Program-made: the position numbers and the translations under genes
Part shown: positions 1-64,000 of the stretch, piece by piece
Numbering within the stretch: position 1 is the stretch's first letter
How the letters are laid out: every line of letters begins with the position of its first letter
Source: a virus
DNA: 64,000 bases
Virus record (IMG/VR): IMGVR_UViG_3300009506_000002
Coordinates: 78,378 to 142,377 of that record
Direction: 5' to 3' (one strand)
Notes under the pieces: generated by a model
The model's database searches: none
Seen by the model: only the letters and a program-made list of their open reading frames with translations
What the model was told of the DNA's origin: nothing

Positions 1-2
1 AG

Positions 3-500
3 CCGGGTGGTAAAGCCACACAGATGTCTAAGACTGGCTCTGTGGTGAAGAAGGGTGCTGGCAAAGCGCTCTCAATTGCAGGTCGAGGTGCAGCGCTACT
101 AGGTCCTGCTGCTGCCGTTGCTGGCGCTGGCTATGCTGGTTGGGAAATCGGATCTTGGCTGAATGATGAACTCAATAGCCTTGTGAAGAACGCAACTGGC
201 GGCAAGTCACAGTCGCTCGGTGAGTGGATTTACGATAAGACTCATGATGACAAGACACAGAATTTGGTCGCGGCCACTTCTGAAAATGTCAAGGCAGTGA
301 ACGGTGCCAAGTCTGGTGCTCTGGTTCAATCACAGCGCGAACTTGAAGCAATGAGACATCCTACTGCAGAAGGCGCAGGTGGCTCAAGCTCTACTGTGGT
401 TCAAACATCTCAGACAACGAATCAGGTCATTGCACCACGCATCGATCCTTCGAACCACGACCCATCATTCCTCAAGGCCTCACTCGCAGGCGCAACATAA
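3..500 (+). CDS. C-terminal part of a Gly/Ala-rich virion protein (tape-measure/baseplate-hub-like), 5' truncated by window edge
   Basis: Frame open from position 3; GAAL...AGAGYAGWEIG Gly/Ala-rich segment; converges on gp32. Confidence 0.4.
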   Translation, partial: PGGKATQMSKTGSVVKKGAGKALSIAGRGAALLGPAAAVAGAGYAGWEIGSWLNDELNSLVKNATGGKSQSLGEWIYDKTHDDKTQNLVAATSENVKAVNGAKSGALVQSQRELEAMRHPTAEGAGGSSSTVVQTSQTTNQVIAPRIDPSNHDPSFLKASLAGAT

Positions 501-504
501 CGCA

Positions 505-532
505 AAATGGGGAGCCCGAAGGCTCCCTATTT
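505..532. terminator. Bidirectional intrinsic terminator
   Basis: aaatggggagcc-cgaa-ggctccctattt hairpin between convergent genes. Confidence 0.8.
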
Positions 533-552
533 CGTTTGGCGGAGATGAAGAC

Positions 553-1467
553 TTAGTCTTCTGCTGCCAGCTTACGGAAGTAATCCAGCGCTTCGTCCTC
601 TTCACCAGGTTCAGCGCCAACCACTGGCTCCTCTTTCGGAGTTGCGGTCTTGCTGCCTGCTGAAATACCAGCACCGTGAGGCAGATCATCTTCCTCTTCA
701 GAAAGGTCTGCTGCGGAGCGGGTTGTTGCAGCGCTACCCAGTACGCGGTCAAGACGTGCTGAAAGATCGTCCCATGACTTGAAGCGTTCTGGTGATACGA
801 ACTCCTTCAGCGGGTGAAGCTGCTCGTAGATATCGGTGATGGTCTTGTCGTCATCAGCGATTGGTGATACTTCCTCGAACTTGGACTTGTCGTAGTTGAC
901 GTTGCCCTCGTACTTACGGATTCGCAGCATGAAGTTCGCGCCTTCAGTGAAGTCAAACGGGTTGATAGCCGGACCGTCTTCCTCAAACTCAGGGAACATG
1001 GCGTCCTTGATCTTGTCGAAGATCTTGGCGCCGAACTTGAACAAGAAGACCTTGCCTTCGTTCTCGGGGTTCTTCGGATCCTGAATGACCAGGATGTTTG
1101 CGATGTACTGCGTACGACGCTTGCGCTTACGCGCAATTTCCTTGTCGGATTCGATTCCTGAGTTCCACAGGCGACCGTTGTCCTTACATGCAGGACAGTC
1201 ATTGCCGATGGTAGTTGGGCACTCTTCGATGTACCAGCCACCGGTCTCCTTGAAGCCATGAGAGTAGACTTTCACCCAAGGTGCGTCTTCGCCCTCAGCA
1301 GGCGGCAGGAAGCGGATGACTGCAGAGCCATTCTTGTTTTCGTCGAGTTGTGGGTAGTAGAAGCGGTCGTCAGAATTGCCCGACCTTTTTGATTCGTTCT
1401 CGATTCGCTTGGCGAGATCGCCGAAAGACATGCGAGACTTTTTCCATGCTGGTTGTTTTGCTGCCAT
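553..1467 (-). CDS. 32: Single-stranded DNA-binding protein gp32
   Basis: DDRFYYP, AVIRFLP, HGFK..GGWYIEECPTTIG..CPAC zinc site, YDKSKF, acidic C-terminal tail. Confidence 0.97.
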   Translation of the reverse strand: MAAKQPAWKKSRMSFGDLAKRIENESKRSGNSDDRFYYPQLDENKNGSAVIRFLPPAEGEDAPWVKVYSHGFKETGGWYIEECPTTIGNDCPACKDNGRLWNSGIESDKEIARKRKRRTQYIANILVIQDPKNPENEGKVFLFKFGAKIFDKIKDAMFPEFEEDGPAINPFDFTEGANFMLRIRKYEGNVNYDKSKFEEVSPIADDDKTITDIYEQLHPLKEFVSPERFKSWDDLSARLDRVLGSAATTRSAADLSEEEDDLPHGAGISAGSKTATPKEEPVVGAEPGEEDEALDYFRKLAAED

Positions 1468-1548
1468 TGATTTCTCCTGTTCTGTACAGCGCGGATTAAC
1501 CGCTAGACATTGATATTATTGATTTTTGTGGTTGTTGAGACCACTTAC

Positions 1549-1556
1549 TATTTATG
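1549..1556 (-). promoter_or_regulatory. T4-like late promoter (CATAAATA)
   Basis: xxTAAATA box upstream of gp32. Confidence 0.55.
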
Positions 1557-1563
1557 CGATCTG

Positions 1564-2175
1564 TCAGGATTTCAGGAAAATTTCTTTAACTTCATCATGG
1601 CATTTCGCTTTGTCAAGATTGAGGAATGGTGCATACTTTTTGATTTTCAGCGACCATTGCTCATAGATGTAATCGTTCTTCAACATGCGGTCAAAGCGTG
1701 CTGAAAAGCCGAGTACGGTATCCATGATGATATAGGTTTCAAGGGTGATGTAGCGTTGAACCAACAACCTAAAGATGATTGGCTGTGATCCTTCCTTGAC
1801 AACGAAGAGATCATTAAAGGTCAGGCTACGGTTTGCAAGAAAGTCCCGGATGTTTTCCATGTCCGATCTTGCAGTTGTGAATAGGCGGGACATACGTTTG
1901 CGCCATGCAAAGTAGATCTCTTCTGACTCTTGGTTGAGGGTCAGATCGCCCACCCACAAATTCTCATTTTCGACAAAATTGGCAACAAGGTACGGTATGA
2001 TGTAGTCCATGTTGCGGTTTGCCAAGCGCTCGAAAAATGCCTTATCGTTGCGCTTTTCATAGGAACTGCGCTTGACCGTGGTCTTTGCGCGGTACTTGAT
2101 ATAGTCGTAGGATGGTGTGTTGAAGTGGCTCTTCAGCGCGACATAATGCTGAAAAACCTCAAATCCTGAAAGCAA
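1564..2175 (-). CDS. 59: Helicase loader gp59
   Basis: YVALKSHF..SYDYIKY, KRNDKAFFERLA, ITLETYII; adjacent to gp32. Confidence 0.92.
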   Translation of the reverse strand: MLSGFEVFQHYVALKSHFNTPSYDYIKYRAKTTVKRSSYEKRNDKAFFERLANRNMDYIIPYLVANFVENENLWVGDLTLNQESEEIYFAWRKRMSRLFTTARSDMENIRDFLANRSLTFNDLFVVKEGSQPIIFRLLVQRYITLETYIIMDTVLGFSARFDRMLKNDYIYEQWSLKIKKYAPFLNLDKAKCHDEVKEIFLKS

Positions 2176-2178
2176 CTT

Positions 2179-2619
2179 CTACCCCAATAAGATTATCGGT
2201 GTGCGTGTAAATATACCACATTCGAGTACTCTTGTCAAGTCTTCATTTGAGACCATCGACACGGTATCGATTATGGCAACGTGGAATGTTGCCAAGGCTG
2301 GCATGTAGAGACGTGGCAAGCGTGAACGGAATGATCTGACATTGAACACACGTTCTTGAGAAATGCCGTACTCACGAATGTACTCGCATCTCCGGCGCTC
2401 ATCGAATGCAAACAGAGCCGCATTGTACTTTTGAGCCAGTGCCACGGCTGCGGTGGTGTGACCAGTACGACGAGACATCTGCAATCGCATGACACGGAAG
2501 TCTGTCTCGAATGCTGGCAGTGTTCTGAGGAATTCTTCAGGCAGAGAGTAGTAGCTGTCGATATGCGCTTCTGCAAGAGCAAGCATCTGATCAGTCAGCG
2601 TTGGGATTGAGAGGTTCAT
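2179..2619 (-). CDS. Hypothetical protein with degenerate P-loop-like motif
   Basis: SRRTGHTT and AIIDT motifs; stop/start overlap with gp33. Confidence 0.55.
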   Translation of the reverse strand: MNLSIPTLTDQMLALAEAHIDSYYSLPEEFLRTLPAFETDFRVMRLQMSRRTGHTTAAVALAQKYNAALFAFDERRRCEYIREYGISQERVFNVRSFRSRLPRLYMPALATFHVAIIDTVSMVSNEDLTRVLECGIFTRTPIILLG

Positions 2620-2852
2620 ATCGGCAGCTCCGCAGTTGTATCTTCGTTGTGTTCTTTCCTGATTAGTTTCAGGCGTCTGGCTTCAATCGTCACTTTCTCG
2701 AGCAACGTGCCAGAGATATATGCCTTTGATGCCTCGACGTCAATGTCGTTTTGCTCACAGACAGCTTGAATGGCGTCCAGATAGGTTGTGCCACGAGCAG
2801 CCAGTTTTTCGACCTGTTCTGCGAAGTGCTGCTTTGAGAACTTAATTGGCAT
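2616..2852 (-). CDS. 33: Late transcription coactivator gp33
   Basis: F...VEKL....YLDAI..CE.NDID....IS..L.EKV..EA...LPI; synteny 33-59-32. Confidence 0.88.
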   Translation of the reverse strand: MPIKFSKQHFAEQVEKLAARGTTYLDAIQAVCEQNDIDVEASKAYISGTLLEKVTIEARRLKLIRKEHNEDTTAELPI

Positions 2853-3079
2853 CAGGACTCTTTCTCTTCGAAATACTTACCGTCCAGGCCGCAGATTGAT
2901 CTGCGTGCTTCGTCACAGGTCATGAAGAGACCTTTACCAGTGACAAGGAACTGGATGTGTGCGTCACTGTACGCATCCTTGTGGATGACTTTTGGTGCAA
3001 CGCACACATCCAGCCTCTTGAGGCCGTTCGCCTCTTCTTTATGATGGGTACATTTTCTACAGATTTTTGGTTCACTCAT
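2852..3079 (-). CDS. Hypothetical Cys-rich protein
   Basis: CRKC...C...C..C; coupled start/stop. Confidence 0.6.
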   Translation of the reverse strand: MSEPKICRKCTHHKEEANGLKRLDVCVAPKVIHKDAYSDAHIQFLVTGKGLFMTCDEARRSICGLDGKYFEEKES

Positions 3080-3405
3080 CGTAGTGGTTCTCCGAAATAG
3101 CGCGTTGCGCATTTGATAGTATGATCGACGTTGAAGCCTTCGTCGCGCAGCCCCAGGACAATGGCATAGCGAGCAGCCCGGGCCAGCTCTTCATCATGTG
3201 AGTCGAGGTCACCGAGCCACTTCTCTTCGAAGCGATCTGCCCCAATACTTCCACCATAACCGATCGCCTCACGTGCCTTTTTACCAATGTAGAACCAAGC
3301 TGCAAAGAGCTCTCCCCGAGTGTAGTCACGATAGTTGCGCGGCTCGAAAGCTGTTCCTTCTTTGATGCGTTTGCGCTGGCGCGATGTCATCTTACTGAAA
3401 TCCAT
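3076..3405 (-). CDS. Hypothetical protein
   Basis: ORF with AGGGAG RBS. Confidence 0.7.
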   Translation of the reverse strand: MDFSKMTSRQRKRIKEGTAFEPRNYRDYTRGELFAAWFYIGKKAREAIGYGGSIGADRFEEKWLGDLDSHDEELARAARYAIVLGLRDEGFNVDHTIKCATRYFGEPLR

Positions 3406-3423
3406 AATATACTCCCTTGAGGT

Positions 3424-3963
3424 TTATTCTGCGCCACCCATGAATCGCTGCATGTGCTTAGCCTGTGAGATCGCGTCATCAAGAGCGTTATGGTAGGTAC
3501 CGATGCGCTCGAATACAATATCTTCAGGTGCAAGTGCCTTCAGTGTACGGTAGCAGCGGTCGTTCCAGAACTTCCATGGCTGCTCGAGGCCTACTGCGCG
3601 GTACGCATGAGACATGATTGCGTTGTCGAACGCAGCTCCATTGCCCCACAGATAAACAGCCTTGCGGCGGTTGAACCACTCGGTAAATTGCTGCATGCCT
3701 GATTTCAGGGAGACATTTGAGTTCTTGGCTTCAACCAGTACCTTGCGGGCTTCTGGTGCCTGACCCATCCACCACTCGACAGTCTTCGGGTTGATGCTCA
3801 GGCCAGCTTCAACGCAGGATTCGGTGTTGATGGTAATGTAAAAGGTTTCTCCGATCTTGTCGGAAGTCGGGTCGAACTCGACTGCACCAATTGACAGGAT
3901 CGCCGCAGTGGCAACGGTGTCAAGGGTTTCCAAGTCGACCATGATATGTTTCAATGGTGGCAT
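3424..3963 (-). CDS. DEDDh 3'-5' exonuclease (DexA/ExoVIII-like)
   Basis: MVDLETL, WGNGAAFD, HNALDDAISQA. Confidence 0.9.
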   Translation of the reverse strand: MPPLKHIMVDLETLDTVATAAILSIGAVEFDPTSDKIGETFYITINTESCVEAGLSINPKTVEWWMGQAPEARKVLVEAKNSNVSLKSGMQQFTEWFNRRKAVYLWGNGAAFDNAIMSHAYRAVGLEQPWKFWNDRCYRTLKALAPEDIVFERIGTYHNALDDAISQAKHMQRFMGGAE

Positions 3964-3986
3964 TGATACTCCTTATTCGTTATGAC

Positions 3987-4015
3987 AGTCTACACGAAAG
4001 AGGTATAACTGTCAA
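3987..4015 (-). promoter_or_regulatory. sigma70-type early promoter
   Basis: TTGACA-N17-TAGACT. Confidence 0.8.
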
Positions 4016-4239
4016 GTATTTTCTGATACCCACCCGATGGTAGTCCATTGGTGAACTGCGGACAAGAACTCGTTGAACTCAATGCTCCACTTTTGTGGTA
4101 GGAATTTCAACGGGTAGGCTTCATCGTCCACCCTAACGCCATGCTCAACCAAGAAGTCGATTAACTCCTTTTCAGAGTTGAAAATGGCAAACGGCCTGCC
4201 CAAGGTTCTGTGCGGGTAAACGAAAACGTCTTTCGCCAC
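4012..4239 (-). CDS. Hypothetical protein
   Basis: ORF whose stop lies in the -35 box of the downstream promoter. Confidence 0.55.
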   Translation of the reverse strand: MAKDVFVYPHRTLGRPFAIFNSEKELIDFLVEHGVRVDDEAYPLKFLPQKWSIEFNEFLSAVHQWTTIGWVSENT

Positions 4240-4263
4240 AGGCCGATGTCGCGGGGATAAAAC

Positions 4264-4521
4264 TTAATCCTGCGCGGTCGGGAAGATTGCATCGTAGTCG
4301 TCGAGCAGGTCGTTGATTTCAGCTTCGACCTCTTCCTTGTTCTGCTCGAAGTAGATCTTCGCCAGTTTGCGCAGACGTGCTGGCTTCATACCAGTTGCAT
4401 CCTTCACGCGGTCGCAGATGCCCTTCTGCAGGTCCTTCTCTGCTGCAACACGAGTCAAGCTCGCATTGAACTCCTGCAGCGCGCGGCCGATGATATCCTT
4501 GTCAGCATTACATAGTGCCAT
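4264..4521 (-). CDS. dsbA: dsDNA-binding protein (T4 DsbA/GapR-like)
   Basis: SLTRVAAEKDLQK...RKLAKIYFEQN; near gp33 as in T4-like phages. Confidence 0.7.
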   Translation of the reverse strand: MALCNADKDIIGRALQEFNASLTRVAAEKDLQKGICDRVKDATGMKPARLRKLAKIYFEQNKEEVEAEINDLLDDYDAIFPTAQD

Positions 4522-5001
4522 TTAACACTCCTTTTCTTTGATGAGTTTGTATTCGTATTTGTCAAGCTGTCCTCCCCATCCAGAGAAGCAGGTCAACACC
4601 GGTATGCCGTATGACTCGACAGCTTCAATTGCAGCCCTACGCGGAGGGAGGTCGAAGCCATTTGGTAGTTTTGCAGAAGCCGGGACAACAATTTTGCAAT
4701 CCCATACTCGGAACTCGCTATGATCTATTGGCTCCTCTCCCTCTCGGAGATGTGATGCCAGATAATTGAGGATGCGAGAAGCGGGTTTCAGCCATCGGTC
4801 GAAGTTACGGTCAACAGCATTTTCGAGCCATTCACCATTTGCTCCGGTAGCTTTGTAGTGCTCGTAGGCTAGTTCACGAGCGAGACATTCTTCTTGAGTG
4901 CGATCACACATATCTAAACTCCAGACCTGGTACCCAGGTTTTCTTGAACGCAAGGCAGCGCTCTTCGTATGGCACAAGTCCTTCTTTGCGAATTCGGACA
5001 A
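4522..5001 (-). CDS. Hypothetical protein
   Basis: ORF in early-gene run; start uncertain. Confidence 0.55.
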   Translation of the reverse strand: MSEFAKKDLCHTKSAALRSRKPGYQVWSLDMCDRTQEECLARELAYEHYKATGANGEWLENAVDRNFDRWLKPASRILNYLASHLREGEEPIDHSEFRVWDCKIVVPASAKLPNGFDLPPRRAAIEAVESYGIPVLTCFSGWGGQLDKYEYKLIKEKEC

Positions 5002-5329
5002 TCACGTCCTTCTCGCCTTCAAAGTTTTCCAGCCAGTCCCAGAAGTCGCTGACTTTGCCATGATACATTGGGAGCAGGTCAACAAACGAACCGGCCTCGC
5101 GCTTGCCAGCATGGAACTCTTCCCAATATTGATCAGTCAGCTCCCAGGCTGTGATTGATGCGCTATTGAGGAACTCGTGATCCTTGTTGTTTTCAGGGTC
5201 GAGGATTTTTGATTCGATCTCGCGCTCGTCATCATTTGAGAACACTGATTTGGTGACAGTGTATCCGTACCAGATCAGGAATGTGAGTAGCGCAAGCGCG
5301 TAGATGTCATAAGGATTAGGTGCGTTCAT
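4904..5329 (-). CDS. Hypothetical protein with N-terminal TM helix
   Basis: YALALLTFLIWYGY hydrophobic stretch. Confidence 0.6.
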   Translation of the reverse strand: MNAPNPYDIYALALLTFLIWYGYTVTKSVFSNDDEREIESKILDPENNKDHEFLNSASITAWELTDQYWEEFHAGKREAGSFVDLLPMYHGKVSDFWDWLENFEGEKDVIVRIRKEGLVPYEERCLAFKKTWVPGLEFRYV

Positions 5330-5711
5330 CTTTAACTTGCTCCAAAGGGTAGTACACGCCAGAAGGTCCGGTCATGTAAAAGTCTTTCCGCTGTATGCGT
5401 AAACGAAACGTATTATACAGCATTTCTTCGGCTTTGTCAATAGCCGCCATGTGGTGATCACCTGTCTGACAATGCAGGTCATGGGTTTCATCATCCCACT
5501 CGATCAGGGTCACTGGCATGTTGCACTGCCAGTCCTCACTCCACACCTGGAAGAGTTCTATTTCTGTCCTATTCTGCGCTGTCATTCTGTCCACAGATGC
5601 ATTGTGAGGGAAGGCGCCCACAGTCCCTACAGAAACCAGTAGGAGTTTCTTCGCGTTGTCTATAACCGTATGGCTCTGCACCTCGTGCAATGCGCATCTG
5701 GTTGATTGCAT
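5316..5711 (-). CDS. Hypothetical protein
   Basis: ORF in tightly packed run. Confidence 0.55.
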   Translation of the reverse strand: MQSTRCALHEVQSHTVIDNAKKLLLVSVGTVGAFPHNASVDRMTAQNRTEIELFQVWSEDWQCNMPVTLIEWDDETHDLHCQTGDHHMAAIDKAEEMLYNTFRLRIQRKDFYMTGPSGVYYPLEQVKDERT

Positions 5712-5712
5712 C

Positions 5713-5892
5713 CTAGGTTGCTTCCAGCGCTTCTGGAGGAACGTCGGTCATTGGTTGAACACTTACCAACTCATCTGCTATCATCTGTGGGATAGCTTTT
5801 CGTAGACGTGCGATCTCCTCAGGATCGATTTTGCCGTGAGGATCGAAATGGCTATATCCGCCATTGATACGATCTTCGTGGTTGTCAGCCAT
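5713..5892 (-). CDS. 59-aa protein containing a gp23 Gol-peptide-like segment
   Basis: RLRKAIPQMIADELVSVQPM resembles T4 gp23 VRRAIPNLIAFDICGVQPM; ATG lies within the last codons of the upstream ORF. Confidence 0.6.
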   Translation of the reverse strand: MADNHEDRINGGYSHFDPHGKIDPEEIARLRKAIPQMIADELVSVQPMTDVPPEALEAT

Positions 5893-6229
5893 TGAGGATC
5901 TGCACTTCGCCTTCGCGAACGTCTTCTTGATCAGTGACAACTTTCTTGCCATCAGACTCGCCGACAACTTCACGCTCGACCACCGACTTCGGACCCTTGT
6001 AGTCCTTCAGGTCTTTTGTGGTGATGATGCCTGAACCGTGTACCATTGCGTCATCCATGTCTTTCTCCTTTTCCGTAACTTCAATCCTGAATGTTGCTCC
6101 AGGGTGAGGGTGTGGCATTGGCTCAACTCCCTCAATAATCTCCGCAAAGCTGAAAGGTTGCAGAGGAGGCATGACCCATAAATTGACAGGAGGGAAGCGT
6201 AGGTCAGGCCAGTTGATCCTTAATCCCAC
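5885..6229 (-). CDS. Hypothetical protein
   Basis: ORF with coupled neighbours. Confidence 0.6.
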   Translation of the reverse strand: MGLRINWPDLRFPPVNLWVMPPLQPFSFAEIIEGVEPMPHPHPGATFRIEVTEKEKDMDDAMVHGSGIITTKDLKDYKGPKSVVEREVVGESDGKKVVTDQEDVREGEVQILNG

Positions 6230-6489
6230 CCCTTCTCCTTTGCCAGTTTGTCAACCATATCCTGCAGGTTCTGAACCCACGAGCTTCTCATTGTGAGAAT
6301 CACACCTTGAGTGCAATCCTCGACAACTGGTTCCCATTCGAACTCCAGACCGTCTTGATCATAGCACTCTTTGAGGACTTTTGCAAGTTGTTTCTTGTCG
6401 CGTACTTTGAGCGACAGTTCCCATCTAACCGGGCTTTCAGTGACGGGTGTCATATCCGAACCTCTCCAGAACTGTACGCGCACGCGCAC
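6220..6489 (-). CDS. Hypothetical protein
   Basis: ORF in run. Confidence 0.5.
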   Translation of the reverse strand: MRVRVQFWRGSDMTPVTESPVRWELSLKVRDKKQLAKVLKECYDQDGLEFEWEPVVEDCTQGVILTMRSSWVQNLQDMVDKLAKEKGWD

Positions 6490-6850
6490 GAACGGAATCG
6501 TCAGCGCTCTTGAGATAATGCGTCCACCACATTTCGTTCTTCATGTACTGCTCGAACTCCTTGGAGTCAATTGGGAACATCATTTGGAGCTTGGTTGGTG
6601 TCAGGTCATGGAGAGTACCCTCACGCGCAATATCCCGAAGCATCTCGACCATTGCGTCATGCTCTTCCAGAATGTCAGAGACGATGCCGTCAAAGTCGTC
6701 TGCGTTTGCAGTCAAACGATCACGGAACTTCTGTGATGGCTTAGTCGTTTGCGATGACAAGTTGCACCCCTTCGATCTTTCTGTTCTCTTCGAGACGCCA
6801 AACAATAGCGGTTGAGATGTGGAACTCTTCGAGTAGCTGTATGTATTCAT
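6437..6850 (-). CDS. Hypothetical protein (start uncertain)
   Basis: Protein-like C-terminal two thirds. Confidence 0.45.
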   Translation of the reverse strand: MNTYSYSKSSTSQPLLFGVSKRTERSKGCNLSSQTTKPSQKFRDRLTANADDFDGIVSDILEEHDAMVEMLRDIAREGTLHDLTPTKLQMMFPIDSKEFEQYMKNEMWWTHYLKSADDSVRARARTVLERFGYDTRH

Positions 6851-6947
6851 CCTTGGTCAACTCGATGAACTCAAGGTTCTCTGCGCCGTGGCGCTGAATC
6901 AGCTCGATGACGCGATCATAGATGCTGTGCTTAAATCTAACTCTCAT
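6741..6947 (-). CDS. Hypothetical protein
   Basis: AGGAG RBS then MRVRFKH. Confidence 0.6.
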   Translation of the reverse strand: MRVRFKHSIYDRVIELIQRHGAENLEFIELTKDEYIQLLEEFHISTAIVWRLEENRKIEGVQLVIAND

Positions 6948-7263
6948 CTTGTTCTCCTGCTTTGGCTGGGATAGAAAAGTTGTCAGCATTACGGTACACG
7001 ATGACCTTGGTTATACGAATTTCCTTCTCGCGAGGTGTAAGGTTTATCTCCTCGAGTACGTAGCCATGAAAGGTTTCCATGTCCTCACATCTATGGGCTT
7101 GCGCTTCACAGCTAAAGTCCTTCTCCTGTGGATCGGTACCCAGCAAGTTGGTGACTGTCAGCGTGCCTGGGTTCCAATACTTGACATTGAAGTCGTGCGC
7201 AGTCCTACCGTTGCCATAGCGAATTGGCAACGACAGGAACTCAGAAATATGCAAGCATGGCAT
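6937..7263 (-). CDS. Hypothetical protein
   Basis: Start overlaps td stop. Confidence 0.6.
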   Translation of the reverse strand: MPCLHISEFLSLPIRYGNGRTAHDFNVKYWNPGTLTVTNLLGTDPQEKDFSCEAQAHRCEDMETFHGYVLEEINLTPREKEIRITKVIVYRNADNFSIPAKAGEQDES

Positions 7264-8108
7264 CAGACGGCCACCTTGCCTGTCAGCTTCGGATGCGAAT
7301 GGTAGTTGATCAGTTGGATGTCGTCGAACTTGAAGTCGTCGATCTCCTTGCAGTCCGGGTTGAGTGCAACCAGAGGGAAGTGGTGCGGCTTTCTGGTCAA
7401 CTGTTCATTGATCTGCTCAATGTGGTTCTCGTAGATGTGAGTATCGCCACCTGTCCAGATCAGCTCGTGTGCTTCCAGTCCTGTAACGTGAGCCACCATC
7501 TGCAGAAGCAGAGCGTAGCTGGCAATGTTGAACGGAAGCCCTAAGAAGCTGTCTACGCTTCGCTGGTACATTTGAAGTGAAAGTTTACCATTGATGTGGA
7601 AAAACTGGTAGAACGCATGACAGGGCGGCAGAGCACACTTTCCGTTGGCGACATTGACCGAGAAGGAATCTTCATCCACTGGCAACACTTTTGGATTCCA
7701 GGCCGAGCAGATCAAACGGCGGTCGTTCGGATTTGTGCGCAGCTTGTCAATGATGTTCTGTAGCTGGTCGATGCCAGAACCATCAAAGTTGCGCCATTGC
7801 GCGCCATACACAGGACCGAGGTCGCCGTTTTCATTGGCCCACTCATTCCAGATGCGGACGCCGTTGTCCTGCAGGTACTTGATGTTCGTATTGCCCGAAA
7901 TGAACCATAGCAGCTCGTGAGCAATCGACGGGAAGTGGGTGAACTTGGTTGTCAGCAGCGGGAATCCCTCTCTGAGGTTAAACCTCATCTGGGTTCCGAA
8001 AATTGCGTAGGTGCCAACGCCAGTGCGGTTGTCTTTGTATTCACCTTCATCAAGAATTCGTCTCACGAGATTGAGGTATTGGTACTCTGGGTGTTCCTTC
8101 TGATGCAT
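7263..8108 (-). CDS. td: Thymidylate synthase (ThyA family), uninterrupted
   Basis: [44 protein letters not shown]. Confidence 0.97.
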
Positions 8109-8119
8109 CTAGGCGCTCC

Positions 8120-8443
8120 TTACTTGCAGTCCATTTCGTCTTTGCTGGTTGGCACGAAGCCGATCTTGTCGTATGACGCAATTCGACCCATGCCAAAGAA
8201 GCCCGACACGGAGCCTACTGCATCAGAGTAGACCACATAGCCACCGTCTGCGGTGCGGCAACCAATTTCAACCATCTGGAAGGTCTTGTCGCCGCCGCCG
8301 GTTGAGTATTCACTCGAGACGATCTGCTTGCAGGTTGGTGGCTGGGTGCAGGTCAGTGTGCTGGCGTGGGCCTGTGGTGCAACTGCAACCGCCATGATTG
8401 CAACGATGGAGAATGCGGCTGCTGATATGATCATTTTCTTCAT
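8120..8443 (-). CDS. Exported protein with signal peptide
   Basis: MKKMII...PQAHA signal and four Cys; AGGAG RBS. Confidence 0.65.
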   Translation of the reverse strand: MKKMIISAAAFSIVAIMAVAVAPQAHASTLTCTQPPTCKQIVSSEYSTGGGDKTFQMVEIGCRTADGGYVVYSDAVGSVSGFFGMGRIASYDKIGFVPTSKDEMDCK

Positions 8444-8477
8444 CTTTTCTCTCCTTAGAGTGTGGTTTCGATGGCCT

Positions 8478-8684
8478 TCATGAAAATGTATAAAAGCAAT
8501 CGAGATCTTCATCAACGTAGAACCCTAAGCTGTCAAGCAGGGCAATCTCCTCAGATGAATATTGGTTCGGGTTACCGACGTACATGACATCGTGCTCGAA
8601 GCTGTAATCACACTTGCCTTCTTTCTCGGCGATGATTGCCAGCGCGGCGACAAGTCTTTGAATGAGTGAAAGTTCTGCACTCAT
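8478..8684 (-). CDS. Hypothetical protein
   Basis: Start overlaps ligase stop. Confidence 0.6.
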   Translation of the reverse strand: MSAELSLIQRLVAALAIIAEKEGKCDYSFEHDVMYVGNPNQYSSEEIALLDSLGFYVDEDLDCFYTFS

Positions 8685-9706
8685 AGCTTGTCGGTCTCCG
8701 CGAACCAAAATACACGCGCAGAGTTGGAGATGTGCTTGCCGACATCAGCCGCTGTAAAGCCATTCTCCTCCATCAGGGCCTGCTCTTCGTCAAGGATGTC
8801 GTTGACAACCCAACGCAGGAAATCACCTGTGTTCTTACGCTCGATCTCGATACCATGCTGGCGCATGACATCAAGACCCTGATTCAGACGATTCTTGGTG
8901 ACAGTAGCAGCCACAAACTCATGGATAGAGTTCATCTTCTCTACGTCAACCGCAGCAAGCGTCTTGACCTTTGAGGAAGAGTGGCGCTCGTCCTTGACCT
9001 TGAACCAGAACTGTGGGTCACGGTAGCCGTAGGACTCACACTTCCAGACGATGCCTTCGCCGGCGCCTTCCTTGTTGAAGTGCGCGCCGACAGGGCACTG
9101 GTCACCGACCTTTTGAGTCAACTCTGCAAGCTGGGCAGTAGCCAGCTCTGGACGATTGAAGTCAATCTCAATCTTGAATGTAGGGAACTGGCGGATGTGG
9201 TAGATGCCCATATCGTTGATCTTCTGAGTCCACTCAGGATCAGAAGTGACATCCTCAATTGAAGGGTTGCTCCAAGTGTCATCATCCAGGTCGCGGTAGG
9301 CGAAGATGACGAACATCTTGTCGAGGCCTGTGATTGCCACACCCTTCTGAATGTTGCCACCGCACCACTCACCGTAGACTGCCGTGCTGTATGATGCGCC
9401 ATCCTTCAGCTCTGCAGGGAGAGCATCAATGAAAGCAGCAAAGCCAGCATTGTCGTCCTCTGGAGTGATGACACGCTCACGCGACTGTGCGTGAAGGTGG
9501 CCGCCAGCATCGAAGACTACCGCAGCGTTCGTGCCGTGCAGCTTGACGCTACCCTCAAAGACGAGAGTAGGATAGTCAGATGTATGTTCGTAGATTGGAT
9601 TACCTGCGGCGTCTTTGCCTTTGAAGTCATGATGGAGCTGAACAGATCTTACAACGTCACGGAACTGACGGATTTTGGGGAATTTAATCATTTGGGTCAT
9701 AATCAC
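8681..9706 (-). CDS. RNA ligase, Rnl2-like family
   Basis: VKLHGTN (motif I), QSRER, YGEWCG, GEGIVW, FKVK. Confidence 0.85.
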   Translation of the reverse strand: MIMTQMIKFPKIRQFRDVVRSVQLHHDFKGKDAAGNPIYEHTSDYPTLVFEGSVKLHGTNAAVVFDAGGHLHAQSRERVITPEDDNAGFAAFIDALPAELKDGASYSTAVYGEWCGGNIQKGVAITGLDKMFVIFAYRDLDDDTWSNPSIEDVTSDPEWTQKINDMGIYHIRQFPTFKIEIDFNRPELATAQLAELTQKVGDQCPVGAHFNKEGAGEGIVWKCESYGYRDPQFWFKVKDERHSSSKVKTLAAVDVEKMNSIHEFVAATVTKNRLNQGLDVMRQHGIEIERKNTGDFLRWVVNDILDEEQALMEENGFTAADVGKHISNSARVFWFAETDKL

Positions 9707-10007
9707 CTCTGGTTAAGATAACAGTCAAGTTTTTGGCGATGTTCAATGCGCCAACAGGGTTCGCTGAATGAACACCGAAGCTAAAGCACTTTGGGATGAA
9801 ATTTCCCATTTCGAGATCAGTTTCGATCATCCAGTTTACCACAATCATAGCGGTGTCATCTCCGCCCAGGTCATGGTCAAAACTGATATAGTCAGGGCAG
9901 CCTTCACTAAGCATGTAGGAAATGGCTTCTGCAGAACTACGCAATATAGCGTCGAACACACCCTTTGGGTCACGATCATCGTCAATGTAAATTCGAATCA
10001 TGATCAA
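9684..10007 (-). CDS. Cyclic-phosphate-processing receiver-domain protein
   Basis: IYIDDDRDP, ISFDHDLG, VHSANPVGA; upstream of RNA ligase. Confidence 0.8.
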   Translation of the reverse strand: MIMIRIYIDDDRDPKGVFDAILRSSAEAISYMLSEGCPDYISFDHDLGGDDTAMIVVNWMIETDLEMGNFIPKCFSFGVHSANPVGALNIAKNLTVILTRGDYDPND

Positions 10008-10022
10008 CTCCTGCGTGCTGCA

Positions 10023-10051
10023 ATACTACACGAACACGCAGGAGTTGTCAA
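10023..10051 (-). promoter_or_regulatory. sigma70-type early promoter
   Basis: TTGACA-N17-TAGTAT. Confidence 0.8.
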
Positions 10052-10055
10052 GTTT

Positions 10056-10358
10056 TTATTCGTCGTAGATGAACAGAACATCATCTTCAGTGATGACGGT
10101 ACACTCCTTGTCGTCCCACGGTCCTGTCTTGCCAGCGTAGCCAGTGAACAGGATCCGGTCACCAACCTTGACAGACATCTCCTTGCGGGTAGTGCCATCA
10201 GGAAGGAAAGCGCCCGGGCCAACTGCTACGATGGTGCCGGACTTTGGTGGATGCTCATGCTTCGGGGTATCCGGAAGGATGATACCGCCATCAGAGACGG
10301 TCTGCACCGGATCGAGAATCAGAGCAATACGGTCGAGGATGGGTCTTACGCGCGCCAT
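10056..10358 (-). CDS. groES: Co-chaperonin GroES family
   Basis: RPILDRI, GGIILPD, GTIVAVGPG, VKVGDRILF..YAG. Confidence 0.92.
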   Translation of the reverse strand: MARVRPILDRIALILDPVQTVSDGGIILPDTPKHEHPPKSGTIVAVGPGAFLPDGTTRKEMSVKVGDRILFTGYAGKTGPWDDKECTVITEDDVLFIYDE

Positions 10359-10645
10359 CAGACAGTAAGTACCTTACCGAAATGCTTGGCATAGGCGTCT
10401 TCGATGAACTTCATCTCATTGATGATCGTTGCATGGAACATCACCTGCGCAGACTTGAGCGGCAGGATGCGGGTTTCGCCCTTGGTCAGGTTGAAGTATG
10501 GCGCATAAGGAACCAGCTCCATTCCGCCCTTGCCATCAGGCATGCCGACAACCGGGTTCTCGATGACTACCTGTTCAGCAGTCTCTTCGACCAGGTACCC
10601 GACGAACTCTTCGCCGGTGATCAGTTTGAAAATTCGAATACTCAT
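10358..10645 (-). CDS. Sm-like fold protein typical of T4-like phages
   Basis: IRIFKLITGEEFVG...IENP...LVPYAPY. Confidence 0.65.
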   Translation of the reverse strand: MSIRIFKLITGEEFVGYLVEETAEQVVIENPVVGMPDGKGGMELVPYAPYFNLTKGETRILPLKSAQVMFHATIINEMKFIEDAYAKHFGKVLTV

Positions 10646-10674
10646 TCGTTCTCCTTGTGGATGTAAAGGTACTA

Positions 10675-10703
10675 ATTGTACAGGTTTTGGGTTAGCTTGT
10701 CAA
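10675..10703 (-). promoter_or_regulatory. sigma70-type early promoter
   Basis: TTGACA-N17-TACAAT. Confidence 0.8.
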
Positions 10704-10710
10704 GCTCTTT

Positions 10711-10923
10711 TTAGCTGGCAGCAATCCAAGCCCAACCGATAAAGGCAACAATGAACCAGCGCCACGGGCGATAGACTCGCTGATAGCCCTTGCACATATC
10801 GCTGATCTGCTTCGGGCTGCCCTCATAGCCCCAGCCGAGTGTGGAATGAAGCATGAACGCAATAGAGCCGAATACAGCCAAGCCCCAGGCGATGATGTTC
10901 AGAAATGTGTTAAGCGTTTCCAT
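10711..10923 (-). CDS. Small 2-TM membrane protein
   Basis: Two hydrophobic helices; GGAGG RBS. Confidence 0.7.
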   Translation of the reverse strand: METLNTFLNIIAWGLAVFGSIAFMLHSTLGWGYEGSPKQISDMCKGYQRVYRPWRWFIVAFIGWAWIAAS

Positions 10924-11380
10924 GATAATCCTCCTTCATGATAACAATAGGGTCACCGCCATTGGAATCAAGAATGGCGTCGTTCTGTCCGTCACGCTGA
11001 ATCGGGATACCCGCAGTTTGCAGCATATCGAGTTTGATGATTGCCACGCGATCCTGTTCTGACAGGAGAGGCGCGCCACACTCAGGGCAGCGATCATAGA
11101 GGTGATCAGCCATGTTCGCAAGCGTATCAGTCTGATAGCCGCATCCCTCGGTGTCACAGTAGAGCAATCCCTGCAGTGCCGGCGGCGTGAACAGCTCTTC
11201 GAGATATGAGCCAGTGATGTCGTTATCCCAGCCTAGCTCCTCATCGATCTCTGCGCCAGTTACAGCGTCGAACTTCCATGGGCCACAATAGATGAAGCCG
11301 TTGGCAATTTCAGACACCTTAAGGCGCATCTTTGTGCCAGCCAGGTTTCGTGTTACTTGTTGACCTACTTCGATAGTCAT
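10910..11380 (-). CDS. Hypothetical zinc-ribbon protein
   Basis: CDTEGC...CPECG. Confidence 0.65.
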   Translation of the reverse strand: MTIEVGQQVTRNLAGTKMRLKVSEIANGFIYCGPWKFDAVTGAEIDEELGWDNDITGSYLEELFTPPALQGLLYCDTEGCGYQTDTLANMADHLYDRCPECGAPLLSEQDRVAIIKLDMLQTAGIPIQRDGQNDAILDSNGGDPIVIMKEDYHGNA

Positions 11381-11382
11381 GA

Positions 11383-11607
11383 TTATTTGCTCCTACGCGG
11401 TTGATTGCAATCTGATGATACCCACAGCAAAAAGCCTGGAAGCATGAAACCCCAACCAAACAAGGTATCGGTATGGTAACCTCCGCCAGTGATGGCAGAG
11501 TAGACGGCGTTGGCTCCTGCTATGATGAAGCCAAAGAAACACCACACAAGGAGCAAACGCTCAAAGTATGAGGTCTCGTCATTGTAGCGCTTGAAAGGAT
11601 TCTTCAT
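11383..11607 (-). CDS. Small membrane protein
   Basis: Two hydrophobic segments. Confidence 0.65.
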   Translation of the reverse strand: MKNPFKRYNDETSYFERLLLVWCFFGFIIAGANAVYSAITGGGYHTDTLFGWGFMLPGFLLWVSSDCNQPRRSK

Positions 11608-11756
11608 GAGAAGGACTTCACAATGATATAGCCTAGAACACCGGAAGTGGTCACGCTAGATGCGAGAAACGATTTCAATGTTGGGGCTCCACTAAACAGA
11701 CACCAGGTTGTGTAACCTGAGCCTGTGAGAATAAATCCTAATGCGACTGCGTCCAT
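11604..11756 (-). CDS. 50-aa membrane peptide (not in ORF track)
   Basis: AGGAG RBS; MDAVALGFILTG...GYIIVKSFS; ATGA overlap with next gene. Confidence 0.65.
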   Translation of the reverse strand: MDAVALGFILTGSGYTTWCLFSGAPTLKSFLASSVTTSGVLGYIIVKSFS

Positions 11757-11790
11757 TACTTATAACTCCTTTCACTCACAGATTAACGTA

Positions 11791-11819
11791 AGTCTACACG
11801 AAAACGGGGCCGTTGTCAA
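11791..11819 (-). promoter_or_regulatory. sigma70-type early promoter
   Basis: TTGACA-N17-TAGACT. Confidence 0.8.
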
Positions 11820-12169
11820 GTCCTGTTCCCATCAAGGGCTTTGTCTACAATGTCAGCGATTGCAGCCATGCCGCGCACAGAGTCGCCGTTGTACAGCATC
11901 AGAGTCTCTTCAATGCGGATGAGGGCTCGAAGGTTCTTGTCACGGTTTCTGGTGAAAGCATGTGCCTTCGCGTGCGCTTCAATGATATGCTTGCCCTTAC
12001 GGCGGTCGCTGGTATAGTCGAGTATCTTATCTCCCCACTTCACAGTCCAGTCGCCGTCAACCAGCTCCCCAAACTCCACGGAGACAACGATGTCATCCAC
12101 CACACCAAACAGGTCGATGGTCGAGTTCTGACTTGCCTCTTCCCAGTTTGTCCAGATTACGTTCATCAT
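11816..12169 (-). CDS. Hypothetical protein
   Basis: GAGGAG RBS; stop in -35 box. Confidence 0.65.
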   Translation of the reverse strand: MMNVIWTNWEEASQNSTIDLFGVVDDIVVSVEFGELVDGDWTVKWGDKILDYTSDRRKGKHIIEAHAKAHAFTRNRDKNLRALIRIEETLMLYNGDSVRGMAAIADIVDKALDGNRT

Positions 12170-12324
12170 GTTTTCTTCTCCTCTTGTCTGCGCATGGTGT
12201 CAACGTGCGAGAACCACAACCCATATCGATGCCACGTACAAAGCGGGTAAGGTTGCGCGCGTATGTGTTCATCTCGGGCATATACCATGCCTGTTTTGCC
12301 ATGCGTGAGGCTGCTGCCGCGAGA

Positions 12325-12417
12325 CTAATTAGAGTTTGTCCTTATTGTGGTAAACGCGGCAAAGGTGGCAACATGACTAGGTATCATTTTGAGAACTGCT
12401 CTTTAGTCCAAGTTTAA
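12325..12417 (+). pseudogene. C-terminal remnant of a homing endonuclease (zinc-ribbon tail)
   Basis: CPYCGKRGKGGNMTRYHFENC motif with no upstream catalytic domain. Confidence 0.65.
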
Positions 12418-12619
12418 TTCGCTTGACTTTGAAGCCACCCTCTTCGAACAGCACAACGAGCTGCTCCATTGGGATGTCAGTCACGACGTCGTAGTCATTA
12501 GGAACCTTGCCACTCAGAAGGTCGCGAACTGCGCCACCGACAATGAAGTTGTTGTCGGAGTGGGCATTCAGCACCATCAAGAAGGGCAGCAATTTGAAAG
12601 GGGCATGGTTTTCGAACAT
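12377..12619 (-). pseudogene. Truncated tRNA nucleotidyltransferase (CCA-adding/poly(A) polymerase N-terminus)
   Basis: IVGGAVRDLL...DYDVVT catalytic motif; frame ends after about 80 aa. Confidence 0.8.
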
Positions 12620-12651
12620 AATCAACTCCTGTTCACTCACTCAATAGTGAA

Positions 12652-12680
12652 AGTCTACACGAAACGGAACCTTTTGTCAA
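12652..12680 (-). promoter_or_regulatory. sigma70-type early promoter with conserved leader
   Basis: TTGACA-N17-TAGACT then TTGAGTGAGTGAACAGGAG. Confidence 0.85.
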
Positions 12681-12880
12681 ACGATTTTTCTCAAATACTG
12701 GTAGGCTTCGAGCAGCTTCTTCTCAGAGAGATCGGTAAGCACTCGCAGGTTCCATTCCCAGCCAGATTTGCTGAAACTGCCAAGATCGCAGATAAGTGGG
12801 TTTATTGATTGGGTATAGGACGGAGAGCACGACTTGACCAGCTTTAGCAGGTCGCCCTTGTCGAGCTCTACCGGCACCAT
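12677..12880 (-). CDS. Hypothetical protein
   Basis: ORF; stop in -35 box. Confidence 0.6.
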   Translation of the reverse strand: MVPVELDKGDLLKLVKSCSPSYTQSINPLICDLGSFSKSGWEWNLRVLTDLSEKKLLEAYQYLRKIV

Positions 12881-12881
12881 T

Positions 12882-13187
12882 TTACAGTGCGAACTTCTCG
12901 TTCAGGATGGCGATGACTTCTGGAGTAAGATCGCTCTTACCATAGTCACCAACACGATAGCTCGGGGTCTCTGTGCCATAAGAAAGGATGACTGACTTCA
13001 CGACATCATCGATCTGGCGCTTGCCAAACTCTTTGATATAGTCGGTGATCTGGTTGTCATCGAGGTGGCAAACGTCACAGATCAAGAAGACTGCAATGTC
13101 TTCGACAGTGAAATACTGCTCGGGGAAGCGAATTTGGAAGCCCTGCTTCACCTGATCGTTTGCTGTTTTAACTTTAGTTGGTTTCAT
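12882..13187 (-). CDS. Hypothetical protein
   Basis: ATG at 13187 after AGGAG. Confidence 0.7.
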   Translation of the reverse strand: MKPTKVKTANDQVKQGFQIRFPEQYFTVEDIAVFLICDVCHLDDNQITDYIKEFGKRQIDDVVKSVILSYGTETPSYRVGDYGKSDLTPEVIAILNEKFAL

Positions 13188-13219
13188 GAATAACTCCTGT
13201 TCACTCACTCAATGGTGAT

Positions 13220-13248
13220 ATTCTAGCACAAAAGGTGCCGTTTGTCAA
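13220..13248 (-). promoter_or_regulatory. sigma70-type early promoter
   Basis: TTGACA-N17-TAGAAT. Confidence 0.8.
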
Positions 13249-13505
13249 GCGGTATCTTTCATCAGCTCCAGGCATTGGTCAATCAGTGCAGGTACGGCAG
13301 CAATAGCAAGAACATCGCCTTCAATGCCCTCATAGCTGTCGGTCACCTGAATCATGCGATCACCTAGTGATGAACACTCGGGCACATAGAAGTACCCGTC
13401 CTCGTCAGGCGTGGTGTCAATAGGTCCTCTATTGCCTACCCACTCCCAGCGCCCTTCCGTAATACCGTCACGTAGGGCTTCGAGCTGCTCGCGCGTGAAT
13501 GTCAC
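13245..13505 (-). CDS. Hypothetical protein (Ead/Ea22-like pattern)
   Basis: EQLEAL..GIT.GRWEW...IAAVPALID; GTG start. Confidence 0.5.
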   Translation of the reverse strand: MTFTREQLEALRDGITEGRWEWVGNRGPIDTTPDEDGYFYVPECSSLGDRMIQVTDSYEGIEGDVLAIAAVPALIDQCLELMKDTA

Positions 13506-13832
13506 TTCTGTTCTGCCTTCCTGCGCGCGCGTGCCATTTTGCGGCGGCAGTGTGAACAGTATCCAGCATCGAAACGTTTCTTGTTGTCCTTGATGTACTG
13601 GCGCAGGATCTCGGTCTCGCAACCTTCAGTCTTGCACATAACGAATCCTGGCATTGGAACGGGAATCTTGTTGATCATTCAGAATCTCCTAATACTTGGT
13701 TGACAATGTGGCACGGATTGTCCTTGCCAGCACGAATATCTTTCAGAGCTTGTACGAGCTTTTCGTTGCGCTCATCAAGAGCGACTATCGCACCATTCAG
13801 CGCGCGGATGATGACGTCCTTATCGTATTCCA

Positions 13833-14060
13833 TCAGTCCTCCATGTACTTGAGGAACTGGCGTGGGACCTCGATCATCTTGTTGTCACTTGGGATGTTAC
13901 CGCCTGCACCAATGCGCAGGTCCTGCAGGAACAGGTCAAGGTTTTCACGCAGACGGCTTGCTCCGCCATCGTTTGATGAACCAGAGTATCCTGCGTCTGA
14001 TTCCAGCTTATCCGCTGCACGCAAGACCCTGATCTTTATTCCATATACCGATTGAATCAT
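13833..14060 (-). CDS. Hypothetical protein
   Basis: AGGAG RBS; ESDAGYSGSSNDGGA motif. Confidence 0.6.
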   Translation of the reverse strand: MIQSVYGIKIRVLRAADKLESDAGYSGSSNDGGASRLRENLDLFLQDLRIGAGGNIPSDNKMIEVPRQFLKYMED

Positions 14061-14079
14061 AATGTACTCTCCTATTGTT

Positions 14080-14313
14080 CTACTGAATGTTGCTCTCGGG
14101 CAGTCTCTCGATGTCGATGAACTCGATCTGCTCGGGGTTGAATACACGGGTGATGGTGCTATCACCCATCTCAACCTCAAAGGAAATGCTTGGCAGGTCA
14201 CGCATCGAAGCGATCCGAGCCAGGTACTTCTCTTTGTAGTATTTCTCGGACACTGGCGCAACCGTATGAGATTCACCTGCCAGTGTGACGACGGTAATCA
14301 AGATCATGCTCAC
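14080..14313 (-). CDS. Hypothetical protein
   Basis: ORF in run. Confidence 0.55.
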   Translation of the reverse strand: MSMILITVVTLAGESHTVAPVSEKYYKEKYLARIASMRDLPSISFEVEMGDSTITRVFNPEQIEFIDIERLPESNIQ

Positions 14314-14547
14314 TTATTCACCCCACTGCAGGCGACGCTTGCGAACAAGCTCGATTGACGCAATTGATGGGATGTAGAAGATGTAGTTGCTGCCATGCTT
14401 CTGAAAGCGCATGTAGTCCAGTGATCCTGGGTCGAGCATCTTCTGATACATCGCATCTGCGTGATCTTCTTCCTGCAACTGTGAACGGAAAGTCTTTCCG
14501 TCAACTGTGCGAACTACGATTTGAAACTTTTTGACGATACGAACCAT
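14314..14547 (-). CDS. Hypothetical protein
   Basis: GGAGG RBS; overlap with upstream stop. Confidence 0.55.
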   Translation of the reverse strand: MVRIVKKFQIVVRTVDGKTFRSQLQEEDHADAMYQKMLDPGSLDYMRFQKHGSNYIFYIPSIASIELVRKRRLQWGE

Positions 14548-15098
14548 TATTGGTTGTCCTCCTTCTTGATCAGGTCGTCGACACTTTCCCACTTGCTTTC
14601 AGTCTCATTCCAGACCTGTCGCAGGTACCTTGCGCCGTTTGTGGTGATGTACTCACCTTCACTCCAGGTGTCACCGCGATCGATCAGCTCGATGCCGCGG
14701 ATTGAAGTATTTTCCCCGCTTTCACCTGGGTGCTTGTGTTTGATTTCCAGTACACATCGGATGCGCAGGCCCCCTCGTCCAGTGAATCGGACAATGCTGC
14801 CTACCTTCAGGTTCTCGCGTGCCCAACGTTCACGGCGCTGGTCAGCATCCTGCTTCTTCTGGCGAGTCTCTTTGCGGATACGGTCGTCATCAGGACGAAG
14901 CATTATTGCCAGAGCGCCAACATCGAGGTTGATCTCCAGAATGCGCTTCTCGAGCTTGCGCTTTTCCTCAAGAAGAGTCTTTTGTTGCGCACGCCAATCG
15001 GTTACGTTACGACCAAGTCTGCCAGTGGCAATGACTTCTGCGCAGCGCTCTTCTTTCAGGCGCTTCTCGCGCTCGTATGGTGATTCCCAACGTCTCAT
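14547..15098 (-). CDS. Hypothetical basic coiled-coil protein
   Basis: 183-aa ORF. Confidence 0.7.
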   Translation of the reverse strand: MRRWESPYEREKRLKEERCAEVIATGRLGRNVTDWRAQQKTLLEEKRKLEKRILEINLDVGALAIMLRPDDDRIRKETRQKKQDADQRRERWARENLKVGSIVRFTGRGGLRIRCVLEIKHKHPGESGENTSIRGIELIDRGDTWSEGEYITTNGARYLRQVWNETESKWESVDDLIKKEDNQ

Positions 15099-15101
15099 GA
15101 T

Positions 15102-15479
15102 TTACTCTACCTCTCCGGTGTAGAATCCAATGCCTACAATTTTCTGAATCTCGACGACACTGTCGTTCAATTTGCCAATGCTCGAAAGGCCAGTGAACAT
15201 AGACTTGTCGTTTTCAATGATTGATTTAATCAATGCTCCCGCAGGGGTATCGAGAATTTTGATACTTGCGATGATATTGCCATCGTCATCCATGCGCATC
15301 GACTCAACGATGTGAGATGCTCTTGATGGATCATCTGTTAAACCATCAAAGGTGCAGACAGCCGGACCCTTGAACTCTTCGACTGCTTTGCGCAGTGTCT
15401 CCTCAGGATAAATGCGACCATACGTTGACGTTGGAACGCCTGCCTTTGGAAGATCAATATTGTATTCTTTTGTCATCAT
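15102..15479 (-). CDS. Short prohead-protease (gp21)-like protein
   Basis: GRIYP, ASHI, IKILDTPAG.LIK, GLSSIG resemble gp21 motifs. Confidence 0.65.
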   Translation of the reverse strand: MMTKEYNIDLPKAGVPTSTYGRIYPEETLRKAVEEFKGPAVCTFDGLTDDPSRASHIVESMRMDDDGNIIASIKILDTPAGALIKSIIENDKSMFTGLSSIGKLNDSVVEIQKIVGIGFYTGEVE

Positions 15480-15916
15480 TTACCCCAGTCGAGTTTCAGT
15501 GGTTCAACATAAACCAGATTTGCTTCCAAAGCAGGAATATTTATTGGCTTGCCATCAGGCCGCCAGTCTCCAACATCGTAACTCAAGGTCACGTGCGGGA
15601 CGAAGTTGTCATACGCATGAGGGTAGCCTCTGCTTAACCATTCCTCATGGCGGCGCTGAATTCCAGGACTATCGAGTACCAGCACAAGGACATTGCCCGA
15701 TTCAGTAGGCCATACCTCAAGATACCACGGCAGCGCAGTGAAATTGACTACTTCCCGGATATGTGGCGCTTCCGTGCGCTCCGTACAGTAAAGTACAGTG
15801 CTATGAAGCATTCCTTTAGGAACCGGGTTAGGAACCTGAATTTCTCGCGCAAAGCGATGTAAGTTACCCATGGATCGGCCATTGTATTTCACTCCTACGT
15901 AGACGCCGTCAGTCAT
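15476..15916 (-). CDS. acb1: Anti-CBASS 2H phosphodiesterase Acb1 (T4 gp57B)
   Basis: VPNPVP..LHSTVLY, LVLVLDS, PHVTLSY, EPLKLDW closely match T4 Acb1. Confidence 0.92.
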   Translation of the reverse strand: MTDGVYVGVKYNGRSMGNLHRFAREIQVPNPVPKGMLHSTVLYCTERTEAPHIREVVNFTALPWYLEVWPTESGNVLVLVLDSPGIQRRHEEWLSRGYPHAYDNFVPHVTLSYDVGDWRPDGKPINIPALEANLVYVEPLKLDWGK

Positions 15917-15937
15917 GACGCGCTCTCAACATTGTTG

Positions 15938-15966
15938 ATTCTAGCACGAACGGCTCCTTTTGTCAA
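15938..15966 (-). promoter_or_regulatory. sigma70-type early promoter
   Basis: TTGACA-N17-TAGAAT. Confidence 0.8.
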
Positions 15967-15976
15967 GTCTTTTTCT

Positions 15977-16210
15977 TCATCTGCCAGCTTGTAGCCACCG
16001 ATAACCTGCGCATAACTCACAGAGAGCGGGAGCGGTTTGACCCCATATCAGTCTCACCGCAGAAGTGCCCCATCCACGGATGCGAGCAACAAAAGCATCC
16101 CGATCATCGTCGGCGACCATCTCGTTGTTCGCATCCCAGATGTAGCCACATTCATACCGAAACGGTGGCTTGTAAAGGGCAAGTGCTGCCGCTCGAAGTT
16201 CGTTTGTCAT
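15977..16210 (-). CDS. Hypothetical protein
   Basis: YKPPFRY..GYIWDANNEMVAD...RIRGWG. Confidence 0.6.
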   Translation of the reverse strand: MTNELRAAALALYKPPFRYECGYIWDANNEMVADDDRDAFVARIRGWGTSAVRLIWGQTAPALCELCAGYRWLQAGR

Positions 16211-17346
16211 ACCAGCTCTCCTGCTTTAACCTTCCAGTCCTCGAACTTAGACTGCTTGCCGAGGTGGTTCTTCAGTTGGTCAACCACAAAGAGGAACACG
16301 TCCTCATCTGGGCGATCAAACAGACGGAACACGATGTTGCTGAAGGCAGCAGCACGATACTCGGACAGAGCAAAGTCCTTCTTGGTAGAGAACTTGGCCT
16401 TGGTAGCCACAGCCCAGGCACCTACTGCATCAATCAGCACATGCAGGTCACGGGCAAACTCGCCAAAGTAGACACGGTCAGACTCTTCGATGTATGGCAT
16501 GATGTCATCAATCGAAGCAGTCGCGTGGCAGTCAAGAACGAGCTGCGCGGTGATGTGTGGGTGGTTGAACATCTCCTTGATCTTGTGGCGCTTGACGTAC
16601 CACGGAGACTTGATCTTAACCGGGCCAGTCTCAACCAGCTCGACTACGACACCCTCATCGTTAGACATGTTCTCAACAACCTTCATGATGTCAACCAGAG
16701 TGGTAGACGGACCGAAAGCGAAGTGAGGAACAGTCTCTACGCCGTACTCGACGGCCTTGCGGAATACAGAACCCTTCTTGTGCTCGTATGCGCCAGTCTT
16801 GTTATCGCGTACAGCAATCAGACGCAGGAATGCGCGGTCATACTGCACCACGATCTTAGACGGGATGAAGTTCGGGTCGTGGAACTCAAAGATTGGAGTC
16901 AGGCCAGCGAAGATGCACTCCGCAACAAACGCCTTCATGCCAGTGGTCTGAGTCAGTGGGTGATGCTCGAGGTAGCGCTCAAACTCCTCTGCGACACGCT
17001 TAGTGCCCCAGATGATCTTACCATTGCACAGGAATGGTGCAACCATTGCGCCGTCGAGCTTAGTGGTCACAGACACGATGCCCTCGTTGACGAGGTCGCC
17101 AATCTGGGTGTGCTCCTTCTCGTTGACGTTGAAGAACTTGTGCAGCGGACGACGGATGACCTTGCCAGTTACGTTGTCGAAGATGATACCACGGCACTCG
17201 AGCGCCTCTGGTGAATCAAACGTATCTGGGAAGGCAACGTTGTAGGCTACGACAGTGTAACCATCGCGCACGTTGACGCCGATCTCATCCTTGTGAGCGA
17301 CAGCAGCCAGAAACTCGTCTTTGTTAGTGATGTATGGCAGAATCAT
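16207..17346 (-). CDS. rnlA: RNA ligase 1 family
   Basis: ECRGIIF, KFFNVNE, KLDG, TPIFEF, EGVVV, VKIKSPWY. Confidence 0.9.
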   Translation of the reverse strand: MILPYITNKDEFLAAVAHKDEIGVNVRDGYTVVAYNVAFPDTFDSPEALECRGIIFDNVTGKVIRRPLHKFFNVNEKEHTQIGDLVNEGIVSVTTKLDGAMVAPFLCNGKIIWGTKRVAEEFERYLEHHPLTQTTGMKAFVAECIFAGLTPIFEFHDPNFIPSKIVVQYDRAFLRLIAVRDNKTGAYEHKKGSVFRKAVEYGVETVPHFAFGPSTTLVDIMKVVENMSNDEGVVVELVETGPVKIKSPWYVKRHKIKEMFNHPHITAQLVLDCHATASIDDIMPYIEESDRVYFGEFARDLHVLIDAVGAWAVATKAKFSTKKDFALSEYRAAAFSNIVFRLFDRPDEDVFLFVVDQLKNHLGKQSKFEDWKVKAGELV

Positions 17347-17486
17347 TTAGAAGCCTCCGGGCACAGAACCAGAATAATACCGAACAGAAGCGCGCCACCG
17401 TAGAGGATACCTACTACAGCAAACGTGGAAAGCTTCTTTTTATCTTTGTTGTTTTGCATCAAAAACTCCTTTCACTCAATAACGCG

Positions 17487-17515
17487 ATTCTACACTAAAA
17501 CGGTGCCGTTGTCAA
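17487..17515 (-). promoter_or_regulatory. sigma70-type early promoter
   Basis: TTGACA-N17-TAGAAT. Confidence 0.8.
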
Positions 17516-17988
17516 GCACTTTCTGGCGCGTCGAGGTTCCAAGGATATTTGACGATCTCGTCGGTGATGACGTTGTGGAAATAGTCAGGAATGAAATCTG
17601 ACTTGGCTCGCAGGTCAATGGTTGCGGTGTATGTTTTGACGCCGTGGCCTTCAAGTGCTTTGACCAGTTGGCAGAGTGTATTGCCAGTGTCTGAGATGTC
17701 GTCGATGATCAACATGCACAGGTCTTCTGGGTTTGGTGCTTTGTCACAGTCAGGCGCGTGGATGTGGAGCTCTTTGGTTGGCATCATCCCACGACCTGCA
17801 GGAGAGGAGTAGAACGTGATTGTCAGTGGGAGGTCGAAGTAGTAGGCGACCATCGTAGCGGGAACAAGGCCACCACGCGCCACACCCAGGACATGAGTGA
17901 TGCCAGAGTAACGGAAGCGGTTAAAGACGTTCCGCGTGAACTTGTCAATATCTTCGTGGGTACGGGATAGGATCGTTCTGCTCGTCAT
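17512..17988 (-). CDS. Type I phosphoribosyltransferase (Gpt-like)
   Basis: GVARGGLVPA, IIDDISDTGNTL, YPW. Confidence 0.88.
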   Translation of the reverse strand: MTSRTILSRTHEDIDKFTRNVFNRFRYSGITHVLGVARGGLVPATMVAYYFDLPLTITFYSSPAGRGMMPTKELHIHAPDCDKAPNPEDLCMLIIDDISDTGNTLCQLVKALEGHGVKTYTATIDLRAKSDFIPDYFHNVITDEIVKYPWNLDAPESA

Positions 17989-18271
17989 GTTTTCTCCACC
18001 ATTCATTTATCAGCTCCGCACGTTCGGGCGTGCAGAAGTAGTCATCAAGGCATCCGCCATCTTCACAGACGGGGCAAACTGGCACATCGAAGTAGCCTGT
18101 CTCCCAGTCTCCGTCTTGCTCCATAGGGCAGTCAGCAATCAGGAACTCACCGCCACAGTCAGAGCAGCGCGCCATGTCACATGAAGGTAGACGCTTTGAT
18201 TCCTGAATCTGATCGAAGATCTTCATCAGATCAGGATGACCTGATTCAGTCAACGGCATATCATCCGACAT
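17945..18271 (-). CDS. Hypothetical zinc-ribbon protein
   Basis: CSDCG...CPVC. Confidence 0.6.
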   Translation of the reverse strand: MSDDMPLTESGHPDLMKIFDQIQESKRLPSCDMARCSDCGGEFLIADCPMEQDGDWETGYFDVPVCPVCEDGGCLDDYFCTPERAELINEWWRKHDEQNDPIPYPRRY

Positions 18272-18444
18272 CAGGAACTTCCCAAAGTGAAAGCAGGCGC
18301 AGACCTTCTTTGAAGTCAACCTTGGGTTGTGTCAGTGTCTCCCATTGCTAACGACGCTCTTCAGCACATGAAGGAGGGCAGCAAAGGTGACCACAATAAG
18401 GGCATGATTTTGGCATAGGTATAATAAACTCCTTCTGAGTGCTA

Positions 18445-18473
18445 AGTCTACTTGCCTTTCTTGGTCTTGTCAA
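18445..18473 (-). promoter_or_regulatory. sigma70-type early promoter
   Basis: TTGACA-N17-TAGACT. Confidence 0.75.
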
Positions 18474-18909
18474 GTTTTTTCTGGGCGCGCTTCTGCGCAT
18501 TGCGGCGCTGCGTCCTACTTGACTGATCGAGTCGAGCTTGCAGATTGACGAGTTGCTTCTGGAGATCCTGCACATACTCCCAGACTGTTTGACCAGTGTT
18601 TGGGATGACTTGCTCGGCTCTGTCATCAAAGCAGGTGACCATCTGGTAGTCTTTGCAGCAGACGACCTTTGGTCTGCCTATCCCGTGGCTTTCACACCAA
18701 TCCTGGATGGCTTTGGTTGCTGCATCTTTCTGCTCTGGCACAGATACGCGCGCAGTAAAGATGCGGATTTCATATCCTTGTTCGATGATAGACTTGGCCT
18801 TGTTAATCATGGCATCAACGGGTTCACCGATGTGGTCAGGTGATACCCAACCATCATATCGGGCAAGCGTGCCGTCAAGGTCAAATCCGTACCAGGGTGT
18901 TCTAGTCAC
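18448..18909 (-). CDS. HAD-superfamily phosphatase (PNK 3'-phosphatase-like)
   Basis: FDLDGTL, IFTAR, K, FDDRA. Confidence 0.85.
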   Translation of the reverse strand: MTRTPWYGFDLDGTLARYDGWVSPDHIGEPVDAMINKAKSIIEQGYEIRIFTARVSVPEQKDAATKAIQDWCESHGIGRPKVVCCKDYQMVTCFDDRAEQVIPNTGQTVWEYVQDLQKQLVNLQARLDQSSRTQRRNAQKRAQKKLDKTKKGK

Positions 18910-19339
18910 GGTTATCTTCCCTCTCGAGAATTCTTTTTATTTCCTCAAAGGTCAACTCGTCCCACGTTACGTGAAACCGATTGTCCTCGCACTTCACGCG
19001 CGCGCATGAGACCAAGGATGAAGGTGCATTTTGATTTGTCGATGTAAGGCACTTCGGCACGACCGCCGTTGCCATACTCAAGAATCAGTGGATTTGGTGT
19101 TATCATGTGGATTGAATCGTCCCGTCATCCAAGTCTCATCCATGTGTCCGTTGTCAATGTTGCGCTTGCGCTGATGACGGATAGACATTTTCAGGTTGAA
19201 ATTCGGATACCAGATTTTGTGAAAGATATCGAAGGTGCCGAGCGGTACTTTGCTTAGGTCAAATTTACTCACCCCAGAGCTCCCATTCAATTTCAGCAAC
19301 GGTGACCCGTGATCAAACGCAATATCTGCAAGCGTCTGA

Positions 19340-19774
19340 TCAGCGGCAGCAGCAATCTTTGCATCCAGAGATTTCATGATCAGCCGGGAGGACACCGTAT
19401 GCAAGCTGCCCGAAGCGGTGGTCGTCATCCATGTCGGCCTTCTTTAGGGTCTCCGAGCCATCAATGCAGCGCACGCGCACATCGTCAGCAAGGAACGGGA
19501 ACAGCCACAACGGAATGAGGCGCATCGGGTCATCTTCTGACCAACGACCAAAGCGCAGTGTATCCATCTGCTCGCTGGTCAATTCAGAAGGCTGAATCTG
19601 GTAGTAGTCAGGAGAGTTCTTCTTCTGCTTCTCTACAAACGCCGTCATCTGCTCAAAGCAGAATTCGGGACTCCATGATCCCTTGCCACCATACACGATG
19701 ACCTCAGCCGCACGGTTCATGATAAACTGGCGGATGTTCATACATTTTTCAAAGGTTGAGTTTGATTCACTCAT
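19340..19774 (-). CDS. Hypothetical protein
   Basis: AGGAG RBS; LIPLWLFPFL...DDDHRFGQLAYG. Confidence 0.7.
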   Translation of the reverse strand: MSESNSTFEKCMNIRQFIMNRAAEVIVYGGKGSWSPEFCFEQMTAFVEKQKKNSPDYYQIQPSELTSEQMDTLRFGRWSEDDPMRLIPLWLFPFLADDVRVRCIDGSETLKKADMDDDHRFGQLAYGVLPADHEISGCKDCCCR

Positions 19775-19878
19775 TATCTACTCCTAATATTCGATCTTGC
19801 CGCGCATGATGGCAACCAGACGTGATAGCTCCTGCATTGATGCACAGAATCTGTCCCATAATTCACAGATGAGTTCTG

Positions 19879-21210
19879 TCATGAGTGAGTAAACTTCTCA
19901 ATGATTTCGAGGATTGTTTCAGCTTCATCCTTATCCTCACGGATCTCTACGAAACGTGGTAGGAACAAAGCCTTGGTCTTGCGTCCTTCTGCATCGATCA
20001 CGTCATTCGCTTTGACTGTCACCACTTTGCCAATGATGTCGTCGCCCCAGAATTCGACGCGCTGCTTGTCGGAGAGACCGGAGCCCACGTTGACCCTCAA
20101 CAGTCCATCGCTCGATTCGCAGACCAAGGCTCCCAGTTTTCCCTGGTTCTTACCAGATCCTTCTTCGCGGTCTACAACGAGCAGCTCGACTTCGTTTTCG
20201 ACCTTCATCTTGACCTGCTGCTTGCTGCGAGCATTCTCCCAAGGTGACTTGAGGTTCTTGATGACAGCGCCTTCCTTGCCCTGCTTGAGCATACCGGTGT
20301 AGAAGCGAGCAGCCTCTTTGTAGCCAGAGACGCGCTCGGTTTCAGGCCAGCCGATCATCTCACGAGTGCCAGTATCACGGATGCGTTCCTGCAGGTAGTC
20401 GAATCTCTCGACGTATGGTGTTGCGTAGAAGCCTGTCTTCCATGCTGACACCGGGATGATGTCCCATGCAATGACGCGCACACGACTCGCCTCTTCTGGC
20501 GAGATGGTGCCTTTGTTGGCCTTGTTCAGAATGCCATTTCCTGCTTTGCGCGGAAGGATCTTGCCCGCTTTGTCAACAACGAGCAGCTCGCCATCGATGA
20601 CGACTTCCTGACCACCTGCAATGGCAAACAGTTCCTTCTCAAGCGCTCCGAGCAGCTCGAGTGGCTTGCCATTACGTGAGAACACGTCGATGCGCTTCTT
20701 GCGCACAACGAAGTTTACTCGCATGCCGTCACACTTCTCCTGAATGATGGCAGGATAGTTGATGGCCTGGAGGTTCTTCTCAGAGTAGGACTGGCAAAGC
20801 ATGACAAGGAACTCCGGAAGGAAGTCGTCGCCCCATGCTTTGTTACAGGTTGAAGCGGCTACGCCACAACGCATGTCCTTAAGGACAACGCGCTTGAGGG
20901 TTTCGCGCTCTTCAGGCAGAAGCCCTTCAAGCAAACGCTGAAGGTGTGCCTGCGCCGCGTTGCCAGTGACAACACGCTCGGACAGCTTTGACAGCTCTTT
21001 GAGGGCGGTGTTGAAAGTAATGGTGCCCTTCGCATTCTTTGCGATCTCAGGTACCTTTTTGGTATAGAACTGGAGCTGGTTGTCCAGTGCCATCTTGAAA
21101 ACAAGCTGGAGCAGTGTGTTGCGTCCCTCTCGCTGCAGAATGGCTACTTTGTCATTCTTGCTGGAGGTTGCTGCCAGCTCGTCGATAATTTCATGTACGT
21201 TGCGTTTCAT
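19879..21210 (-). CDS. 30: ATP-dependent DNA ligase
   Basis: EKCDGMR, SRNGK, IDGEL, EGAVIK, VGSG, LFLPRF. Confidence 0.96.
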   Translation of the reverse strand: MKRNVHEIIDELAATSSKNDKVAILQREGRNTLLQLVFKMALDNQLQFYTKKVPEIAKNAKGTITFNTALKELSKLSERVVTGNAAQAHLQRLLEGLLPEERETLKRVVLKDMRCGVAASTCNKAWGDDFLPEFLVMLCQSYSEKNLQAINYPAIIQEKCDGMRVNFVVRKKRIDVFSRNGKPLELLGALEKELFAIAGGQEVVIDGELLVVDKAGKILPRKAGNGILNKANKGTISPEEASRVRVIAWDIIPVSAWKTGFYATPYVERFDYLQERIRDTGTREMIGWPETERVSGYKEAARFYTGMLKQGKEGAVIKNLKSPWENARSKQQVKMKVENEVELLVVDREEGSGKNQGKLGALVCESSDGLLRVNVGSGLSDKQRVEFWGDDIIGKVVTVKANDVIDAEGRKTKALFLPRFVEIREDKDEAETILEIIEKFTHS

Positions 21211-21229
21211 ATATCTCCTCTGTGACGCA

Positions 21230-21258
21230 AGTCTAACTTATTTTTGGCCGTTTGTCAA
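21230..21258 (-). promoter_or_regulatory. sigma70-type early promoter
   Basis: TTGACA-N17-TAGACT. Confidence 0.8.
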
Positions 21259-21262
21259 GAGC

Positions 21263-22120
21263 CTAGAATTCGTGAAGGTACTCTGACAGATGACGCAGCC
21301 GGTGCTTCATGAAATAGGCCATGATCTTGGCACGCGGAGCAACTTCTGCCTCGTCAAACTCGGTGGCGATAGCCTGCTTGATCTCTGACGGAGTACAGGT
21401 AAGGTCAACGAGTTGCTTGTTGAGGTTGTAGCGCTCAATGGTGCATCCTGCATCCTTGCAGATGTCCTCTGGCTTCATGCCAAGCCAACGCTCGAGCTTC
21501 TTCGATAATACGCTCTTCTGCTTCTTGTCAGCCACCATGAAGGTGTCCTCGTCAGACAGAATGTTTGGCACGCCATCGCCAGCATCTCCTCTGATTGTGT
21601 GCTCTTTCAGGTAAAGCATTGGGTCAGCACATTTCAGAAGCTTCTTGGTTTTTGGTGAGAACTGCATGACGCCGGGATAGCGCTGCAATTGCTGAAAGTC
21701 TTTGTCCGCGCTGACGATCATGATCGGCTCGTGTGCAGCGTACTTGGCAGCAAGGAATCCGATAACGTCATCAGCTTCCGCGCCCTTGACTTCAATCACC
21801 TTGTAAGGGAAGTTCTCGCGCAGATCGTCCTTGATCTGGTTGATCCATCCGTAGATCATATCCCAATCGAGCGCTGACTTTTCACGTCCCTCTTTGCGCT
21901 TGCCCTTGTAGTGTTTGAAGATGTTCTTGCGCCAGTAACCGCGACCGTCACAGCAGAGAACCACCTCACCATATTCGTCCTTGAACTTGGTGCGGTAGCC
22001 ACGGATTGAATTGAGAACCATGTGGCGGAAGAAGTCCTCTGTGAACTCTCCTCGGCGCATGTGGTTTACATCTGCGTGGATGTTTGAGATTACGATCTGT
22101 GAAAAGTCAATTAGAATCAA
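21263..22120 (-). CDS. rnh: T4 RNase H (5'-3' exonuclease, FEN family)
   Basis: LIDFSQI, YWRK, EADDVIG, SADKDFQQL, GDAGDGVPN. Confidence 0.95.
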   Translation of the reverse strand: MILIDFSQIVISNIHADVNHMRRGEFTEDFFRHMVLNSIRGYRTKFKDEYGEVVLCCDGRGYWRKNIFKHYKGKRKEGREKSALDWDMIYGWINQIKDDLRENFPYKVIEVKGAEADDVIGFLAAKYAAHEPIMIVSADKDFQQLQRYPGVMQFSPKTKKLLKCADPMLYLKEHTIRGDAGDGVPNILSDEDTFMVADKKQKSVLSKKLERWLGMKPEDICKDAGCTIERYNLNKQLVDLTCTPSEIKQAIATEFDEAEVAPRAKIMAYFMKHRLRHLSEYLHEF

Positions 22121-22521
22121 ATTCTTGCTCCTTCAATTTCAGGCATGCCGGCATCCGTTGCCATTTCGTGGGTGACGAAGTTGAATTGCTCTTCTTCGCA
22201 GAGTTGATCATTCAGCATTTCCTGCCTCATGACTTCATCGAGCTCTTCAGGAGTCATGACTTTTATCTCGCCAGCTTTGACCAGCTCCACAAAGTCGTTC
22301 CATGTGATATACTTATCGTTGTGGTAGGTCATCAGGTTCTTGACCCAAGGCGCTACGTCCTCACCGCACGTTTCATAGGTGAAGATGAACATACCGAGAT
22401 CATCAGCACCAACGCGCAGGCAGGTTTCACAGTAGGCGAAGCTGATAGCGCCCAGAATGCTTGACGCTACTCCGAGTGCTTTGTTCTTCTTGCATACTTG
22501 GCAGGTTAGTTCTTCACTCAT
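22117..22521 (-). CDS. Hypothetical zinc-finger protein
   Basis: CQVC...SSILGAISFAYCETC; paralogue at 55971. Confidence 0.7.
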   Translation of the reverse strand: MSEELTCQVCKKNKALGVASSILGAISFAYCETCLRVGADDLGMFIFTYETCGEDVAPWVKNLMTYHNDKYITWNDFVELVKAGEIKVMTPEELDEVMRQEMLNDQLCEEEQFNFVTHEMATDAGMPEIEGARI

Positions 22522-22709
22522 GCGATGTACGGCCCTCCGGTTTTTCTTGTTTTGAAGAAGTGGTCTCTAAGTGCTTCCACATTTTTCAGAATTTGCTTTG
22601 CCAACAGTTCTGCCGCATCAGGATCGAGCGTGGCGGTGATAGACGCAATACCAGATTGTGCTCGTACGAATATCTGTTCCTTTTCGAGGTCGATGCCTGA
22701 TTCAATCAT
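22518..22709 (-). CDS. Hypothetical protein
   Basis: Coupled overlaps on both sides. Confidence 0.55.
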   Translation of the reverse strand: MIESGIDLEKEQIFVRAQSGIASITATLDPDAAELLAKQILKNVEALRDHFFKTRKTGGPYIA

Positions 22710-23197
22710 ACTTCCACCTGTACGTGATCAGCTTCCCACGGATAGACAACCCATGGGTCATCTTTGGTGAGGTGAACAGCATAAAAGTCGGGCTCGTAGC
22801 TTGATCCGTTACGATAATGGAGAGCAGCAGTGTAGACGCTTTCTACTTGGTGCGTGAGGTGCCCTACAGCAGCCCTGAGCGTGCTTCCAGTGTCGGAAAT
22901 GTCATCAACTATCAAAACGCGCGAATTGATGTCTATGCTCGAATGCTTGTCATCAATCCAATTCATGTAGGATTCATGATGCCCGTATGCGATGTCTCTC
23001 GCGCTTGGTGTGCGCACTTGCGCCACTGCCAACGGGAGATGCAGGAAGTGAGAAATGTAGACAGCAGGAACAAGCCCGCCGCGTGAAATACCCATGATAT
23101 GGGTGAATGGGATATTTGAGTCATCAATCTGCTTGAGGAGATTCTCCATCTCCACAGAGTTGATTTCAACTTTCGGGCCGCCTTCAAACGTCGTCAT
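22706..23197 (-). CDS. Type I phosphoribosyltransferase (Gpt-like), second copy
   Basis: GISRGGLVPA, IVDDISDTGSTL, WVVYPWE. Confidence 0.88.
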   Translation of the reverse strand: MTTFEGGPKVEINSVEMENLLKQIDDSNIPFTHIMGISRGGLVPAVYISHFLHLPLAVAQVRTPSARDIAYGHHESYMNWIDDKHSSIDINSRVLIVDDISDTGSTLRAAVGHLTHQVESVYTAALHYRNGSSYEPDFYAVHLTKDDPWVVYPWEADHVQVEV

Positions 23198-23199
23198 GT

Positions 23200-23610
23200 T
23201 TATACTCCTGAATCTTCCAGAGGAACGTATTTGATGCCATAGTTCTGGCCTTTCTTCACAAAGGTAAAGTGGCCTTTCAGCATAAGAGGACCTTGGCTGG
23301 TAACTGCAGACTCACCGAGGTAGTTCTGCAGGATGCCTGTCATATCCGACATGAACATCTGTACCTGTGCGTTGAACTTGTTTGAATGGAAATAGAACAC
23401 AGCAGATGAGCGACCGCGACCATAGCCCTTGAATGTCAGCACATCTGAGAACACGGTGTTCTTGAAGATGACAACTTCACGCTCTCTGGGCGCGCTCCAC
23501 CAGTAGGTATTCCAGTAGTCTTGGAACTGGCCGTCAAGGAAAACCACGTTGCCAATGCCGCCCTTCCAGGTCATATCAATGGCTTTGATTTGTTCAGGCG
23601 TCATTTTCAT
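23200..23610 (-). CDS. Hypothetical protein
   Basis: GYGRGRSSA...FTFVKKGQNYGI. Confidence 0.7.
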   Translation of the reverse strand: MKMTPEQIKAIDMTWKGGIGNVVFLDGQFQDYWNTYWWSAPREREVVIFKNTVFSDVLTFKGYGRGRSSAVFYFHSNKFNAQVQMFMSDMTGILQNYLGESAVTSQGPLMLKGHFTFVKKGQNYGIKYVPLEDSGV

Positions 23611-24917
23611 AGATCAGCGAGTTCCTCTGTATATTGTTTTCTGTGGTTGATATTCTGCCACATTTCGATCGCCTTGTCAAGCTCGTAGATTTCAGCCTTC
23701 AGCTTGGCAGAATACTCCTGCGTGACGTTGTAGATCGGCATCTCGAGCAATGAGTTCTGATGCTCACGGCTGAACTTCAAACGACGCATGTCTGCCTGAA
23801 TGTCAGCCTTGTTCTTGCGTCCTTGCAAGTCAAGCTCGCCATCAAGAACAGCCTCAACGAAGCGGCGCTTCTCTGACAGGTTGTGCATCTTGTCCTTGTC
23901 ACGCTTTGTCCATGACTTGTAGCGGACATTGTACATGCTCAGACGATAGTCACAGAACTGCGCAATCAGGTCGCCTACGTTGTCAAACGTCTTCAGCTTT
24001 CCTGTCTCGTCAATCAGTGTGAGGTTCTCGGTACGGCGTTTGACCAGCTTCAACTTCTTCAGCAGTTCTGCCTCATCGCTATCTTTCAGCTTGCGCGGCA
24101 GTGTGACTTCGAAGTGGAAGCCATCCTTTGAGCATTTGTCGATGTAGTTGACCAGCGTACCCGCATCTACCATCTTGTCCAGCTCTTTGATGTAGCCTGC
24201 GCGGTCATAGCCAATTGGCAGCTCTACAATGCTGGCCTTAGTCGGGCTCTTGCGCGTGACTTTGCCATAGATGACCCAGCTATCTCCATCAGCCACAACC
24301 TTGCCCTTGAAGTCAGGGAACGTAGGCTTGATTGACTTAGGTTTCTTGCCAGATACCAGATAGCGGCAGCAGTGATCAGCCACATCTGATGGGTCACGCG
24401 GCAGAATGTCAGTTGCAAAGCCTGTCGCAATGCCCTTTGCACCGTTGACCAGTACCCACGGAATGAGCGGCAGATAGAACAGCGGCTCAGGGTTCTCTGG
24501 GTCTGGGTGTGACGGTAGGATGTCCTGATCAGGGAAGAACTTCTCAAAGTTCTTGCTCAGGGAGATGTCCGTGTATCGTGGTGATGCAGCAGACGTGACC
24601 ATGCGGGTACCGAAAGTACCGTCACCCTCGAGCAATGGGATGTTATTGTCAAACGTGCGCGCGAGGCGGATGATCGTGTCGACCATCGAGCTATCGCCGT
24701 GGTGATACTTGGCAATCGGGAAGGTGTAACCCATCAGCGCCAGCGTCTTGATGAACTTGTTCTTGGCTTCCTTCGTAGCAGTGAAGATGGCCTTACGCTG
24801 GCCTGGCTTCAATCCGTCAATCAGTGAAGGGATGGCTCGATTGTAGATTGTGTAGAGCGCATAGTCGCGTAGGTCGGTGTTAGTATGTTGGGAAACTGTG
24901 ATTGTTCCTTTTTTCAC
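23607..24917 (-). CDS. 52: DNA topoisomerase II medium subunit gp52
   Basis: RAIPSLIDGLKPGQRK, YHHGD, AASPRY active Tyr. Confidence 0.95.
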   Translation of the reverse strand: MKKGTITVSQHTNTDLRDYALYTIYNRAIPSLIDGLKPGQRKAIFTATKEAKNKFIKTLALMGYTFPIAKYHHGDSSMVDTIIRLARTFDNNIPLLEGDGTFGTRMVTSAASPRYTDISLSKNFEKFFPDQDILPSHPDPENPEPLFYLPLIPWVLVNGAKGIATGFATDILPRDPSDVADHCCRYLVSGKKPKSIKPTFPDFKGKVVADGDSWVIYGKVTRKSPTKASIVELPIGYDRAGYIKELDKMVDAGTLVNYIDKCSKDGFHFEVTLPRKLKDSDEAELLKKLKLVKRRTENLTLIDETGKLKTFDNVGDLIAQFCDYRLSMYNVRYKSWTKRDKDKMHNLSEKRRFVEAVLDGELDLQGRKNKADIQADMRRLKFSREHQNSLLEMPIYNVTQEYSAKLKAEIYELDKAIEMWQNINHRKQYTEELADL

Positions 24918-25027
24918 TTAATCTCCTATTGCAGATGTCAGCGCAAGGCTAACACAGATACAGATAATTGTCAAGATAATGTAGAATCGAGTCTGTGCGC
25001 GCCTGCGCACGCGATCAAGAAACATAC

Positions 25028-26860
25028 TCATGACAGCCACTTCTTACGCTTTGAGACATCGTCACCAAAGGCCATCTCGAGTGCTGCCTGACCATGATCA
25101 TCCATAATAACCGTGTCGATAACAGGGTCATTGATCATCTGGTCGTAGACGTCATCTTTCAGTGAGCCGAGACCCTTGGCATACGTGAAGCGCCAAGAAG
25201 AATATTGGTCAGAGACCTTGTTCCACTCCTCAAGTGAGTAGAAGCCCTTAACGTCCTTGCCCTTGCGTACCACGATGATCGGGCTGCGCAAGATTTCAAT
25301 ACGCTTCTCCTCGAACAACTCAGGCCACATTGAGAACAGGTTCAGCAGTAGACCCTGAATGTTCGCGCCGTCAGTATCCGCGTCGGTGGTGATACGGATT
25401 TTGCCGTAGTTGAGGTTTTTGGCTGGCTTGCCAAACTCAAGGCCAACAATCGCCATGATGTCAGATACGATGACGTTGTTCGCAACCTTACTTAGCTCGT
25501 CCTTGTTTCTCCAGTTGAGGGGCTTACCAGTGAGCGGATAGGCACCGTGGAAGTTGTTGTCACGGACATTGATGAAGTTATTGATCGCTGAATCTCCCTC
25601 CATCAGATGCAGGATGCACTTGTCACGCGCGCGGCTATTGGCCTTGATCTCGTCAGCAACCTTCTTGTTCTTGTTCGCTTTCTGTGCAGCGCGAACCTTC
25701 GCCAATTCAGCCTGTCGCTGCTTGGCTTCAACCCAGTCGACCACTGACTGCACGACCCCACTCTTCAGAACGCCAGCAACCATCTTGTCGCTGACTGTGA
25801 AGCAGGTACCGTAGTCACGGACTTCTGTGATCAGGTTGTCCTTGGTCTGTGAGTCATAACGCGGGTTCATGATTCGCGCATTGATGAAGAGCATCATGTG
25901 ACTACGGATGACCGCTGGCTTCACGTCGATCTTGTTCTTCTTCTTGATGTGCGCCCTGATCTTGTCAATAAGCTGCCACGCGATGTAGTCGATGTGTGAA
26001 CCACCAACCGATGTCTGATTACTGTTCACGAAGGATACGTGCTGGAAGCCGTCATCTGATGCAGCAACAGCAATCTTCCAGTCCTCATTTTCATCGTACA
26101 CGAACTCCTCGCAGTACATTTCGATGTACCTCTTGAAGTTGGCAAAGCGGACACGGCATCCGTTCAGGTAGATTTTCAGGTGAGGGTTACATGCTGCCAC
26201 GTCGGTGACGCGCTTTGTCAGCATCTCGATATCACCTGGAGTAAACTTAGTACGACCGAAACGCTTGTAGTCAGGCAACCAAGATACCTCGGTGAAGTTC
26301 TGGTGTGACTTTTTGGTCTTGCCGCCAGAGGTCTCGCCCATATTGTCAGACCATGTCTGTGTGAACTGCATCTTGCCGTCAGCCGTGGTGACTGTGAACT
26401 CCTTAGAGAAGATGTTCGTCAGTGATGCACCCTCACCGTTCTGTCCGGTGAGGTCATTGGTATCCTCGTCGTCGAAGTTCGACCCAGCCTTCAGCTCTGA
26501 GAAGATCATCTCAGGAATCCATTGCTGGTGCTCTTTGTGAACAGCAACCGGGATGCCGCCATTGTCGAACACGGTGATCTGTCCTGTTTGGTGATCAAAG
26601 TTGACCTTGATTGTATCCAGATGCTGTCCCTCAGGACGTTTGGAATGGTCAACAGAGTTGTCGAGAATCTCCTCAAACATCTTGAGTAGTGCAGGGTTCC
26701 AGGTTACTTCCTTTTTGACCATCTGCATCTTGTGATCATGTACGATACACCAGGTGATTGCAGTGTGGTCAACAATGGAACCAAGGTAGCGTCCAGGGCG
26801 CTTAAGGACGTGCTCGACGTCCGAAAGCTTCTGATACTTTTCCTCAAGTGCAACTGTCAT
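25028..26860 (-). CDS. 39: DNA topoisomerase II large subunit (gp39+60 fused)
   Basis: EHVLKRPG, EILDNSVD, GQNGEGA, EGDSA, DADTDG, KGLGSL. Confidence 0.95.
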   Translation of the reverse strand: MTVALEEKYQKLSDVEHVLKRPGRYLGSIVDHTAITWCIVHDHKMQMVKKEVTWNPALLKMFEEILDNSVDHSKRPEGQHLDTIKVNFDHQTGQITVFDNGGIPVAVHKEHQQWIPEMIFSELKAGSNFDDEDTNDLTGQNGEGASLTNIFSKEFTVTTADGKMQFTQTWSDNMGETSGGKTKKSHQNFTEVSWLPDYKRFGRTKFTPGDIEMLTKRVTDVAACNPHLKIYLNGCRVRFANFKRYIEMYCEEFVYDENEDWKIAVAASDDGFQHVSFVNSNQTSVGGSHIDYIAWQLIDKIRAHIKKKNKIDVKPAVIRSHMMLFINARIMNPRYDSQTKDNLITEVRDYGTCFTVSDKMVAGVLKSGVVQSVVDWVEAKQRQAELAKVRAAQKANKNKKVADEIKANSRARDKCILHLMEGDSAINNFINVRDNNFHGAYPLTGKPLNWRNKDELSKVANNVIVSDIMAIVGLEFGKPAKNLNYGKIRITTDADTDGANIQGLLLNLFSMWPELFEEKRIEILRSPIIVVRKGKDVKGFYSLEEWNKVSDQYSSWRFTYAKGLGSLKDDVYDQMINDPVIDTVIMDDHGQAALEMAFGDDVSKRKKWLS

Positions 26861-26862
26861 GC

Positions 26863-27504
26863 TTACCTCGTAATTACGTTATAGAGATTGTCGTGGCGAT
26901 AGACGCGCTTACCAAACCCGTTGATCTGCAGAGCAACGCTCTCCTCAACCAGTATTGAGCGAGGCTTCTCGGAGACCGGACGCTCATACTCATCTGGTGC
27001 AGATGATCCGTATTGAGAATTCATCCTGCGCCAGTAGGATGCGATGTACTTGGCAGCGTCATCTTTCGTCTTATGTATGGAGATTCCATCAGGGCGAGTT
27101 CCCCAGCCACGCTCTGACTCTTCCCACGCAATGACAAAGACCTCTACCTTTGTCTTGGTGAACAGCTCAGGGAAGTCCTCTTGCAGCTTGGCGAGAGTGC
27201 GCTTTGCGTCTTCAGTCACTCGCTCTGTGCGCTTGCGCTCCTGCTCCTGCTCTCGTAGCGCTTCTGCGTTCTCCATCTCATAGAAGATCTGGTCAAGTGA
27301 CTTGGCAGGACGAACCTCTTGCAGCTCGTAGCCAACAATCTCACAGCCTTCATAGGCTTTGCGCGGGTTGCGTACCTGACCGAGGTGGCATTTTACGTGT
27401 GAAAGCTGCTTCCACATCTTGCCCTTTTTGGTGAAGTCGGGATCCATGTCACCTGTAGAGAACAGGCCATCAGTGTTTTTGATTTTGAAGATTGTGTCTG
27501 TCAT
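26863..27504 (-). CDS. Hypothetical two-domain protein
   Basis: GLFSTG..P.FTKKGKMW and WEESERGWGTRPDG modules. Confidence 0.7.
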   Translation of the reverse strand: MTDTIFKIKNTDGLFSTGDMDPDFTKKGKMWKQLSHVKCHLGQVRNPRKAYEGCEIVGYELQEVRPAKSLDQIFYEMENAEALREQEQERKRTERVTEDAKRTLAKLQEDFPELFTKTKVEVFVIAWEESERGWGTRPDGISIHKTKDDAAKYIASYWRRMNSQYGSSAPDEYERPVSEKPRSILVEESVALQINGFGKRVYRHDNLYNVITR

Positions 27505-27615
27505 AGCGAACCTCTCATGATGAAATATTGAAAAGGATGCGGCAGGACTGTGAAAGTCCCGCCGCGTAGTGTGCCGCTTTTGGAGGTGAGTGATGAGGAG
27601 AGCGGCACGTGTAAC

Positions 27616-27852
27616 TTACCCGATCTTGGTGACTCGACCTTCGTAGTCAGTGAAGCCGATATCGAACGGCACGTAAATCTTTGTACGCGCACCCTTAGGA
27701 TACAGGGTGTCTTCAGTCACCAGAATCATAAAACCATTTTCCAGCTTGTCGACGACCTCACCAACGACGTACTTGTCATCCCTACCCTCACATGGCATGA
27801 AATCAAGTGCCTTGATGCTATCGCCGATATTTGCAACTTTCTCGAAACTCAT
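27616..27852 (-). CDS. Hypothetical protein
   Basis: AGGAG RBS after promoter leader. Confidence 0.7.
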   Translation of the reverse strand: MSFEKVANIGDSIKALDFMPCEGRDDKYVVGEVVDKLENGFMILVTEDTLYPKGARTKIYVPFDIGFTDYEGRVTKIG

Positions 27853-27882
27853 AATTAACTCCTTTGCTCACTCAATAATGAA

Positions 27883-27911
27883 AGTCTACACGAAGCAGGA
27901 GGGGATGTCAA
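27883..27911 (-). promoter_or_regulatory. sigma70-type early promoter with conserved leader
   Basis: TTGACA-N17-TAGACT. Confidence 0.8.
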
Positions 27912-27920
27912 GAACTATTT

Positions 27921-29036
27921 CTAGCCCTCGACATTCACAACCATGTCTACTTCGTCAAGAGTAGGCCAGACGAATCCGCCCATCTTCTCAACCAGCAGGT
28001 GTGACAGGTCCTTACCTTCTTCAGCGCGACCACGGTTACGCTCGAAGATAGTTGGTGCGCCAGTGTGGAACACAGTAGCCACAACCTTGTAGCCCTTACG
28101 GCGTGCTGGGTTGATGAAAGCACGGCGGGCCTTCTTGCTCAGGTTCATCATGTCGATGATGACGCTCTTGCCAGTGTTCAGGGACAACTGGAACAGGTCA
28201 TTCATCATCTTGTTGATAACGTCCTGATCAACGGTCTTCCAGTTCTTGCCGTAGTCCTTGTAACCGCCAGCCTTACGAACCAGCTCGTCACGGGACAGAA
28301 CGATGTCACACTTCACGTTCAGGTCGTTGACCAAAACTTTCTCGCCTGGGTCTGCCAGACGGTTCTGAATGAAGGTTGACTTGCCACAACCCATCGGGCC
28401 AACCAACAGGATCAGCCAAGGCTCATCGTCACTAACTTCTGGCTCAGAGAGAGTCACGAAGTCCATGTAGCGGGTGTAGTCGCCCTTTGAGCCAGCGTGC
28501 TCGGCAGCGTAGATGCGGCCTTCAACGTCAGCAGCGGCAGTCTGTGCCAGCAGGTTGAGGAAGTCTGACTCGCCAGCGAATGCAGCAGCAACGCCAGCAT
28601 CCTTCTGCTCCTGAGTCTGGTTCCGGTTGCCCTGCCAGGTGTAGAGCGCCGAGTGCTGTGCGCACAGACGTGCAACAGTGAACATCTGATCCTGGGTAAG
28701 CAGGTCGCTGTACGCTTTGCGCAGAATCTCTACAGCGTAGTAGAAAGACACACCATCATGACCACGGAACGAAACGTAGTTTGTCTCAAGGTTAACCCGG
28801 CGAGTGAACGCTTTGCCTACGTCATGCAGCAGAGCGGCCAACTGTACTTCGATCGGAGAGCCATTGATGCGCGCCTGATTGACGACCATCATGGTATGCG
28901 TCCAGACGTCGCCTTCCGTGTGATACGGATTGGTGTCGAGGTCTGAGAAGTTATGGTCAGCATTCTTCATCGCCATTACGAGCTCTGGGAAGTTGCGCAT
29001 AAAGCGCGCGATCAAATCTTGTGTGTCTACAGTCAT
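27921..29036 (-). CDS. HD phosphohydrolase fused to P-loop polynucleotide-kinase domain
   Basis: YHTEGDVWTHT, LLHDVGK; GPMGCGKST, SRD, IIDMMN. Confidence 0.85.
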   Translation of the reverse strand: MTVDTQDLIARFMRNFPELVMAMKNADHNFSDLDTNPYHTEGDVWTHTMMVVNQARINGSPIEVQLAALLHDVGKAFTRRVNLETNYVSFRGHDGVSFYYAVEILRKAYSDLLTQDQMFTVARLCAQHSALYTWQGNRNQTQEQKDAGVAAAFAGESDFLNLLAQTAAADVEGRIYAAEHAGSKGDYTRYMDFVTLSEPEVSDDEPWLILLVGPMGCGKSTFIQNRLADPGEKVLVNDLNVKCDIVLSRDELVRKAGGYKDYGKNWKTVDQDVINKMMNDLFQLSLNTGKSVIIDMMNLSKKARRAFINPARRKGYKVVATVFHTGAPTIFERNRGRAEEGKDLSHLLVEKMGGFVWPTLDEVDMVVNVEG

Positions 29037-29038
29037 TC

Positions 29039-29227
29039 TTACATTACCTTCGTTGAATATGCAGCGCCAGCAGCGGCAAGCGCATCAGTCAGTTCGCCAG
29101 CGTCACGCGAGTTAACGGAAATAGCCAGCTCTTGGTCATCGGCCTCCCAGTTGATGCCGAGGTCGCCGGTGGCCGGGCCAACCTTTTCAGCGTCACTTGC
29201 AGTAGGGAAACTAATTTTGATTCTCAT
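29039..29227 (-). CDS. Hypothetical protein
   Basis: AGGAG RBS after promoter. Confidence 0.65.
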   Translation of the reverse strand: MRIKISFPTASDAEKVGPATGDLGINWEADDQELAISVNSRDAGELTDALAAAGAAYSTKVM

Positions 29228-29257
29228 GATAAACTCCTTTGCTCACTCAATAAGTGA

Positions 29258-29286
29258 AGTCTACACGAAACGGAACCGTTTGTCAA
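29258..29286 (-). promoter_or_regulatory. sigma70-type early promoter; about 47 bp identical to the copy at 31642-31688
   Basis: TTGACA-N17-TAGACT with TTGAGTGAG leader. Confidence 0.85.
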
Positions 29287-29512
29287 GACTTTTTCTGCAT
29301 CGTTGCGTAGATCTCATAGAAGCCTTCAGTCACACCCGGCCATTCCTCCTGTTGCGATGCCGCAGTTGCCTTTTTTATCTTCGGAGCGCATCTGTGACAA
29401 TAGATTGGCTTGTGAATATACTCCTCTGATATCTTGCGGGATGGAGCATGGTGTTGCCAACATCGAGCATTTCCTTTAGTTGTTCGAGTGTGTGGTTCAT
29501 CTCACTTCCTCC

Positions 29513-30208
29513 TTAATCTAATCCCATTTCTGCCAGTACATCCATGAACATAGTGGCTGCCCCTGCTGCCCCTGCTGCTGCCTCTGCTGCCTCTGCTGCT
29601 GCCCTTGCTGCCCTTGCTGCTGCCCATGCTTCTGCCCTTTCTGCTGGCCCTGCTGCCCATGCTGCTGCCCCTGCTGCCCATGCTGCTGCCTCTACTGCTG
29701 CCCCTGCTGCCCCTGCTGCTGCCCCTGCTGCAGTCCCTGCTGCTGCCCATGCTTCTGCTGCCCATGCTTCTGCCCCTGCTGACCTTGCTGCTGCCCATGC
29801 TTCTGCCCTTTCGGATCGATCTGACCCGTCAAGCCACCCGGTTGCCCAAGTGGTAAACGCATCATCCTTGTAGACGCGCATGGTCACCCTGATAGCAAAC
29901 TCGACCCGCTGCTCGGTAGTGATAGCCGGCAATGGCATCTCGCGGACAAGCCTTTGTTTTTTCGTACCAGCTTTTAACCCGTCAAAAGCAACCTCCCCAC
30001 TATGCTCTATTTCCCACAACTTCGGATTTATGAAACGTGCGTGTATCAGGTTAAAGATCACCGCAAGCACTGGGTGGCGATACTGGTGCAGTACCCCATC
30101 GGTGCATAATTTGTTGCCCTTACCCTTTGCGACCCGCCAGCGATTCATGCGGAACTTAAAGCCGCCATGTGTTGTCATCTTCTGCGTGGTCAGTTTGTAA
30201 GCAATCAT
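29513..30208 (-). CDS. Phage protein with Ala-rich (AEAWAA) repeats
   Basis: MIAYKLT..MTTHGG...LCTDGVLH N-domain and low-complexity Ala tract; upstream in-frame starts in repeat. Confidence 0.75.
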   Translation of the reverse strand: MIAYKLTTQKMTTHGGFKFRMNRWRVAKGKGNKLCTDGVLHQYRHPVLAVIFNLIHARFINPKLWEIEHSGEVAFDGLKAGTKKQRLVREMPLPAITTEQRVEFAIRVTMRVYKDDAFTTWATGWLDGSDRSERAEAWAAARSAGAEAWAAEAWAAAGTAAGAAAGAAGAAVEAAAWAAGAAAWAAGPAERAEAWAAARAARAAAEAAEAAAGAAGAATMFMDVLAEMGLD

Positions 30209-30321
30209 CTCACTTCCTCCTTTCGTATAACCAATCATCTCACTTCCTCCTTTCGTATAACCAATCATCTCACTTCCTCCTTTCGTATAACCAATCATCT
30301 CACTTCCTCCTTTCGTATAAC
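30202..30321. repeat. 4 exact tandem copies of a 30-bp unit containing SD + ATG
   Basis: caatcatctcacttcctcctttcgtataac x4. Confidence 0.95.
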
Positions 30322-30863
30322 GCCGCAGGCATGGTCGGCATGCGCATGGCTTCTCGATGTGCAATCCTATCATGATTAGACGCCGTTGTCAAGTAATTTC
30401 CTGACCAAGGTCGAACAAGACCCTTGTCCTCAATGATGACTGTGCCGAGGAACGGTTTGTCGATGACGCCTTCCTCAATGCCACCCCAGCCAGTTGGTGC
30501 AACACGGATCTTCCGAATCACCTTGCGCGCGTTAGGATACACCGCAGCCCACAAGAACATGCGGCCATCCTGCATACCAACGGACAGAATCTTCGCGTCA
30601 AGTGCCATCTCGATGTTCGGTGCGACTTCGTACTTGAAAATCTTCATGCCTTCTTCTAGACGAACCACCTTATAGTCACCGTTGAGCAGGCCACCCATTA
30701 CGTGGGAGAGGTTCCAGCCCTCGCGCCATGAATCACCATTCTGGCCTGTGACTTCAACCTGCACGTTGTTCTCCTCGTCCTCGATGATCAGGACGGTGGC
30801 GTACAGATAGCCAGGTGATCCGAAGTGTAGGTGAATCTGGTCACCTGATTGTAGAATGCTCAT
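30300..30863 (-). CDS. Hypothetical two-domain protein, C-terminus probably disrupted
   Basis: KIFKYEV...AKILSVGMQDG..FLWAAV domain then runs into promoter and repeat. Confidence 0.55.
   Translation of the reverse strand: MSILQSGDQIHLHFGSPGYLYATVLIIEDEENNVQVEVTGQNGDSWREGWNLSHVMGGLLNGDYKVVRLEEGMKIFKYEVAPNIEMALDAKILSVGMQDGRMFLWAAVYPNARKVIRKIRVAPTGWGGIEEGVIDKPFLGTVIIEDKGLVRPWSGNYLTTASNHDRIAHREAMRMPTMPAALYERRK
30364..30392 (-). promoter_or_regulatory. sigma70-type promoter
   Basis: TTGACA-N17-TAGGAT upstream of the SD repeats. Confidence 0.7.
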
Positions 30864-31192
30864 GAAAGGTCCTCCATAACAAGATATCTGCATCCAGCTT
30901 CCTGGGCAAATTCGATTGCTTCCCAGCGGAAGAAGTCTTCACGCGAGCGAGCGTAGTAGAACACGCCGAACTTCTTGCACCATGCCTGGAAGTACTCGTA
31001 TGATCCATCATCGTAGGGACCCATGCCCTCTGGGTAGATCTTTGAGTTGTCAAGCAGGCCGACGTCGATCGAAATCAGGGAAGTCCCTTCAATGGCTTGC
31101 GGATTCTTTGGCCCGAAGTCCATTGGATACCCGTTCTGCTTTTCATACTGCTCCGGGTCAGTTATCAGGTAGGAATAGATGGATTCGGACAT
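30860..31192 (-). CDS. Hypothetical protein
   Basis: Coupled overlaps. Confidence 0.6.
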   Translation of the reverse strand: MSESIYSYLITDPEQYEKQNGYPMDFGPKNPQAIEGTSLISIDVGLLDNSKIYPEGMGPYDDGSYEYFQAWCKKFGVFYYARSREDFFRWEAIEFAQEAGCRYLVMEDLS

Positions 31193-31620
31193 TATGCAGT
31201 CACCTCGTAAGGCTTGTCCCACTGGCCGACGTTGATGTCGATGTACCAACCAACGTGGAAGTAGTCAGACTGGATGTCGGAGTGGTCGAAGTTCTCGATG
31301 TCCGAGCCCTTGCCATTCATGGCATCTTTCAGCTCTTCCAGGAACTGGCGAACAACACCCGAGTAGCTGTCATGAATCCAGTAGGTGTTCACGTCGATGT
31401 AGGTAAGGTCGCTAAAGTCACGCGGGTTGCCATCAAAGCTAGGCTTGTCTGCGTTGGTCTTGGCATAGTTGCCGATGATGTCGAGCTTGCCGCTCTTGAT
31501 GTTGACAACAAGGGATGAATGATGGCGCACGGCGATAGACGCCTTCATGCCATACTTCTTGAGGACCGCCTTGATCTGCGGTGCCAGTTCTTTCTTCTTC
31601 TCTTGGTTCATGTAAGCCAT
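31192..31620 (-). CDS. Conserved phage hypothetical protein
   Basis: MAYMNQEKKKELAP...SDIQSDYFHVGWYIDINVG. Confidence 0.75.
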   Translation of the reverse strand: MAYMNQEKKKELAPQIKAVLKKYGMKASIAVRHHSSLVVNIKSGKLDIIGNYAKTNADKPSFDGNPRDFSDLTYIDVNTYWIHDSYSGVVRQFLEELKDAMNGKGSDIENFDHSDIQSDYFHVGWYIDINVGQWDKPYEVTA

Positions 31621-31657
31621 AATAAATCTCCTCTTTGTTCACTCACTCAATAAGTGA

Positions 31658-31686
31658 AGTCTACACGAAACGGAACCGTTTGTCAA
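31658..31686 (-). promoter_or_regulatory. sigma70-type early promoter
   Basis: TTGACA-N17-TAGACT. Confidence 0.85.
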
Positions 31687-31702
31687 GAAAAAGATTGCAC
31701 GA

Positions 31703-31728
31703 GAAAGGCGCCCGTAAGGACGCCCTTC
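31703..31728 (-). terminator. Probable intrinsic terminator
   Basis: gaagggcgtcc-ttac-gggcgccttt hairpin. Confidence 0.6.
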
Positions 31729-31744
31729 AATGTGGATGTGTGGA

Positions 31745-32095
31745 TTACTTGCCGAGGTTGAACGCCACTTCTGCGACGTCTTTTGCGCTTGGCTTTTCAT
31801 CGCCGAACTTGTCAACAATTGCTTCGTTGACGTCCTGCACAGAAAGCTCGCTGGCATCATTGCCTGCTTTGAGGGCTTTTGCGATCAGCGTCTTACGTGA
31901 AACGTCTTTCTTGACGATCTTCAGACCAACTGTCTCCCACCACTCTTCGAAGCTGCCGGCTTCAACAGCAACCTTTTCCTCAACCTGAGTTTCATCGTTG
32001 GTTTCAGTCTCCACCTGTTCGGTTTCTACGACCTCGGTTACTGCCTCTTCGACGACTTCATCCTTTTTCTTCTTGCCACGCTTCAATAGAGCCAT
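31745..32095 (-). CDS. Hypothetical acidic protein (late)
   Basis: CATAAATA at 32123-32130; AGGAG RBS. Confidence 0.7.
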   Translation of the reverse strand: MALLKRGKKKKDEVVEEAVTEVVETEQVETETNDETQVEEKVAVEAGSFEEWWETVGLKIVKKDVSRKTLIAKALKAGNDASELSVQDVNEAIVDKFGDEKPSAKDVAEVAFNLGK

Positions 32096-32111
32096 TTTCG
32101 TCTCCTGGAAC

Positions 32112-32690
32112 TTATTGTGTTTTATTTATGCTTTCGTGAAGGTACTTCGCGATGTAGTACGCATCAATGAGGTCGTCTACTGGCGAAGGAAGCTTCTTGG
32201 TATGCTTCAATCCCATTTCATCGATGAGGTTGATGCCAGTCTCTACCACGAATGCAGCAAAGATCTCGTCCTTATCAGCGCGACCGTTGCCAGTGGCGAA
32301 CTTCTTTGCGGTTGGTGGCGCAATGGTGTCAATTTGGATATTCTGACGGTAGAGCTTGTGTTTGAGCAATCCGCAGTTTTCGCCAAGATGAAACACGCGC
32401 CCGCGCGCTGCAAAAGCATAGTCTTCGATAAGTACATGCTCGACGTTGTACTGAATGGCGAAGTTCTCAAAGTTCTGAGATAGCTTGTCAAAGCGCTCCT
32501 CAGGTGAAGAGCAAGTTGGTGCTGGGTTTTGGAATATGGCGATTCGACCATTGAGGTAATATTGGTCGAGCTTCTTATTGTTTGGTACTGCCAAGAAGTA
32601 GCAGTTCTCAATGCTGAAAGGCTTGTCCGCGTCACATACGCACATTGCCGGACTGGTCAGCGAATAGTCAATACCTGCGATCAGCTTCAT
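32112..32690 (-). CDS. RuvC-like Holliday junction resolvase
   Basis: GIDYSLTSPA, IEDYAF, KKFATGNGRADK, DLIDAYYI. Confidence 0.85.
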   Translation of the reverse strand: MKLIAGIDYSLTSPAMCVCDADKPFSIENCYFLAVPNNKKLDQYYLNGRIAIFQNPAPTCSSPEERFDKLSQNFENFAIQYNVEHVLIEDYAFAARGRVFHLGENCGLLKHKLYRQNIQIDTIAPPTAKKFATGNGRADKDEIFAAFVVETGINLIDEMGLKHTKKLPSPVDDLIDAYYIAKYLHESINKTQ

Positions 32691-32845
32691 TATTCAGTGG
32701 CTTCCTCTTCGTAGGTCTCTATGTCATCTGAGCCACAAAGAGAGCAGTATTCGACCGAGTAACGGTCATCGTCCAAGTTGTTGAAGACTGAATAGGCTCC
32801 TCCGCAATCTACGCACTCAACTCTGGTAAATTGTTCTACAAACAT
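32690..32845 (-). CDS. 51-aa zinc-ribbon protein (not in ORF track)
   Basis: CVDCG...YCSLCG; AGGAG RBS; GCTAAATA at 32873-32880. Confidence 0.7.
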   Translation of the reverse strand: MFVEQFTRVECVDCGGAYSVFNNLDDDRYSVEYCSLCGSDDIETYEEEATE

Positions 32846-32901
32846 TCGAACTCCTAGTGGTGTTGTTTGCAGTATTTAGCAGAGGAGCCTATTTGATCAG
32901 C

Positions 32902-33171
32902 TTACTCCCAGTTGATGTTCTGGACGCTTGAAACTCGGAAGCGGCGCCATCCGTTTACGTCCAGGTCATAGACAGGGACGATGTTTGGATTTGGCTTGCG
33001 ACCAGAGATTTCAGCGACCTCGTTGACGACATCAACAGGCTCTGGAAGCAGTTCGGCTTTCAGTGTGCAGCGCATGACGCGCTCTGAACCGTCAACCTTG
33101 GTGAACGTTACTTCCGCCACGCCCTCTTGGAGCTTGGCAATCAGGTCTTCGCGTTTTAGTGGTGTATTCAT
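32902..33171 (-). CDS. SH3/WYL_2-like beta-barrel protein
   Basis: VTFTKVDGSERVMRCTL...VYDLDVNGWRRFR. Confidence 0.8.
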   Translation of the reverse strand: MNTPLKREDLIAKLQEGVAEVTFTKVDGSERVMRCTLKAELLPEPVDVVNEVAEISGRKPNPNIVPVYDLDVNGWRRFRVSSVQNINWE

Positions 33172-33202
33172 TAGAACTCCTGTTCGATCAATAGAGATAT
33201 GA

Positions 33203-33231
33203 AGTCTACCACACGAAGACCTTCTTGTCAA
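33203..33231 (-). promoter_or_regulatory. sigma70-type early promoter
   Basis: TTGACA-N17-TAGACT. Confidence 0.8.
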
Positions 33232-33647
33232 GACATCTTTGCTCGAGCATAGTCGAATGTGATGGTGAACGTAATCTCGTCGTCATCCATGCTTCTGCTT
33301 GAACGATAGCCCGACGTGAACGCACCCACAATCTCAATATCGATGAGTAGCGCGAACGGTACATGAAGAACCGGATAGTAGCGCAGTGATGCAGAGAACT
33401 TCCAGTCAGTCATGACCTTGGCATTCTCAAATGAGCGTACCAGTGCCTCAGACAGAAGCGATCCCTTCTTGGCTTTCAGCTCGAGAGTCGTATTGTCGAG
33501 GAATCTTGCCACGACCATTTCTGACTGTCCGATCTTGTCACCAAAAAGACACTTCTCCCATGGGCGATCTTTCAGCTCGAGCTCTTTGCTCAGGCTTTCA
33601 AGTTTCTTGGATATTTCGCCAAGCTCTTCAGATACTTTGATGGTCAT
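33228..33647 (-). CDS. Hypothetical protein
   Basis: AGGAG RBS; stop in -35 box. Confidence 0.65.
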   Translation of the reverse strand: MTIKVSEELGEISKKLESLSKELELKDRPWEKCLFGDKIGQSEMVVARFLDNTTLELKAKKGSLLSEALVRSFENAKVMTDWKFSASLRYYPVLHVPFALLIDIEIVGAFTSGYRSSRSMDDDEITFTITFDYARAKMS

Positions 33648-33658
33648 ATATTCTCCTG

Positions 33659-33937
33659 TCAATCATTCCACTTCACAAAGAAGTCTGTGTCCGGATCTTC
33701 TATTGTTTCAACATCGAGATTTTCGATCGTGCATGAGAAGTCATCGTCGGTGGCCTCAATGTTGAGGGTTTCAGGCGTCTGGCTGTGCTCCGGGTGATCG
33801 AGTTCAATGTGTGCGGTCAAGAACGTAACGTTTGCTCCACAGATAGGACACTTCGTGCAGCATGGAACGCAGTGAATAGCGCCTGATCGATGACAGTCAC
33901 AGGTGCATTCGAATGACCGTGTTGCGCAATTCAACAT
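33659..33937 (-). CDS. Cys/His-rich hypothetical protein
   Basis: CTCDCH...HCVPCCTKCPICG. Confidence 0.55.
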   Translation of the reverse strand: MLNCATRSFECTCDCHRSGAIHCVPCCTKCPICGANVTFLTAHIELDHPEHSQTPETLNIEATDDDFSCTIENLDVETIEDPDTDFFVKWND

Positions 33938-34341
33938 ACGACGATCGGGTATCCTGGGAACCAGCGGTCGCCAGTGTTCGGCTCTCTCCATAACGGGACT
34001 ACAGGCGAACCCGGGAACGGAGATGGTTGCCAAGGATTGATTGTGTCCTTTGGCAGATCTTCGATCAGTTTGCGAATATGCTCTTCTGCATCCTTCTCGT
34101 CATCCTGCTCTTCTGCATCAGGCTCAATTTCGTCCTCGACAAGAATCTCTTGCGTCTCGTCGTTTGTGGTGGTCAGTGTATAGTCCGGGGTCAGCTTCAT
34201 GAATACCAGCCCAAGGTGTTCTTTGATCATACGAACTTGCTTCTTTGACAAGCTGTCCGCATCTGTCATCTCAAAGAACCCTTGCAGCCAGTAAACAAAC
34301 TGCTCCGGAGACATTCTCGGTAATTTAGTTTGAATCATCAT
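33931..34341 (-). CDS. Conserved phage hypothetical protein
   Basis: MSPEQFVYWLQGFFE...IKEHL. Confidence 0.7.
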   Translation of the reverse strand: MMIQTKLPRMSPEQFVYWLQGFFEMTDADSLSKKQVRMIKEHLGLVFMKLTPDYTLTTTNDETQEILVEDEIEPDAEEQDDEKDAEEHIRKLIEDLPKDTINPWQPSPFPGSPVVPLWREPNTGDRWFPGYPIVVC

Positions 34342-34347
34342 CTCTCC

Positions 34348-35007
34348 TTAGATTTCACATACTCCGTTGGTGCAGGCAAGTGTCTGCATACCTTCGGTGT
34401 TGTCTTCGAACTCGTAGTCCTTCAGTGCTTCCCAATTGATCTTTGGGAACTCTCTGACGAGGCGCTTGTATGTTGCCTCATCGATATCTTGGTACGGGGC
34501 CTGCTGGTAGCTGTGCTCGCTGAACGGCAGGAATGATACGCCGGAGACCTTGTCAAAGTTATCCCATACCCATGCACCAACTTCCATCCACTCGTGATCT
34601 TTCACGTAGACGGTGATTGATGGCTTATGCTCGCACCAATGGGTCTGGTAGATCATCCACATCTCAAGCTGCTCGATGGCTGTGCGATCAGTTCTCATGA
34701 CTGCACCTTCTGGTGACTTCATTGGGAACGAGAACACGGTTGTCGAGTCAGGCTTGGTGATGTCTGGCTCATGCGGGATACCCTGATCCTTCATGAACTG
34801 GGTCATCGGATCCTTGTTGTCAGCGCGCACGGTACGAACGTAGTGTGGCGCGAAGCGGTCGTGCATACCAGACGCAGAGTCGACAAGCTGAGATACTGTG
34901 TTGTGTGACACTATACCATTCGACAGTTGGTATGAGTGTGTATTTTCAACCTCAATATCAACAGTGAATTGCGGCTCTTCTAATTTTGTTATTCTTTTTA
35001 ATTTCAT
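34348..35007 (-). CDS. nrdJ: Class II RNR C-terminal part fused to split-intein C-half (34900-35007)
   Basis: 36-aa IntC ...DIEVENTHSY.LSNGIVSHN then TVSQLVDSASG; WCEHKPSIT; C-terminal CTNGVC. Confidence 0.93.
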   Translation of the reverse strand: MKLKRITKLEEPQFTVDIEVENTHSYQLSNGIVSHNTVSQLVDSASGMHDRFAPHYVRTVRADNKDPMTQFMKDQGIPHEPDITKPDSTTVFSFPMKSPEGAVMRTDRTAIEQLEMWMIYQTHWCEHKPSITVYVKDHEWMEVGAWVWDNFDKVSGVSFLPFSEHSYQQAPYQDIDEATYKRLVREFPKINWEALKDYEFEDNTEGMQTLACTNGVCEI

Positions 35008-35131
35008 TTAGACTCCTTTATTACAGCGGTCGAAGTGATGTCTTTTCATTGCTGGAAGAGACTTTCCGTTTTTACCGCACTTTGGACAAATTATATTTGT
35101 TCTGGGTATTCTTCCCGACTTAAATATATAA
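35008..35131 (-). pseudogene. Homing endonuclease remnant between nrdJ halves
   Basis: Start-less frame ICPKCGKNGKSLPAMKRHHFDRC, stop abutting IntC ATG; AT-rich. Confidence 0.7.
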
Positions 35132-37051
35132 TCAGAAATTTACAATTTCGTCATCCGGCGTAAGCTCGTCTACACGCACGTAGCCGTTTGTGGTTTTGAG
35201 TTTGTGATTGCCGGTGAAACGATAAATTTTACCGTCGTCGGACTCAATCTCATACACGTCTTCGATACCATTGACAAACAGCTTAGTTACGCGCTGCAAT
35301 TCATCATTCTCGTCATAGACGCGCAATTCGTCATTTGGTTCAATCCACGTACCTGGCGCACACTCGAATATGTTCAAGTCCTCAGGAGCAAGTCTTGAGA
35401 ATATTTCAGACATCGACATTACACCAGAATCCGTTTTCACTTCTGTTTCCATTGTTGTGCAACCAGATGGCTTGACGCAGGTAATCGAGCGTGATACGTT
35501 CACGCCAATCTTGTTCGCCCATTCGACGTTGGTTTCAATCGCTGTGCGACGCAGGATTTTCAGGATGGTTGGCAAGCGCAGTGCCTTGTTGCCTTCACCA
35601 CAGAACTCTGCCAGCTCTTCAGCGGACACCTTCTGGGCACCCATGATCGGGTGATCCATGATGCCAGTGAGGGACACGCCCAGCAGGCACTCTTCCTCTG
35701 TGTTGAACTGCCACACCTCATCCAGGTAGCGGAAGTTAGACAGTGATGACTGCAACGTTCCCAGGATGGTAGCAATGCGCACCTTGTCCTTCAGTGTGTC
35801 GAGTGTATCGTTACGACGAACAACAACTTCTGACAGGTTACAGAACTGCTTCGGACGCAGGATGATTTCAGAGCACGGGTTTGTGCCAAACGGATGACGG
35901 TGGTCACGGCGCGGAATGTCGAGGCCAGACCAATGTGGTTTGTTGCGCATCTCTTCGCGGAACTTGCCAGCATTGAGAACCTGTGTCTCAGAAGCTACGC
36001 GGCTGAAAATACCACGCTCGCCCGACTGTGACTGATAGAGCGCCATCCACTCTTCCATGAACGCACCCATGTCTGGCTTTTCAGTGTAGCAGACAGAGTT
36101 GTTTGCCAGCGCGCGCTGACCTTCGTTGATCCACCATTGACCCATCTTCGCTCTGCGCATACGGTCATCTGTCAGGTTTGACAGTGAGATCAGGGCTGAA
36201 CGACGTACGCCGCCAACTACAACGATCTCGGCGATCTTGCACATGAGGTCATGGCACTCGATTGATGTCAGCTTGCGGCCATCAGCGTTCTTGAAGATCT
36301 CTACGCTGAATCGGAACAGGTTCTCCAGAGGATCTGGGCCTGATGCACGACCACCAAACGTCTTGAGGCGAGCGCCAGCAGGACGAATCTTTGACAGGTC
36401 CCACTTGACACCGAAGTTGCGGTTGTACAACTCGACCAACAGGATACGGTAAGCAGAAGCCCAGCCGATCTTTGAGTCAGTCACGTGGATGGTGTTGGTC
36501 TTGGTGTTGATGGTTGAGATTTCTTCAACCGGGCAGTTGACGAACGCTTCTGGCAAGCATGACTCGCGCAGTTCTGGGTTCGATTGAATCAGTGGCAGCA
36601 ATTCAGGGTCTGACTCTGCCAGCAACTCCTTGAGGATTGAAACGTTTTCTTCATCCGTCTTTACTTCGGGTAGACGCGTGATGTCCTGACGTTCAACAGA
36701 GAATCCAAAGCCAGTTCCGCACATGAGAATGTACATGGCTTGGTCGAAGAATGTGATGTCATCGCAACGGTTGTAAGAACAGTTGAACGCTGCCACATTG
36801 TCACGACTAAGCGCTTCACCTGCCGTCATCAGACAGCGCATTGAAGGCATCGCTTTCAGCGTCTCGATGTACGAACGGACTGTCGTATCGAGGTAACTCA
36901 GGTCAGCCTCAGATAGCTTGCCTGCAGGGTACTCCTTTTCCATGAAGAAACGGATGTAGCGATCCACGGTCTCAGGGAACGTTTCGCGTCGATCGCCATT
37001 CCATCTCGCATAACGCGAAAGCGCTATGTAATTCTGATAGTCATTGAGCAT
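35132..37051 (-). CDS. nrdJ: Class II (B12-dependent) RNR N-terminal part fused to split-intein N-half (35135-35461)
   Basis: FNCSY, GGVRRSA, TNPCSEI, VKPSG|CTT...FTGNHKL..NGYVRVDEL. Confidence 0.93.
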   Translation of the reverse strand: MLNDYQNYIALSRYARWNGDRRETFPETVDRYIRFFMEKEYPAGKLSEADLSYLDTTVRSYIETLKAMPSMRCLMTAGEALSRDNVAAFNCSYNRCDDITFFDQAMYILMCGTGFGFSVERQDITRLPEVKTDEENVSILKELLAESDPELLPLIQSNPELRESCLPEAFVNCPVEEISTINTKTNTIHVTDSKIGWASAYRILLVELYNRNFGVKWDLSKIRPAGARLKTFGGRASGPDPLENLFRFSVEIFKNADGRKLTSIECHDLMCKIAEIVVVGGVRRSALISLSNLTDDRMRRAKMGQWWINEGQRALANNSVCYTEKPDMGAFMEEWMALYQSQSGERGIFSRVASETQVLNAGKFREEMRNKPHWSGLDIPRRDHRHPFGTNPCSEIILRPKQFCNLSEVVVRRNDTLDTLKDKVRIATILGTLQSSLSNFRYLDEVWQFNTEEECLLGVSLTGIMDHPIMGAQKVSAEELAEFCGEGNKALRLPTILKILRRTAIETNVEWANKIGVNVSRSITCVKPSGCTTMETEVKTDSGVMSMSEIFSRLAPEDLNIFECAPGTWIEPNDELRVYDENDELQRVTKLFVNGIEDVYEIESDDGKIYRFTGNHKLKTTNGYVRVDELTPDDEIVNF

Positions 37052-37068
37052 GTTTTTCCTTTTCCTTT

Positions 37069-38100
37069 TTAGCATTTTGCCCACCTGGTCATTGCCATCT
37101 TTGCCGCTAAGCCTTCATAGACATTTTCGGAAATCACATGCTGAACATCTAGTCCGGCAATAACCATATCATTGATATCTTTCTTTTTGATCGAGGACGG
37201 GAATATTACGACAGATTTCCCTGCCTCAATTGCTTTATTCATCTTGTCAACGGTTTGTGGTGAACGTGGCTCGTTGTCAAAGGCGAATATTTCTTTCTTG
37301 GGTCTGACTCTTCCTGAGATTGCCAGTAGATCGCCACCGGAAGCGGCGAGACAGTTCTGTAGGAATAACGAATCAACCGGACCCTCTACTATGTAAATTG
37401 GTTTGTTTCTATCGACTCTATCAAGTCCGAACACTTTTGGTGCATCGCCGTCTAACTTGATGGTGATGTATTTAGCGCCGGAGTTACGTCCTGGGAGCTC
37501 TCGCCCTTGGAACGCGAAGATCTTTCCTTCTTCATCATAGAATGGAATGATGAAACGCGGATGATCATAGCGCAGCGCTTGTTCCTTGAACACCTTTTTC
37601 TTTGCCACGAGGTTTGAGAAAGCGTAGAACGCAGGTGTGTAGAAGATGTACTTGCGCGCGCTGGCTGGCAACTTGCGAGAGCCCCAATAGTTCTGGTGTT
37701 CAATTGGCATGTCCTCAAAGCGCTTGAGGTAGCCAGTGACCTGCACGTTGTCCTTCACTGATTTGATAGAGCTAAGGTCGAACTTCATCTTGGTAGGATC
37801 TGGCTCATCCGACTTGTTCTTGTTGCCAAACTTTGAGCCAATGCGCTCTGCCAGATATTCTTTGTACAGGTTAGGATCAAACTTCTTGAGGAAGTTCTGG
37901 AATGATGTGGCTTCGCCGCAGTTGTGGCACTTGTACCACAGACGTTCCTTGTGAGCGAAGAAGTAGCCGCGCGCTTTGCGTGAGTCCTTCTGGCTATCGC
38001 CACAGAGCGGACATGAACAGTTCCACAGCCTATTTGACTTCTTGGTATAGTTGCGCAGTCTAAGACTGATCAACCCCAGGTACTTGGTGTCAATTATCAT
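37069..38100 (-). CDS. 61: DNA primase gp61
   Basis: CPLCGDS...CHNCG, FQGR, VEGPVDSLF, FDNEPR, KDINDM. Confidence 0.96.
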   Translation of the reverse strand: MIIDTKYLGLISLRLRNYTKKSNRLWNCSCPLCGDSQKDSRKARGYFFAHKERLWYKCHNCGEATSFQNFLKKFDPNLYKEYLAERIGSKFGNKNKSDEPDPTKMKFDLSSIKSVKDNVQVTGYLKRFEDMPIEHQNYWGSRKLPASARKYIFYTPAFYAFSNLVAKKKVFKEQALRYDHPRFIIPFYDEEGKIFAFQGRELPGRNSGAKYITIKLDGDAPKVFGLDRVDRNKPIYIVEGPVDSLFLQNCLAASGGDLLAISGRVRPKKEIFAFDNEPRSPQTVDKMNKAIEAGKSVVIFPSSIKKKDINDMVIAGLDVQHVISENVYEGLAAKMAMTRWAKC

Positions 38101-38320
38101 TCTTCAGTTTATCTTTATGCCTCTGGGACTTAACTCGGAAAGCCCACTTAGAATGCTTTGTGCTGAAATAGATAGACGAACGCGCCTTACCTATTGAGTC
38201 AGCCAATTTCTCAAGATGATGTCGATGGTCACAGATGGCATAGACGTTTCCGCCAATGCCAGTTAGTACGATAGGGCGTTCTGCTTCAAGCGCCTTTATT
38301 CTCGTCATGGATGCTCTCAA
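38090..38320 (-). CDS. Hypothetical protein
   Basis: ORF overlapping primase start. Confidence 0.45.
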   Translation of the reverse strand: MRASMTRIKALEAERPIVLTGIGGNVYAICDHRHHLEKLADSIGKARSSIYFSTKHSKWAFRVKSQRHKDKLKNDN

Positions 38321-38903
38321 GTTCGCGCGTCATATTTGCGCGCGCTTTCTCCTCGTACTTGAATTGGAAGTACGGCGTCAGGAAGATCTTGCCACGGTTC
38401 AGCATATCACATAAGAACCGTGAGCGACCTGCATCCCAATACTGGCGCTCGAAGTAGAATGTGTACTCATGACGGATGCCAGCCGTGCAGAGACTATAGA
38501 CGTCCCAATCAGTGCCCAAGTAGGCACAATCGAGATCGTAGATGTAGTTGTATGCAACCACGTCGGATTCATTGTGACTTTCCGTCCCGATTATTCCGCG
38601 TACTACATATTCAATGTCGTCACGCCCATAGCCAGCGGTTTCCATGTACTGCTCGGCCAGCGTTGCAGATTCATCTTCATTGAAGTCTCTGTTCGCTTCG
38701 TAGACGGCATCATGGAACAGAATGATCAGTATGTCGAGTTCGTTGTACGGAAGGTGTTGGTTGTCAACCAAACGGTTATACCCTTCAATCATTTTGTAGA
38801 CGTGGTGCATCGTGTGATACAGGCGCACGCCTCTCGAATAGCACGTTGCACAAAGATCGATTGCATCTAGGTGCTTTCTATAAAACTCAGGACGTATCAA
38901 CAC
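38286..38903 (-). CDS. HD-domain metal-dependent phosphohydrolase
   Basis: YHTMHHV, LFHDAVY, NEDESA, DLDCAYLG, IRHEY. Confidence 0.85.
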   Translation of the reverse strand: MLIRPEFYRKHLDAIDLCATCYSRGVRLYHTMHHVYKMIEGYNRLVDNQHLPYNELDILIILFHDAVYEANRDFNEDESATLAEQYMETAGYGRDDIEYVVRGIIGTESHNESDVVAYNYIYDLDCAYLGTDWDVYSLCTAGIRHEYTFYFERQYWDAGRSRFLCDMLNRGKIFLTPYFQFKYEEKARANMTRELESIHDENKGA

Positions 38904-38911
38904 ACTAAATA
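38904..38911 (+). promoter_or_regulatory. T4-like late promoter (ACTAAATA)
   Basis: Directly upstream of the plus-strand operon. Confidence 0.6.
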
Positions 38912-38920
38912 CCTACACGT

Positions 38921-39301
38921 ATGGAATTCATCAAACTTACCCCAAAGAACTTTACACTTTACGCGACAAAGATGTACGAAAATCCTCAATGCTCATCCAT
39001 GGACGAGTTCAATGAGGACTTGCGCCGTTTTTCATCAGTGAAGCGCCTACTGCTAAGGCTATCACGAAAAGATGATTCTGTCAACATAAGAATGCTCCTC
39101 AATCACATTATCATCCTGGACAACCTTTTTGGGAATGAAGCTGCCACGCGCATGTTGTTCTTTTACTGTGACGAATGCACATATCCCTATCTTAAGAGCT
39201 TCCTTCTGTTCCTCAACATTCTACCACAATACATTGCCGAAGTCAACATCCAAGAATTGCCCGCTGATCAGGCGACCATAAATAAGTTAAAGAACCTATA
39301 A
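38921..39301 (+). CDS. Conserved T4-like phage protein
   Basis: NFTLYA.KMYENPQC...EFNEDL.RF...LLNHIIIL.NLFG. Confidence 0.85.
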   Translation: MEFIKLTPKNFTLYATKMYENPQCSSMDEFNEDLRRFSSVKRLLLRLSRKDDSVNIRMLLNHIIILDNLFGNEAATRMLFFYCDECTYPYLKSFLLFLNILPQYIAEVNIQELPADQATINKLKNL

Positions 39302-39315
39302 CGATTGAGGGTACC

Positions 39316-39849
39316 GTGGCTTCACCATTAGAGCTGTTCCTTGCATACAAATTTGTCCGCATCATGTCTACTCCGTTTGAAGAGTGGGACGCGTACAAGC
39401 TCGGACTGATCGACAAGAAGGGAACTAAGCTGAAAGCTGCCAGCACGTCGGATGAGAAGAACGCAATGTCACTCGTCCACATTTTGGCGCGCAACTTGAA
39501 GCGCGTGCTCCAGAAGCTTCCGTTTGGTCAGTCAAAACTTGCGAGCTTTTCTGCCGCACTTTTCCTCCTAAAAGAAGCTCAGGAGCTCGGCGACCCAGAA
39601 AAGCTGCTGGAAGGGCTTGTGGGGCCATCAGACATGGTTTCTGAAAGCATCTCTACCCTACCACCAGGACTGTACAAGACAGACCCCTCAATATTTGAGG
39701 ATCTAATTATATCATCAGGCGCGTTCATTGTCAAGGAAGAACTTTTGCCAGTGCGCACCATGTTCGGTGAGAACATCTTTGAAGTGCGCGACCTCGTACA
39801 TCGCACAACCGTCCTGATGCCAGCATCTCTATTGGAGCCACTACAATGA
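39316..39849 (+). CDS. Conserved T4-like phage protein
   Basis: YKFVRIMSTPFEEWDAYKLGLID.KG...SFSAALFLLKE. Confidence 0.8.
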   Translation: MASPLELFLAYKFVRIMSTPFEEWDAYKLGLIDKKGTKLKAASTSDEKNAMSLVHILARNLKRVLQKLPFGQSKLASFSAALFLLKEAQELGDPEKLLEGLVGPSDMVSESISTLPPGLYKTDPSIFEDLIISSGAFIVKEELLPVRTMFGENIFEVRDLVHRTTVLMPASLLEPLQ

Positions 39850-40865
39850 AAGAAAAGATTGATGAAATGGTAACGACTGGCGGAGCACTTGCCAGCCATT
39901 CACCTACCGATGCGCGCCGCAAGGCACAGGTACTGCCAGATGGTAACTTTGGCGGTAAGCCATATTTCGACTGCTCTCCAGACATTTTTGCCAAGTGCTA
40001 CAAAGGACGCAAGAAAGGCCAGCGCTGGTCAACCTATCTCGAGGCTGACAATGAATGGGCGCGCGGCGTGCGTACATGGGCTCGTCAAACTGGCAACCCT
40101 GACTTTTTGTTCCGCAATACCGCGGACAACTCGTTCATGTATGCCCAGTATGGTATCATGAAGGAAGAGACGCAGATCGATGAGGCGACTATTAAGGGCT
40201 GGCTCAAGACGTTCATGAAGAAAGGTCAGAACCGCTCTCCGATGGAGCAGGAATACGTGAAGGCTCAGAAGGCCCTGAAGAAGGAGAACCCGAAGGCTAA
40301 GATTGGCGCGATTGGCGTTGATCAGAATGGCGATATTCGCTTCATGACACTGACCGGAGACGAGTTTGTGTTGCGTAAGGACGGTAGCCTTGAGTTGATG
40401 AATGAATCACTCGATGAGGCAATGAACATGAAGACCGTCAAGATCGGTTTTCCAAGCAATGAATTGGCAGCAGAAGTGGCCGCTAACCTCAAGAGAGAAA
40501 ACTTCCTCGAGCTGAAAGTATCTGGGAAGGTGGTGGAAATCACATACAGACAGGGCACCGCTTATGGTGCGTGGTCGCTCAAGGACCTAAAGCACGCGGT
40601 CAAGATGGCCGGAAGAGCCGCTGGCATGAATGAGAGTGTGGAGATTGATGAGGCAATGAGAATGTCTCTGGCTCCTGCCATTGCCAAAGACTTGAAGGCG
40701 AAGGGCGTCACCAAAACAAAGAACTCTGAGAAGGAAATCATCTCAATGATCTTCCAGGAGCTCGAGAACTATCCTGCGTTCAAGGGTAACAAGAAGAGAA
40801 AGCAGGCCCAGATGCAAGATGATGACTTCATCATGGACGTACTAGCAGAGCTTCCAGTTCGTTAA
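39846..40865 (+). CDS. Putative head-internal polyprotein with repeated (I/L)DE linkers
   Basis: KIDE-M, EETQIDE-A, MNESLDE-AM, MNESVEIDE-AM separate four unrelated modules. Confidence 0.6.
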   Translation: MKEKIDEMVTTGGALASHSPTDARRKAQVLPDGNFGGKPYFDCSPDIFAKCYKGRKKGQRWSTYLEADNEWARGVRTWARQTGNPDFLFRNTADNSFMYAQYGIMKEETQIDEATIKGWLKTFMKKGQNRSPMEQEYVKAQKALKKENPKAKIGAIGVDQNGDIRFMTLTGDEFVLRKDGSLELMNESLDEAMNMKTVKIGFPSNELAAEVAANLKRENFLELKVSGKVVEITYRQGTAYGAWSLKDLKHAVKMAGRAAGMNESVEIDEAMRMSLAPAIAKDLKAKGVTKTKNSEKEIISMIFQELENYPAFKGNKKRKQAQMQDDDFIMDVLAELPVR

Positions 40866-41104
40866 CAGTCCATCCCGTCAATCAACTGAAAAGAACCACC
40901 TAATTCAACGTAGGTGGTTTTTTCTTTTGTTGCGTTGTCAACCACTTTCACAGATGAAAACTTGCCAATCTTGTCCTTGAGCCAAGCATCGAGATCAGCC
41001 TTGTTGATCTGCTCCTCCGGACCAAGACCACCTACGCCGCGTTTCAATTCCGCGACAGTCAGTTCCTTGCGCTTGAGGAATGTGGTGAAGCGAGGGATTG
41101 CCAT
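40862..41104 (-). CDS. Putative internal head protein
   Basis: N-terminal RFTTFL motif. Confidence 0.55.
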   Translation of the reverse strand: MAIPRFTTFLKRKELTVAELKRGVGGLGPEEQINKADLDAWLKDKIGKFSSVKVVDNATKEKTTYVELGGSFQLIDGMDC

Positions 41105-41658
41105 TAGGCTTTCAACTTCTTCTGTAGGAATCCGAACTCACTGTGGAGCTCTTTTGGCATCAGCTTCTTGAAAGCTGCTTCGTCACCTGCTCTGATCAGT
41201 TCACGGACTTTGGTTGCGCTGGTAAAGCGTTCTGTCATCTTAAAGCGGGTCTTGAATTGCTTGGCAGTGTCGAGCTTCTTGTTCACGCCATCGATCTGAG
41301 CCTTGTAGCCTTTGATGCGATCTTCACCTGCATAGATTGCACCGATCTCGAGACCGAGCAATCGAAGGTTTGCCATGATCTCTGGCAAGTATCCCGGAGC
41401 CACCTCAACAACCTTCAGGCCAGGCATTGCTTTTTGCAGCAAGCGCATCTGATCAGATGAGGATAGCGGATTGCGGTTCTTATCGAGCGAGCTCTTTGCT
41501 CCCTTGACCAGTGCCACAACAGGATTCTTCATCTTCTTGATGATCTTCAGGTGACCCAGATGAATTGGCTGCATACGTCCAAGGAATAGCTCGGCAGGCT
41601 TGCTTGCCTTGTTAGGCACCTGCTCAATGTCAAATGCTTCTTCGAGCTCGATTGTCAT
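41104..41658 (-). CDS. HxGH nucleotidyltransferase (cytidylyltransferase-like)
   Basis: LGRMQPIHLGH, NPLS, AGEDR, SATKVR. Confidence 0.85.
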   Translation of the reverse strand: MTIELEEAFDIEQVPNKASKPAELFLGRMQPIHLGHLKIIKKMKNPVVALVKGAKSSLDKNRNPLSSSDQMRLLQKAMPGLKVVEVAPGYLPEIMANLRLLGLEIGAIYAGEDRIKGYKAQIDGVNKKLDTAKQFKTRFKMTERFTSATKVRELIRAGDEAAFKKLMPKELHSEFGFLQKKLKA

Positions 41659-42110
41659 ACCTTTAACTCCGGGTTGGGTGTTTTGAAGTCAGCTTTTCGC
41701 ATGACCGTTTTTGCGACCAATTCGATCATGCCCTTCTTGTTGAGGTTGAGGACGAATGGCACGTTGATATTCGAGGATACGCTCTTAATCACCGCCTGAA
41801 AGTCATCTGGCTTTGTGGTCAGTGTGCGGCCATGCAGAGAGTATGCTTTGCGGAACAGTTCCTCAAGCTCTGCAACAGTGATGTCCTTCTTGTTGCGCGC
41901 ATCATTCACACGATCAAGGAAGTGGCGCGTGAACTCAATGTCGATGTTCAATCCCTTGAACAGGTTGTCGAGCATCTTCTCGAGATGATTCAAGTCCTGC
42001 TGGGTTACCTTCTTGGCAGCTTCGGGATTGTTCTTCGCGCACAGAGCCATCAGCTTTGCTTGTGCGTTGACCGACTCATCGAGCCACTGTAGGAAACGCA
42101 TTACCTTCAT
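41655..42110 (-). CDS. Putative internal head protein, possible RNase-like fold
   Basis: MRFLQWLDE leader; FTRHFLDRVND...KTVMRK. Confidence 0.6.
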   Translation of the reverse strand: MKVMRFLQWLDESVNAQAKLMALCAKNNPEAAKKVTQQDLNHLEKMLDNLFKGLNIDIEFTRHFLDRVNDARNKKDITVAELEELFRKAYSLHGRTLTTKPDDFQAVIKSVSSNINVPFVLNLNKKGMIELVAKTVMRKADFKTPNPELKV

Positions 42111-42439
42111 GCGTCAAATCCGTACCACGTAATGCCGCCAGCACGAGCAGGTGAATAGATCTCCTGGATCTTCTTCATCTTGTGCTTTTTCAGCACAGCA
42201 ACCACCTTGTCCTTGTCCTCTTTCGACATGATCTTCGTAGGCATTGTGACTGATACGCGCAGGATGTCTCCAGGCATACCGTGGTAGATCACATAAGGAC
42301 GGGTTGAAATGCTACGTCGCAGCGAGCGAAGTGCCTGTGAGACAGCGTCGTCACCTTTGATCTCCTTCTCAGGGAAAGCGGCGAGCATGTCTTTCTTGAT
42401 TGCTTCGTACTTTGCGAGTTGCTTGTTTGATAGTGCCAT
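42107..42439 (-). CDS. Hypothetical basic protein
   Basis: Coupled ORF. Confidence 0.65.
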   Translation of the reverse strand: MALSNKQLAKYEAIKKDMLAAFPEKEIKGDDAVSQALRSLRRSISTRPYVIYHGMPGDILRVSVTMPTKIMSKEDKDKVVAVLKKHKMKKIQEIYSPARAGGITWYGFDA

Positions 42440-42441
42440 TC

Positions 42442-42726
42442 TTATTTCCTCTTCATCATCGTAAGTTTACGCTTCGTCGCAGGTTTGTCAAGCAATTCTT
42501 CTGCATCCAGTAGCGCACGCGCGAGGAACCAGTCGTTGCGACCAAACTCGTATTTCAGATTGGCAGAATTACCACTCTTCACCTGATCAGCGATGGTCGA
42601 CAGCTTGCGCGCAACCATTGAGCGGAGACCCTTGAGAGTGAGAACACCGTAGCCAGTGATCGCTAGTGTCGGATCATCGGGGTTGAAGTTCTCATACTCA
42701 TAATAGACAGATACTCTTGATGTCAT
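42442..42726 (-). CDS. Hypothetical protein
   Basis: ORF in late cluster. Confidence 0.55.
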   Translation of the reverse strand: MTSRVSVYYEYENFNPDDPTLAITGYGVLTLKGLRSMVARKLSTIADQVKSGNSANLKYEFGRNDWFLARALLDAEELLDKPATKRKLTMMKRK

Positions 42727-42779
42727 ACGCCCGCCTTCAGTCGGTTAAAGATGTTGCCTTCGTTGATCATGTGGACGAC

Positions 42780-43502
42780 TTAGCCGAGCTGACTTACGGC
42801 AAAGCTAACGATTTGTGGTGAGTATCCCAGTTTCTTACCAAAGGCCTGCATGTTCTTCTTGACCTTGGCGACATCCCACTTGGCAATATCCTTTCCATAC
42901 TCCATCTCGAAGTCAGAAATCAACTGCGCAGCATCGCTCATCTTGCCCTCATCGAGCATGATTTCAGCTTCTGCTTCGGTCAGCTTCTTCTGGAATGCAT
43001 CGAGCTTCCAGTAGCTTGTGGTCTTGCCATTGATCATTGAGGATGTCTTGATTGGCTTGCCATTGTTGAGGTCACTCAGATACAGGTTGGCATCCTTCAG
43101 GAACTTGCTCACCTGAGGGCCGAGCTTGGCAGCATCCTTCTCACTGGCAAACGTGATGCCAACGGATACAAGACCGAACTTGTTCTTTGGTCCGAGCGTT
43201 ACGCGGGTACCTGGGAACTTGCTGGCGACAGTCTTGGCAATGCCAGCCAGTGGGTGACCTGATGGTGTACCCTCATCCAGCCGATCTGCGAGGTATTCAG
43301 AGAAGCCGATCACATCGCCCTCGTCAACACCGGCCATCTTCTTGAAGATAGTCATGACGATTGCGTAGAATCGGTCACTCTCGTGATCCATATCGGGATA
43401 TTGTTTTGCTGCGGCAGCTTTGGCATCTTGCCACTTCTTTTCGAGTGTGGCAACAGAGCCCTTGCCCATGTCAGCGAGCTTCTTAACGTATGCGGTAGGC
43501 AT
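42780..43502 (-). CDS. Putative internal head polyprotein
   Basis: Internal FSEYL..RLDE-G and KLTE..MLDE-G motifs; late promoter at 43530-43537. Confidence 0.65.
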   Translation of the reverse strand: MPTAYVKKLADMGKGSVATLEKKWQDAKAAAAKQYPDMDHESDRFYAIVMTIFKKMAGVDEGDVIGFSEYLADRLDEGTPSGHPLAGIAKTVASKFPGTRVTLGPKNKFGLVSVGITFASEKDAAKLGPQVSKFLKDANLYLSDLNNGKPIKTSSMINGKTTSYWKLDAFQKKLTEAEAEIMLDEGKMSDAAQLISDFEMEYGKDIAKWDVAKVKKNMQAFGKKLGYSPQIVSFAVSQLG

Positions 43503-43539
43503 GGTGATCTCCTTAGAAACGCTTTTTACTATTTAGTTT

Positions 43540-43863
43540 CTAGGAAACTGTGACCTTGACCACTTTGCCAGTGTCGGTGACTGATACAGACGCGCCGCCC
43601 ATTGGCATTGAATACGCGCCAGACAGATTGCCCTTCTTGAATTCGGTCACCTTTTCACCACGATTCTTCGCGATGTCAGACAGCGCCTTCATTGCTTCTT
43701 CAGCAACGCCCTTGCCTGAGTCCTTCATAGCGATAGCACCGCCAGAATTTGAAACGTCCCAGCCCTTGTTGCCCAGACGGCGCTTCAATGCCATGAACAG
43801 TGAGCGCGACAAATCCTTTGCAGCTTCCTCGGTGAGGTATTCAGAAAACTTCTTTACTTCCAC
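43540..43863 (-). CDS. Putative internal head protein
   Basis: MEVKKFSEYLTE leader resembles T4 CTS MKTYQEFIAE. Confidence 0.65.
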   Translation of the reverse strand: MEVKKFSEYLTEEAAKDLSRSLFMALKRRLGNKGWDVSNSGGAIAMKDSGKGVAEEAMKALSDIAKNRGEKVTEFKKGNLSGAYSMPMGGASVSVTDTGKVVKVTVS

Positions 43864-43874
43864 TTCTTTCTCCT

Positions 43875-45122
43875 TTACATGAACGTCAGACCGACTTTGT
43901 CTGCCGCTCTGCTATATCCATTCTTTGTTCTTAGTACCACTTTCGGTATCTTTGCAGCTTTGCCCGATATCGGCTTGATGTCGAAATTTGGTGCGCCATC
44001 AGGTCTGAATCGGTTCATAATCAAATAATGAACTCTGCTAATGATAGCAGCTTTGAACATGCTTGTAAAGTCCAAAGTTCCATTCTTTGACTGTTCAACG
44101 AGCAGCTTCTCAAGCTCGTATCTAATATAGCCGTAGTCGGTGATTCCTTCCTTCTTTGGCTTGACCTTGTTCTTGTTGATCAGGTCGGTGAACAGGTGGA
44201 GCTGTGACCACCCGTCGATATCTCTTGATGACTTCACGCCAGCGATTGAGTCGAGGTGCTTCTTGGTAAAGCCAGGTACCTTTGCTGCCATTGCGGCATA
44301 GAACGCGCCAGTGTTGACGCTGTTATCGGTTAGTGCCTGCAGGACTTCATACTCTTGGGTCTTCTTGTAGTGTTGCAGCATCTTATCTGTGCCAATGATC
44401 TTGATCAGGTCAGAACCCTTGACGGTGTTCGATGCTGATCCACCAGCCTTTGACGACACGCGCACAACTGACTTCTCATCCTTTGAGTAGACGTAGAAGT
44501 CAACCAGTGGCTCGTTACCTGACACAGGGAAGAATGCTTTCCAAGACATGTCAATCATGCCAATGTGCAGCAAGTAGAACGGGCCTAGCAGTTCACCAAA
44601 GTTCTTCTGGATTTCGTTGATTGGCATGGTCTTGACTTCAACACTCTTTGGGAGCATCTTTGTGCCTCCCATGTAGTAATCAGTCAAAAGGTGTAGGAAA
44701 TCACGGATTGACTCTGACAGATCAGTTCGCTTATCAATCGCAACTTTCACTGCCTTGTGATAGTCCTTAAGGCCATATTTCTTACCAACGAGGTTGTAGA
44801 AATCTTGAGGCTTCAACTTATGTGCTTTTGCGCCCTTAGCCCACGAAAGTCCATACTGTGCAGGGCTTACCATACTTGCAACAGGAGCACCATACTTGAG
44901 AAATTGAAGAGTCTTGCTGCCTGCTTGGATAACTGCAAAGTGGCCTCTATTTTCAAGTTTACCTTTGACCACGCCAGTTCCATTAACCTTATACGGCTTG
45001 AGGTCTTTCTCTAGGTCGCGTGAGTAGCCAATTCCCAAGACCTCGTAGACACCTCCCTTGTACTTGACAAGGTCGCCGATGTGAGACGGGTCAAACAGTC
45101 CGCCGACGCTACGCGCTGACAC
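43875..45122 (-). CDS. Putative PD-(D/E)XK-like nuclease
   Basis: NFGELLG...FP..GNEPLVDF...VSSK pattern. Confidence 0.5.
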   Translation of the reverse strand: MSARSVGGLFDPSHIGDLVKYKGGVYEVLGIGYSRDLEKDLKPYKVNGTGVVKGKLENRGHFAVIQAGSKTLQFLKYGAPVASMVSPAQYGLSWAKGAKAHKLKPQDFYNLVGKKYGLKDYHKAVKVAIDKRTDLSESIRDFLHLLTDYYMGGTKMLPKSVEVKTMPINEIQKNFGELLGPFYLLHIGMIDMSWKAFFPVSGNEPLVDFYVYSKDEKSVVRVSSKAGGSASNTVKGSDLIKIIGTDKMLQHYKKTQEYEVLQALTDNSVNTGAFYAAMAAKVPGFTKKHLDSIAGVKSSRDIDGWSQLHLFTDLINKNKVKPKKEGITDYGYIRYELEKLLVEQSKNGTLDFTSMFKAAIISRVHYLIMNRFRPDGAPNFDIKPISGKAAKIPKVVLRTKNGYSRAADKVGLTFM

Positions 45123-46388
45123 TTAGAGTCTCCAGAGCATGCCTGAGATTTGGTTGAGAGGAGCGAACAGGCCAGTGAGTTTCAGCAACTCGCCCTTATA
45201 GAAGAACGTGATGCCTTCGGTCGGAACCAGCTTTTCAATGCCGCCAATCTTGTTGATGCGGTCGAGCTCCAGACGCAGCTTGGCAATGACATCTGGGTCA
45301 GTTGACTTCTCAAGCGTCTTGACTGTAGAGTGGAACTTCTGTCGCATGTTGTCAAGGGTGTGATCAGGGTTGACTGCAATCAAGGTATCGATTCCCTGTA
45401 GCACTTCAACACCTACGCGCAGGAACAGAACCTCGAATGGCAAGTGCATTCGCTTGCTCTCGTTCTTGGCTTCTCTCTTGTCGAAGTTCTTGACCTTCTG
45501 CGCCAGTGCTTTGTCGAGACCCTTGGCGATAGTATTGATATTTGGGGTTTTGATGCCATGCGCCCAACGATTGACCAGTGCCTTCTTGGTTGCTTCATCA
45601 ACTGCTGCAAAGTTCTTCGCCACGTAAGATGTCCAGTATGAGGTTGTGTAGTCCTTGATCGTGTTGTTCCAGCTTAGACGCTGGCCCTTCATGATCTTGC
45701 CAAGCTCTGCAATGTGCTTCGCGCGTAGGGTATCGTAGTTTGGCATCTTCTGCAGACGCAGCTTATCGATCTCCTTGATTGTGAAGGTTGACTGTTTGTG
45801 AGCCTGCACTTTTTGGAGCATTTTTGCCAGCGCTGCACCATCGGCCTTGTTTAGCTGGCTGATAGGCTCGCCCGCTTCATTGTACTCGAGTGTACCGTGG
45901 AAGCGCAGTTCATCGACGCCGTAGTGAATGACGTTTGGGTTAGATGAGTACAACACCTCAACAGACATGAAGCGCTTGCCGTTCATGAAAATCTTGTCGC
46001 GTTGATCAGCAGACAGTTCCTTGACCGCAGTCTCTAGGTCGCGTGCAGCTTCAACAAAGGCTGTTTCGATTGTGCCACGTCCTGCGAACATTGCCTTGAC
46101 ACCATCAACACCCATTGCATTTTCGCCTGCGTTCTTGAGGTGACTCTTGTTGCGTGCAGCAATCAGTCGTCCGCCACGCCATGAAACCAGAAGGTTCTGG
46201 CCGTCAGTCTTTTCGCGTGACCATTCAAGTTCGCCCGAGAGTGACTTGTCGATGATGTCGCGTAGATCTTTGAAAGTGAAGGTCTCGATGTCAAATGGAT
46301 GAGCGAGGTGACCGAAGCCACCACCCTCATCTAGACGTTCTGATTCCTTGAGATAGGTCGAAAATCGCTTAATTGCAGGAGATGCCAT
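45123..46388 (-). CDS. Ligase-like KxDG nucleotidyltransferase protein with capsid-targeting leader
   Basis: KRFSTYLKE.RLDE leader; GHLAHPFD, EKTDGQN, EGITF, KLTGLFAPLNQI; late promoter at 46418-46425. Confidence 0.7.
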   Translation of the reverse strand: MASPAIKRFSTYLKESERLDEGGGFGHLAHPFDIETFTFKDLRDIIDKSLSGELEWSREKTDGQNLLVSWRGGRLIAARNKSHLKNAGENAMGVDGVKAMFAGRGTIETAFVEAARDLETAVKELSADQRDKIFMNGKRFMSVEVLYSSNPNVIHYGVDELRFHGTLEYNEAGEPISQLNKADGAALAKMLQKVQAHKQSTFTIKEIDKLRLQKMPNYDTLRAKHIAELGKIMKGQRLSWNNTIKDYTTSYWTSYVAKNFAAVDEATKKALVNRWAHGIKTPNINTIAKGLDKALAQKVKNFDKREAKNESKRMHLPFEVLFLRVGVEVLQGIDTLIAVNPDHTLDNMRQKFHSTVKTLEKSTDPDVIAKLRLELDRINKIGGIEKLVPTEGITFFYKGELLKLTGLFAPLNQISGMLWRL

Positions 46389-46597
46389 GTATTCCTCATA
46401 GTTGAAAGATATACCACTATTTATTAGATGACTCGCCACGTATCAAATTGACTGCGGGCGACATCGTCATGTGGAAAATATCATCTCCTTCGGCTTCACT
46501 GGCAGGCAGCCCCACCAGATCATTGCCGCGTCTGGCAATCACGACGTAATCGTCAGGCACTTCATACAGTTTTCCTTCATATTCAAGAACAATCATG

Positions 46598-48028
46598 TTA
46601 CACCTCAAATCCTGCAAATGGGTCTGCGCTGTACTTGCCTGGAGCATCCTTCGTTGGGTGAGGGAAGCCCTTTGGCAGTTCTCCTGCTGGCTCATGTGTC
46701 TGACCAGCACCTGGGTGGGTCTTGGTAGGATCCTCACATTCTGACAAGCGCATCTGTGCTCGGTCAATATTGAGGATTTCTGCAACGTTGCGCGTAACAT
46801 CAGAGAATCTGTTCTTCAGTTGCTTCAACTTCATCTGACCCATCTGCGTAAGCTGATCGGTTACAATGATACCGATCATAAGGTCAGCCGTTGCTGGCAA
46901 GCCTGCTGATTCAGAAGTGTTGCTCAATTCAAGGTCAGAGCTTCCCCAACCGTCTCTGTTCGTCTGAGTAGATGAAATGATTGCAACATCCTGCTCTACA
47001 GCCAAGCCGCGCAGTTCTTCTGCAATTGACTTGACCAGCACGTAGGTGTTCTCACCATTTCTGATTCTGCTTGACGCGCAGATGTTCAGGTAGTCGATGA
47101 AGATGACATCTGGAATAAAGCGCTTCTTGATACGAAGCTCGCGCAGCAGGTGTCGGATATGGCCTACGTGCGCGCTGGCAGTAGGATACTCCTTTACCAT
47201 CAGTTTGCCTGTGGTCTTTGCTCTTATTTGCTCCAGGCGACTGTCAAACGTTTCCTTAGGCAAACTCCTCAGATCAGCAATGTCAACACCCATAAGGTTT
47301 GCGTCGATACGCTCAGAGATGCGCTCTTCCGCCATTTCCATCGTGATATACAGGACATTCTTGCCCTGCATGAGGAAGTCTGCTGCCAGATGACACTTGA
47401 CCAGTGTCTTACCTGCGTTGGTTGGCGCAAGCAGGATTGTCAGCGTTTTCTTTGGCAGTCCGCCGCCAGTGATCAGGTTGAGCCACTCAATCAGGAAGCG
47501 TAGGCGCTTCTCTTTCTTGTGGTAGAATTCCCAACGTGCGTCTGCGTTGTCAAGGTAGTCGTGACCGATGTTTGAATCGAACGAGACAGAGAGTGCATCT
47601 GCCAGCAACTCTGGAATCATGTTCTTGGTGCGCTTTTTGTCCTCACCTTGAATGATGCCAATTGAGTCCATGACCGCCAGATACACTGCCCTGTCCGAAC
47701 AATAGGTCTCGGTTGTATCAATCAACCACTGAAAATCTGGCTTCTCACGTTTCGCAAACTGGGCAATCTCACCGACCTTGTTGATGATGCCCTTCATCTC
47801 GTCCTCAGTTACGTCAGAGCGAGTCTCGAGTTCCAGTACAAGCGCTTCCTTGGTTGGTGGGTTGCTGTACTTTTTGACAAAGATATCGTACTCGTCAAAG
47901 ATGATACCGTTGACACGGGACTCGAAATATTCGCGCTTGAGATATGGCGCAACAGTACGAGCATAGGGCTCGTTGTAGATCAGTTGAGTGAGGATCTCGT
48001 CCTCAATCGAAACGTGTTCCAAATCCAT
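46598..48028 (-). CDS. 41: Replicative helicase gp41
   Basis: APTNAGKT, YITMEMAEERI, IDYLNI, SESAGLPATAD, QLKNR. Confidence 0.96.
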   Translation of the reverse strand: MDLEHVSIEDEILTQLIYNEPYARTVAPYLKREYFESRVNGIIFDEYDIFVKKYSNPPTKEALVLELETRSDVTEDEMKGIINKVGEIAQFAKREKPDFQWLIDTTETYCSDRAVYLAVMDSIGIIQGEDKKRTKNMIPELLADALSVSFDSNIGHDYLDNADARWEFYHKKEKRLRFLIEWLNLITGGGLPKKTLTILLAPTNAGKTLVKCHLAADFLMQGKNVLYITMEMAEERISERIDANLMGVDIADLRSLPKETFDSRLEQIRAKTTGKLMVKEYPTASAHVGHIRHLLRELRIKKRFIPDVIFIDYLNICASSRIRNGENTYVLVKSIAEELRGLAVEQDVAIISSTQTNRDGWGSSDLELSNTSESAGLPATADLMIGIIVTDQLTQMGQMKLKQLKNRFSDVTRNVAEILNIDRAQMRLSECEDPTKTHPGAGQTHEPAGELPKGFPHPTKDAPGKYSADPFAGFEV

Positions 48029-48381
48029 TAAATGGCTCCGATGTGGACTTCACCTTGATCGTGAGTTGCTTCCGTTTTTGAAGGCAGTTGCCCTACGTAC
48101 TCATCGATGATATTGATGGCAGCGGCCATTACCTTGCTGTCAAAGTCAGCGGGAATTTCCTGCTCAAAGCCGGCCACGATCTTGTAGTCGACGTCGAGTA
48201 CTGGCATACCTGCAGACTCATCCATCTCGGTGTGGATGTCATCAATCCGTATGGTGATGCCATCGATCAGAATACCCGTGCTGCCAGGATGGCCTTCAAG
48301 CTTCTGATCTTCCTCGAGCTCTACCAGTTGAAAGGTAAAGCCCTCTTCGCCTTGATATGGTTCTACGATTTTTACTGTCAT
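48028..48381 (-). CDS. Hypothetical protein in the gp40 position
   Basis: Synteny uvsX-X-41 only. Confidence 0.55.
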   Translation of the reverse strand: MTVKIVEPYQGEEGFTFQLVELEEDQKLEGHPGSTGILIDGITIRIDDIHTEMDESAGMPVLDVDYKIVAGFEQEIPADFDSKVMAAAINIIDEYVGQLPSKTEATHDQGEVHIGAI

Positions 48382-48923
48382 TCGGATTCGTCCTCGTCGG
48401 TTAGAATTGCGTTTTCAGCCAGCATGTACTTCTTCTCAATGTCCTTGACGAACGATGTACCTTCAAGGATTGGAGCCCAGAACTCCTTGGTCGAAGTCTG
48501 CTTGCGGTGTGTTTGCTTGTCATCAGGAACACATGGTCTGGTGAAATAGCCGTTTCGTGGCTTGACAACATGACCAAACTCTTCCGCCAGTTCAAGAAGG
48601 CCTGACCACTTATCGACACCACCGTCGAACTTGACAGTGACAATGATCTTGCTCTTTTCCTTGACGTATCGAGACTTCTCGATGTTGATGACGAAGTTGT
48701 AACCAGCCAGATCCGAGCCTTCCTTCTCTTGCTGGCGTCCTACAATCCAGATGGTGTCTGAAGAGTAGATGCCGCCGGTGCCGCCTGATACAACAGCCTT
48801 TGAGAACATCTCCTGGGTATTATGTGAAATTAGTCCGTTTCCAAGAACATACGAATGAGATGGCGTCTCAAAGTCATATACCCGGTCTCTCCTAACATTA
48901 TGTCGTATGTTTTTTATTTTCAC
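48378..48923 (-). CDS. uvsX: UvsX C-terminal part fused to split-intein C-half (48819-48923)
   Basis: 35-aa IntC VYDFETPSHSY.LGNGLISHN then TQEMFSKAVVSGGTG, EKSRYVKEKS. Confidence 0.93.
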   Translation of the reverse strand: MKIKNIRHNVRRDRVYDFETPSHSYVLGNGLISHNTQEMFSKAVVSGGTGGIYSSDTIWIVGRQQEKEGSDLAGYNFVINIEKSRYVKEKSKIIVTVKFDGGVDKWSGLLELAEEFGHVVKPRNGYFTRPCVPDDKQTHRKQTSTKEFWAPILEGTSFVKDIEKKYMLAENAILTDEDESE

Positions 48924-49608
48924 CTTTCTCTCCTCTTTTCCATCGCATGCCGTAGACTGGGTTGCCCGGCCCTCGGCGCTCTATGCTCATTTTTCTATTT
49001 CTTTCGGTGTAATCATATGCCTTTGTTGCTGCAATACGCCGAGCTTCTTGCTCTGGTGTAAAGTTTGCTCGAACAATCTTAGATGCATTCGATCTTCGCA
49101 ATCTGCGAGCTTCTCTCAATTTGTCCTCGAGTCCGTTACAAACCGACCAATGACGCAATGATGAATTTACATTGTGCATAGACATTGAGTATTTTTCCGA
49201 TATTTGTTGTACTGTATAATTGCCCATGACATACAAATTCCAAATAACCACACATTGATCGGAATAATCACAAAACCCATACTTTCTTGCCCAAGCATCA
49301 CGAACCACATCAGAATGCCTCGCATTCGTAATCCTTCTCACCCACCCATATAGTTTATTGTTTCTTCCGGGTAGTGAGGTTGACATCATAACACAAGCAA
49401 AAACCAACCCACTCACTTCCGGATGCATCTTCAACAATAGCAGATGCGCCGTATAGTGTTCCTCAGGAAGAAGTTCGACAAGATTTGATTCGTCGTCTGA
49501 TCCTCCCATACATCTGGGTAATATATGGTGCCTTTCTAGATATTCGTTCAGAATATTCCTTTTTCTTGCTCGATCGATAAGTCTCTCGTAGTGTTTGCGA
49601 TAATTCAT
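48898..49608 (-). mobile_element. Free-standing HNH homing endonuclease
   Basis: ERHHILPRCMGGSDDESNLVELLPEEHYTAH; AT-rich; between intein halves. Confidence 0.9.
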
Positions 49609-49641
49609 ACGTTCTAAACCCTTTGTTCTATAAGTATGAAT

Positions 49642-50514
49642 TTATTTATACGAATCAATGATTTCACCTTCTCTGAGATCGCACACATATTTCCATTCAC
49701 CTTCCACCATAAACCGATGGCCGTCAGTGAACTCCAAGATCTCACCACTTTCTAACTCAATTTCAGTTATCCATGCGCCATCATGTTCTGTTGTCCACTT
49801 CACCGCTTCTGGTCCGGCAATGGTCATAACTTGATCGCCAGCAACGACATCCTTGATAGACTTTGTCGTTCCATCAGGCAACAAAACCGTCATCTTTTCC
49901 GTTCCGCATTGGTAGGTGTGGTTGATGGCAATGAGAGGAATGTCCTTCAGTGTGAGGTGCGGTGTGACAATACGCCACAAAGACTTCAACTGCTTCGCGC
50001 GCGTCATGTCAGCAACAGCCTTCATGTCGAGTGCGTCTTCGACTTCCTTCTTTGATGCCAGGTTACCGATTGAGTCAATGAACAGGATAACGTCATCCTC
50101 TTCCTCAATGTGATCGAGCTGATTCATGATGTCGAATTTCAGCTCTTCGATGTTGGTGATTGGGGTATGCACTACCCTCTGTGGGTCAATACCAACTGAC
50201 TTGAAATAGGACTGACCTGCGCCGAATTCTGAGTCATAGAACAGACAAACTGCATCAGGTTTAGCCTTCATGTAAGCCGCTGCCATGATCAGTCCGAACA
50301 GCGTCTTGAAGTGCTTAGACGGTCCTGCAATCATGGTCAAGCCACAACCCAGGCCACCCATAGGGCTACCAGACAGACCGATGTTGATAGCAGGAACCAC
50401 TGTAGGAACCAGCTTCTTATTGGAATGTACTTTTGAGTTGTCGAGTGTTTCGGTACGCTTAGTTAGCGTTGAATTTTTGAGTAGTCTTTCAGTCAGACTC
50501 GGTTTCGCTGCCAT
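49642..50514 (-). CDS. uvsX: UvsX (RecA-like) N-terminal part fused to split-intein N-half (49645-49908)
   Basis: AGPSKHFKT, YDSEFG, IDSIGNLAS, ADMTRAK, NHTYQ|CGT...FTDGHRF. Confidence 0.94.
   Translation of the reverse strand: MAAKPSLTERLLKNSTLTKRTETLDNSKVHSNKKLVPTVVPAINIGLSGSPMGGLGCGLTMIAGPSKHFKTLFGLIMAAAYMKAKPDAVCLFYDSEFGAGQSYFKSVGIDPQRVVHTPITNIEELKFDIMNQLDHIEEEDDVILFIDSIGNLASKKEVEDALDMKAVADMTRAKQLKSLWRIVTPHLTLKDIPLIAINHTYQCGTEKMTVLLPDGTTKSIKDVVAGDQVMTIAGPEAVKWTTEHDGAWITEIELESGEILEFTDGHRFMVEGEWKYVCDLREGEIIDSYK
49643..49650 (-). promoter_or_regulatory. T4 late promoter TATAAATA driving HNH/IntC
   Basis: Exact consensus overlapping uvsX-N stop. Confidence 0.7.
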
Positions 50515-50746
50515 TCTGTTCCTGTTCCTCTACGAGTTTATTGAAATGTCGCATGATAATATCGACGTTCGCAGGTTCCTTGATGAACATAGCAAGCGCG
50601 CCCATCAGTTGCTCGTAGGGCATCAGCGAGACGTCCTCCGGGCGGTCGGGCATTAGTAGTTGAACTCCATATCGTGAGCCTTCCTCATTCTCTCGTGAAA
50701 AGATGAGTACGGCGTCATCCTTGTGGAGTGGTAGATGTTCTGCCAT
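50489..50746 (-). CDS. Hypothetical protein
   Basis: AGGAG RBS. Confidence 0.65.
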   Translation of the reverse strand: MAEHLPLHKDDAVLIFSRENEEGSRYGVQLLMPDRPEDVSLMPYEQLMGALAMFIKEPANVDIIMRHFNKLVEEQEQNGSETESD

Positions 50747-50780
50747 TAAAACTCCTGTGTAGTTATGTTTCTACGACAAA

Positions 50781-50809
50781 AGTATATCAGACATGGAGTG
50801 AATTGTCAA
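50781..50809 (-). promoter_or_regulatory. sigma70-type promoter
   Basis: TTGACA-N17-TATACT. Confidence 0.8.
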
Positions 50810-50816
50810 GTGGAAA

Positions 50817-51137
50817 TTAGTTGTTCTTGTCGCGCTCTTTCTTCTTTTCACGGAGAGTCTTCAGGTACTCATCCGCGCGCTTGCGCATAGCTTTTTCTGC
50901 GTTAGTGGCAGTGCCATCCTCGATCTTCAGGTCATACTCGAAGACGACGTCTTCTTGCTGGCGGATCTGATATTCGAGAACGTCATTTTGAACCAGCAGA
51001 ATTTCGGCAGACTGATTGAAGCGTGCCTCGGCAGCCCAGACACTGGTGATCAGCATACCCACGATGCCCAGCACCGCAGCGAGGGACTTCAATGGGTTGT
51101 CTTTGATATACTTCACTGTGTCTTCTGATCCTGCCAT
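50817..51137 (-). CDS. Single-TM coiled-coil protein (possible lysis accessory)
   Basis: LAAVLGIVGMLITSVWAA; near SLT. Confidence 0.6.
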   Translation of the reverse strand: MAGSEDTVKYIKDNPLKSLAAVLGIVGMLITSVWAAEARFNQSAEILLVQNDVLEYQIRQQEDVVFEYDLKIEDGTATNAEKAMRKRADEYLKTLREKKKERDKNN

Positions 51138-51303
51138 TTTCTACCTATAACTAGGGACCCAGAGGCGCGTCAGCGGGGCTACCTACCGCAATGCTGCCAG
51201 TTCCGCATGGGTCGAATTGCACAGTCTTTAGATGCTGCTTCTGCCAATCAGCCATCTGGGCGTAGCTGTGCGCCTGCCCTACACCTGTGGCAAAGTGTAA
51301 AAC

Positions 51304-51321
51304 TATTTAGCGAACTAAATA
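51304..51321. promoter_or_regulatory. Back-to-back late promoters
   Basis: GCTAAATA (-) and ACTAAATA (+). Confidence 0.55.
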
Positions 51322-51392
51322 GATGAAAGTCATCAATGCACCCAAGATCAGTAGACCTCGGAAGATGATAATGTGGGTCGGCTTAGCCTCCC

Positions 51393-52034
51393 CTACATCA
51401 TAGCCACAACTTCTACCGTATTCCATGCTTGCTCCTCCTCGAAGATGTCAAATACTGCATTGGGATATCTCATGCTACCCTTTGAGCCATTGTAGGCCGC
51501 CAGTGCAACAGCAGGATCCTTGTACAGATCAAGATAATGTTTCAGAATGGTTGTACCGAAGCGAATGTTTGTGCGTGGGTCATAAAGGTTGACGGAGTAG
51601 GACTTGCGTGATGACCACACAATCCGACCTGATTTGTCCTCGCGCCAGTTAGGCATGATCTGCATCAGACCGCGAGCACCAACCTTTGAGCGCGCACGCG
51701 CGTTGAAACTTGACTCTTTGGCGATGACGCTGGCAACGAGCCAAGGGTTCAGGTCCTTTTTGTAGGAGTATTCCAGGATGAGGTCAACGTAATCATACAT
51801 CTCATCCTTGTCCTTCACGTAGTTGCCGACCGCGTCGATCAGTTTGTTGCGTAGAGGATAGTCCTCAATGTAACCTACCACTTCATTCGGAATCCACTCC
51901 TGTACGGTGTGAACCTGATTCTGAAAGGCCTTCTGTCCATAGTGATCAATGGCAGCAAGCGGCATGAATACGAGTGTGAATGTCAGAATGACGACAATAC
52001 TTACTCGCTTGAGGAAGCGATCTAGACGTGACAA
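51393..52034 (-). CDS. Lytic transglycosylase (SLT) with N-terminal TM anchor
   Basis: VIAKESSF, GARGLMQIMP, NIRFG, ALAAYNG. Confidence 0.92.
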   Translation of the reverse strand: MSRLDRFLKRVSIVVILTFTLVFMPLAAIDHYGQKAFQNQVHTVQEWIPNEVVGYIEDYPLRNKLIDAVGNYVKDKDEMYDYVDLILEYSYKKDLNPWLVASVIAKESSFNARARSKVGARGLMQIMPNWREDKSGRIVWSSRKSYSVNLYDPRTNIRFGTTILKHYLDLYKDPAVALAAYNGSKGSMRYPNAVFDIFEEEQAWNTVEVVAMM

Positions 52035-52049
52035 ATTTTGCTCCTGTGA

Positions 52050-52424
52050 TTAGCTTCTTTTCTTGAACGCCAGCCATCCAAACGCGCGCACAGCGTAGTA
52101 GATGACATTGCGGCGCCACTTGGCAACACCCAGAACTTCCATACCTTCAAGGAAGATATCGTCAGCCTCGCGGCGAGTGAAGTTTTCGAATGGTGTGCGG
52201 TAGATGTAGTCATGAACAATTGCAGCCTTGGCGTACTCACCATGAGGCGGCATGATTGCCCAGAACGGACGTGGTATTGAAGCGAGGTCAGTCACGAATC
52301 CCGCATGAACGCGGACGACGACCAGAGAGGGATACTCGCCTACGTGAAACTCAAAGCTCTCATAGACTTCAAAGTTTCTCTCTGGCAGCATCTTAAGAAT
52401 TACTGGTTTGGTAAACTCAGACAT
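52050..52424 (-). CDS. DUF1353-like protein
   Basis: GFVTDLASIPR, AAIVHDYIY, READDIF. Confidence 0.85.
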   Translation of the reverse strand: MSEFTKPVILKMLPERNFEVYESFEFHVGEYPSLVVVRVHAGFVTDLASIPRPFWAIMPPHGEYAKAAIVHDYIYRTPFENFTRREADDIFLEGMEVLGVAKWRRNVIYYAVRAFGWLAFKKRS

Positions 52425-52439
52425 GTTATATTTAGCTCC

Positions 52440-52727
52440 TTAGATGTACATCTCAAGACGAGGTTCAATGGTGTACAGGTCCTCGTCTACGCCAGCCAGC
52501 TCGTGTGGTGAAACCAGCTCTACCAGAATGCCGAAATGCTTGTTGAACACCCGGAGCAGGTTATTGTAGTCGCCTGACTTCATTTCGGTTATGATGGCTT
52601 TGGCATCCTGTCCTGTCTGGTCAGCAATATCGCCTGCAATGCCAAGAACAACGAATGTGTTGCCTTTTGTACCTGAAATGTCAAGCTTCTTACGGCGTAG
52701 TCCTTTGTAGTTGCTGTAGTTGCTCAT
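52440..52727 (-). CDS. Conserved phage hypothetical protein
   Basis: DISGTKGNTF.VLG...EMKSGDY. Confidence 0.75.
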   Translation of the reverse strand: MSNYSNYKGLRRKKLDISGTKGNTFVVLGIAGDIADQTGQDAKAIITEMKSGDYNNLLRVFNKHFGILVELVSPHELAGVDEDLYTIEPRLEMYI

Positions 52728-52754
52728 AACGATCTCCTTTCACTCAATGTATGA

Positions 52755-52783
52755 AGTCTAGCAGATAAAGAAGGCGCTGTCAA
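52755..52783 (-). promoter_or_regulatory. sigma70-type early promoter
   Basis: TTGACA-N17-TAGACT. Confidence 0.8.
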
Positions 52784-52804
52784 GACTGTCTTGACAGCGC
52801 CTTC
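52770..52804. terminator. 16-bp perfect inverted repeat (terminator-like) containing the -35 box
   Basis: gaaggcgctgtcaaga-ctg-tcttgacagcgccttc. Confidence 0.7.
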
Positions 52805-52832
52805 GAGTTATACGTTAAACCTAGGAATAACG

Positions 52833-53357
52833 TTAATTGTGAGTACGACCCTCGTTCTTGCTCTTAACAATGTGGTCTGCGCAATGAGAGCTTGCCCATG
52901 AGTCTGGCTTCAAAACGTGCTTGAAGCCGTAGCCGACGACCATACCAGCCAGAGCCTTTACGTGATCAGATGAAGCGTAGTGGGTGTCTGGGTTTGCGTC
53001 AACGTGGACGAGGATACGCTCACGAATTACGTCACCACGAGCCTCGGTCAGCTCGACAGCCAACTGCAATGAAAGCATAGTCTCATTGTAGAGCTTCTCC
53101 CACAGGTTATTGGTTGGTACGTTGCGGAACTTCAAGTAGAAGACACGAGCACCACGACCGAATGGGTCATGAACAATTACGCAGGTTACGTAGTTGCAGA
53201 GTCCTTTCTTGCTTGCCTTCTGCGCGTCGGTTCCGATGTGGACGATGGTTGATGAAGACGCAAGGAATGGCTCAAGACCTTCGACGAGGTCTACGTTCTT
53301 CTTGTCGATGTTACGCCACTGCTCTTGCAGTAAGTTCTCAAACTTTATCTGTGCCAT
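52833..53357 (-). CDS. RNase H-like YkuK (DUF458) family protein
   Basis: HIGTDAQ, LYNETMLSL, VHVDAN, KPDSWASSHCAD. Confidence 0.85.
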   Translation of the reverse strand: MAQIKFENLLQEQWRNIDKKNVDLVEGLEPFLASSSTIVHIGTDAQKASKKGLCNYVTCVIVHDPFGRGARVFYLKFRNVPTNNLWEKLYNETMLSLQLAVELTEARGDVIRERILVHVDANPDTHYASSDHVKALAGMVVGYGFKHVLKPDSWASSHCADHIVKSKNEGRTHN

Positions 53358-53389
53358 GATAGCCTCCTTGCGGTATCAATAAATTCTAA

Positions 53390-53465
53390 TGGTGCGCCAC
53401 CCGGGACTCGAACCCGGACTGTTCAGGGTTTAAACCTGTTGCCTCTGCCGTTGCGCTAGTGGCGC
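53390..53465 (-). tRNA. tRNA-Leu(TAA), short variable loop
   Basis: Cloverleaf, TTCGA T-loop, encoded CCA. Confidence 0.85.
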
Positions 53466-53472
53466 GCTTGCG

Positions 53473-53676
53473 TCACGCTTCGATCTCTTGAATGATGCGA
53501 TAAACGAACCCTGCATTTACGGGTTCTTTGGCTGACTGCAAACAGAGTAGCAAGAGCTGCTGTTCTGTGAGTCTAGCCCAACGTTCATCGCTCAAAGCGT
53601 TACGAACAATTCTCATTGCCTCAATCGCTGAAGATACCTTCATGAATTGGGGCTGTGAATCATCTCTGTCCTTCAT
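53473..53676 (-). CDS. Hypothetical protein
   Basis: AGGAG RBS. Confidence 0.6.
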   Translation of the reverse strand: MKDRDDSQPQFMKVSSAIEAMRIVRNALSDERWARLTEQQLLLLCLQSAKEPVNAGFVYRIIQEIEA

Positions 53677-53742
53677 ACGCTCTCCTGATAATATAGCTTA
53701 TCAGAAAAGCTTTCTAGACGCTATGACCCACGTCACATAAAC

Positions 53743-53843
53743 TGGAGCGGGCTTGCGCTGGCGGCGAAACTTGAATTCTAGGCCCAGCCAAACCACTCTT
53801 CTAAGGTACCCTCAAGTGGGACGTTATGGGATCACCAGCCCGC
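53743..53843 (-). ncRNA. Unassigned 101-nt RNA with acceptor-like stem and CCA
   Basis: GCGGGCT...AGCCCGC-T-CCA, no T-loop. Confidence 0.55.
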
Positions 53844-53849
53844 ATTGTA

Positions 53850-53923
53850 TGGATCTCCGGGGAGGGGTCGAACCTCCGTCTCCTGGTTCAGAGCCAGGTA
53901 TCCTGCCATTAGACGACCAGAGA
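53850..53923 (-). tRNA. tRNA-Gln(CTG)
   Basis: Cloverleaf with CCA. Confidence 0.9.
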
Positions 53924-53937
53924 ATAAAAGCCTAAGT

Positions 53938-54158
53938 ACCTTGAAGGGGTTACCACTGAAAGCACGTCCCAACTCATCTAAGGTTGGTCTGACCGCTTGG
54001 GCTTTGTTTTGGCTATTTTGGCCCGGCGGCACCCGGTGTTTTGTTTCTAGGTTCCTGCCTACGGATGGGACGACACACCCTTGTCAGCCCGGCGCATTTG
54101 CGGAATCCGCCGAGAGATACCGTGCTCTTTGCAAGTCATGAAGTTGCCAACCTTCAAA
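53938..54158 (-). ncRNA. Unassigned structured RNA (~220 nt)
   Basis: Nested stems ttgaagg/ccttcaa, agcacg/cgtgct, ctcggcgg/ccgccggg. Confidence 0.45.
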
Positions 54159-54215
54159 TTGGAGACGGGACATGCCCGCACTCTCCGCCACCGCATTTTT
54201 CTAAACGCGGAAAAC

Positions 54216-54293
54216 TGGTACCCGCCCCGGGATTCGAACCCGGACTGTTCAGCTTTTGAAGCTGCTGCCTCCTGCCAATTGCGCTAGACGGGC
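54216..54293 (-). tRNA. tRNA-Leu(CAA), short variable loop
   Basis: Cloverleaf with CCA. Confidence 0.85.
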
Positions 54294-54299
54294 ATATTG

Positions 54300-54507
54300 A
54301 AAACACTGACCGATAGCCGGGATTCTGTCTTGGGTGACCATTCGCCTATCTGCCACAACCCGGAATCTCAGGCTAGAACTTGCCTCATCCTGTTTGTGTT
54401 GCACAGCCCCTTGCGGTATATCTGTAGTGAAACGCCAAAGGCTCCTACAGCATGTTCTGGCTGTGTCCCGAGCTTCCTCACCGTAGTGCGGTCACCTGGT
54501 CAGTTTT
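54300..54507 (-). ncRNA. rnpB: Minimal RNase P RNA
   Basis: P1 ctgacc/ggtcag, P2 ggtgacc/ggtcacc, GAGGAAGCTCGGG, GTGCAACA, ACAGAATCCCGGCTA. Confidence 0.85.
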
Positions 54508-54694
54508 CTCTTATGATGCTGAAACCCTCAACCTTGGTGATATCGGGCAGAACATCAATGTTGTAGATCAAGCGCCATGTACCGTCTGGCAGTTGATCAA
54601 GATGTATCATCCTTTTGTCGGTACGTACCGACGTGACCTTTGAAAGCTCTAGCTCTTCGCCTGTGCCTTCAATGCGTATGGCTCTACGTGTCAA
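54500..54694 (-). CDS. Hypothetical protein
   Basis: TTG start overlapping upstream stop; stop inside RNase P P1. Confidence 0.55.
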   Translation of the reverse strand: MTRRAIRIEGTGEELELSKVTSVRTDKRMIHLDQLPDGTWRLIYNIDVLPDITKVEGFSIIREN

Positions 54695-54948
54695 GCCAGC
54701 GACACCGTGGTCAGGTTGCTCTTGCGTACACGCTGCAGAGCTGCACGCTGGTTGCCGTGCTTGTCGATGTACGGAATCAGGACTTCCTGATGTCCAGGAC
54801 TTACTGGATTGCGCCAGTGATCCTTCTTGTTCTTGGCAGCTTTGGCATCAAACGGAGCAAAGCTCGGGATGACTGCGCGCTTGCCTTTCTTCAGAACCAG
54901 TCGTTTTGTGGTTGGTGCCTCAAGGGCTGATAGATCCACCTTTTTCAT
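54691..54948 (-). CDS. Hypothetical basic protein
   Basis: AGGAG RBS. Confidence 0.6.
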   Translation of the reverse strand: MKKVDLSALEAPTTKRLVLKKGKRAVIPSFAPFDAKAAKNKKDHWRNPVSPGHQEVLIPYIDKHGNQRAALQRVRKSNLTTVSLA

Positions 54949-55122
54949 TACCCACTCCTTACTTGAACAGAAATTCTGTCATACGGAAAACTTCACTCTT
55001 TGAGTAGCCCATGATGCGAAGTTTTCTCTTTGCGCGCTCATAACCAAACTTCTTGATCAGCGCCACAATATCAGGTCCTTTAGCTCTTGCCAAAACACGA
55101 CTCCTTTTTCAATCAAAATAAC

Positions 55123-55194
55123 TGGTAGCGGCGGAAGGAGTCGAACCTTCCCACAGAGCTTATGAGTCTCCAGCCTGCACCACGCAGCGCCGCC
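55123..55194 (-). tRNA. Atypical tRNA, anticodon CAT (Met/Ile2), reduced D-arm
   Basis: CTCATAA loop, T-arm, CCA. Confidence 0.65.
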
Positions 55195-55453
55195 ATATAC
55201 AACCAGCAACTCCCTACAGCGCCAGTTGAAGCCATAACCTGACGGCACAGGGCATAACTAAACGTGGATTGAACCAGATCGTCATGCGTACCCCTTGGTC
55301 AATTTTCGCGCCTGGATGACAGTCTAAGGGAGAACTGTCAGAGCACCTACGCCCACCGTTTTGATTGAGACGTGCCCGCCACTTTCAGGCTGCCAGCTCC
55401 TCCCCTCTCGGGGCGTTCTCTAATAAACCACCGTCTCTTGCTTCAAAGCAATT

Positions 55454-55531
55454 TGGATGCTGAAGCCCTGGAGTTGAACCAGGTTTAAAGAGGTTATGAG
55501 CCTCCAGCAGATACCGACCTGCCCGCCAGCA
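55454..55531 (-). tRNA. Atypical tRNA, anticodon CAT, bulged acceptor stem
   Basis: CTCATAA loop, TTCAACT T-loop, CCA. Confidence 0.6.
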
Positions 55532-55536
55532 ATAAT

Positions 55537-55614
55537 TGGTTGCGGAGGTCGGATTCGAACCGACGACCTCTAGGTTATGAGCCTAGCGAGCTAAACCGCT
55601 GCTACCACTCCGCA
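55537..55614 (-). tRNA. tRNA-Met(CAT), initiator-like body
   Basis: Cloverleaf with CCA. Confidence 0.9.
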
Positions 55615-55619
55615 ATAAT

Positions 55620-55704
55620 TGGTGCCCTTGGAGGGATTCGAACCCTCACGCCCTAAGACACTGGCCTCTGATGCCAGCGCGTCTACCAATTCCACCACAA
55701 GGGC
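55620..55704 (-). tRNA. tRNA-Leu(CAG)
   Basis: Class II cloverleaf with CCA. Confidence 0.9.
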
Positions 55705-55709
55705 AGTGA

Positions 55710-55937
55710 TCAGCTAACGACGAAGTTGTAAATCAGATGCTTCATCGTAGCCTTCGGATATTTCTCCTTAATGCTATCAACTCCAGCAAAACGTTCTTTC
55801 GATCCTGTGTAGAGCGTCGATTGCTTGCGGTCCCTGACGAACTCCTTCTGATCTTCATTCCAGAAGCAATTCGGGATCCTTGCATGAGCAATGCGAGCCG
55901 GTGTCGTTTCGGGATTTACCTGAATCTGACCATTCAT
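55710..55937 (-). CDS. Hypothetical protein, paralogue of 56521-56760
   Basis: PA.IAHA...F..E.QK.FVRD; promoter at 55960-55988. Confidence 0.7.
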   Translation of the reverse strand: MNGQIQVNPETTPARIAHARIPNCFWNEDQKEFVRDRKQSTLYTGSKERFAGVDSIKEKYPKATMKHLIYNFVVS

Positions 55938-55970
55938 TATATTCTCCTTCGCGTGCTCTACTCTAGCATC

Positions 55971-56222
55971 TTATGAGGTTGCTGTCAATGGCACATATTC
56001 TCCGTCTTTGTAAGACGTGATGTACTCAAGAGACAATCGCGGATTCTTATGCTCGAAGTTTAAGGAACGGGCAACTTCGATGGTAGAATCACGTTCCGCA
56101 TTGTGACGGATACACTCGTCACACTTTGCATGCGAAACCGGACCCAACTGACTTGCGACTACCCAGAGGTGCGTCTTTTTGCCGCACACATCACAAGTAT
56201 CGAACAAATTAGGTTCACGCAT
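55971..56222 (-). CDS. Zinc-finger protein, paralogue of 22117-22521
   Basis: CDVC...ASQLGPVSHAKCDEC. Confidence 0.7.
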   Translation of the reverse strand: MREPNLFDTCDVCGKKTHLWVVASQLGPVSHAKCDECIRHNAERDSTIEVARSLNFEHKNPRLSLEYITSYKDGEYVPLTATS

Positions 56223-56235
56223 AACAACCTCACAA

Positions 56236-56293
56236 TGGCGCGCCTACAGGGATTCGAACCCTCACGCCCTAAGACACTGGCCTCTGATGCCAG
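56236..56293 (-). pseudogene. Chimeric 3' fragment of tRNA-Leu(CAG)
   Basis: About 46 bp identical to the 55620 tRNA, foreign acceptor 3' strand, no 5' half. Confidence 0.8.
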
Positions 56294-56524
56294 AGTGACC
56301 AGCCTATCCACTCCAATATCGATGCCATTATCCCACTCCACAGAATGGCCCCACAGGCCAACCTGTGCGGTTGCAAATGCCTTGGCGTCTTTCAGTGGGG
56401 CGAAAGCCTTGCTGCTGGAAATGAGCTTGCCGAGGTCGATTTCGTATGCGTTTCCATCATTGCAGTTGATGGAGATGGAGTGCCTTTTGATCACGGCTAC
56501 GTTAGTGATGGTGTTCTTCTTCAT
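56294..56524 (-). pseudogene. DUF2442-family protein fragment fused into tRNA remnant
   Basis: FAPLKD..AF..AQVGLWGHSVEWDNGIDIG.DRL. Confidence 0.7.
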
Positions 56525-56760
56525 GGGTTCAACCTCTTCCATTCTTTCAGCAACAGCTCTTTGACTTTTTCAAAGCCACTCTCCCGAGCTTTGGCTCCCA
56601 CGTAACGGGTTGCCATGTTGATGTCCCTGACGAATGCTTTCTGCTCTTCACTGAAGAACACATCTGCCAAGAACGCATGAGCCAGCACAGCAGGACACTT
56701 TTCACTTTCAACCACCATGACCTGGTTCTCATTCAACGGAAATTCAATTTGCATGATCAA
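56521..56760 (-). CDS. Hypothetical protein, paralogue of 55710-55937
   Basis: Promoter TTGACA-N17-TAGAGT at 56778-56806; AGGAG. Confidence 0.7.
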   Translation of the reverse strand: MIMQIEFPLNENQVMVVESEKCPAVLAHAFLADVFFSEEQKAFVRDINMATRYVGAKARESGFEKVKELLLKEWKRLNP

Positions 56761-56815
56761 CTCCTTTCAATGGTGTAACTCTACACGAATCAGGAGCACT
56801 TGTCAAGCAAAGAAT

Positions 56816-56901
56816 TGGAGTCGCCAGAGGGAATCGAACCCTACGAGCCTTAGCTAAACGGTTTTGCAGACCGTTCCTAGATCCATCTGGGCACTGACGA
56901 C
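56816..56901 (-). tRNA. tRNA-Cys(GCA) with 8/4, tRNA-Sec-like fold
   Basis: 8-bp acceptor, 4-bp T-stem, long D-stem, variable arm, U73. Confidence 0.8.
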
Positions 56902-56902
56902 A

Positions 56903-56977
56903 TGGAGCCCCTGAGAGGAATCGAACCCCTATCCCTGGTTTAGAAGACCTGTATTCTGTCCGTTGAACTACAGGGGC
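56903..56977 (-). tRNA. tRNA-Arg(TCT)
   Basis: Cloverleaf with CCA. Confidence 0.85.
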
Positions 56978-56982
56978 ATGTC

Positions 56983-57057
56983 TGGTTCCCAGCAGGAGAA
57001 TCGAACTCCTATTTCATCCATACCAGGGATGTGTAATAGCCTTTATACTAGCCGGGA
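56983..57057 (-). tRNA. tRNA-Thr(GGT)
   Basis: Cloverleaf with CCA. Confidence 0.85.
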
Positions 57058-57115
57058 ATATGACGCTGACGACTAGCGTGCAGCGCAACTCTTTCTGCCA
57101 ATGGCAGAAGAGATT

Positions 57116-57190
57116 TGGTACTCCGACGGGGAATCGAACCCCGACCTCGAGATTGAGAGTCTCGTGATCTAACCGTTAATCTACCGGAGC
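57116..57190 (-). tRNA. tRNA-Glu(CTC)
   Basis: Cloverleaf with CCA. Confidence 0.9.
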
Positions 57191-57493
57191 ATGTTTGAGA
57201 ATTACCTCGTCACTGATCTTGTACGCCAACACAGCTTCCTGCTCGTAGTAGGCGATTGTCAAGTCAACAACGCGATCAATCTCTTCACGAGTGGCAATCA
57301 ACCTTACAGGAATCATCCTCTCATGAAATTCAACGCCATCAGGGTTGACCCACTTGCCTTTGGCTGGAGTCAAGATTGTCATGCCACCAGAGATGGCTTT
57401 GACTTTTTCATCCCATACCCTGTGGAATCTGGTTCTGATTGGTCTGCCATCATTCCTGATGGTAGGAACCAAAATTTCCCACATTCCCCTCAT
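57176..57493 (-). CDS. Conserved phage hypothetical protein
   Basis: WEILVPT...ISGGMTI..P.KGKW...ERMIPVR...YYEQEAV. Confidence 0.75.
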   Translation of the reverse strand: MRGMWEILVPTIRNDGRPIRTRFHRVWDEKVKAISGGMTILTPAKGKWVNPDGVEFHERMIPVRLIATREEIDRVVDLTIAYYEQEAVLAYKISDEVILKHAPVD

Positions 57494-57507
57494 TGCGCAA
57501 CCCTCGC

Positions 57508-57675
57508 TTAGCCCATCTCACGGGCAATCTCTTTCCTGTCATCGTTGGCAACGCCCTCGACGAACGGCAAAGTGTTGCGAATGAACACACGAAAATCTGC
57601 ATCGGACAATTTCGCATTGTCAACGTTTGCAGCTATCGTCTGTACAAAATTCTTTGCTCTCACCTTCGCTCTCAT
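57508..57675 (-). CDS. Hypothetical protein
   Basis: AAGGAG RBS right after tRNA CCA. Confidence 0.6.
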   Translation of the reverse strand: MRAKVRAKNFVQTIAANVDNAKLSDADFRVFIRNTLPFVEGVANDDRKEIAREMG

Positions 57676-57691
57676 GATCAACTCCTTCAAA

Positions 57692-57768
57692 TGGTGCCGC
57701 CCACCGGGCTCGAACCGATAACCTGCGCCTTACGAGTGCGCTGCGCTGCCAGATTGCGCCAGAACGGC
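57692..57768 (-). tRNA. tRNA-Thr(CGT)
   Basis: Cloverleaf with CCA. Confidence 0.85.
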
Positions 57769-57776
57769 ATATAAAT

Positions 57777-57852
57777 TGGAGCGGCTACGGGGACTCGAAC
57801 CCCGACCTTCTGGTTGGAAGCCAGACATGCTGCCATTGAACACCATAGCCGC
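57777..57852 (-). tRNA. tRNA-Gly(TCC)
   Basis: Cloverleaf with CCA. Confidence 0.9.
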
Positions 57853-58046
57853 ATTATAGTGGAGCAGCGACTTTGTTACAGACACCATCGCGCGCGGTGC
57901 CTAACGGCATTGCTCCACTCCCCGTTTGTGACTCAGGTACGACAGGACGACCTTACAATCCGATTCTTTGAGATCGGCTAACTCCCGGCCCTTTTCCGTC
58001 AGCGTGGGGTTGGTACTGCACAGAGGAACGTCAACTCCTCTTGATA

Positions 58047-58120
58047 TGGTGCGGTCCGAGGGAATCGAACCCTCATCTCCTGGCTGGCAACCAAGTGTCC
58101 TTTCCGAACATCAGCGCTGC
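58047..58120 (-). tRNA. Degenerate tRNA-Gly(GCC); 5' acceptor strand mismatched
   Basis: Intact anticodon and T arms, CCA; 5' strand overlapped by ORF end. Confidence 0.55.
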
Positions 58121-58275
58121 AATCTTGCAAGCGCGGCCTGAGACTGTTCGTCTCCCGGACAACGCTTCAGGTGACGCGCAATGCGACGAACCTTGTTGGT
58201 CTTCCATCGCATACTGGCATTGTAGTTCGCCTTACAGGGTCTCTTTTTGCGCCCTGGATTGTGCTTTGCGGCCAT
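58111..58275 (-). CDS. 54-aa basic protein (not in ORF track)
   Basis: MAAKHNPGRKKRPC...ARHLKRCPGDEQS; GGAG RBS. Confidence 0.6.
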   Translation of the reverse strand: MAAKHNPGRKKRPCKANYNASMRWKTNKVRRIARHLKRCPGDEQSQAALARLQR

Positions 58276-58419
58276 TTCTCCACTCCTTCACAAGATAATA
58301 TATGACTCCGCCAATGAAGATGATCTTCAAGGCGAATGAAAACAATACCCAGGCTATGATAAAGTCATTGTTCATGCGTTTACCTCACGTCACGAAGTAT
58401 TTATCATGCCTCTTTTATA

Positions 58420-58494
58420 TGGAGCCCCAGCACGGAATCGAACCGCGTTCTCTCGCTTACAAGGCGAGGCATCATCCCTAAATGTTTCAGGGGC
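58420..58494 (-). tRNA. tRNA-Thr(TGT)
   Basis: Cloverleaf with CCA; promoter at 58515-58543. Confidence 0.8.
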
Positions 58495-58552
58495 CTATGT
58501 AACCTCTGATGTGAATTGTACAGCAATCAGAGGTCTTTGTCAACATCTTTTT

Positions 58553-58644
58553 TGGTAGTCGCCCAGGGATTCGAACCCCGTCTAGGCCGCTAATCTGGCG
58601 GCAAAGCGGATATAAGCCGCTCTCGCGTACCAACGCCGACGACC
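58553..58644 (-). tRNA. Atypical tRNA, anticodon TAT, long variable arm
   Basis: 4-nt D-loop, 6-bp anticodon stem, GCCGC/GCGGC variable stem, CCA. Confidence 0.7.
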
Positions 58645-59244
58645 TTATTGAGCCAGTCGGAACCCACGAATGAAGTCAACCAACTGCGATTCCCACAGTG
58701 TGTACTTACCAACTTCCTTCTCGTGATCAACAAACTCTCGAGCAATGCTGCCGAGGCCTAGCTTCTGCTCAGAGTTCTCTGCCCAATACTGCTCCTCACG
58801 TATGCAGCCAACAAACTCCTCAAAGTTGAGCGGATAGTTGCCATAAGGAGTCTGAAAGTGCTTGAACACTCCGCGCCACTTGTCGAGGGCGCCCCAGATC
58901 TTCTCAGGCACAATGATGGCAACGTTAGTCAGAATGTTGTGAAGTGAATCGTAGTCTTCGAAGAAGTCACTCCACGGATATGGGTTGTTCGCCGAGCTGA
59001 AAAGCTGACGAATCTCCTGCATGGTTTTGTTGTTGCCACCATTCAGGCAGTAAACGATAGGCGATGGTGCCCACTCCCATACCATCTGTGCCGCGCTGTC
59101 ATCGCCCATGCGATACTTGAGCGCAAGAGCAATTCCCGCGTGATGCGCTTGGATGCCCTGCTGAATACTCGACAGATAAAAGTTGCCAAAGTGGTATGCC
59201 CGGAGGCCGTGGTCGTTGTCGCTCAAATTTCCTTTCATGATCAT
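58645..59244 (-). CDS. Peptidyl-tRNA hydrolase (Pth2)-like phage protein
   Basis: YLSSIQQGIQAHHA, W..IVYCLNGG, FFED..L..ILTNVAI. Confidence 0.6.
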   Translation of the reverse strand: MIMKGNLSDNDHGLRAYHFGNFYLSSIQQGIQAHHAGIALALKYRMGDDSAAQMVWEWAPSPIVYCLNGGNNKTMQEIRQLFSSANNPYPWSDFFEDYDSLHNILTNVAIIVPEKIWGALDKWRGVFKHFQTPYGNYPLNFEEFVGCIREEQYWAENSEQKLGLGSIAREFVDHEKEVGKYTLWESQLVDFIRGFRLAQ

Positions 59245-59425
59245 CTCCTGTTGACGCCCTATACGCCCTTTGAAGTCATTATTAGTCGAATTGCTTTAGT
59301 CAAGTTGCCTTCAGTCTTTCGGAGCGCTTGGAGCGCTTCTACGAAGCTACAGGCGGTTCTAAAACGTAGTATCTGAACCTTCTTCTGAAGGTCGCTTCCC
59401 ATTCATCATAGTTACCTCCTCATAT

Positions 59426-59502
59426 TGGTACTTCCTGAAGGAATCGAACCTTCTCGCCTCTCCTTGTAAGGGAGCGTCCTTCCCATTCGGACCCAAGGAA
59501 GC
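59426..59502 (-). tRNA. tRNA-Val(TAC)
   Basis: Cloverleaf with CCA. Confidence 0.8.
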
Positions 59503-59509
59503 ATAGAAC

Positions 59510-59584
59510 TGGCAGCCCGACAGGGACTCGAACCCCGATCTGCGGTTTTGGAGACCGCCATGATAGCCTTTACACCATCGAGCC
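59510..59584 (-). tRNA. tRNA-Trp(CCA)
   Basis: Cloverleaf with CCA. Confidence 0.9.
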
Positions 59585-59704
59585 ATATTGAGTGCGCACT
59601 ACTGTCTACGCCTCGGACGGTCGCTCCATCTCTGATAGCAAGCTACCAAAGATGTATCCACAAGAACCCCTACTTGGGATAACTTTCAGGGCTAGTGCCA
59701 CAAC

Positions 59705-59781
59705 TGGTGGGACGCCTGGGATTCGAACCCAGATCTCATAGGTTAAAAGCCTAGGATAATTGCCATTTATACTAACGACCC
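59705..59781 (-). tRNA. tRNA-Lys(TTT)
   Basis: Cloverleaf with CCA. Confidence 0.85.
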
Positions 59782-59788
59782 ATTGAAC

Positions 59789-59874
59789 TGGTGCGCCCTG
59801 TAAGATTCGAACTTACTCACCCGGAGGGAACAGTTTTACAGACTGCCGCAGCTCTCCCACTCTGCCGAGGACGC
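59789..59874 (-). tRNA. tRNA-Tyr(GTA)
   Basis: Class II cloverleaf with CCA. Confidence 0.85.
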
Positions 59875-59881
59875 ATGTTTT

Positions 59882-60030
59882 CTTAGGAGCCTACTGGAAT
59901 CGAACCAGTGATCAACGGCTTGTACCGTTCGGGATAACCCAACCCTGCGTTGCAGCTTCGGGAGCCATGCACAGCTCTGATCCTAATCTACGTACAGGAA
60001 GCCTTCCCACCAAATGCTACAGCCCCTAAG
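59882..60030 (-). ncRNA. tRNA-like 149-nt RNA without CCA
   Basis: Closing stem cttaggggct/ggctcctaag, T-arm actgg-ttcgatt-ccagt, large insert. Confidence 0.55.
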
Positions 60031-60033
60031 AAT

Positions 60034-60107
60034 TGGCTCCGCGAGAGGGGATCGAACCCCCATTTCCAGGTTAACAGCCTAGCGTGATGCCATTACACTA
60101 CCGCGGA
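60034..60107 (-). tRNA. tRNA-Asn(GTT)
   Basis: Cloverleaf with CCA. Confidence 0.9.
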
Positions 60108-60115
60108 ATATGAAT

Positions 60116-60191
60116 TGGTGGATCGCCCGGGACTCGAACCCGGATCTGTCAGATTAAGAGTCTGCGATAATAGCCATTATACGAACGATCC
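60116..60191 (-). tRNA. tRNA-Lys(CTT)
   Basis: Cloverleaf with CCA. Confidence 0.9.
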
Positions 60192-60194
60192 GTT

Positions 60195-61075
60195 TTGAAA
60201 CTCACCCTTATTGGTTCATACGAAGAACTGATCAATTCAGCGCATGAACTAATAAAAGTGCAAGCCTTTAGAATTTGCTTGCTTGATGCAGCTTTAGCTC
60301 TTGTACGCTTTGAGGTGCTACCCTCCAGCTTGAGAACCTTTCCACGAAGCGCCATGCTTCGTACTACACCATGACCGCCTTTTATTTTACTGGTCTGGCA
60401 TTTGACCACTAACGCAGGTTTACTCTAGGATCTCTTTCCTTACAACACCGGCCAAAGTGCTGCAAGTGCAGTCGTCCTAAACTCACCGCCGCCTTGCGAG
60501 CTTTGGTAAGTCCTCATTACTCCGAAGAGTTGAGGAATTAGGTCACTTTTCTACCTACGTGGGGCAACGTCTTTGCGTTTTTGATTTAATACAAAGTTGG
60601 AATTGAACCAACACAAGTTCCTTTAAAGGGAACCGACCTACCATTAGTCGATTTGTGAACCTACCACGATGAGCGTTGCCCTGTGACTTCATACCCTTTT
60701 GAGGCACAAAATATCACCCACCGAATGTCTTTTGCCTTGCTATCAGCTACTAAACCATACTCTACGACCCTGGCAGCAAGTGTACTACCAAACCCATATC
60801 ATATTGCTATCTTGCTCTAGGTTGCAACACCTCGAACTCAATAACTACCCTTTGACCATCAGATTTCGCTGGCTTGCATCCTTATGCCGATTTGCGGTCA
60901 GCATCGACTTCACCTTTGGTTATTACGATCAGTCTTTTCAGGTCCAACTTCAAACCTATCTCCCACCGGAGCAGAAGACGAGTGGTCTTGGCTTGCTTGA
61001 ATGAACCATCTCTGGCGGGGCGCTGTAGGAAGCACTTCCCCTTTCCTGGCTTTCACCATTTATTCTTGCGTTAGG
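60195..61075 (-). ncRNA. Large structured ncRNA, GOLLD-like (boundaries approximate)
   Basis: About 900 nt with no credible ORF inside tRNA array; own promoter at 61156-61184; many hairpins; segments such as AAGAATAAA and CCTCAAAAGGGTATGAAG recall GOLLD. Confidence 0.6.
60588..60658 (-). tRNA. tRNA-like module with anticodon TTA embedded in the large ncRNA
   Basis: D-arm gact-aatggta-ggtc, gttcc-CTTTAAA-ggaac, gttgg-TTCAATT-ccaac; weak acceptor, no CCA. Confidence 0.65.
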
Positions 61076-61191
61076 ACGTCAAGCCGTCCATTAAATTGTA
61101 AAAGCTTTTGTAACTTTCTGCGCTTGCGCGCTGGTCAGTCACTGTCTTGATGTGAACTCTACCACAACTGGGAGTTCTTGTCAAGCTCTTT

Positions 61192-61428
61192 TTAGCGGTA
61201 CTGCGGGAATGGTGTGAACTCTTTTCCCTTATTGTACGGTTTCGCCATCAGTGCAACGATCGCCTTTTCAGCGGCTGCCTTGTTGGCATAAACATACACG
61301 CCTTCTTTGTTGCTCAGAAGCTTGTTCTTGACTTTGTCGTAGATGTGATAGCGGCCTGTGGCCTTGCCATTACGTTCTCCGCGCAGCTCTTGTGACAGCT
61401 CCTGCTTCTTGGCGTTTGAAAGTGCCAT
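61192..61428 (-). CDS. Hypothetical basic protein
   Basis: AGGAG RBS; promoter at 61447-61475. Confidence 0.7.
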   Translation of the reverse strand: MALSNAKKQELSQELRGERNGKATGRYHIYDKVKNKLLSNKEGVYVYANKAAAEKAIVALMAKPYNKGKEFTPFPQYR

Positions 61429-61521
61429 GTCTTTCTCCTTATGCGTATTCTAGCACGCTCTGCAGACAAAGTCAAGCTCTTTCTGCAAACATAAATCGTT
61501 GAACTATTTATGTCTGCATGA

Positions 61522-61597
61522 TGGTAGGCGACCGGGGAGTCGAACCCACGTTCCCCAGATTAAACGTCTGGTGCTTCACCACTAAAGCTTTCCACCC
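61522..61597 (-). tRNA. Atypical tRNA-Lys(TTT) with G33 and bulged T-stem
   Basis: ccaga-CGTTTAA-tctgg; CCA. Confidence 0.55.
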
Positions 61598-61601
61598 ATA
61601 A

Positions 61602-61678
61602 TGGCTCCCTAGGTAGGATTCGAACCTACAACGTCTGGCTTAACAGGCCAGTGCCCCTGCCCTCAGGGCCCCTAGGGA
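61602..61678 (-). tRNA. tRNA-Asn(GTT)
   Basis: Cloverleaf with CCA. Confidence 0.8.
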
Positions 61679-61684
61679 ATAAAC

Positions 61685-61777
61685 TGGAGGAGAGTAGAGG
61701 AATCGAACCCCCAGGATGGTTCTAGCACCCTGCGCTAGTTTTCAAGACTAGTTGCGCTCCATTGCGCCGTACTCTCC
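61685..61777 (-). tRNA. tRNA-Ser(TGA), 8/4-compatible fold
   Basis: ggagagta/tactctcc acceptor, long variable arm, CCA. Confidence 0.85.
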
Positions 61778-61853
61778 ATTCTCGCCTGCACTACATCTTG
61801 AGGAATCCTCTTGCGCGCTGCATTCTTGTCTCCGACGAACGAACATGTCATGC

Positions 61854-61943
61854 TGGCGGGTAGTCAGGGAATCGAACCCTGGGAACGCTTTTACACGTTC
61901 TACGGTTTAGCAAACCGCTGCATTACCTCTCTGCCAACTACCC
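61854..61943 (-). tRNA. tRNA-Ser(GCT)
   Basis: Class II cloverleaf with CCA. Confidence 0.9.
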
Positions 61944-61950
61944 ATTGAAC

Positions 61951-62030
61951 TGGCGCGCCTGAAGGGATTCGAACCCCCATGTATCCAATTAGCCTTTCAA
62001 CTGGTTCGTAGCCAGAGGGCATACAGGCGC
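61951..62030 (-). tRNA. Rearranged tRNA-Arg(ACG) lacking a normal D-arm
   Basis: Acceptor and T-arm intact; CTACGAA loop right after position 9 region; D-loop-like AATTGGATA 3' of anticodon arm. Confidence 0.65.
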
Positions 62031-62036
62031 ATTCTT

Positions 62037-62291
62037 TTATTCAGTGAACACCACAACGGCATCCACACGCAGTCCTGATTCGAATACAGACTCGACATCA
62101 GTGCGGCACTTTACGAGCTCGTTTGATCTGCGGTTGATGGCAAAATCTGCAAGCTGCATGAGTTTGTATTCCAAGAACCCAGGACGGATTGAACCATCGG
62201 GTTCCTTACAGCTCTGCATGGCGTTATCTACATGCCTCATTGAGGAATAGTAGTAGGTCATATCTCCACGAACAACTTTGATCATCAACAA
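62037..62291 (-). CDS. Hypothetical protein
   Basis: AAGGAG RBS after tRNA CCA. Confidence 0.65.
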   Translation of the reverse strand: MLMIKVVRGDMTYYYSSMRHVDNAMQSCKEPDGSIRPGFLEYKLMQLADFAINRRSNELVKCRTDVESVFESGLRVDAVVVFTE

Positions 62292-62302
62292 ACTCCTTTC
62301 AA

Positions 62303-62376
62303 TGGATCACCGGGCTGGGGTCGAACCAGCATTGAAGGCTTCAAAGGCCCTTGTCCTGCCATTAGACGACCGGTGA
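62303..62376 (-). tRNA. tRNA-Gln(TTG)
   Basis: Cloverleaf with CCA. Confidence 0.9.
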
Positions 62377-62380
62377 ATAA

Positions 62381-62563
62381 TCACTTACACGAGCGAATGT
62401 ACTCATTGTGAAACTTACCTCTCACCTTAATGAAAGGGACGCCAGTAAGTCTCCAATAAATCATCTGACAAAAAGCAAGTGCAGCAGAAATCCAGATAAT
62501 TAGGTAAAAACCTGCGGCCAATAAGCCTACCTTGATTTCATCAGTTACTTCTCTCAAAGTCAT
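62381..62563 (-). CDS. Small membrane protein
   Basis: Hydrophobic helix; AAGGAG RBS. Confidence 0.6.
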   Translation of the reverse strand: MTLREVTDEIKVGLLAAGFYLIIWISAALAFCQMIYWRLTGVPFIKVRGKFHNEYIRSCK

Positions 62564-62579
62564 TCATCGCTCCTTCAAA

Positions 62580-62653
62580 TGGTCGGGGTAGGAGGAATCG
62601 AACCTCCGCTACGTGCTCCCAAAGCACGGGTGCTACCTCTATACCATACCCCG
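62580..62653 (-). tRNA. tRNA-Pro(TGG)
   Basis: Cloverleaf with CCA. Confidence 0.9.
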
Positions 62654-62654
62654 A

Positions 62655-62763
62655 TGGCGGCAAGGGAAGGATTCGAACCCCCATACTATCCTCACGGCGG
62701 CGCCTTGGATGACGGACCGTGAGAGCCTTACCATGCTATACTTGTTCGACGACGGAACTTGCA
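62655..62763 (-). ncRNA. tRNA-like RNA with T-arm and CCA but no anticodon loop
   Basis: gcaag/cttgc acceptor, ggggg-TTCGAAT-ccttc, ctcacgg/ccgtgag extended arm. Confidence 0.6.
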
Positions 62764-62770
62764 AGCTAAC

Positions 62771-62845
62771 TGGTACTCCGACGGGGAATCGAACCCCGAT
62801 CTTTGCCTTGAAAGGGCAACGATCTAACCGTTAATCTACCGGAGC
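62771..62845 (-). tRNA. tRNA-Glu(TTC)
   Basis: Cloverleaf with CCA. Confidence 0.9.
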
Positions 62846-62915
62846 ATAATGTGACCCCAATGGCTTTCAGTCTCTCCTAGGGTTCGGATTATCAACTGTT
62901 ACACCATACACAATC

Positions 62916-62992
62916 TGGTCGCCTGAGCAGGACTCGAACCTGCGTATGACACCGGTTATCAGCCGATCGCTAAACCCCTCAGCTACCAGGCG
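62916..62992 (-). tRNA. tRNA-Ile(GAT)
   Basis: Cloverleaf with CCA. Confidence 0.85.
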
Positions 62993-63000
62993 TTGTAAAC

Positions 63001-63078
63001 TGGCGGCCTAGACGAGATTCGAACTCGCAACCTCTCCCGTGACAGGGGAACGCTCTAACCAATTGGAGCTACTAAGCC
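63001..63078 (-). tRNA. tRNA-Asp(GTC)
   Basis: Cloverleaf with CCA. Confidence 0.9.
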
Positions 63079-63158
63079 ATGCCTCATTGCATCCTAAGGA
63101 CTCGCTCGCTTTGCAATGTGCTCTCACTTTGCTAGGGTGAGCAGCGTTTATCCGAATA

Positions 63159-63233
63159 TGGCGACCCGACGGGGAATCGAACCCCGATCTCCGGAGAGAC
63201 AGTCCAGTATGATGACCATTACACCACCGGGCC
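63159..63233 (-). tRNA. tRNA-Asp(GTC), second copy
   Basis: Cloverleaf with CCA. Confidence 0.85.
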
Positions 63234-63346
63234 ATGAATTGAGAATACACTAACAGGTTCGAACTGCTCGGGTCGGCTCTCGAGAGGGCCGTCCTTGATC
63301 CATCAACCTCGTCTTTCAGGACGTCCATGAGGCGATATTCTCAAAA

Positions 63347-63432
63347 TGGTGGAGCACCGTGGACTCGAACCACGAATGGAAACCATACTACCGGGTTACA
63401 GCCAGGTGCCTTGCCAATTCAGCCAGTGCTCC
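63347..63432 (-). tRNA. tRNA-Tyr(GTA), second copy
   Basis: Class II cloverleaf with CCA. Confidence 0.85.
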
Positions 63433-63629
63433 AAATGCGTCAAACAAGGACGCTATGTTTTTGTCTGCCTCAGGTCCCGCCAGCGATGTGCCTTTGTGAC
63501 CCTACTCCACCCGCGCAAACTCCGCGATCTGAATCGGCGCGCGGCCAGTGACGGCGGCGATCGAAACCGATTCGTGAAACGCATGGGTGATTGATCATGT
63601 GTTGATTCATCACCCACTCAACAAGTGTA

Positions 63630-63658
63630 ACTCTACCATGAAGTCAAGCTCTTGTCAA
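63630..63658 (-). promoter_or_regulatory. sigma70-type promoter in tRNA array
   Basis: TTGACA-N17-TAGAGT. Confidence 0.75.
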
Positions 63659-63678
63659 GTTCTTTTTTTCAACTTGCT

Positions 63679-63753
63679 TGGGGGTGACCGGCGGGAATTG
63701 AACCCGCGTAATCGCGTTCACAGCGCGAGGCCTTACCATTAGGCTACGGCCAC
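63679..63753 (-). tRNA. tRNA-His(GTG)
   Basis: Cloverleaf, C73, CCA. Confidence 0.85.
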
Positions 63754-63772
63754 ACCGAAGCAAGCTGAAAAT

Positions 63773-63850
63773 TGGTACCCGCCCCGGGATTCGAACCCGG
63801 ACTGTACGGTATCTAAAACCGTCGCCTCCTGCCAATTGCGCTAGACGGGC
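63773..63850 (-). tRNA. tRNA-Leu(TAG), short variable loop
   Basis: Body nearly identical to the 54216 tRNA except anticodon arm. Confidence 0.85.
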
Positions 63851-63919
63851 ATAAAGTAGCAAAAATGACGCATAAAACCAGCATTGACGGTTTTAAGCTG
63901 CATTTCTGCAACATTAAAC

Positions 63920-63993
63920 TGGTCTGGATGGGAGGAATCGAACCTCCATACCGTGGTTCCAGGCCACAGCGTTTACCATTAACCTACATCCAG
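63920..63993 (-). tRNA. tRNA-Pro(TGG), C33 variant
   Basis: tgtgg-CCTGGAA-ccacg; CCA. Confidence 0.8.
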
Positions 63994-64000
63994 ATGGTGC

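Follow-up and report, generated by a model that had tools for sequence, protein, structure and literature searches.

We found that a T4-like phage carries, within a minus-strand array of tRNA genes, a 212-nt gene whose predicted product is a much reduced RNase P RNA descended from bacterial type A (46.3 bits against the Rfam model RF00010 and 156.1 bits against R1, a covariance model of its own family). This agrees with the first-pass annotation of the same DNA, which had described a phage-encoded, extremely minimised RNase P RNA of about half the normal bacterial length (E. coli rnpB has 377 nt) and had quoted RNase P motifs that are indeed present on the minus strand at 54299-54510. We think it quite likely that the locus encodes a working, trans-acting type A RNase P ribozyme, which matures the phage tRNAs together with the RnpA protein of the host. 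This reading is based on homology, fold, covariation, invariant core residues, genomic context and the absence of RnpA, from which we infer expression, processing, use of host RnpA and catalysis.

The DNA analysed here, which we will henceforth refer to as the window, is the last 64 kb of an IMG/VR record of 142,377 bp with direct terminal repeats. The source phage is T4-like (it encodes UvsX and further T4-superfamily genes), and 17 window ORFs have matches, at ~39% identity, in the T4-like Stenotrophomonas phage DLP6. The window contains 36 tRNA genes between 53.4 and 64 kb, on the minus strand throughout. The 5' end of the mini RNase P RNA lies immediately past the stop codon of a 64-codon ORF, and its 3' end (54299) is separated by 5 nt from the nearest tRNA gene, tRNA-Leu(CAA), which starts at 54293. 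The two small ORFs immediately upstream of the element (64 and 85 aa) had no Pfam or PHROG family and no homologue at the other loci, and a scan for promoters and terminators around the window element returned nothing specific.

Several other features of this region were recorded. The spacers between the tRNA genes (53390-63993, minus strand) are short and rich in A/T. The sole tRNA-Cys(GCA) (56816-56902, minus strand) is scored by Rfam as tRNA-Sec (RF01852, 50.2 bits, cut-off 47), in agreement with the 8/4-type fold that the first-pass annotation had described, and a tRNA-shaped element with a UUA (ochre) anticodon (60588-60658, minus strand) is among the three of 36 predictions that lack a terminal CCA. 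About 1 kb downstream of the mini RNase P RNA lies the gene (52833-53357, minus strand) of a 174-aa PF04308 protein (RNase H-like, YkuK/DUF458; E 3e-24).

Match to type A RNase P RNA and covariation of the core

A sensitive Rfam search of positions 54150-54650 (cmscan, E-value mode), akin to the cmsearch that the first-pass annotation had proposed, gave a match to RF00010 (RNaseP_bact_a) at 54298-54507 on the minus strand (46.3 bits, E 2.9e-13, or ~4e-11 when rescaled to the 64-kb window). The match spans model positions 1-367 end to end, with the S-domain and P18 appearing as deletions, and in clan competition RF00010 was best while two lower-scoring clan members were suppressed. For comparison, we fetched E. 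coli rnpB, which scores 318.6 bits against the same model. The score of the window copy is under the RF00010 gathering threshold (100 bits), which is why the element is missed by a gathering-mode Rfam scan (in the window this reported tRNAs alone), by a whole-genome family search (RF00010 against the phage's own record gave nothing at E <= 1, though one candidate scored) and by routine annotation. As a side observation, whole-genome family searches can overlook such RNAs: no match at E <= 1 stands here against a cmscan E-value of 2.9e-13.

Judged by these alignments, the window element is a clear homologue of bacterial type A RNase P RNA. The aligned parts comprise P1/P2, P3, CR-I, P5, J5/15, P15-P17, CR-IV and CR-V; the P7-P14 block, ~140 positions of the model, is reduced to ~50 nt in the window copy, and the 23 model positions of P18 to 1 nt, so that the CR-IV strand is directly joined to P15. 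The family model R1 (see below) matches the window copy with E 8e-38 over model positions 1-201 and has no other match in the phage record of 142,377 bp. Among the 60 columns that are conserved to at least 90% in the family, the window copy has the consensus residue in 59. Its P1 contains an A.G mismatch and its P16 a U.U; folded as a single sequence, it shows only a modest gain in energy over shuffles (z = -1.94). The features of the element are the following (window coordinates):

54299-54510, minus strand: mini RNase P RNA gene, full P1 included, 212 nt (RF00010 and family model R1)
54301-54508, minus strand: core recognised by the models, ~200 nt
54498-54510, minus strand: P1 5' strand, pairs with 54299-54311 (12 pairs and one A.G mismatch)
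54490-54496, minus strand: P2 5' strand GGUGACC, pairs with 54333-54339 (GGUCACC)
54479-54488, minus strand: P3, just 3 bp and a UACG tetraloop, 96.6% paired in the family
54466-54474, minus strand: P4 5' strand in CR-I (GAGGAAGCUCGGGA), 3 bp, bulged U (54471), 5 bp
54459-54465, minus strand: P5 5' strand CACAGCC, pairs with 54402-54408
54454-54458, minus strand: P6 pseudoknot 5' strand AGAAC, pairs with GUUCU (54375-54379) in the P17 loop
54422-54450, minus strand: residual S-domain of 29 nt (stem, internal loop, hairpin), replaces P7-P14
54445-54450 with 54422-54427, minus strand: stem S1 (4-6 bp in the family), 97.5% paired, compensatory changes
54434-54442, minus strand: hairpin S2, 95.2% paired, compensatory changes, length differs among loci
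54399-54402, minus strand: J5/15 GCAA, aligned to the GCAA of RF00010
54354-54398, minus strand: P15-P16-P17 arm, P15 93.3% and P16 94.2% paired, covarying
54358-54360, minus strand: L15 GGU, within CGGGUU (54356-54361), invariant in 30 sequences
54340-54351, minus strand: CR-IV strand (AGAUAGGCGAAU), in which UAG..GAAUG fits the RF00010 consensus
54315-54322, minus strand: P4 3' strand (UCCCGGCU) in CR-V, preceded by J2/4 ACAGAA (54323-54328)
54299-54311, minus strand: P1 3' strand, partner of 54498-54510

We investigated the predicted fold in an alignment (A1) of the window copy and 29 distinct homologues, which together with a hand-written structure gave the covariance model R1; P4 was left out of this model. 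The helices counted in A1 were P1, P2, P3, P4, P5, S1, S2, P15, P16 and P17. Across the 49 pairs in 11 helices, 93.1% of cells were paired, compared with 68.8% in column shuffles and 32-42% when partners were slid by 1-3 columns, and both-sided changes occurred at 38 of the 49 pairs. Specifically, the sequence of P1 is wholly unlike from locus to locus and P1 covaries at 11 of 11 counted pairs (30 sequences), P2 has both-sided changes at 6 of 6 counted pairs (95.6% of cells paired), the P3 homologues alternate between CAC/GUG, CUC/GAG and CUG/CAG, and P5 is 100% paired with both-sided changes at 4 of 5 counted pairs.

The P4 pseudoknot, on whose formation the first-pass annotation had made its proposal depend, can form. 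In the window it consists of A37-U196, G38-C195, C39-G194, the bulged U40 and then C41-G193 through A45-U189, and this geometry (3 bp, bulged U, 5 bp) is exactly that of E. coli P4. It was 100% paired in the 30 sequences, and three of its pairs (GC/AU/CG) show compensatory changes. In a set of metagenome sequences picked by the 5' strand only, i.e., with the 3' strand left free, 191 of 192 pairs form and the variable P4 position alternates between G-C and A-U without exception; further compensatory variants were found in DLP6 and in megaphages (UCGCG/CGCGG and UCAAC/GUUGA).

By contrast, the earlier statement that P16 and P17 are missing did not hold. The P15-P16-P17 arm is present, with flanks (AAACAG and CGGGUU) that match AAAUAG and CGGGUA of E. 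coli. Its P17 loop takes part in P6, the pseudoknot of type A RNAs (AGAAC/GUUCU). For 43 distinct sequences, the mean RNAduplex energy of P6 was -10.2 kcal/mol with native and -6.3 kcal/mol with swapped partners, and none of 2000 partner-swap permutations was as good as the native mean (p < 1/2000). As predicted from sequence and covariation, the catalytic half of the RNA is complete, with P1-P6 and P15-P17 all retained.

Conservation extends to the unpaired parts of this core. CR-I, CR-IV, CR-V and J5/15 GCAA fit the RF00010 consensus, and within the family they are either invariant or conserved to at least 90%. In J5/15, the counterpart of E. coli G246-A249 (A248 included), G109 and A112 do not vary, and C110 and A111 reach at least 90% conservation; in CR-IV (AG....AAUG), the AG and AAU are invariant or nearly so; and the invariant L15 GGU is presumably the binding site of the tRNA 3'-CCA. 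Given that J5/15 GCAA, L15 GGU and CR-IV AG....AAUG all lie outside the pattern with which the loci were searched, their invariant or nearly invariant residues are hard to explain unless the RNA binds and cuts pre-tRNA.

The phage family, its genomic context and the reduced S-domain

Scanning viral contigs for the two P4 strands with a spacer of 125-155 nt returned 52 loci against a chance expectation of ~6; 51 of these were visibly homologous, and R1 recovers all 51 at 81-189 bits. Three more scans, with shorter or longer spacers, gave 77 loci, of which 75 match R1. By means of this one narrow P4 pattern only, elements of ~190-300 nt were thus found in more than 125 virus contigs; relatives are 50-76% identical, with pairing kept. 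Family copies are also carried by 25 metagenome contigs and by the uncultured megaphages LR756502 and LR756501 (642 and 735 kb). The cultured Stenotrophomonas maltophilia phage DLP6 has a copy at 105773-106019 of KU682439.2 (108 bits, E 5e-26), which occupies a stretch left unannotated between a CDS and tRNA-Arg-CCG and stops 5-6 nt short of each, the same arrangement as in the window.

In 185,579 species genomes, the motif pattern matched 62 times, of which R1 identified 58 as chance matches and four as real, all of them on MAG contigs; in the isolate bacterial genomes of this set, the pattern and R1 found no copy. The contig JBBACR010000001.1 (L108), a 'Candidatus Pacearchaeota archaeon' MAG, and the IMG/VR jumbo phage L038 both measure 425,361 bp and carry an element of 155.4 bits, and L108 probably represents a phage genome that was binned with an archaeon by mistake; similar mis-binning may explain the matches in Planctomycetia, Flavobacteriales and Nitrosotalea MAGs (L078, L112 and L104, respectively). 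Using blastn against 50,697 phage records, the window copy and the best-scoring relative found no match, and a third query matched uncultured megaphages only. An exact 27-mer of the window copy had no match in the metagenome contigs, hence no near-identical copy was obtained.

The association with tRNA genes is a property of the family. The 52 element-bearing stretches contain 650 tRNA genes, every one of them on the strand of the element, and in 35 of the 52 a tRNA lies within 200 nt of the element (at most 20 nt upstream in 18 and at most 20 nt downstream in 20). The first-pass annotation had suggested a ribozyme tuned to non-canonical (8/4) tRNAs around it, for which we found no support: the more than 125 phage tRNA arrays in which the family sits consist mostly of ordinary tRNAs, and the window tRNAs carry canonical C-domain determinants, with CCA encoded by 33 of the 36 genes and U (T in the gene) at position -1, mostly as AT, in 30 of the 36.

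Some arrays contain further elements of note. PF04308 homologues occur within the tRNA arrays of six other loci (L004, L007, L014, L023, L026 and L052) and of DLP6 (AAY80_173), 0.1-3 kb from their RNase P-like RNA; the protein may be a nuclease associated with tRNA arrays, and whether it has to do with the ribozyme is a matter of speculation. One subgroup of loci has, immediately upstream of the full-length element, an additional partial copy of ~125-130 nt; this was seen in L025 (3410-3539), L214 (8410-8539), L219 (13946-14075), L222 (2713-2836), L224 (109-232) and L228 (63-192). These cover model positions 14-172 or 21-148 at 48-50 bits, lack P1 and the 3' P4 strand, and could be either a tandem remnant or a distinct short RNA. 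Genes or fragments of tmRNA were also detected in element-bearing arrays (L024, 11740-12086; L037, 1020-1389; L197, 4702-4784; L181, 2217-2300).

The loss of the S-domain, as initially described, was borne out in part. P13/14 and P18 are deleted in the RF00010 alignment, as reported, and the P7-P14 block as a whole is gone; however, a conserved 29-nt stem-loop stands in its place, and its hairpin S2, which has a P12-like variability in length, may be a remnant of P12. In the window copy the internal loop of this module has GA on its 5' side and GUUUCA on its 3' side, and across the family the loop residues GGAG and CGUU..AC are invariant or nearly so. Neither CR-II (ACAGAAA) nor CR-III (GGUAAAC) was recognisable in the module when it was compared with E. 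coli rnpB and the RF00010 consensus. An assignment of the module to P10/P11-J11/12-P12 was rejected, as by-eye likeness to the RF00010 consensus is too weak, bar the length variability of S2.

Longer phage relatives score 47-101 bits on RF00010. Specifically, a 305-nt phage copy that has kept P7-P10 reaches 101 bits and so exceeds the cut-off, and the others score 47-89 bits. Since these longer relatives bridge the minimal and the canonical forms, the minimal form looks, from the sequences compared, like the end point of a stepwise reduction within phages. In bacterial enzymes, losing the module that recognises the T-loop (CR-II/CR-III, P7-P14) lowers substrate affinity.

Proposed function, cofactor and rival explanations

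As there is no separate flanking promoter or terminator, the RNA would most likely be transcribed as part of the minus-strand tRNA array, between the small ORF and tRNA-Leu(CAA), and be freed by the same end-processing as the tRNAs, with the RNase P cut at the 5' end of tRNA-Leu, 5 nt downstream, setting its 3' side. The released RNA would then fold into a full catalytic domain (P1-P6 and P15-P17) and bind pre-tRNA by its acceptor stem, with the 3'-CCA pairing to L15 GGU and the -1 nucleotide touching an A of J5/15 GCAA, whereupon the 5' leader would be cleaved at the P4 metal site. With the elbow-reading S-domain reduced to a small stem-loop, substrate choice should rest mainly on C-domain determinants, and the encoded CCA and the U at -1 of the window tRNAs are determinants read by the catalytic domain. 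Bacterial RNase P RNA stripped down to its C-domain retains activity when RnpA is present.

The first-pass annotation had noted that the window has no RnpA gene, and we found none (PF00825) in the whole 142,377-bp phage record, nor in five jumbo carriers, four of which are 97% complete or more. As the phage has no RnpA gene of its own, the protein cofactor is most likely host RnpA. The RNA sites touched by RnpA, namely CR-IV, CR-V and P2/P3, are all retained in the phage RNA. Across the loci examined, no protein gene that could be a candidate cofactor consistently adjoins the element. The product of AAY80_165, immediately upstream of the DLP6 copy, proved unrelated to the window's PF04308 protein.

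One alternative is that the RNA is catalytic and dispenses with host RnpA, acting alone or with an unrelated phage protein, for which the PF04308 protein would be a candidate. This would agree with the absence of RnpA from six phage records and with hosts that are probably very diverse (the carriers range from T4-like phages to 735-kb megaphages), since reliance on a single host protein is less obvious with such diversity; moreover, the window, DLP6 and six more loci each have a PF04308 gene at a distance of 0.1-3 kb from the element. These are, however, only 8 of ~55 stretches examined, the gene never adjoins the element, and no protein gene is consistently found beside it. Furthermore, RnpA and its contact sites on the RNA are conserved across bacteria, with the sites retained here, and bacterial RNase P RNA without its protein needs non-physiological salt. 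We thus give independence from host RnpA a small chance.

The conservation of the core bears on two further possibilities, both of which deny catalysis. The RNA might be a mimic or decoy which soaks up host RnpA or pre-tRNA and thereby biases tRNA maturation or shuts down host RNase P. A lost S-domain would suit such a role, and one RNase P-like RNA of a virus is already known to be inactive: that of camelpox/orthopoxvirus gave no pre-tRNA cleavage in vitro and was once proposed to be a decoy (PMC3001073). Yet a protein sponge needs neither an invariant bulged U in P4, J5/15 GCAA and L15 GGU nor covarying P4 and P6 pseudoknots, and a decoy placed among the phage's own tRNA genes would harm phage tRNAs too; because the active-site and substrate-binding residues are conserved, we consider a decoy unlikely, and its chance slim. 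Alternatively, the element could be a functionless, decaying remnant of a captured host rnpB, as its roughly half-normal length and its score under the Rfam cut-off might suggest. Against this, more than 125 homologues have a common reduced architecture with compensatory changes in every helix, relatives that are only 50-76% identical have kept their pairs, the window copy has retained 59 of 60 conserved columns, and the homologues are not assembly duplicates (43 distinct sequences in set A2). Covariation thus practically excludes a dead remnant.

We therefore prefer the reading of a working ribozyme that uses host RnpA. Several points speak against it, namely the score under the Rfam threshold, the loss of the T-loop module and of P18, the mismatches in P1 and P16, the modest gain in fold energy, the scan that detected no dedicated promoter or terminator, and the inactivity of the camelpox RNA in vitro. 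Taking the family as a whole, many phage lineages (T4-like phages, jumbo phages and megaphages of 642-735 kb) probably encode an active RNase P ribozyme, which would be the smallest natural bacterial-type form (190-300 nt), without an elbow reader, and would work with host RnpA or with none. Given that hosts own an RNase P already, the selective benefit to the phage is not obvious, and the family raises the question of why a phage with 30-40 tRNA genes should bring its own processing enzyme, be it for capacity, for independence from host shut-off or for different substrate rules.

Comparison with known systems

RNase P RNA is regarded as a hallmark gene of cells and organelles, and the phage family would extend the RNase P ribozyme to viruses. 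Searches of the full-text literature (subscription journals lie outside its coverage) brought up no account of an RNase P RNA encoded by a phage, and the DLP6 genome paper makes no mention of RNase P or a ribozyme. If the proposed function is true, this would be the first known virus-encoded RNase P and one of very few known virus-encoded trans-acting ribozymes, giving phages control over tRNA maturation during infection, possibly with a relaxed substrate range. The family would also show which parts are dispensable under natural selection (P7-P14 and P18 lost; P4, P6, L15 GGU and J5/15 kept) and would provide structural and synthetic biology with a natural ribozyme of compact size (~200 nt), e.g., for the processing of tRNA arrays; with DLP6 as a cultured carrier, it is within reach of bench tests.

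With E. coli M1 RNA (rnpB) and the RF00010 consensus, the phage RNA has in common P1-P6, P15-P17 and the P4 geometry with its bulged U, and with M1 RNA also CR-I (GAGGAA..UC.GG), J5/15 GCAA, L15 GGU, CR-IV (AG....AAUG) and CR-V (ACAGAA.CC.GGCUA). It differs from M1 RNA in being viral and in lacking P7-P11, P13, P14, P18 and recognisable CR-II and CR-III, and R1 fails to recognise E. coli rnpB as a whole (15 bits).

Among viruses, the full-text literature yielded no earlier RNase P-like RNA besides that of camelpox (PMC3001073). The latter belongs to a eukaryotic virus and has a loose structural similarity to RNase P RNA, whereas the homology of the phage family is clear and its catalytic core intact and covarying. 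Reduced RNase P RNAs of cells have been described in CPR bacteria, Mycoplasma fermentans and Thermoproteaceae; those of CPR bacteria and M. fermentans lack P12-P14 and P18, fall under the Rfam thresholds and needed manual refolding (PMC8172020). Unlike the phage RNA, however, they are cellular and essential and have kept P7-P11, and some have lost the GGU that is invariant in the phage family.

The phage RNA adopts the same design solution as archaeal type T RNase P RNA, i.e., ~200 nt with the catalytic domain kept. Type T, reportedly described by Lai et al. in 2010 from Pyrobaculum and other Thermoproteaceae, is said to be an RNA of ~200 nt that has kept its catalytic domain and shed almost all of its specificity domain, and the Pyrobaculum RNA is active without an S-domain. 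Type T is, however, archaeal, works with archaeal proteins and is the only RNase P RNA of its cell, whereas the core of the phage RNA is of bacterial type A, including P6/P16/P17 and L15 GGU, and its best clan match is RF00010. Engineered counterparts have also been made: C-domain-only or 'Micro P' RNAs from the Pace, Pan and Harris laboratories reportedly cleave pre-tRNA without an S-domain, especially with RnpA. Those are laboratory constructs, and the phage RNA would be their naturally selected equivalent.

Follow-up and report, generated by a model that had tools for sequence, protein, structure and literature searches.

GOLLD RNAs are among the largest non-coding RNAs of bacteria and phages and form RNA-only cages, and the tRNAs found in their linkers have been proposed in print to be cargo or to be held in store. 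The stretch of phage DNA analysed here (the window: 64,000 nt, positions 78,378 to 142,377 of IMG/VR record IMGVR_UViG_3300009506_000002) contains a long non-coding RNA of this type in which the embedded tRNA-shaped module carries the ochre anticodon UUA. A sequence-only reading of the window had offered two explanations for it, a displayed tRNA decoy and a releasable UAA/UAG suppressor cut out by a phage RNase P. The architecture as such is already known: GOLLD forms 10- to 14-mer RNA cages in the published structures, with the linker on the inside and in some cases containing a tRNA (Kretsch et al. 2025, PMC12286853), and a passage of a review (PMC12990946), citing Morgado 2020, places a tRNA-Phe in J13/15 of Mycolicibacterium GOLLD; the same review proposes 'inhibited storage' for linker tRNA. 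The question is thus whether the UUA anticodon matters, and a literature search found no paper mentioning GOLLD together with a suppressor tRNA.

A divergent GOLLD RNA within a phage tRNA array

The source is a marine-sediment virus record of 142,377 bp that carries terminal repeats; the last ~144 bp of the contig repeat its start, and a tRNA-Pro(UGG) is called at both genome ends, the 3′ copy lying at 63920-63993 of the window. The phage encodes T4-like replication genes (a gp59-like loader, UvsX, topoisomerase II, a DnaB-like helicase and ribonucleotide reductase), and the last 10.6 kb of the window form a minus-strand array of 36 tRNA genes, inside which the non-coding RNA lies. The RNA spans about 890-950 nt on the minus strand, from ~61150 to ~60204, and on the strength of covariance-model and profile matches we assign it to the known family GOLLD, the giant cage-forming phage RNA, as a divergent member. 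Its recognisable parts are as follows.

61156-61184, minus strand: promoter-like site, TTGACA, 17-nt spacer with TG, TAGAGT (consensus scan, 10/12 matches; a pattern match only)
60725-61100, minus strand: GOLLD 5′ domain, the variable half, outside the Rfam model (nhmmer, 15 other GOLLD loci, E to 1.7e-15)
60262-60724, minus strand: RF02032 match, comprising the last 5′ hairpin, the variable linker and the conserved 3′ domain (cmscan; nhmmer, 22 loci)
60674-60681, minus strand: linker-closing helix, 5′ strand, GGGCAACG in RNA sense (sequence; covariation of the homologous helix)
60562-60569, minus strand: linker-closing helix, 3′ strand, CGUUGCCC (sequence; covariation of the homologous helix)
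60588-60658, minus strand: embedded tRNA-shaped module, 71 nt (ARAGORN; Rfam tRNA, 51.1 bits; covariation, 25 modules)
60204-60259, minus strand: stable hairpin, probable 3′-terminal structure (fold energy against shuffles; role inferred)

The Rfam model for GOLLD, RF02032, matches 60262-60724 (-) over its full length (model positions 1-416 of 416, cmscan with permissive filters) with 128.5 bits and E 4.1e-35, and a second scan gave the same match with E 7.7e-37. This is below the curated gathering cut-off of 150 bits, and a default Rfam gathering scan of the window reports tRNAs only, with GOLLD absent; the alignment loses score through the deletion of one model hairpin and the penalty on a 71-nt insert, and 12 of 14 related loci tested on the same model score 165-226 bits. 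The 3′ half is homologous to 22 GOLLD loci (nhmmer, E to 1e-17) and the 5′ half to 15 (nhmmer, E down to 1.7e-15), and because both halves are homologous to above-threshold GOLLDs we accept membership of the family despite the score; the RNA also has the two domains and the length of at least 800 nt expected of a GOLLD. The family name, which the sequence-only reading had given and had proposed to check with the GOLLD covariance model, is therefore borne out, and its coordinates and its description of a ~900-nt RNA with no credible ORF were accurate: the overlapping ORFs of 59-101 aa in this span have no PHROG family match.

The window RNA sits on a long branch of the tree of GOLLD bodies. A blastn comparison of the 990-nt span with 50,697 phage records gave no match, and no close relative was found among the sampled loci, the best module identity being ~73%. 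A contig from the source run (depth 26) is identical to the window over this region, so that the TTA of the anticodon is upheld at the level of the assembled consensus. A second sequencing run of the same marine-sediment study matches parts of the GOLLD 5′ domain only. The source sample itself contains a short contig that is ~84% identical to window 60866-60967, part of the 5′ domain, and that probably derives from a related GOLLD in the same sediment.

The RNA had been described as lying behind its own promoter, and a consensus-like site is indeed predicted upstream of it at 61184-61156 (-), although as a pattern match only. At the other end, 60192-60300 (-) folds with -33.1 kcal/mol (z = -3.9; 0/200 shuffles as stable), and the hairpin at 60204-60259 is positioned between the end of the GOLLD model and a tRNA-Lys(CUU); we only infer its terminal role, since no U-tract follows. 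The inner of the two stems previously seen to enclose the tRNA corresponds to an 8-bp linker helix in which GGGCAACG (60674-60681) pairs with CGUUGCCC (60562-60569), and the homologous closing helix is 92% paired in 25 modules, with seven of ten pairs covarying. The other segments, gtcac/gtgac (60542-60546 / 60683-60687), are complementary too, but the Rfam consensus instead pairs GUCAC with an upstream GGUGA.

Several further members of the array are unusual in their own right. The tRNA at 56816-56901 (-), with the anticodon GCA, combines an acceptor stem of 8 bp and a T stem of 4 bp with a long variable arm. At 50.2 bits it exceeds the Rfam cut-off for tRNA-Sec (47 bits), so that its shape is Sec-like or that of an 'allo-tRNA' while its anticodon is that of a Cys tRNA. 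Two other odd members lie at 59426-59502 (-) and 55458-55530 (-); one has the anticodon ACA (A34) and an anticodon-stem mismatch, and the other is one of three CAU tRNAs, with a GCA end instead of CCA and an irregular D-arm. A reduced RNase P-like RNA at 54298-54507 (-) aligns end to end with the bacterial class-A model at 46.3 bits (cut-off 100; E 3.2e-13); it has ~210 nt vs 367, keeps the core motifs with large parts deleted, is absent from the gathering scan, and can be put forward as a candidate phage RNase P with sub-threshold support.

The tRNA-shaped module in the linker

ARAGORN and the Rfam tRNA model (51.1 bits) both place a 71-nt tRNA at 60588-60658 (-), labelled 'tRNA-Stop' by ARAGORN. 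It falls as an insert in the unpaired variable linker of RF02032 (J13/15), between the 5′ and 3′ domains, which agrees with the linker tRNAs of PMC12286853 and PMC12990946 and with the statement of the sequence-only reading that GOLLDs can carry tRNAs in a variable region. The anticodon UUA, at 60624-60626, sits in a 7-nt loop, C-U-UUA-A-A, with U33 and A37, and the nucleotides that make the L-shape are complete (U8, A14, G18G19, A21, G53, U54U55C56, A58 and C61). Five of the seven acceptor pairs can form, 1-72 (U.U) and 2-71 (C.A) being mismatched and only one pair being G-C, and no CCA is encoded after the module. The cloverleaf with its UUA, its frayed acceptor and its missing CCA is confirmed. 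The minimum free energy of the tRNA alone against shuffles (z = -0.56) is usual for tRNAs and uninformative.

The label 'Gln-type' attached to the module at first does not hold, as the sequences closest to it are embedded modules (72-74% identity) whose anticodons are UUU or GUU, and identity to the phage's own tRNA-Gln is 65%. The anticodon arm, GUUCC-CUUUAAA-GGAAC, is nearly the same in L031 (loop CUUUUAA) and L023 (loop CUGUUAA), and a single substitution separates UUA from the UUU of the nearest modules.

One reading of these features is that of a releasable ochre suppressor, in which RNase P of host or phage, together with 3′ nucleases, would excise the caged tRNA, CCA would be added, LysRS would be the probable charging enzyme, and the product would read UAA and UAG. 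It is favoured by the canonical 7-nt loop with U33 and A37, by the intact L-shape, by the single substitution between this anticodon arm and those of UUU modules, and by precedent: supG and supL of E. coli are lysT-derived ochre suppressors that arose by UUU -> UUA, the same one-base route that separates the module loop from its nearest relatives. The E. coli suppressors, however, are fully functional CCA-ended forms of tRNA-Lys charged by LysRS, whereas the module has mismatches at 1-72 and 2-71, a single G-C pair in the stem and no CCA, in a genome where 39 of 42 tRNA calls are CCA-ended. We consider release as a suppressor quite unlikely, and the anticodon and genetic-code evidence below weighs further against it.

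Selection on the fold

A pattern built from 3′-core motifs only retrieved 15 viral loci, in seven of which ARAGORN calls a tRNA in the corresponding position; a further three have the T-loop of the module. An anticodon-neutral pattern (T-loop plus core motifs) retrieved 27 viral and 93 metagenome stretches, from which 84 unique modules were obtained. The module is common to most GOLLDs of this clade, a large one of aquatic and soil origin, and its members share conserved flanks, similar D- and T-arms, and A/U-rich, imperfect acceptor stems.

The covariation alignment comprised the cloverleaf and closing helix of 25 homologous modules. In it 93.9% of cells are paired and 25 of 31 pairs show double changes, a result matched by 0/500 shuffles. 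Pairing reaches 97-100% in the D, anticodon and T stems (100% in the anticodon stem), where 12 of the 14 pairs show compensatory change, and the elbow nucleotides do not vary among these 25 divergent modules. Because of the compensatory changes and the invariant elbow we regard the fold as under selection rather than decaying, and the alignment argues that it is purifying selection that keeps the L-shape, with its three arms (D, anticodon and T) and its elbow nucleotides.

These data bear directly on the suggestion that the module is a relic, a captured linker tRNA that has lost its function and is drifting as a pseudogene, UUA being part of its decay. The weak acceptor end without CCA is what such a history would leave, odd anticodons and irregular loops occur family-wide, and the mycobacterial case was named a pseudo-tRNA by Behra et al. 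(PMC6582537). Stems that remain paired through compensatory change around an invariant elbow speak against it, however, and decay seems to us a distinctly improbable account.

The sample also contains departures from the common arrangement. In L004, L010, L011, L012 and L013, of the same clade, a short hairpin of ~45 nt replaces the module just 5′ of the GCAAAG motif, and these loci provide natural module-less controls. The sister GOLLD bodies L005 and L017 (branch lengths 0.055 and 0.099) have clearly different CCA-ended modules, AUU in one and UUC in the other, and L069 (UUA, CCA-ended, in records of 377-471 kb) shares 93% identity with L091, a module with an 8-nt loop; as judged from such cases, some linker tRNAs may have been swapped, or may be real or recently captured tRNAs. 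Two distant relatives of the phage, L002 and L003, have 46% identity in one array protein (hydrolase-like, a GOLLD neighbour), and their tRNA arrays contain a tmRNA at 7302-7649 (+), with 112 bits and the tag peptide ANDDAPIAQAA; GOLLD is absent from both arrays, and they are therefore of no use for assessing conservation.

Decoder features in embedded and free tRNAs

If the module were a decoder, its acceptor end, CCA and anticodon would be the features of interest, and we compared these between embedded modules and free tRNAs using unique sequences (67 embedded and 753 free), with related sequences counted as independent.

Encoded CCA: embedded 8/67 (12%), free 692/753 (92%), p 5e-47
Fully paired acceptor stem: embedded 3/67, free 620/753
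A34 anticodon (other than ACG): embedded 8/67, free 8/753, p 1e-5
Irregular anticodon loop: embedded 5/67, free 5/753, p 6e-4
Stop anticodon: embedded 6/67, free 6/753, p 1.5e-4

Mean acceptor pairing is 5.0/7 in the embedded modules and 6.6/7 in the free tRNAs. By these sequence comparisons, the decoder features (acceptor end, CCA and anticodon) are relaxed in embedded modules. A further argument, from Ser- and Leu-anticodon modules without a long variable arm, was dropped, as many of the free 'Leu' tRNAs here are also short.

Lability of the anticodon

More than 20 different anticodons occur among the homologous modules. On a tree of 50 GOLLD bodies stripped of the module, at least 33 anticodon changes are needed over the 50 tips; the lowest number possible is 20, and shuffled labels need 37-40. 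A single anticodon base is the sole difference between L027 (UGG) and L034 (UGA) across the aligned module region. Stop anticodons were observed six times (UUA in the window, L026, L067 and L069; CUA in L025 and L140), against 4.5 expected from the positional base composition of the modules. The six modules are not each other's nearest relatives, and stop anticodons have thus arisen independently. Nor is there a sign that the anticodon is matched within the RNA: in a search for a complementary triplet elsewhere in GOLLD that covaries with it, the best column reached 33% complementarity, with a median of 30% and a 95th percentile of 35% for shuffled labels. That the anticodon is not conserved and that stop triplets appear at the rate set by base composition both argue against a suppressor.

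The same data can be used to evaluate the idea that the anticodon loop is bait. The modules would then mimic the anticodon arms of particular tRNAs of host or phage, mostly of the Asn/Lys type CU-NUU-AA, and absorb the host's anticodon nucleases or modification enzymes, with UUA as a drifted or escape variant of a Lys-type bait. Of the 71 called modules, 21 have GUU, UUU or CUU, U35 and U36 predominate, the anticodon stem is perfectly maintained, and GOLLD lies in tRNA arrays, which have been proposed to counter tRNA-targeting defences. Against this, the anticodon changes on the GOLLD tree almost as often as shuffled labels do, A34 is present in 12% of modules and 6-nt, 8-nt or otherwise irregular loops in 7.5%, some clade members have a short linker hairpin only, and the reported position of the linker within the cage (PMC12286853) would limit access for a large nuclease. 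We think such an anticodon-directed decoy unlikely.

The genetic code and the need for a suppressor

The window phage uses the standard genetic code. Greedy ORF tiling under code 11 accounts for 92% of the genome, fragmentation that would suggest stop-codon recoding is absent outside the tRNA array, and the stops of 222 ORFs are TAA in 107 (48%), TGA in 80 and TAG in 35. Nor were read-through genes found among the in-frame TAA/TAG-split ORF pairs examined, the pairs being separate genes. Suppressor tRNAs are known from stop-codon-recoded phages; here, with TAA at the end of nearly half of the genes and neither recoding nor read-through genes seen, there is little for an ochre suppressor to do.

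Among the candidates for read-through that were rejected, the one at 48901-50514 is a UvsX gene interrupted by an intein, the TAA being followed by a free-standing HNH gene; the halves of the one at 43878-46439 match separate genes in other phages; and for four further in-frame ORF pairs no family spans the stop. The UvsX locus (48378-50514, minus strand) has a 'fractured gene' layout, in which ORF 49642-50514 encodes UvsX-N and the start of the intein, ORF 48378-48923 (-) encodes the intein C-end and the UvsX C-terminal domain, and a free-standing HNH homing-endonuclease gene (48898-49608, -) lies within the split gene.

Free-standing CUA (amber) tRNAs are present in four related GOLLD phages, L005, L007, L025 and L026 (G003, G004, G001 and G002), and can be cited in support of a suppressor in the window phage as well. 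Two of these four records were examined at length, and in both the code is standard and TAA the dominant stop, so the free CUA suppressors are not signs of recoding. The source of L026 is a complete 214-kb phage that has an embedded UUA module in addition to its free CUA tRNA, again with the standard code and TAA dominant, and on the strength of the L025 and L026 records we rejected the idea that embedded stop anticodons mark recoded phages. Taken with the missing CCA, the weak acceptor and the unconserved anticodon, the lack of recoding or read-through genes leaves the proposed releasable UAA/UAG suppressor disfavoured.

A probably tethered tRNA-shaped domain

We think it probable that the UUA is an incidental state of a non-decoding, tethered tRNA-shaped module in a GOLLD cage, as what selection maintains is the fold, not the acceptor end, the CCA or a stable anticodon. 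The module would stay covalently tethered in the GOLLD linker and, since the published structures put the linker in the lumen, a cage of 10 to 14 subunits would enclose as many tRNA-shaped domains; these might serve as a shape-specific ligand or bait, the partner recognising the body of the tRNA and not its anticodon. Tethering in the lumen and the bait role are suggested by the cited structures and by the Northern result for M. aubagnense, the GOLLD of which has an internal pseudo-tRNA that gave no separate product (Behra et al. 2019, PMC6582537). That result, together with the conserved helix that closes the linker, also counts against release of a suppressor. Of the two explanations first offered, the decoy is closer to the evidence than the suppressor, but 'displayed' is probably wrong, since the published structure puts the linker inside the cage.

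Some observations run against tethering. The loop is fully canonical (C32, U33, A37 and A38) and all tertiary-contact nucleotides are intact, so that nothing in the sequence would bar decoding if the module were released. Host enzymes can mature tRNAs that lack an encoded CCA, some T4 tRNAs being examples, CCA is encoded in 8 of the 67 embedded modules, and the phage has the reduced RNase P-like RNA in the same array, which likewise favours a releasable suppressor. A variant of that reading makes the cage a timed-release container, in which 10-14 copies of an ochre/amber suppressor, possibly harmful to the phage itself, would sit uncleaved in the lumen until the cage opened late in infection, and would then be freed by the phage's RNase P-like RNA and the host CCA-adding enzyme. 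We give this very little credence; if true, it would produce a burst of stop-codon read-through.

Relation to known systems

The window RNA resembles GOLLD (RF02032) in its full-length model match, its two domains, its ~900 nt and its place in a phage tRNA array, and it resembles those GOLLDs with a linker tRNA in having the tRNA, in the same orientation, in the linker that joins the 5′ and 3′ domains; it differs in its score (128.5 vs 150 bits), its long branch and the UUA of its embedded module. With the free phage suppressor tRNAs (CUA, in L005, L007, L025 and L026) it has in common a stop-anticodon cloverleaf within a phage tRNA array. Those suppressors, however, are independent genes with paired acceptor stems, and the free tRNAs here are almost always CCA-ended (692/753), whereas the window module lies inside a larger RNA, has a frayed acceptor without CCA, and belongs to a genome that is not recoded.

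tRNA-like domains are also found in other larger RNAs, such as tmRNA, the 3′ tRNA-like structures of plant viruses, and mascRNA in MALAT1. The likeness is that a tRNA fold serves as a structural or recognition element and not as a decoder, so that the anticodon region is free to vary. The difference is that those domains are terminal or excised by RNase P, and several are aminoacylated, whereas the window module sits within the RNA, with a helix closing it off, in a linker reported to face the cage lumen.

The window locus is an ordinary though divergent member of its family, and it is the comparison with its relatives that provides a usable constraint: in this clade the linker tRNA behaves as a built-in tRNA-shaped domain and not as a deliverable decoder. 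For annotation, this means that 'suppressor tRNAs' called inside GOLLD genes should not be counted as a sign of stop-codon recoding. For the biology of GOLLD, the question shifts from which codon the linker tRNA reads to what recognises a tethered tRNA body within the cage.
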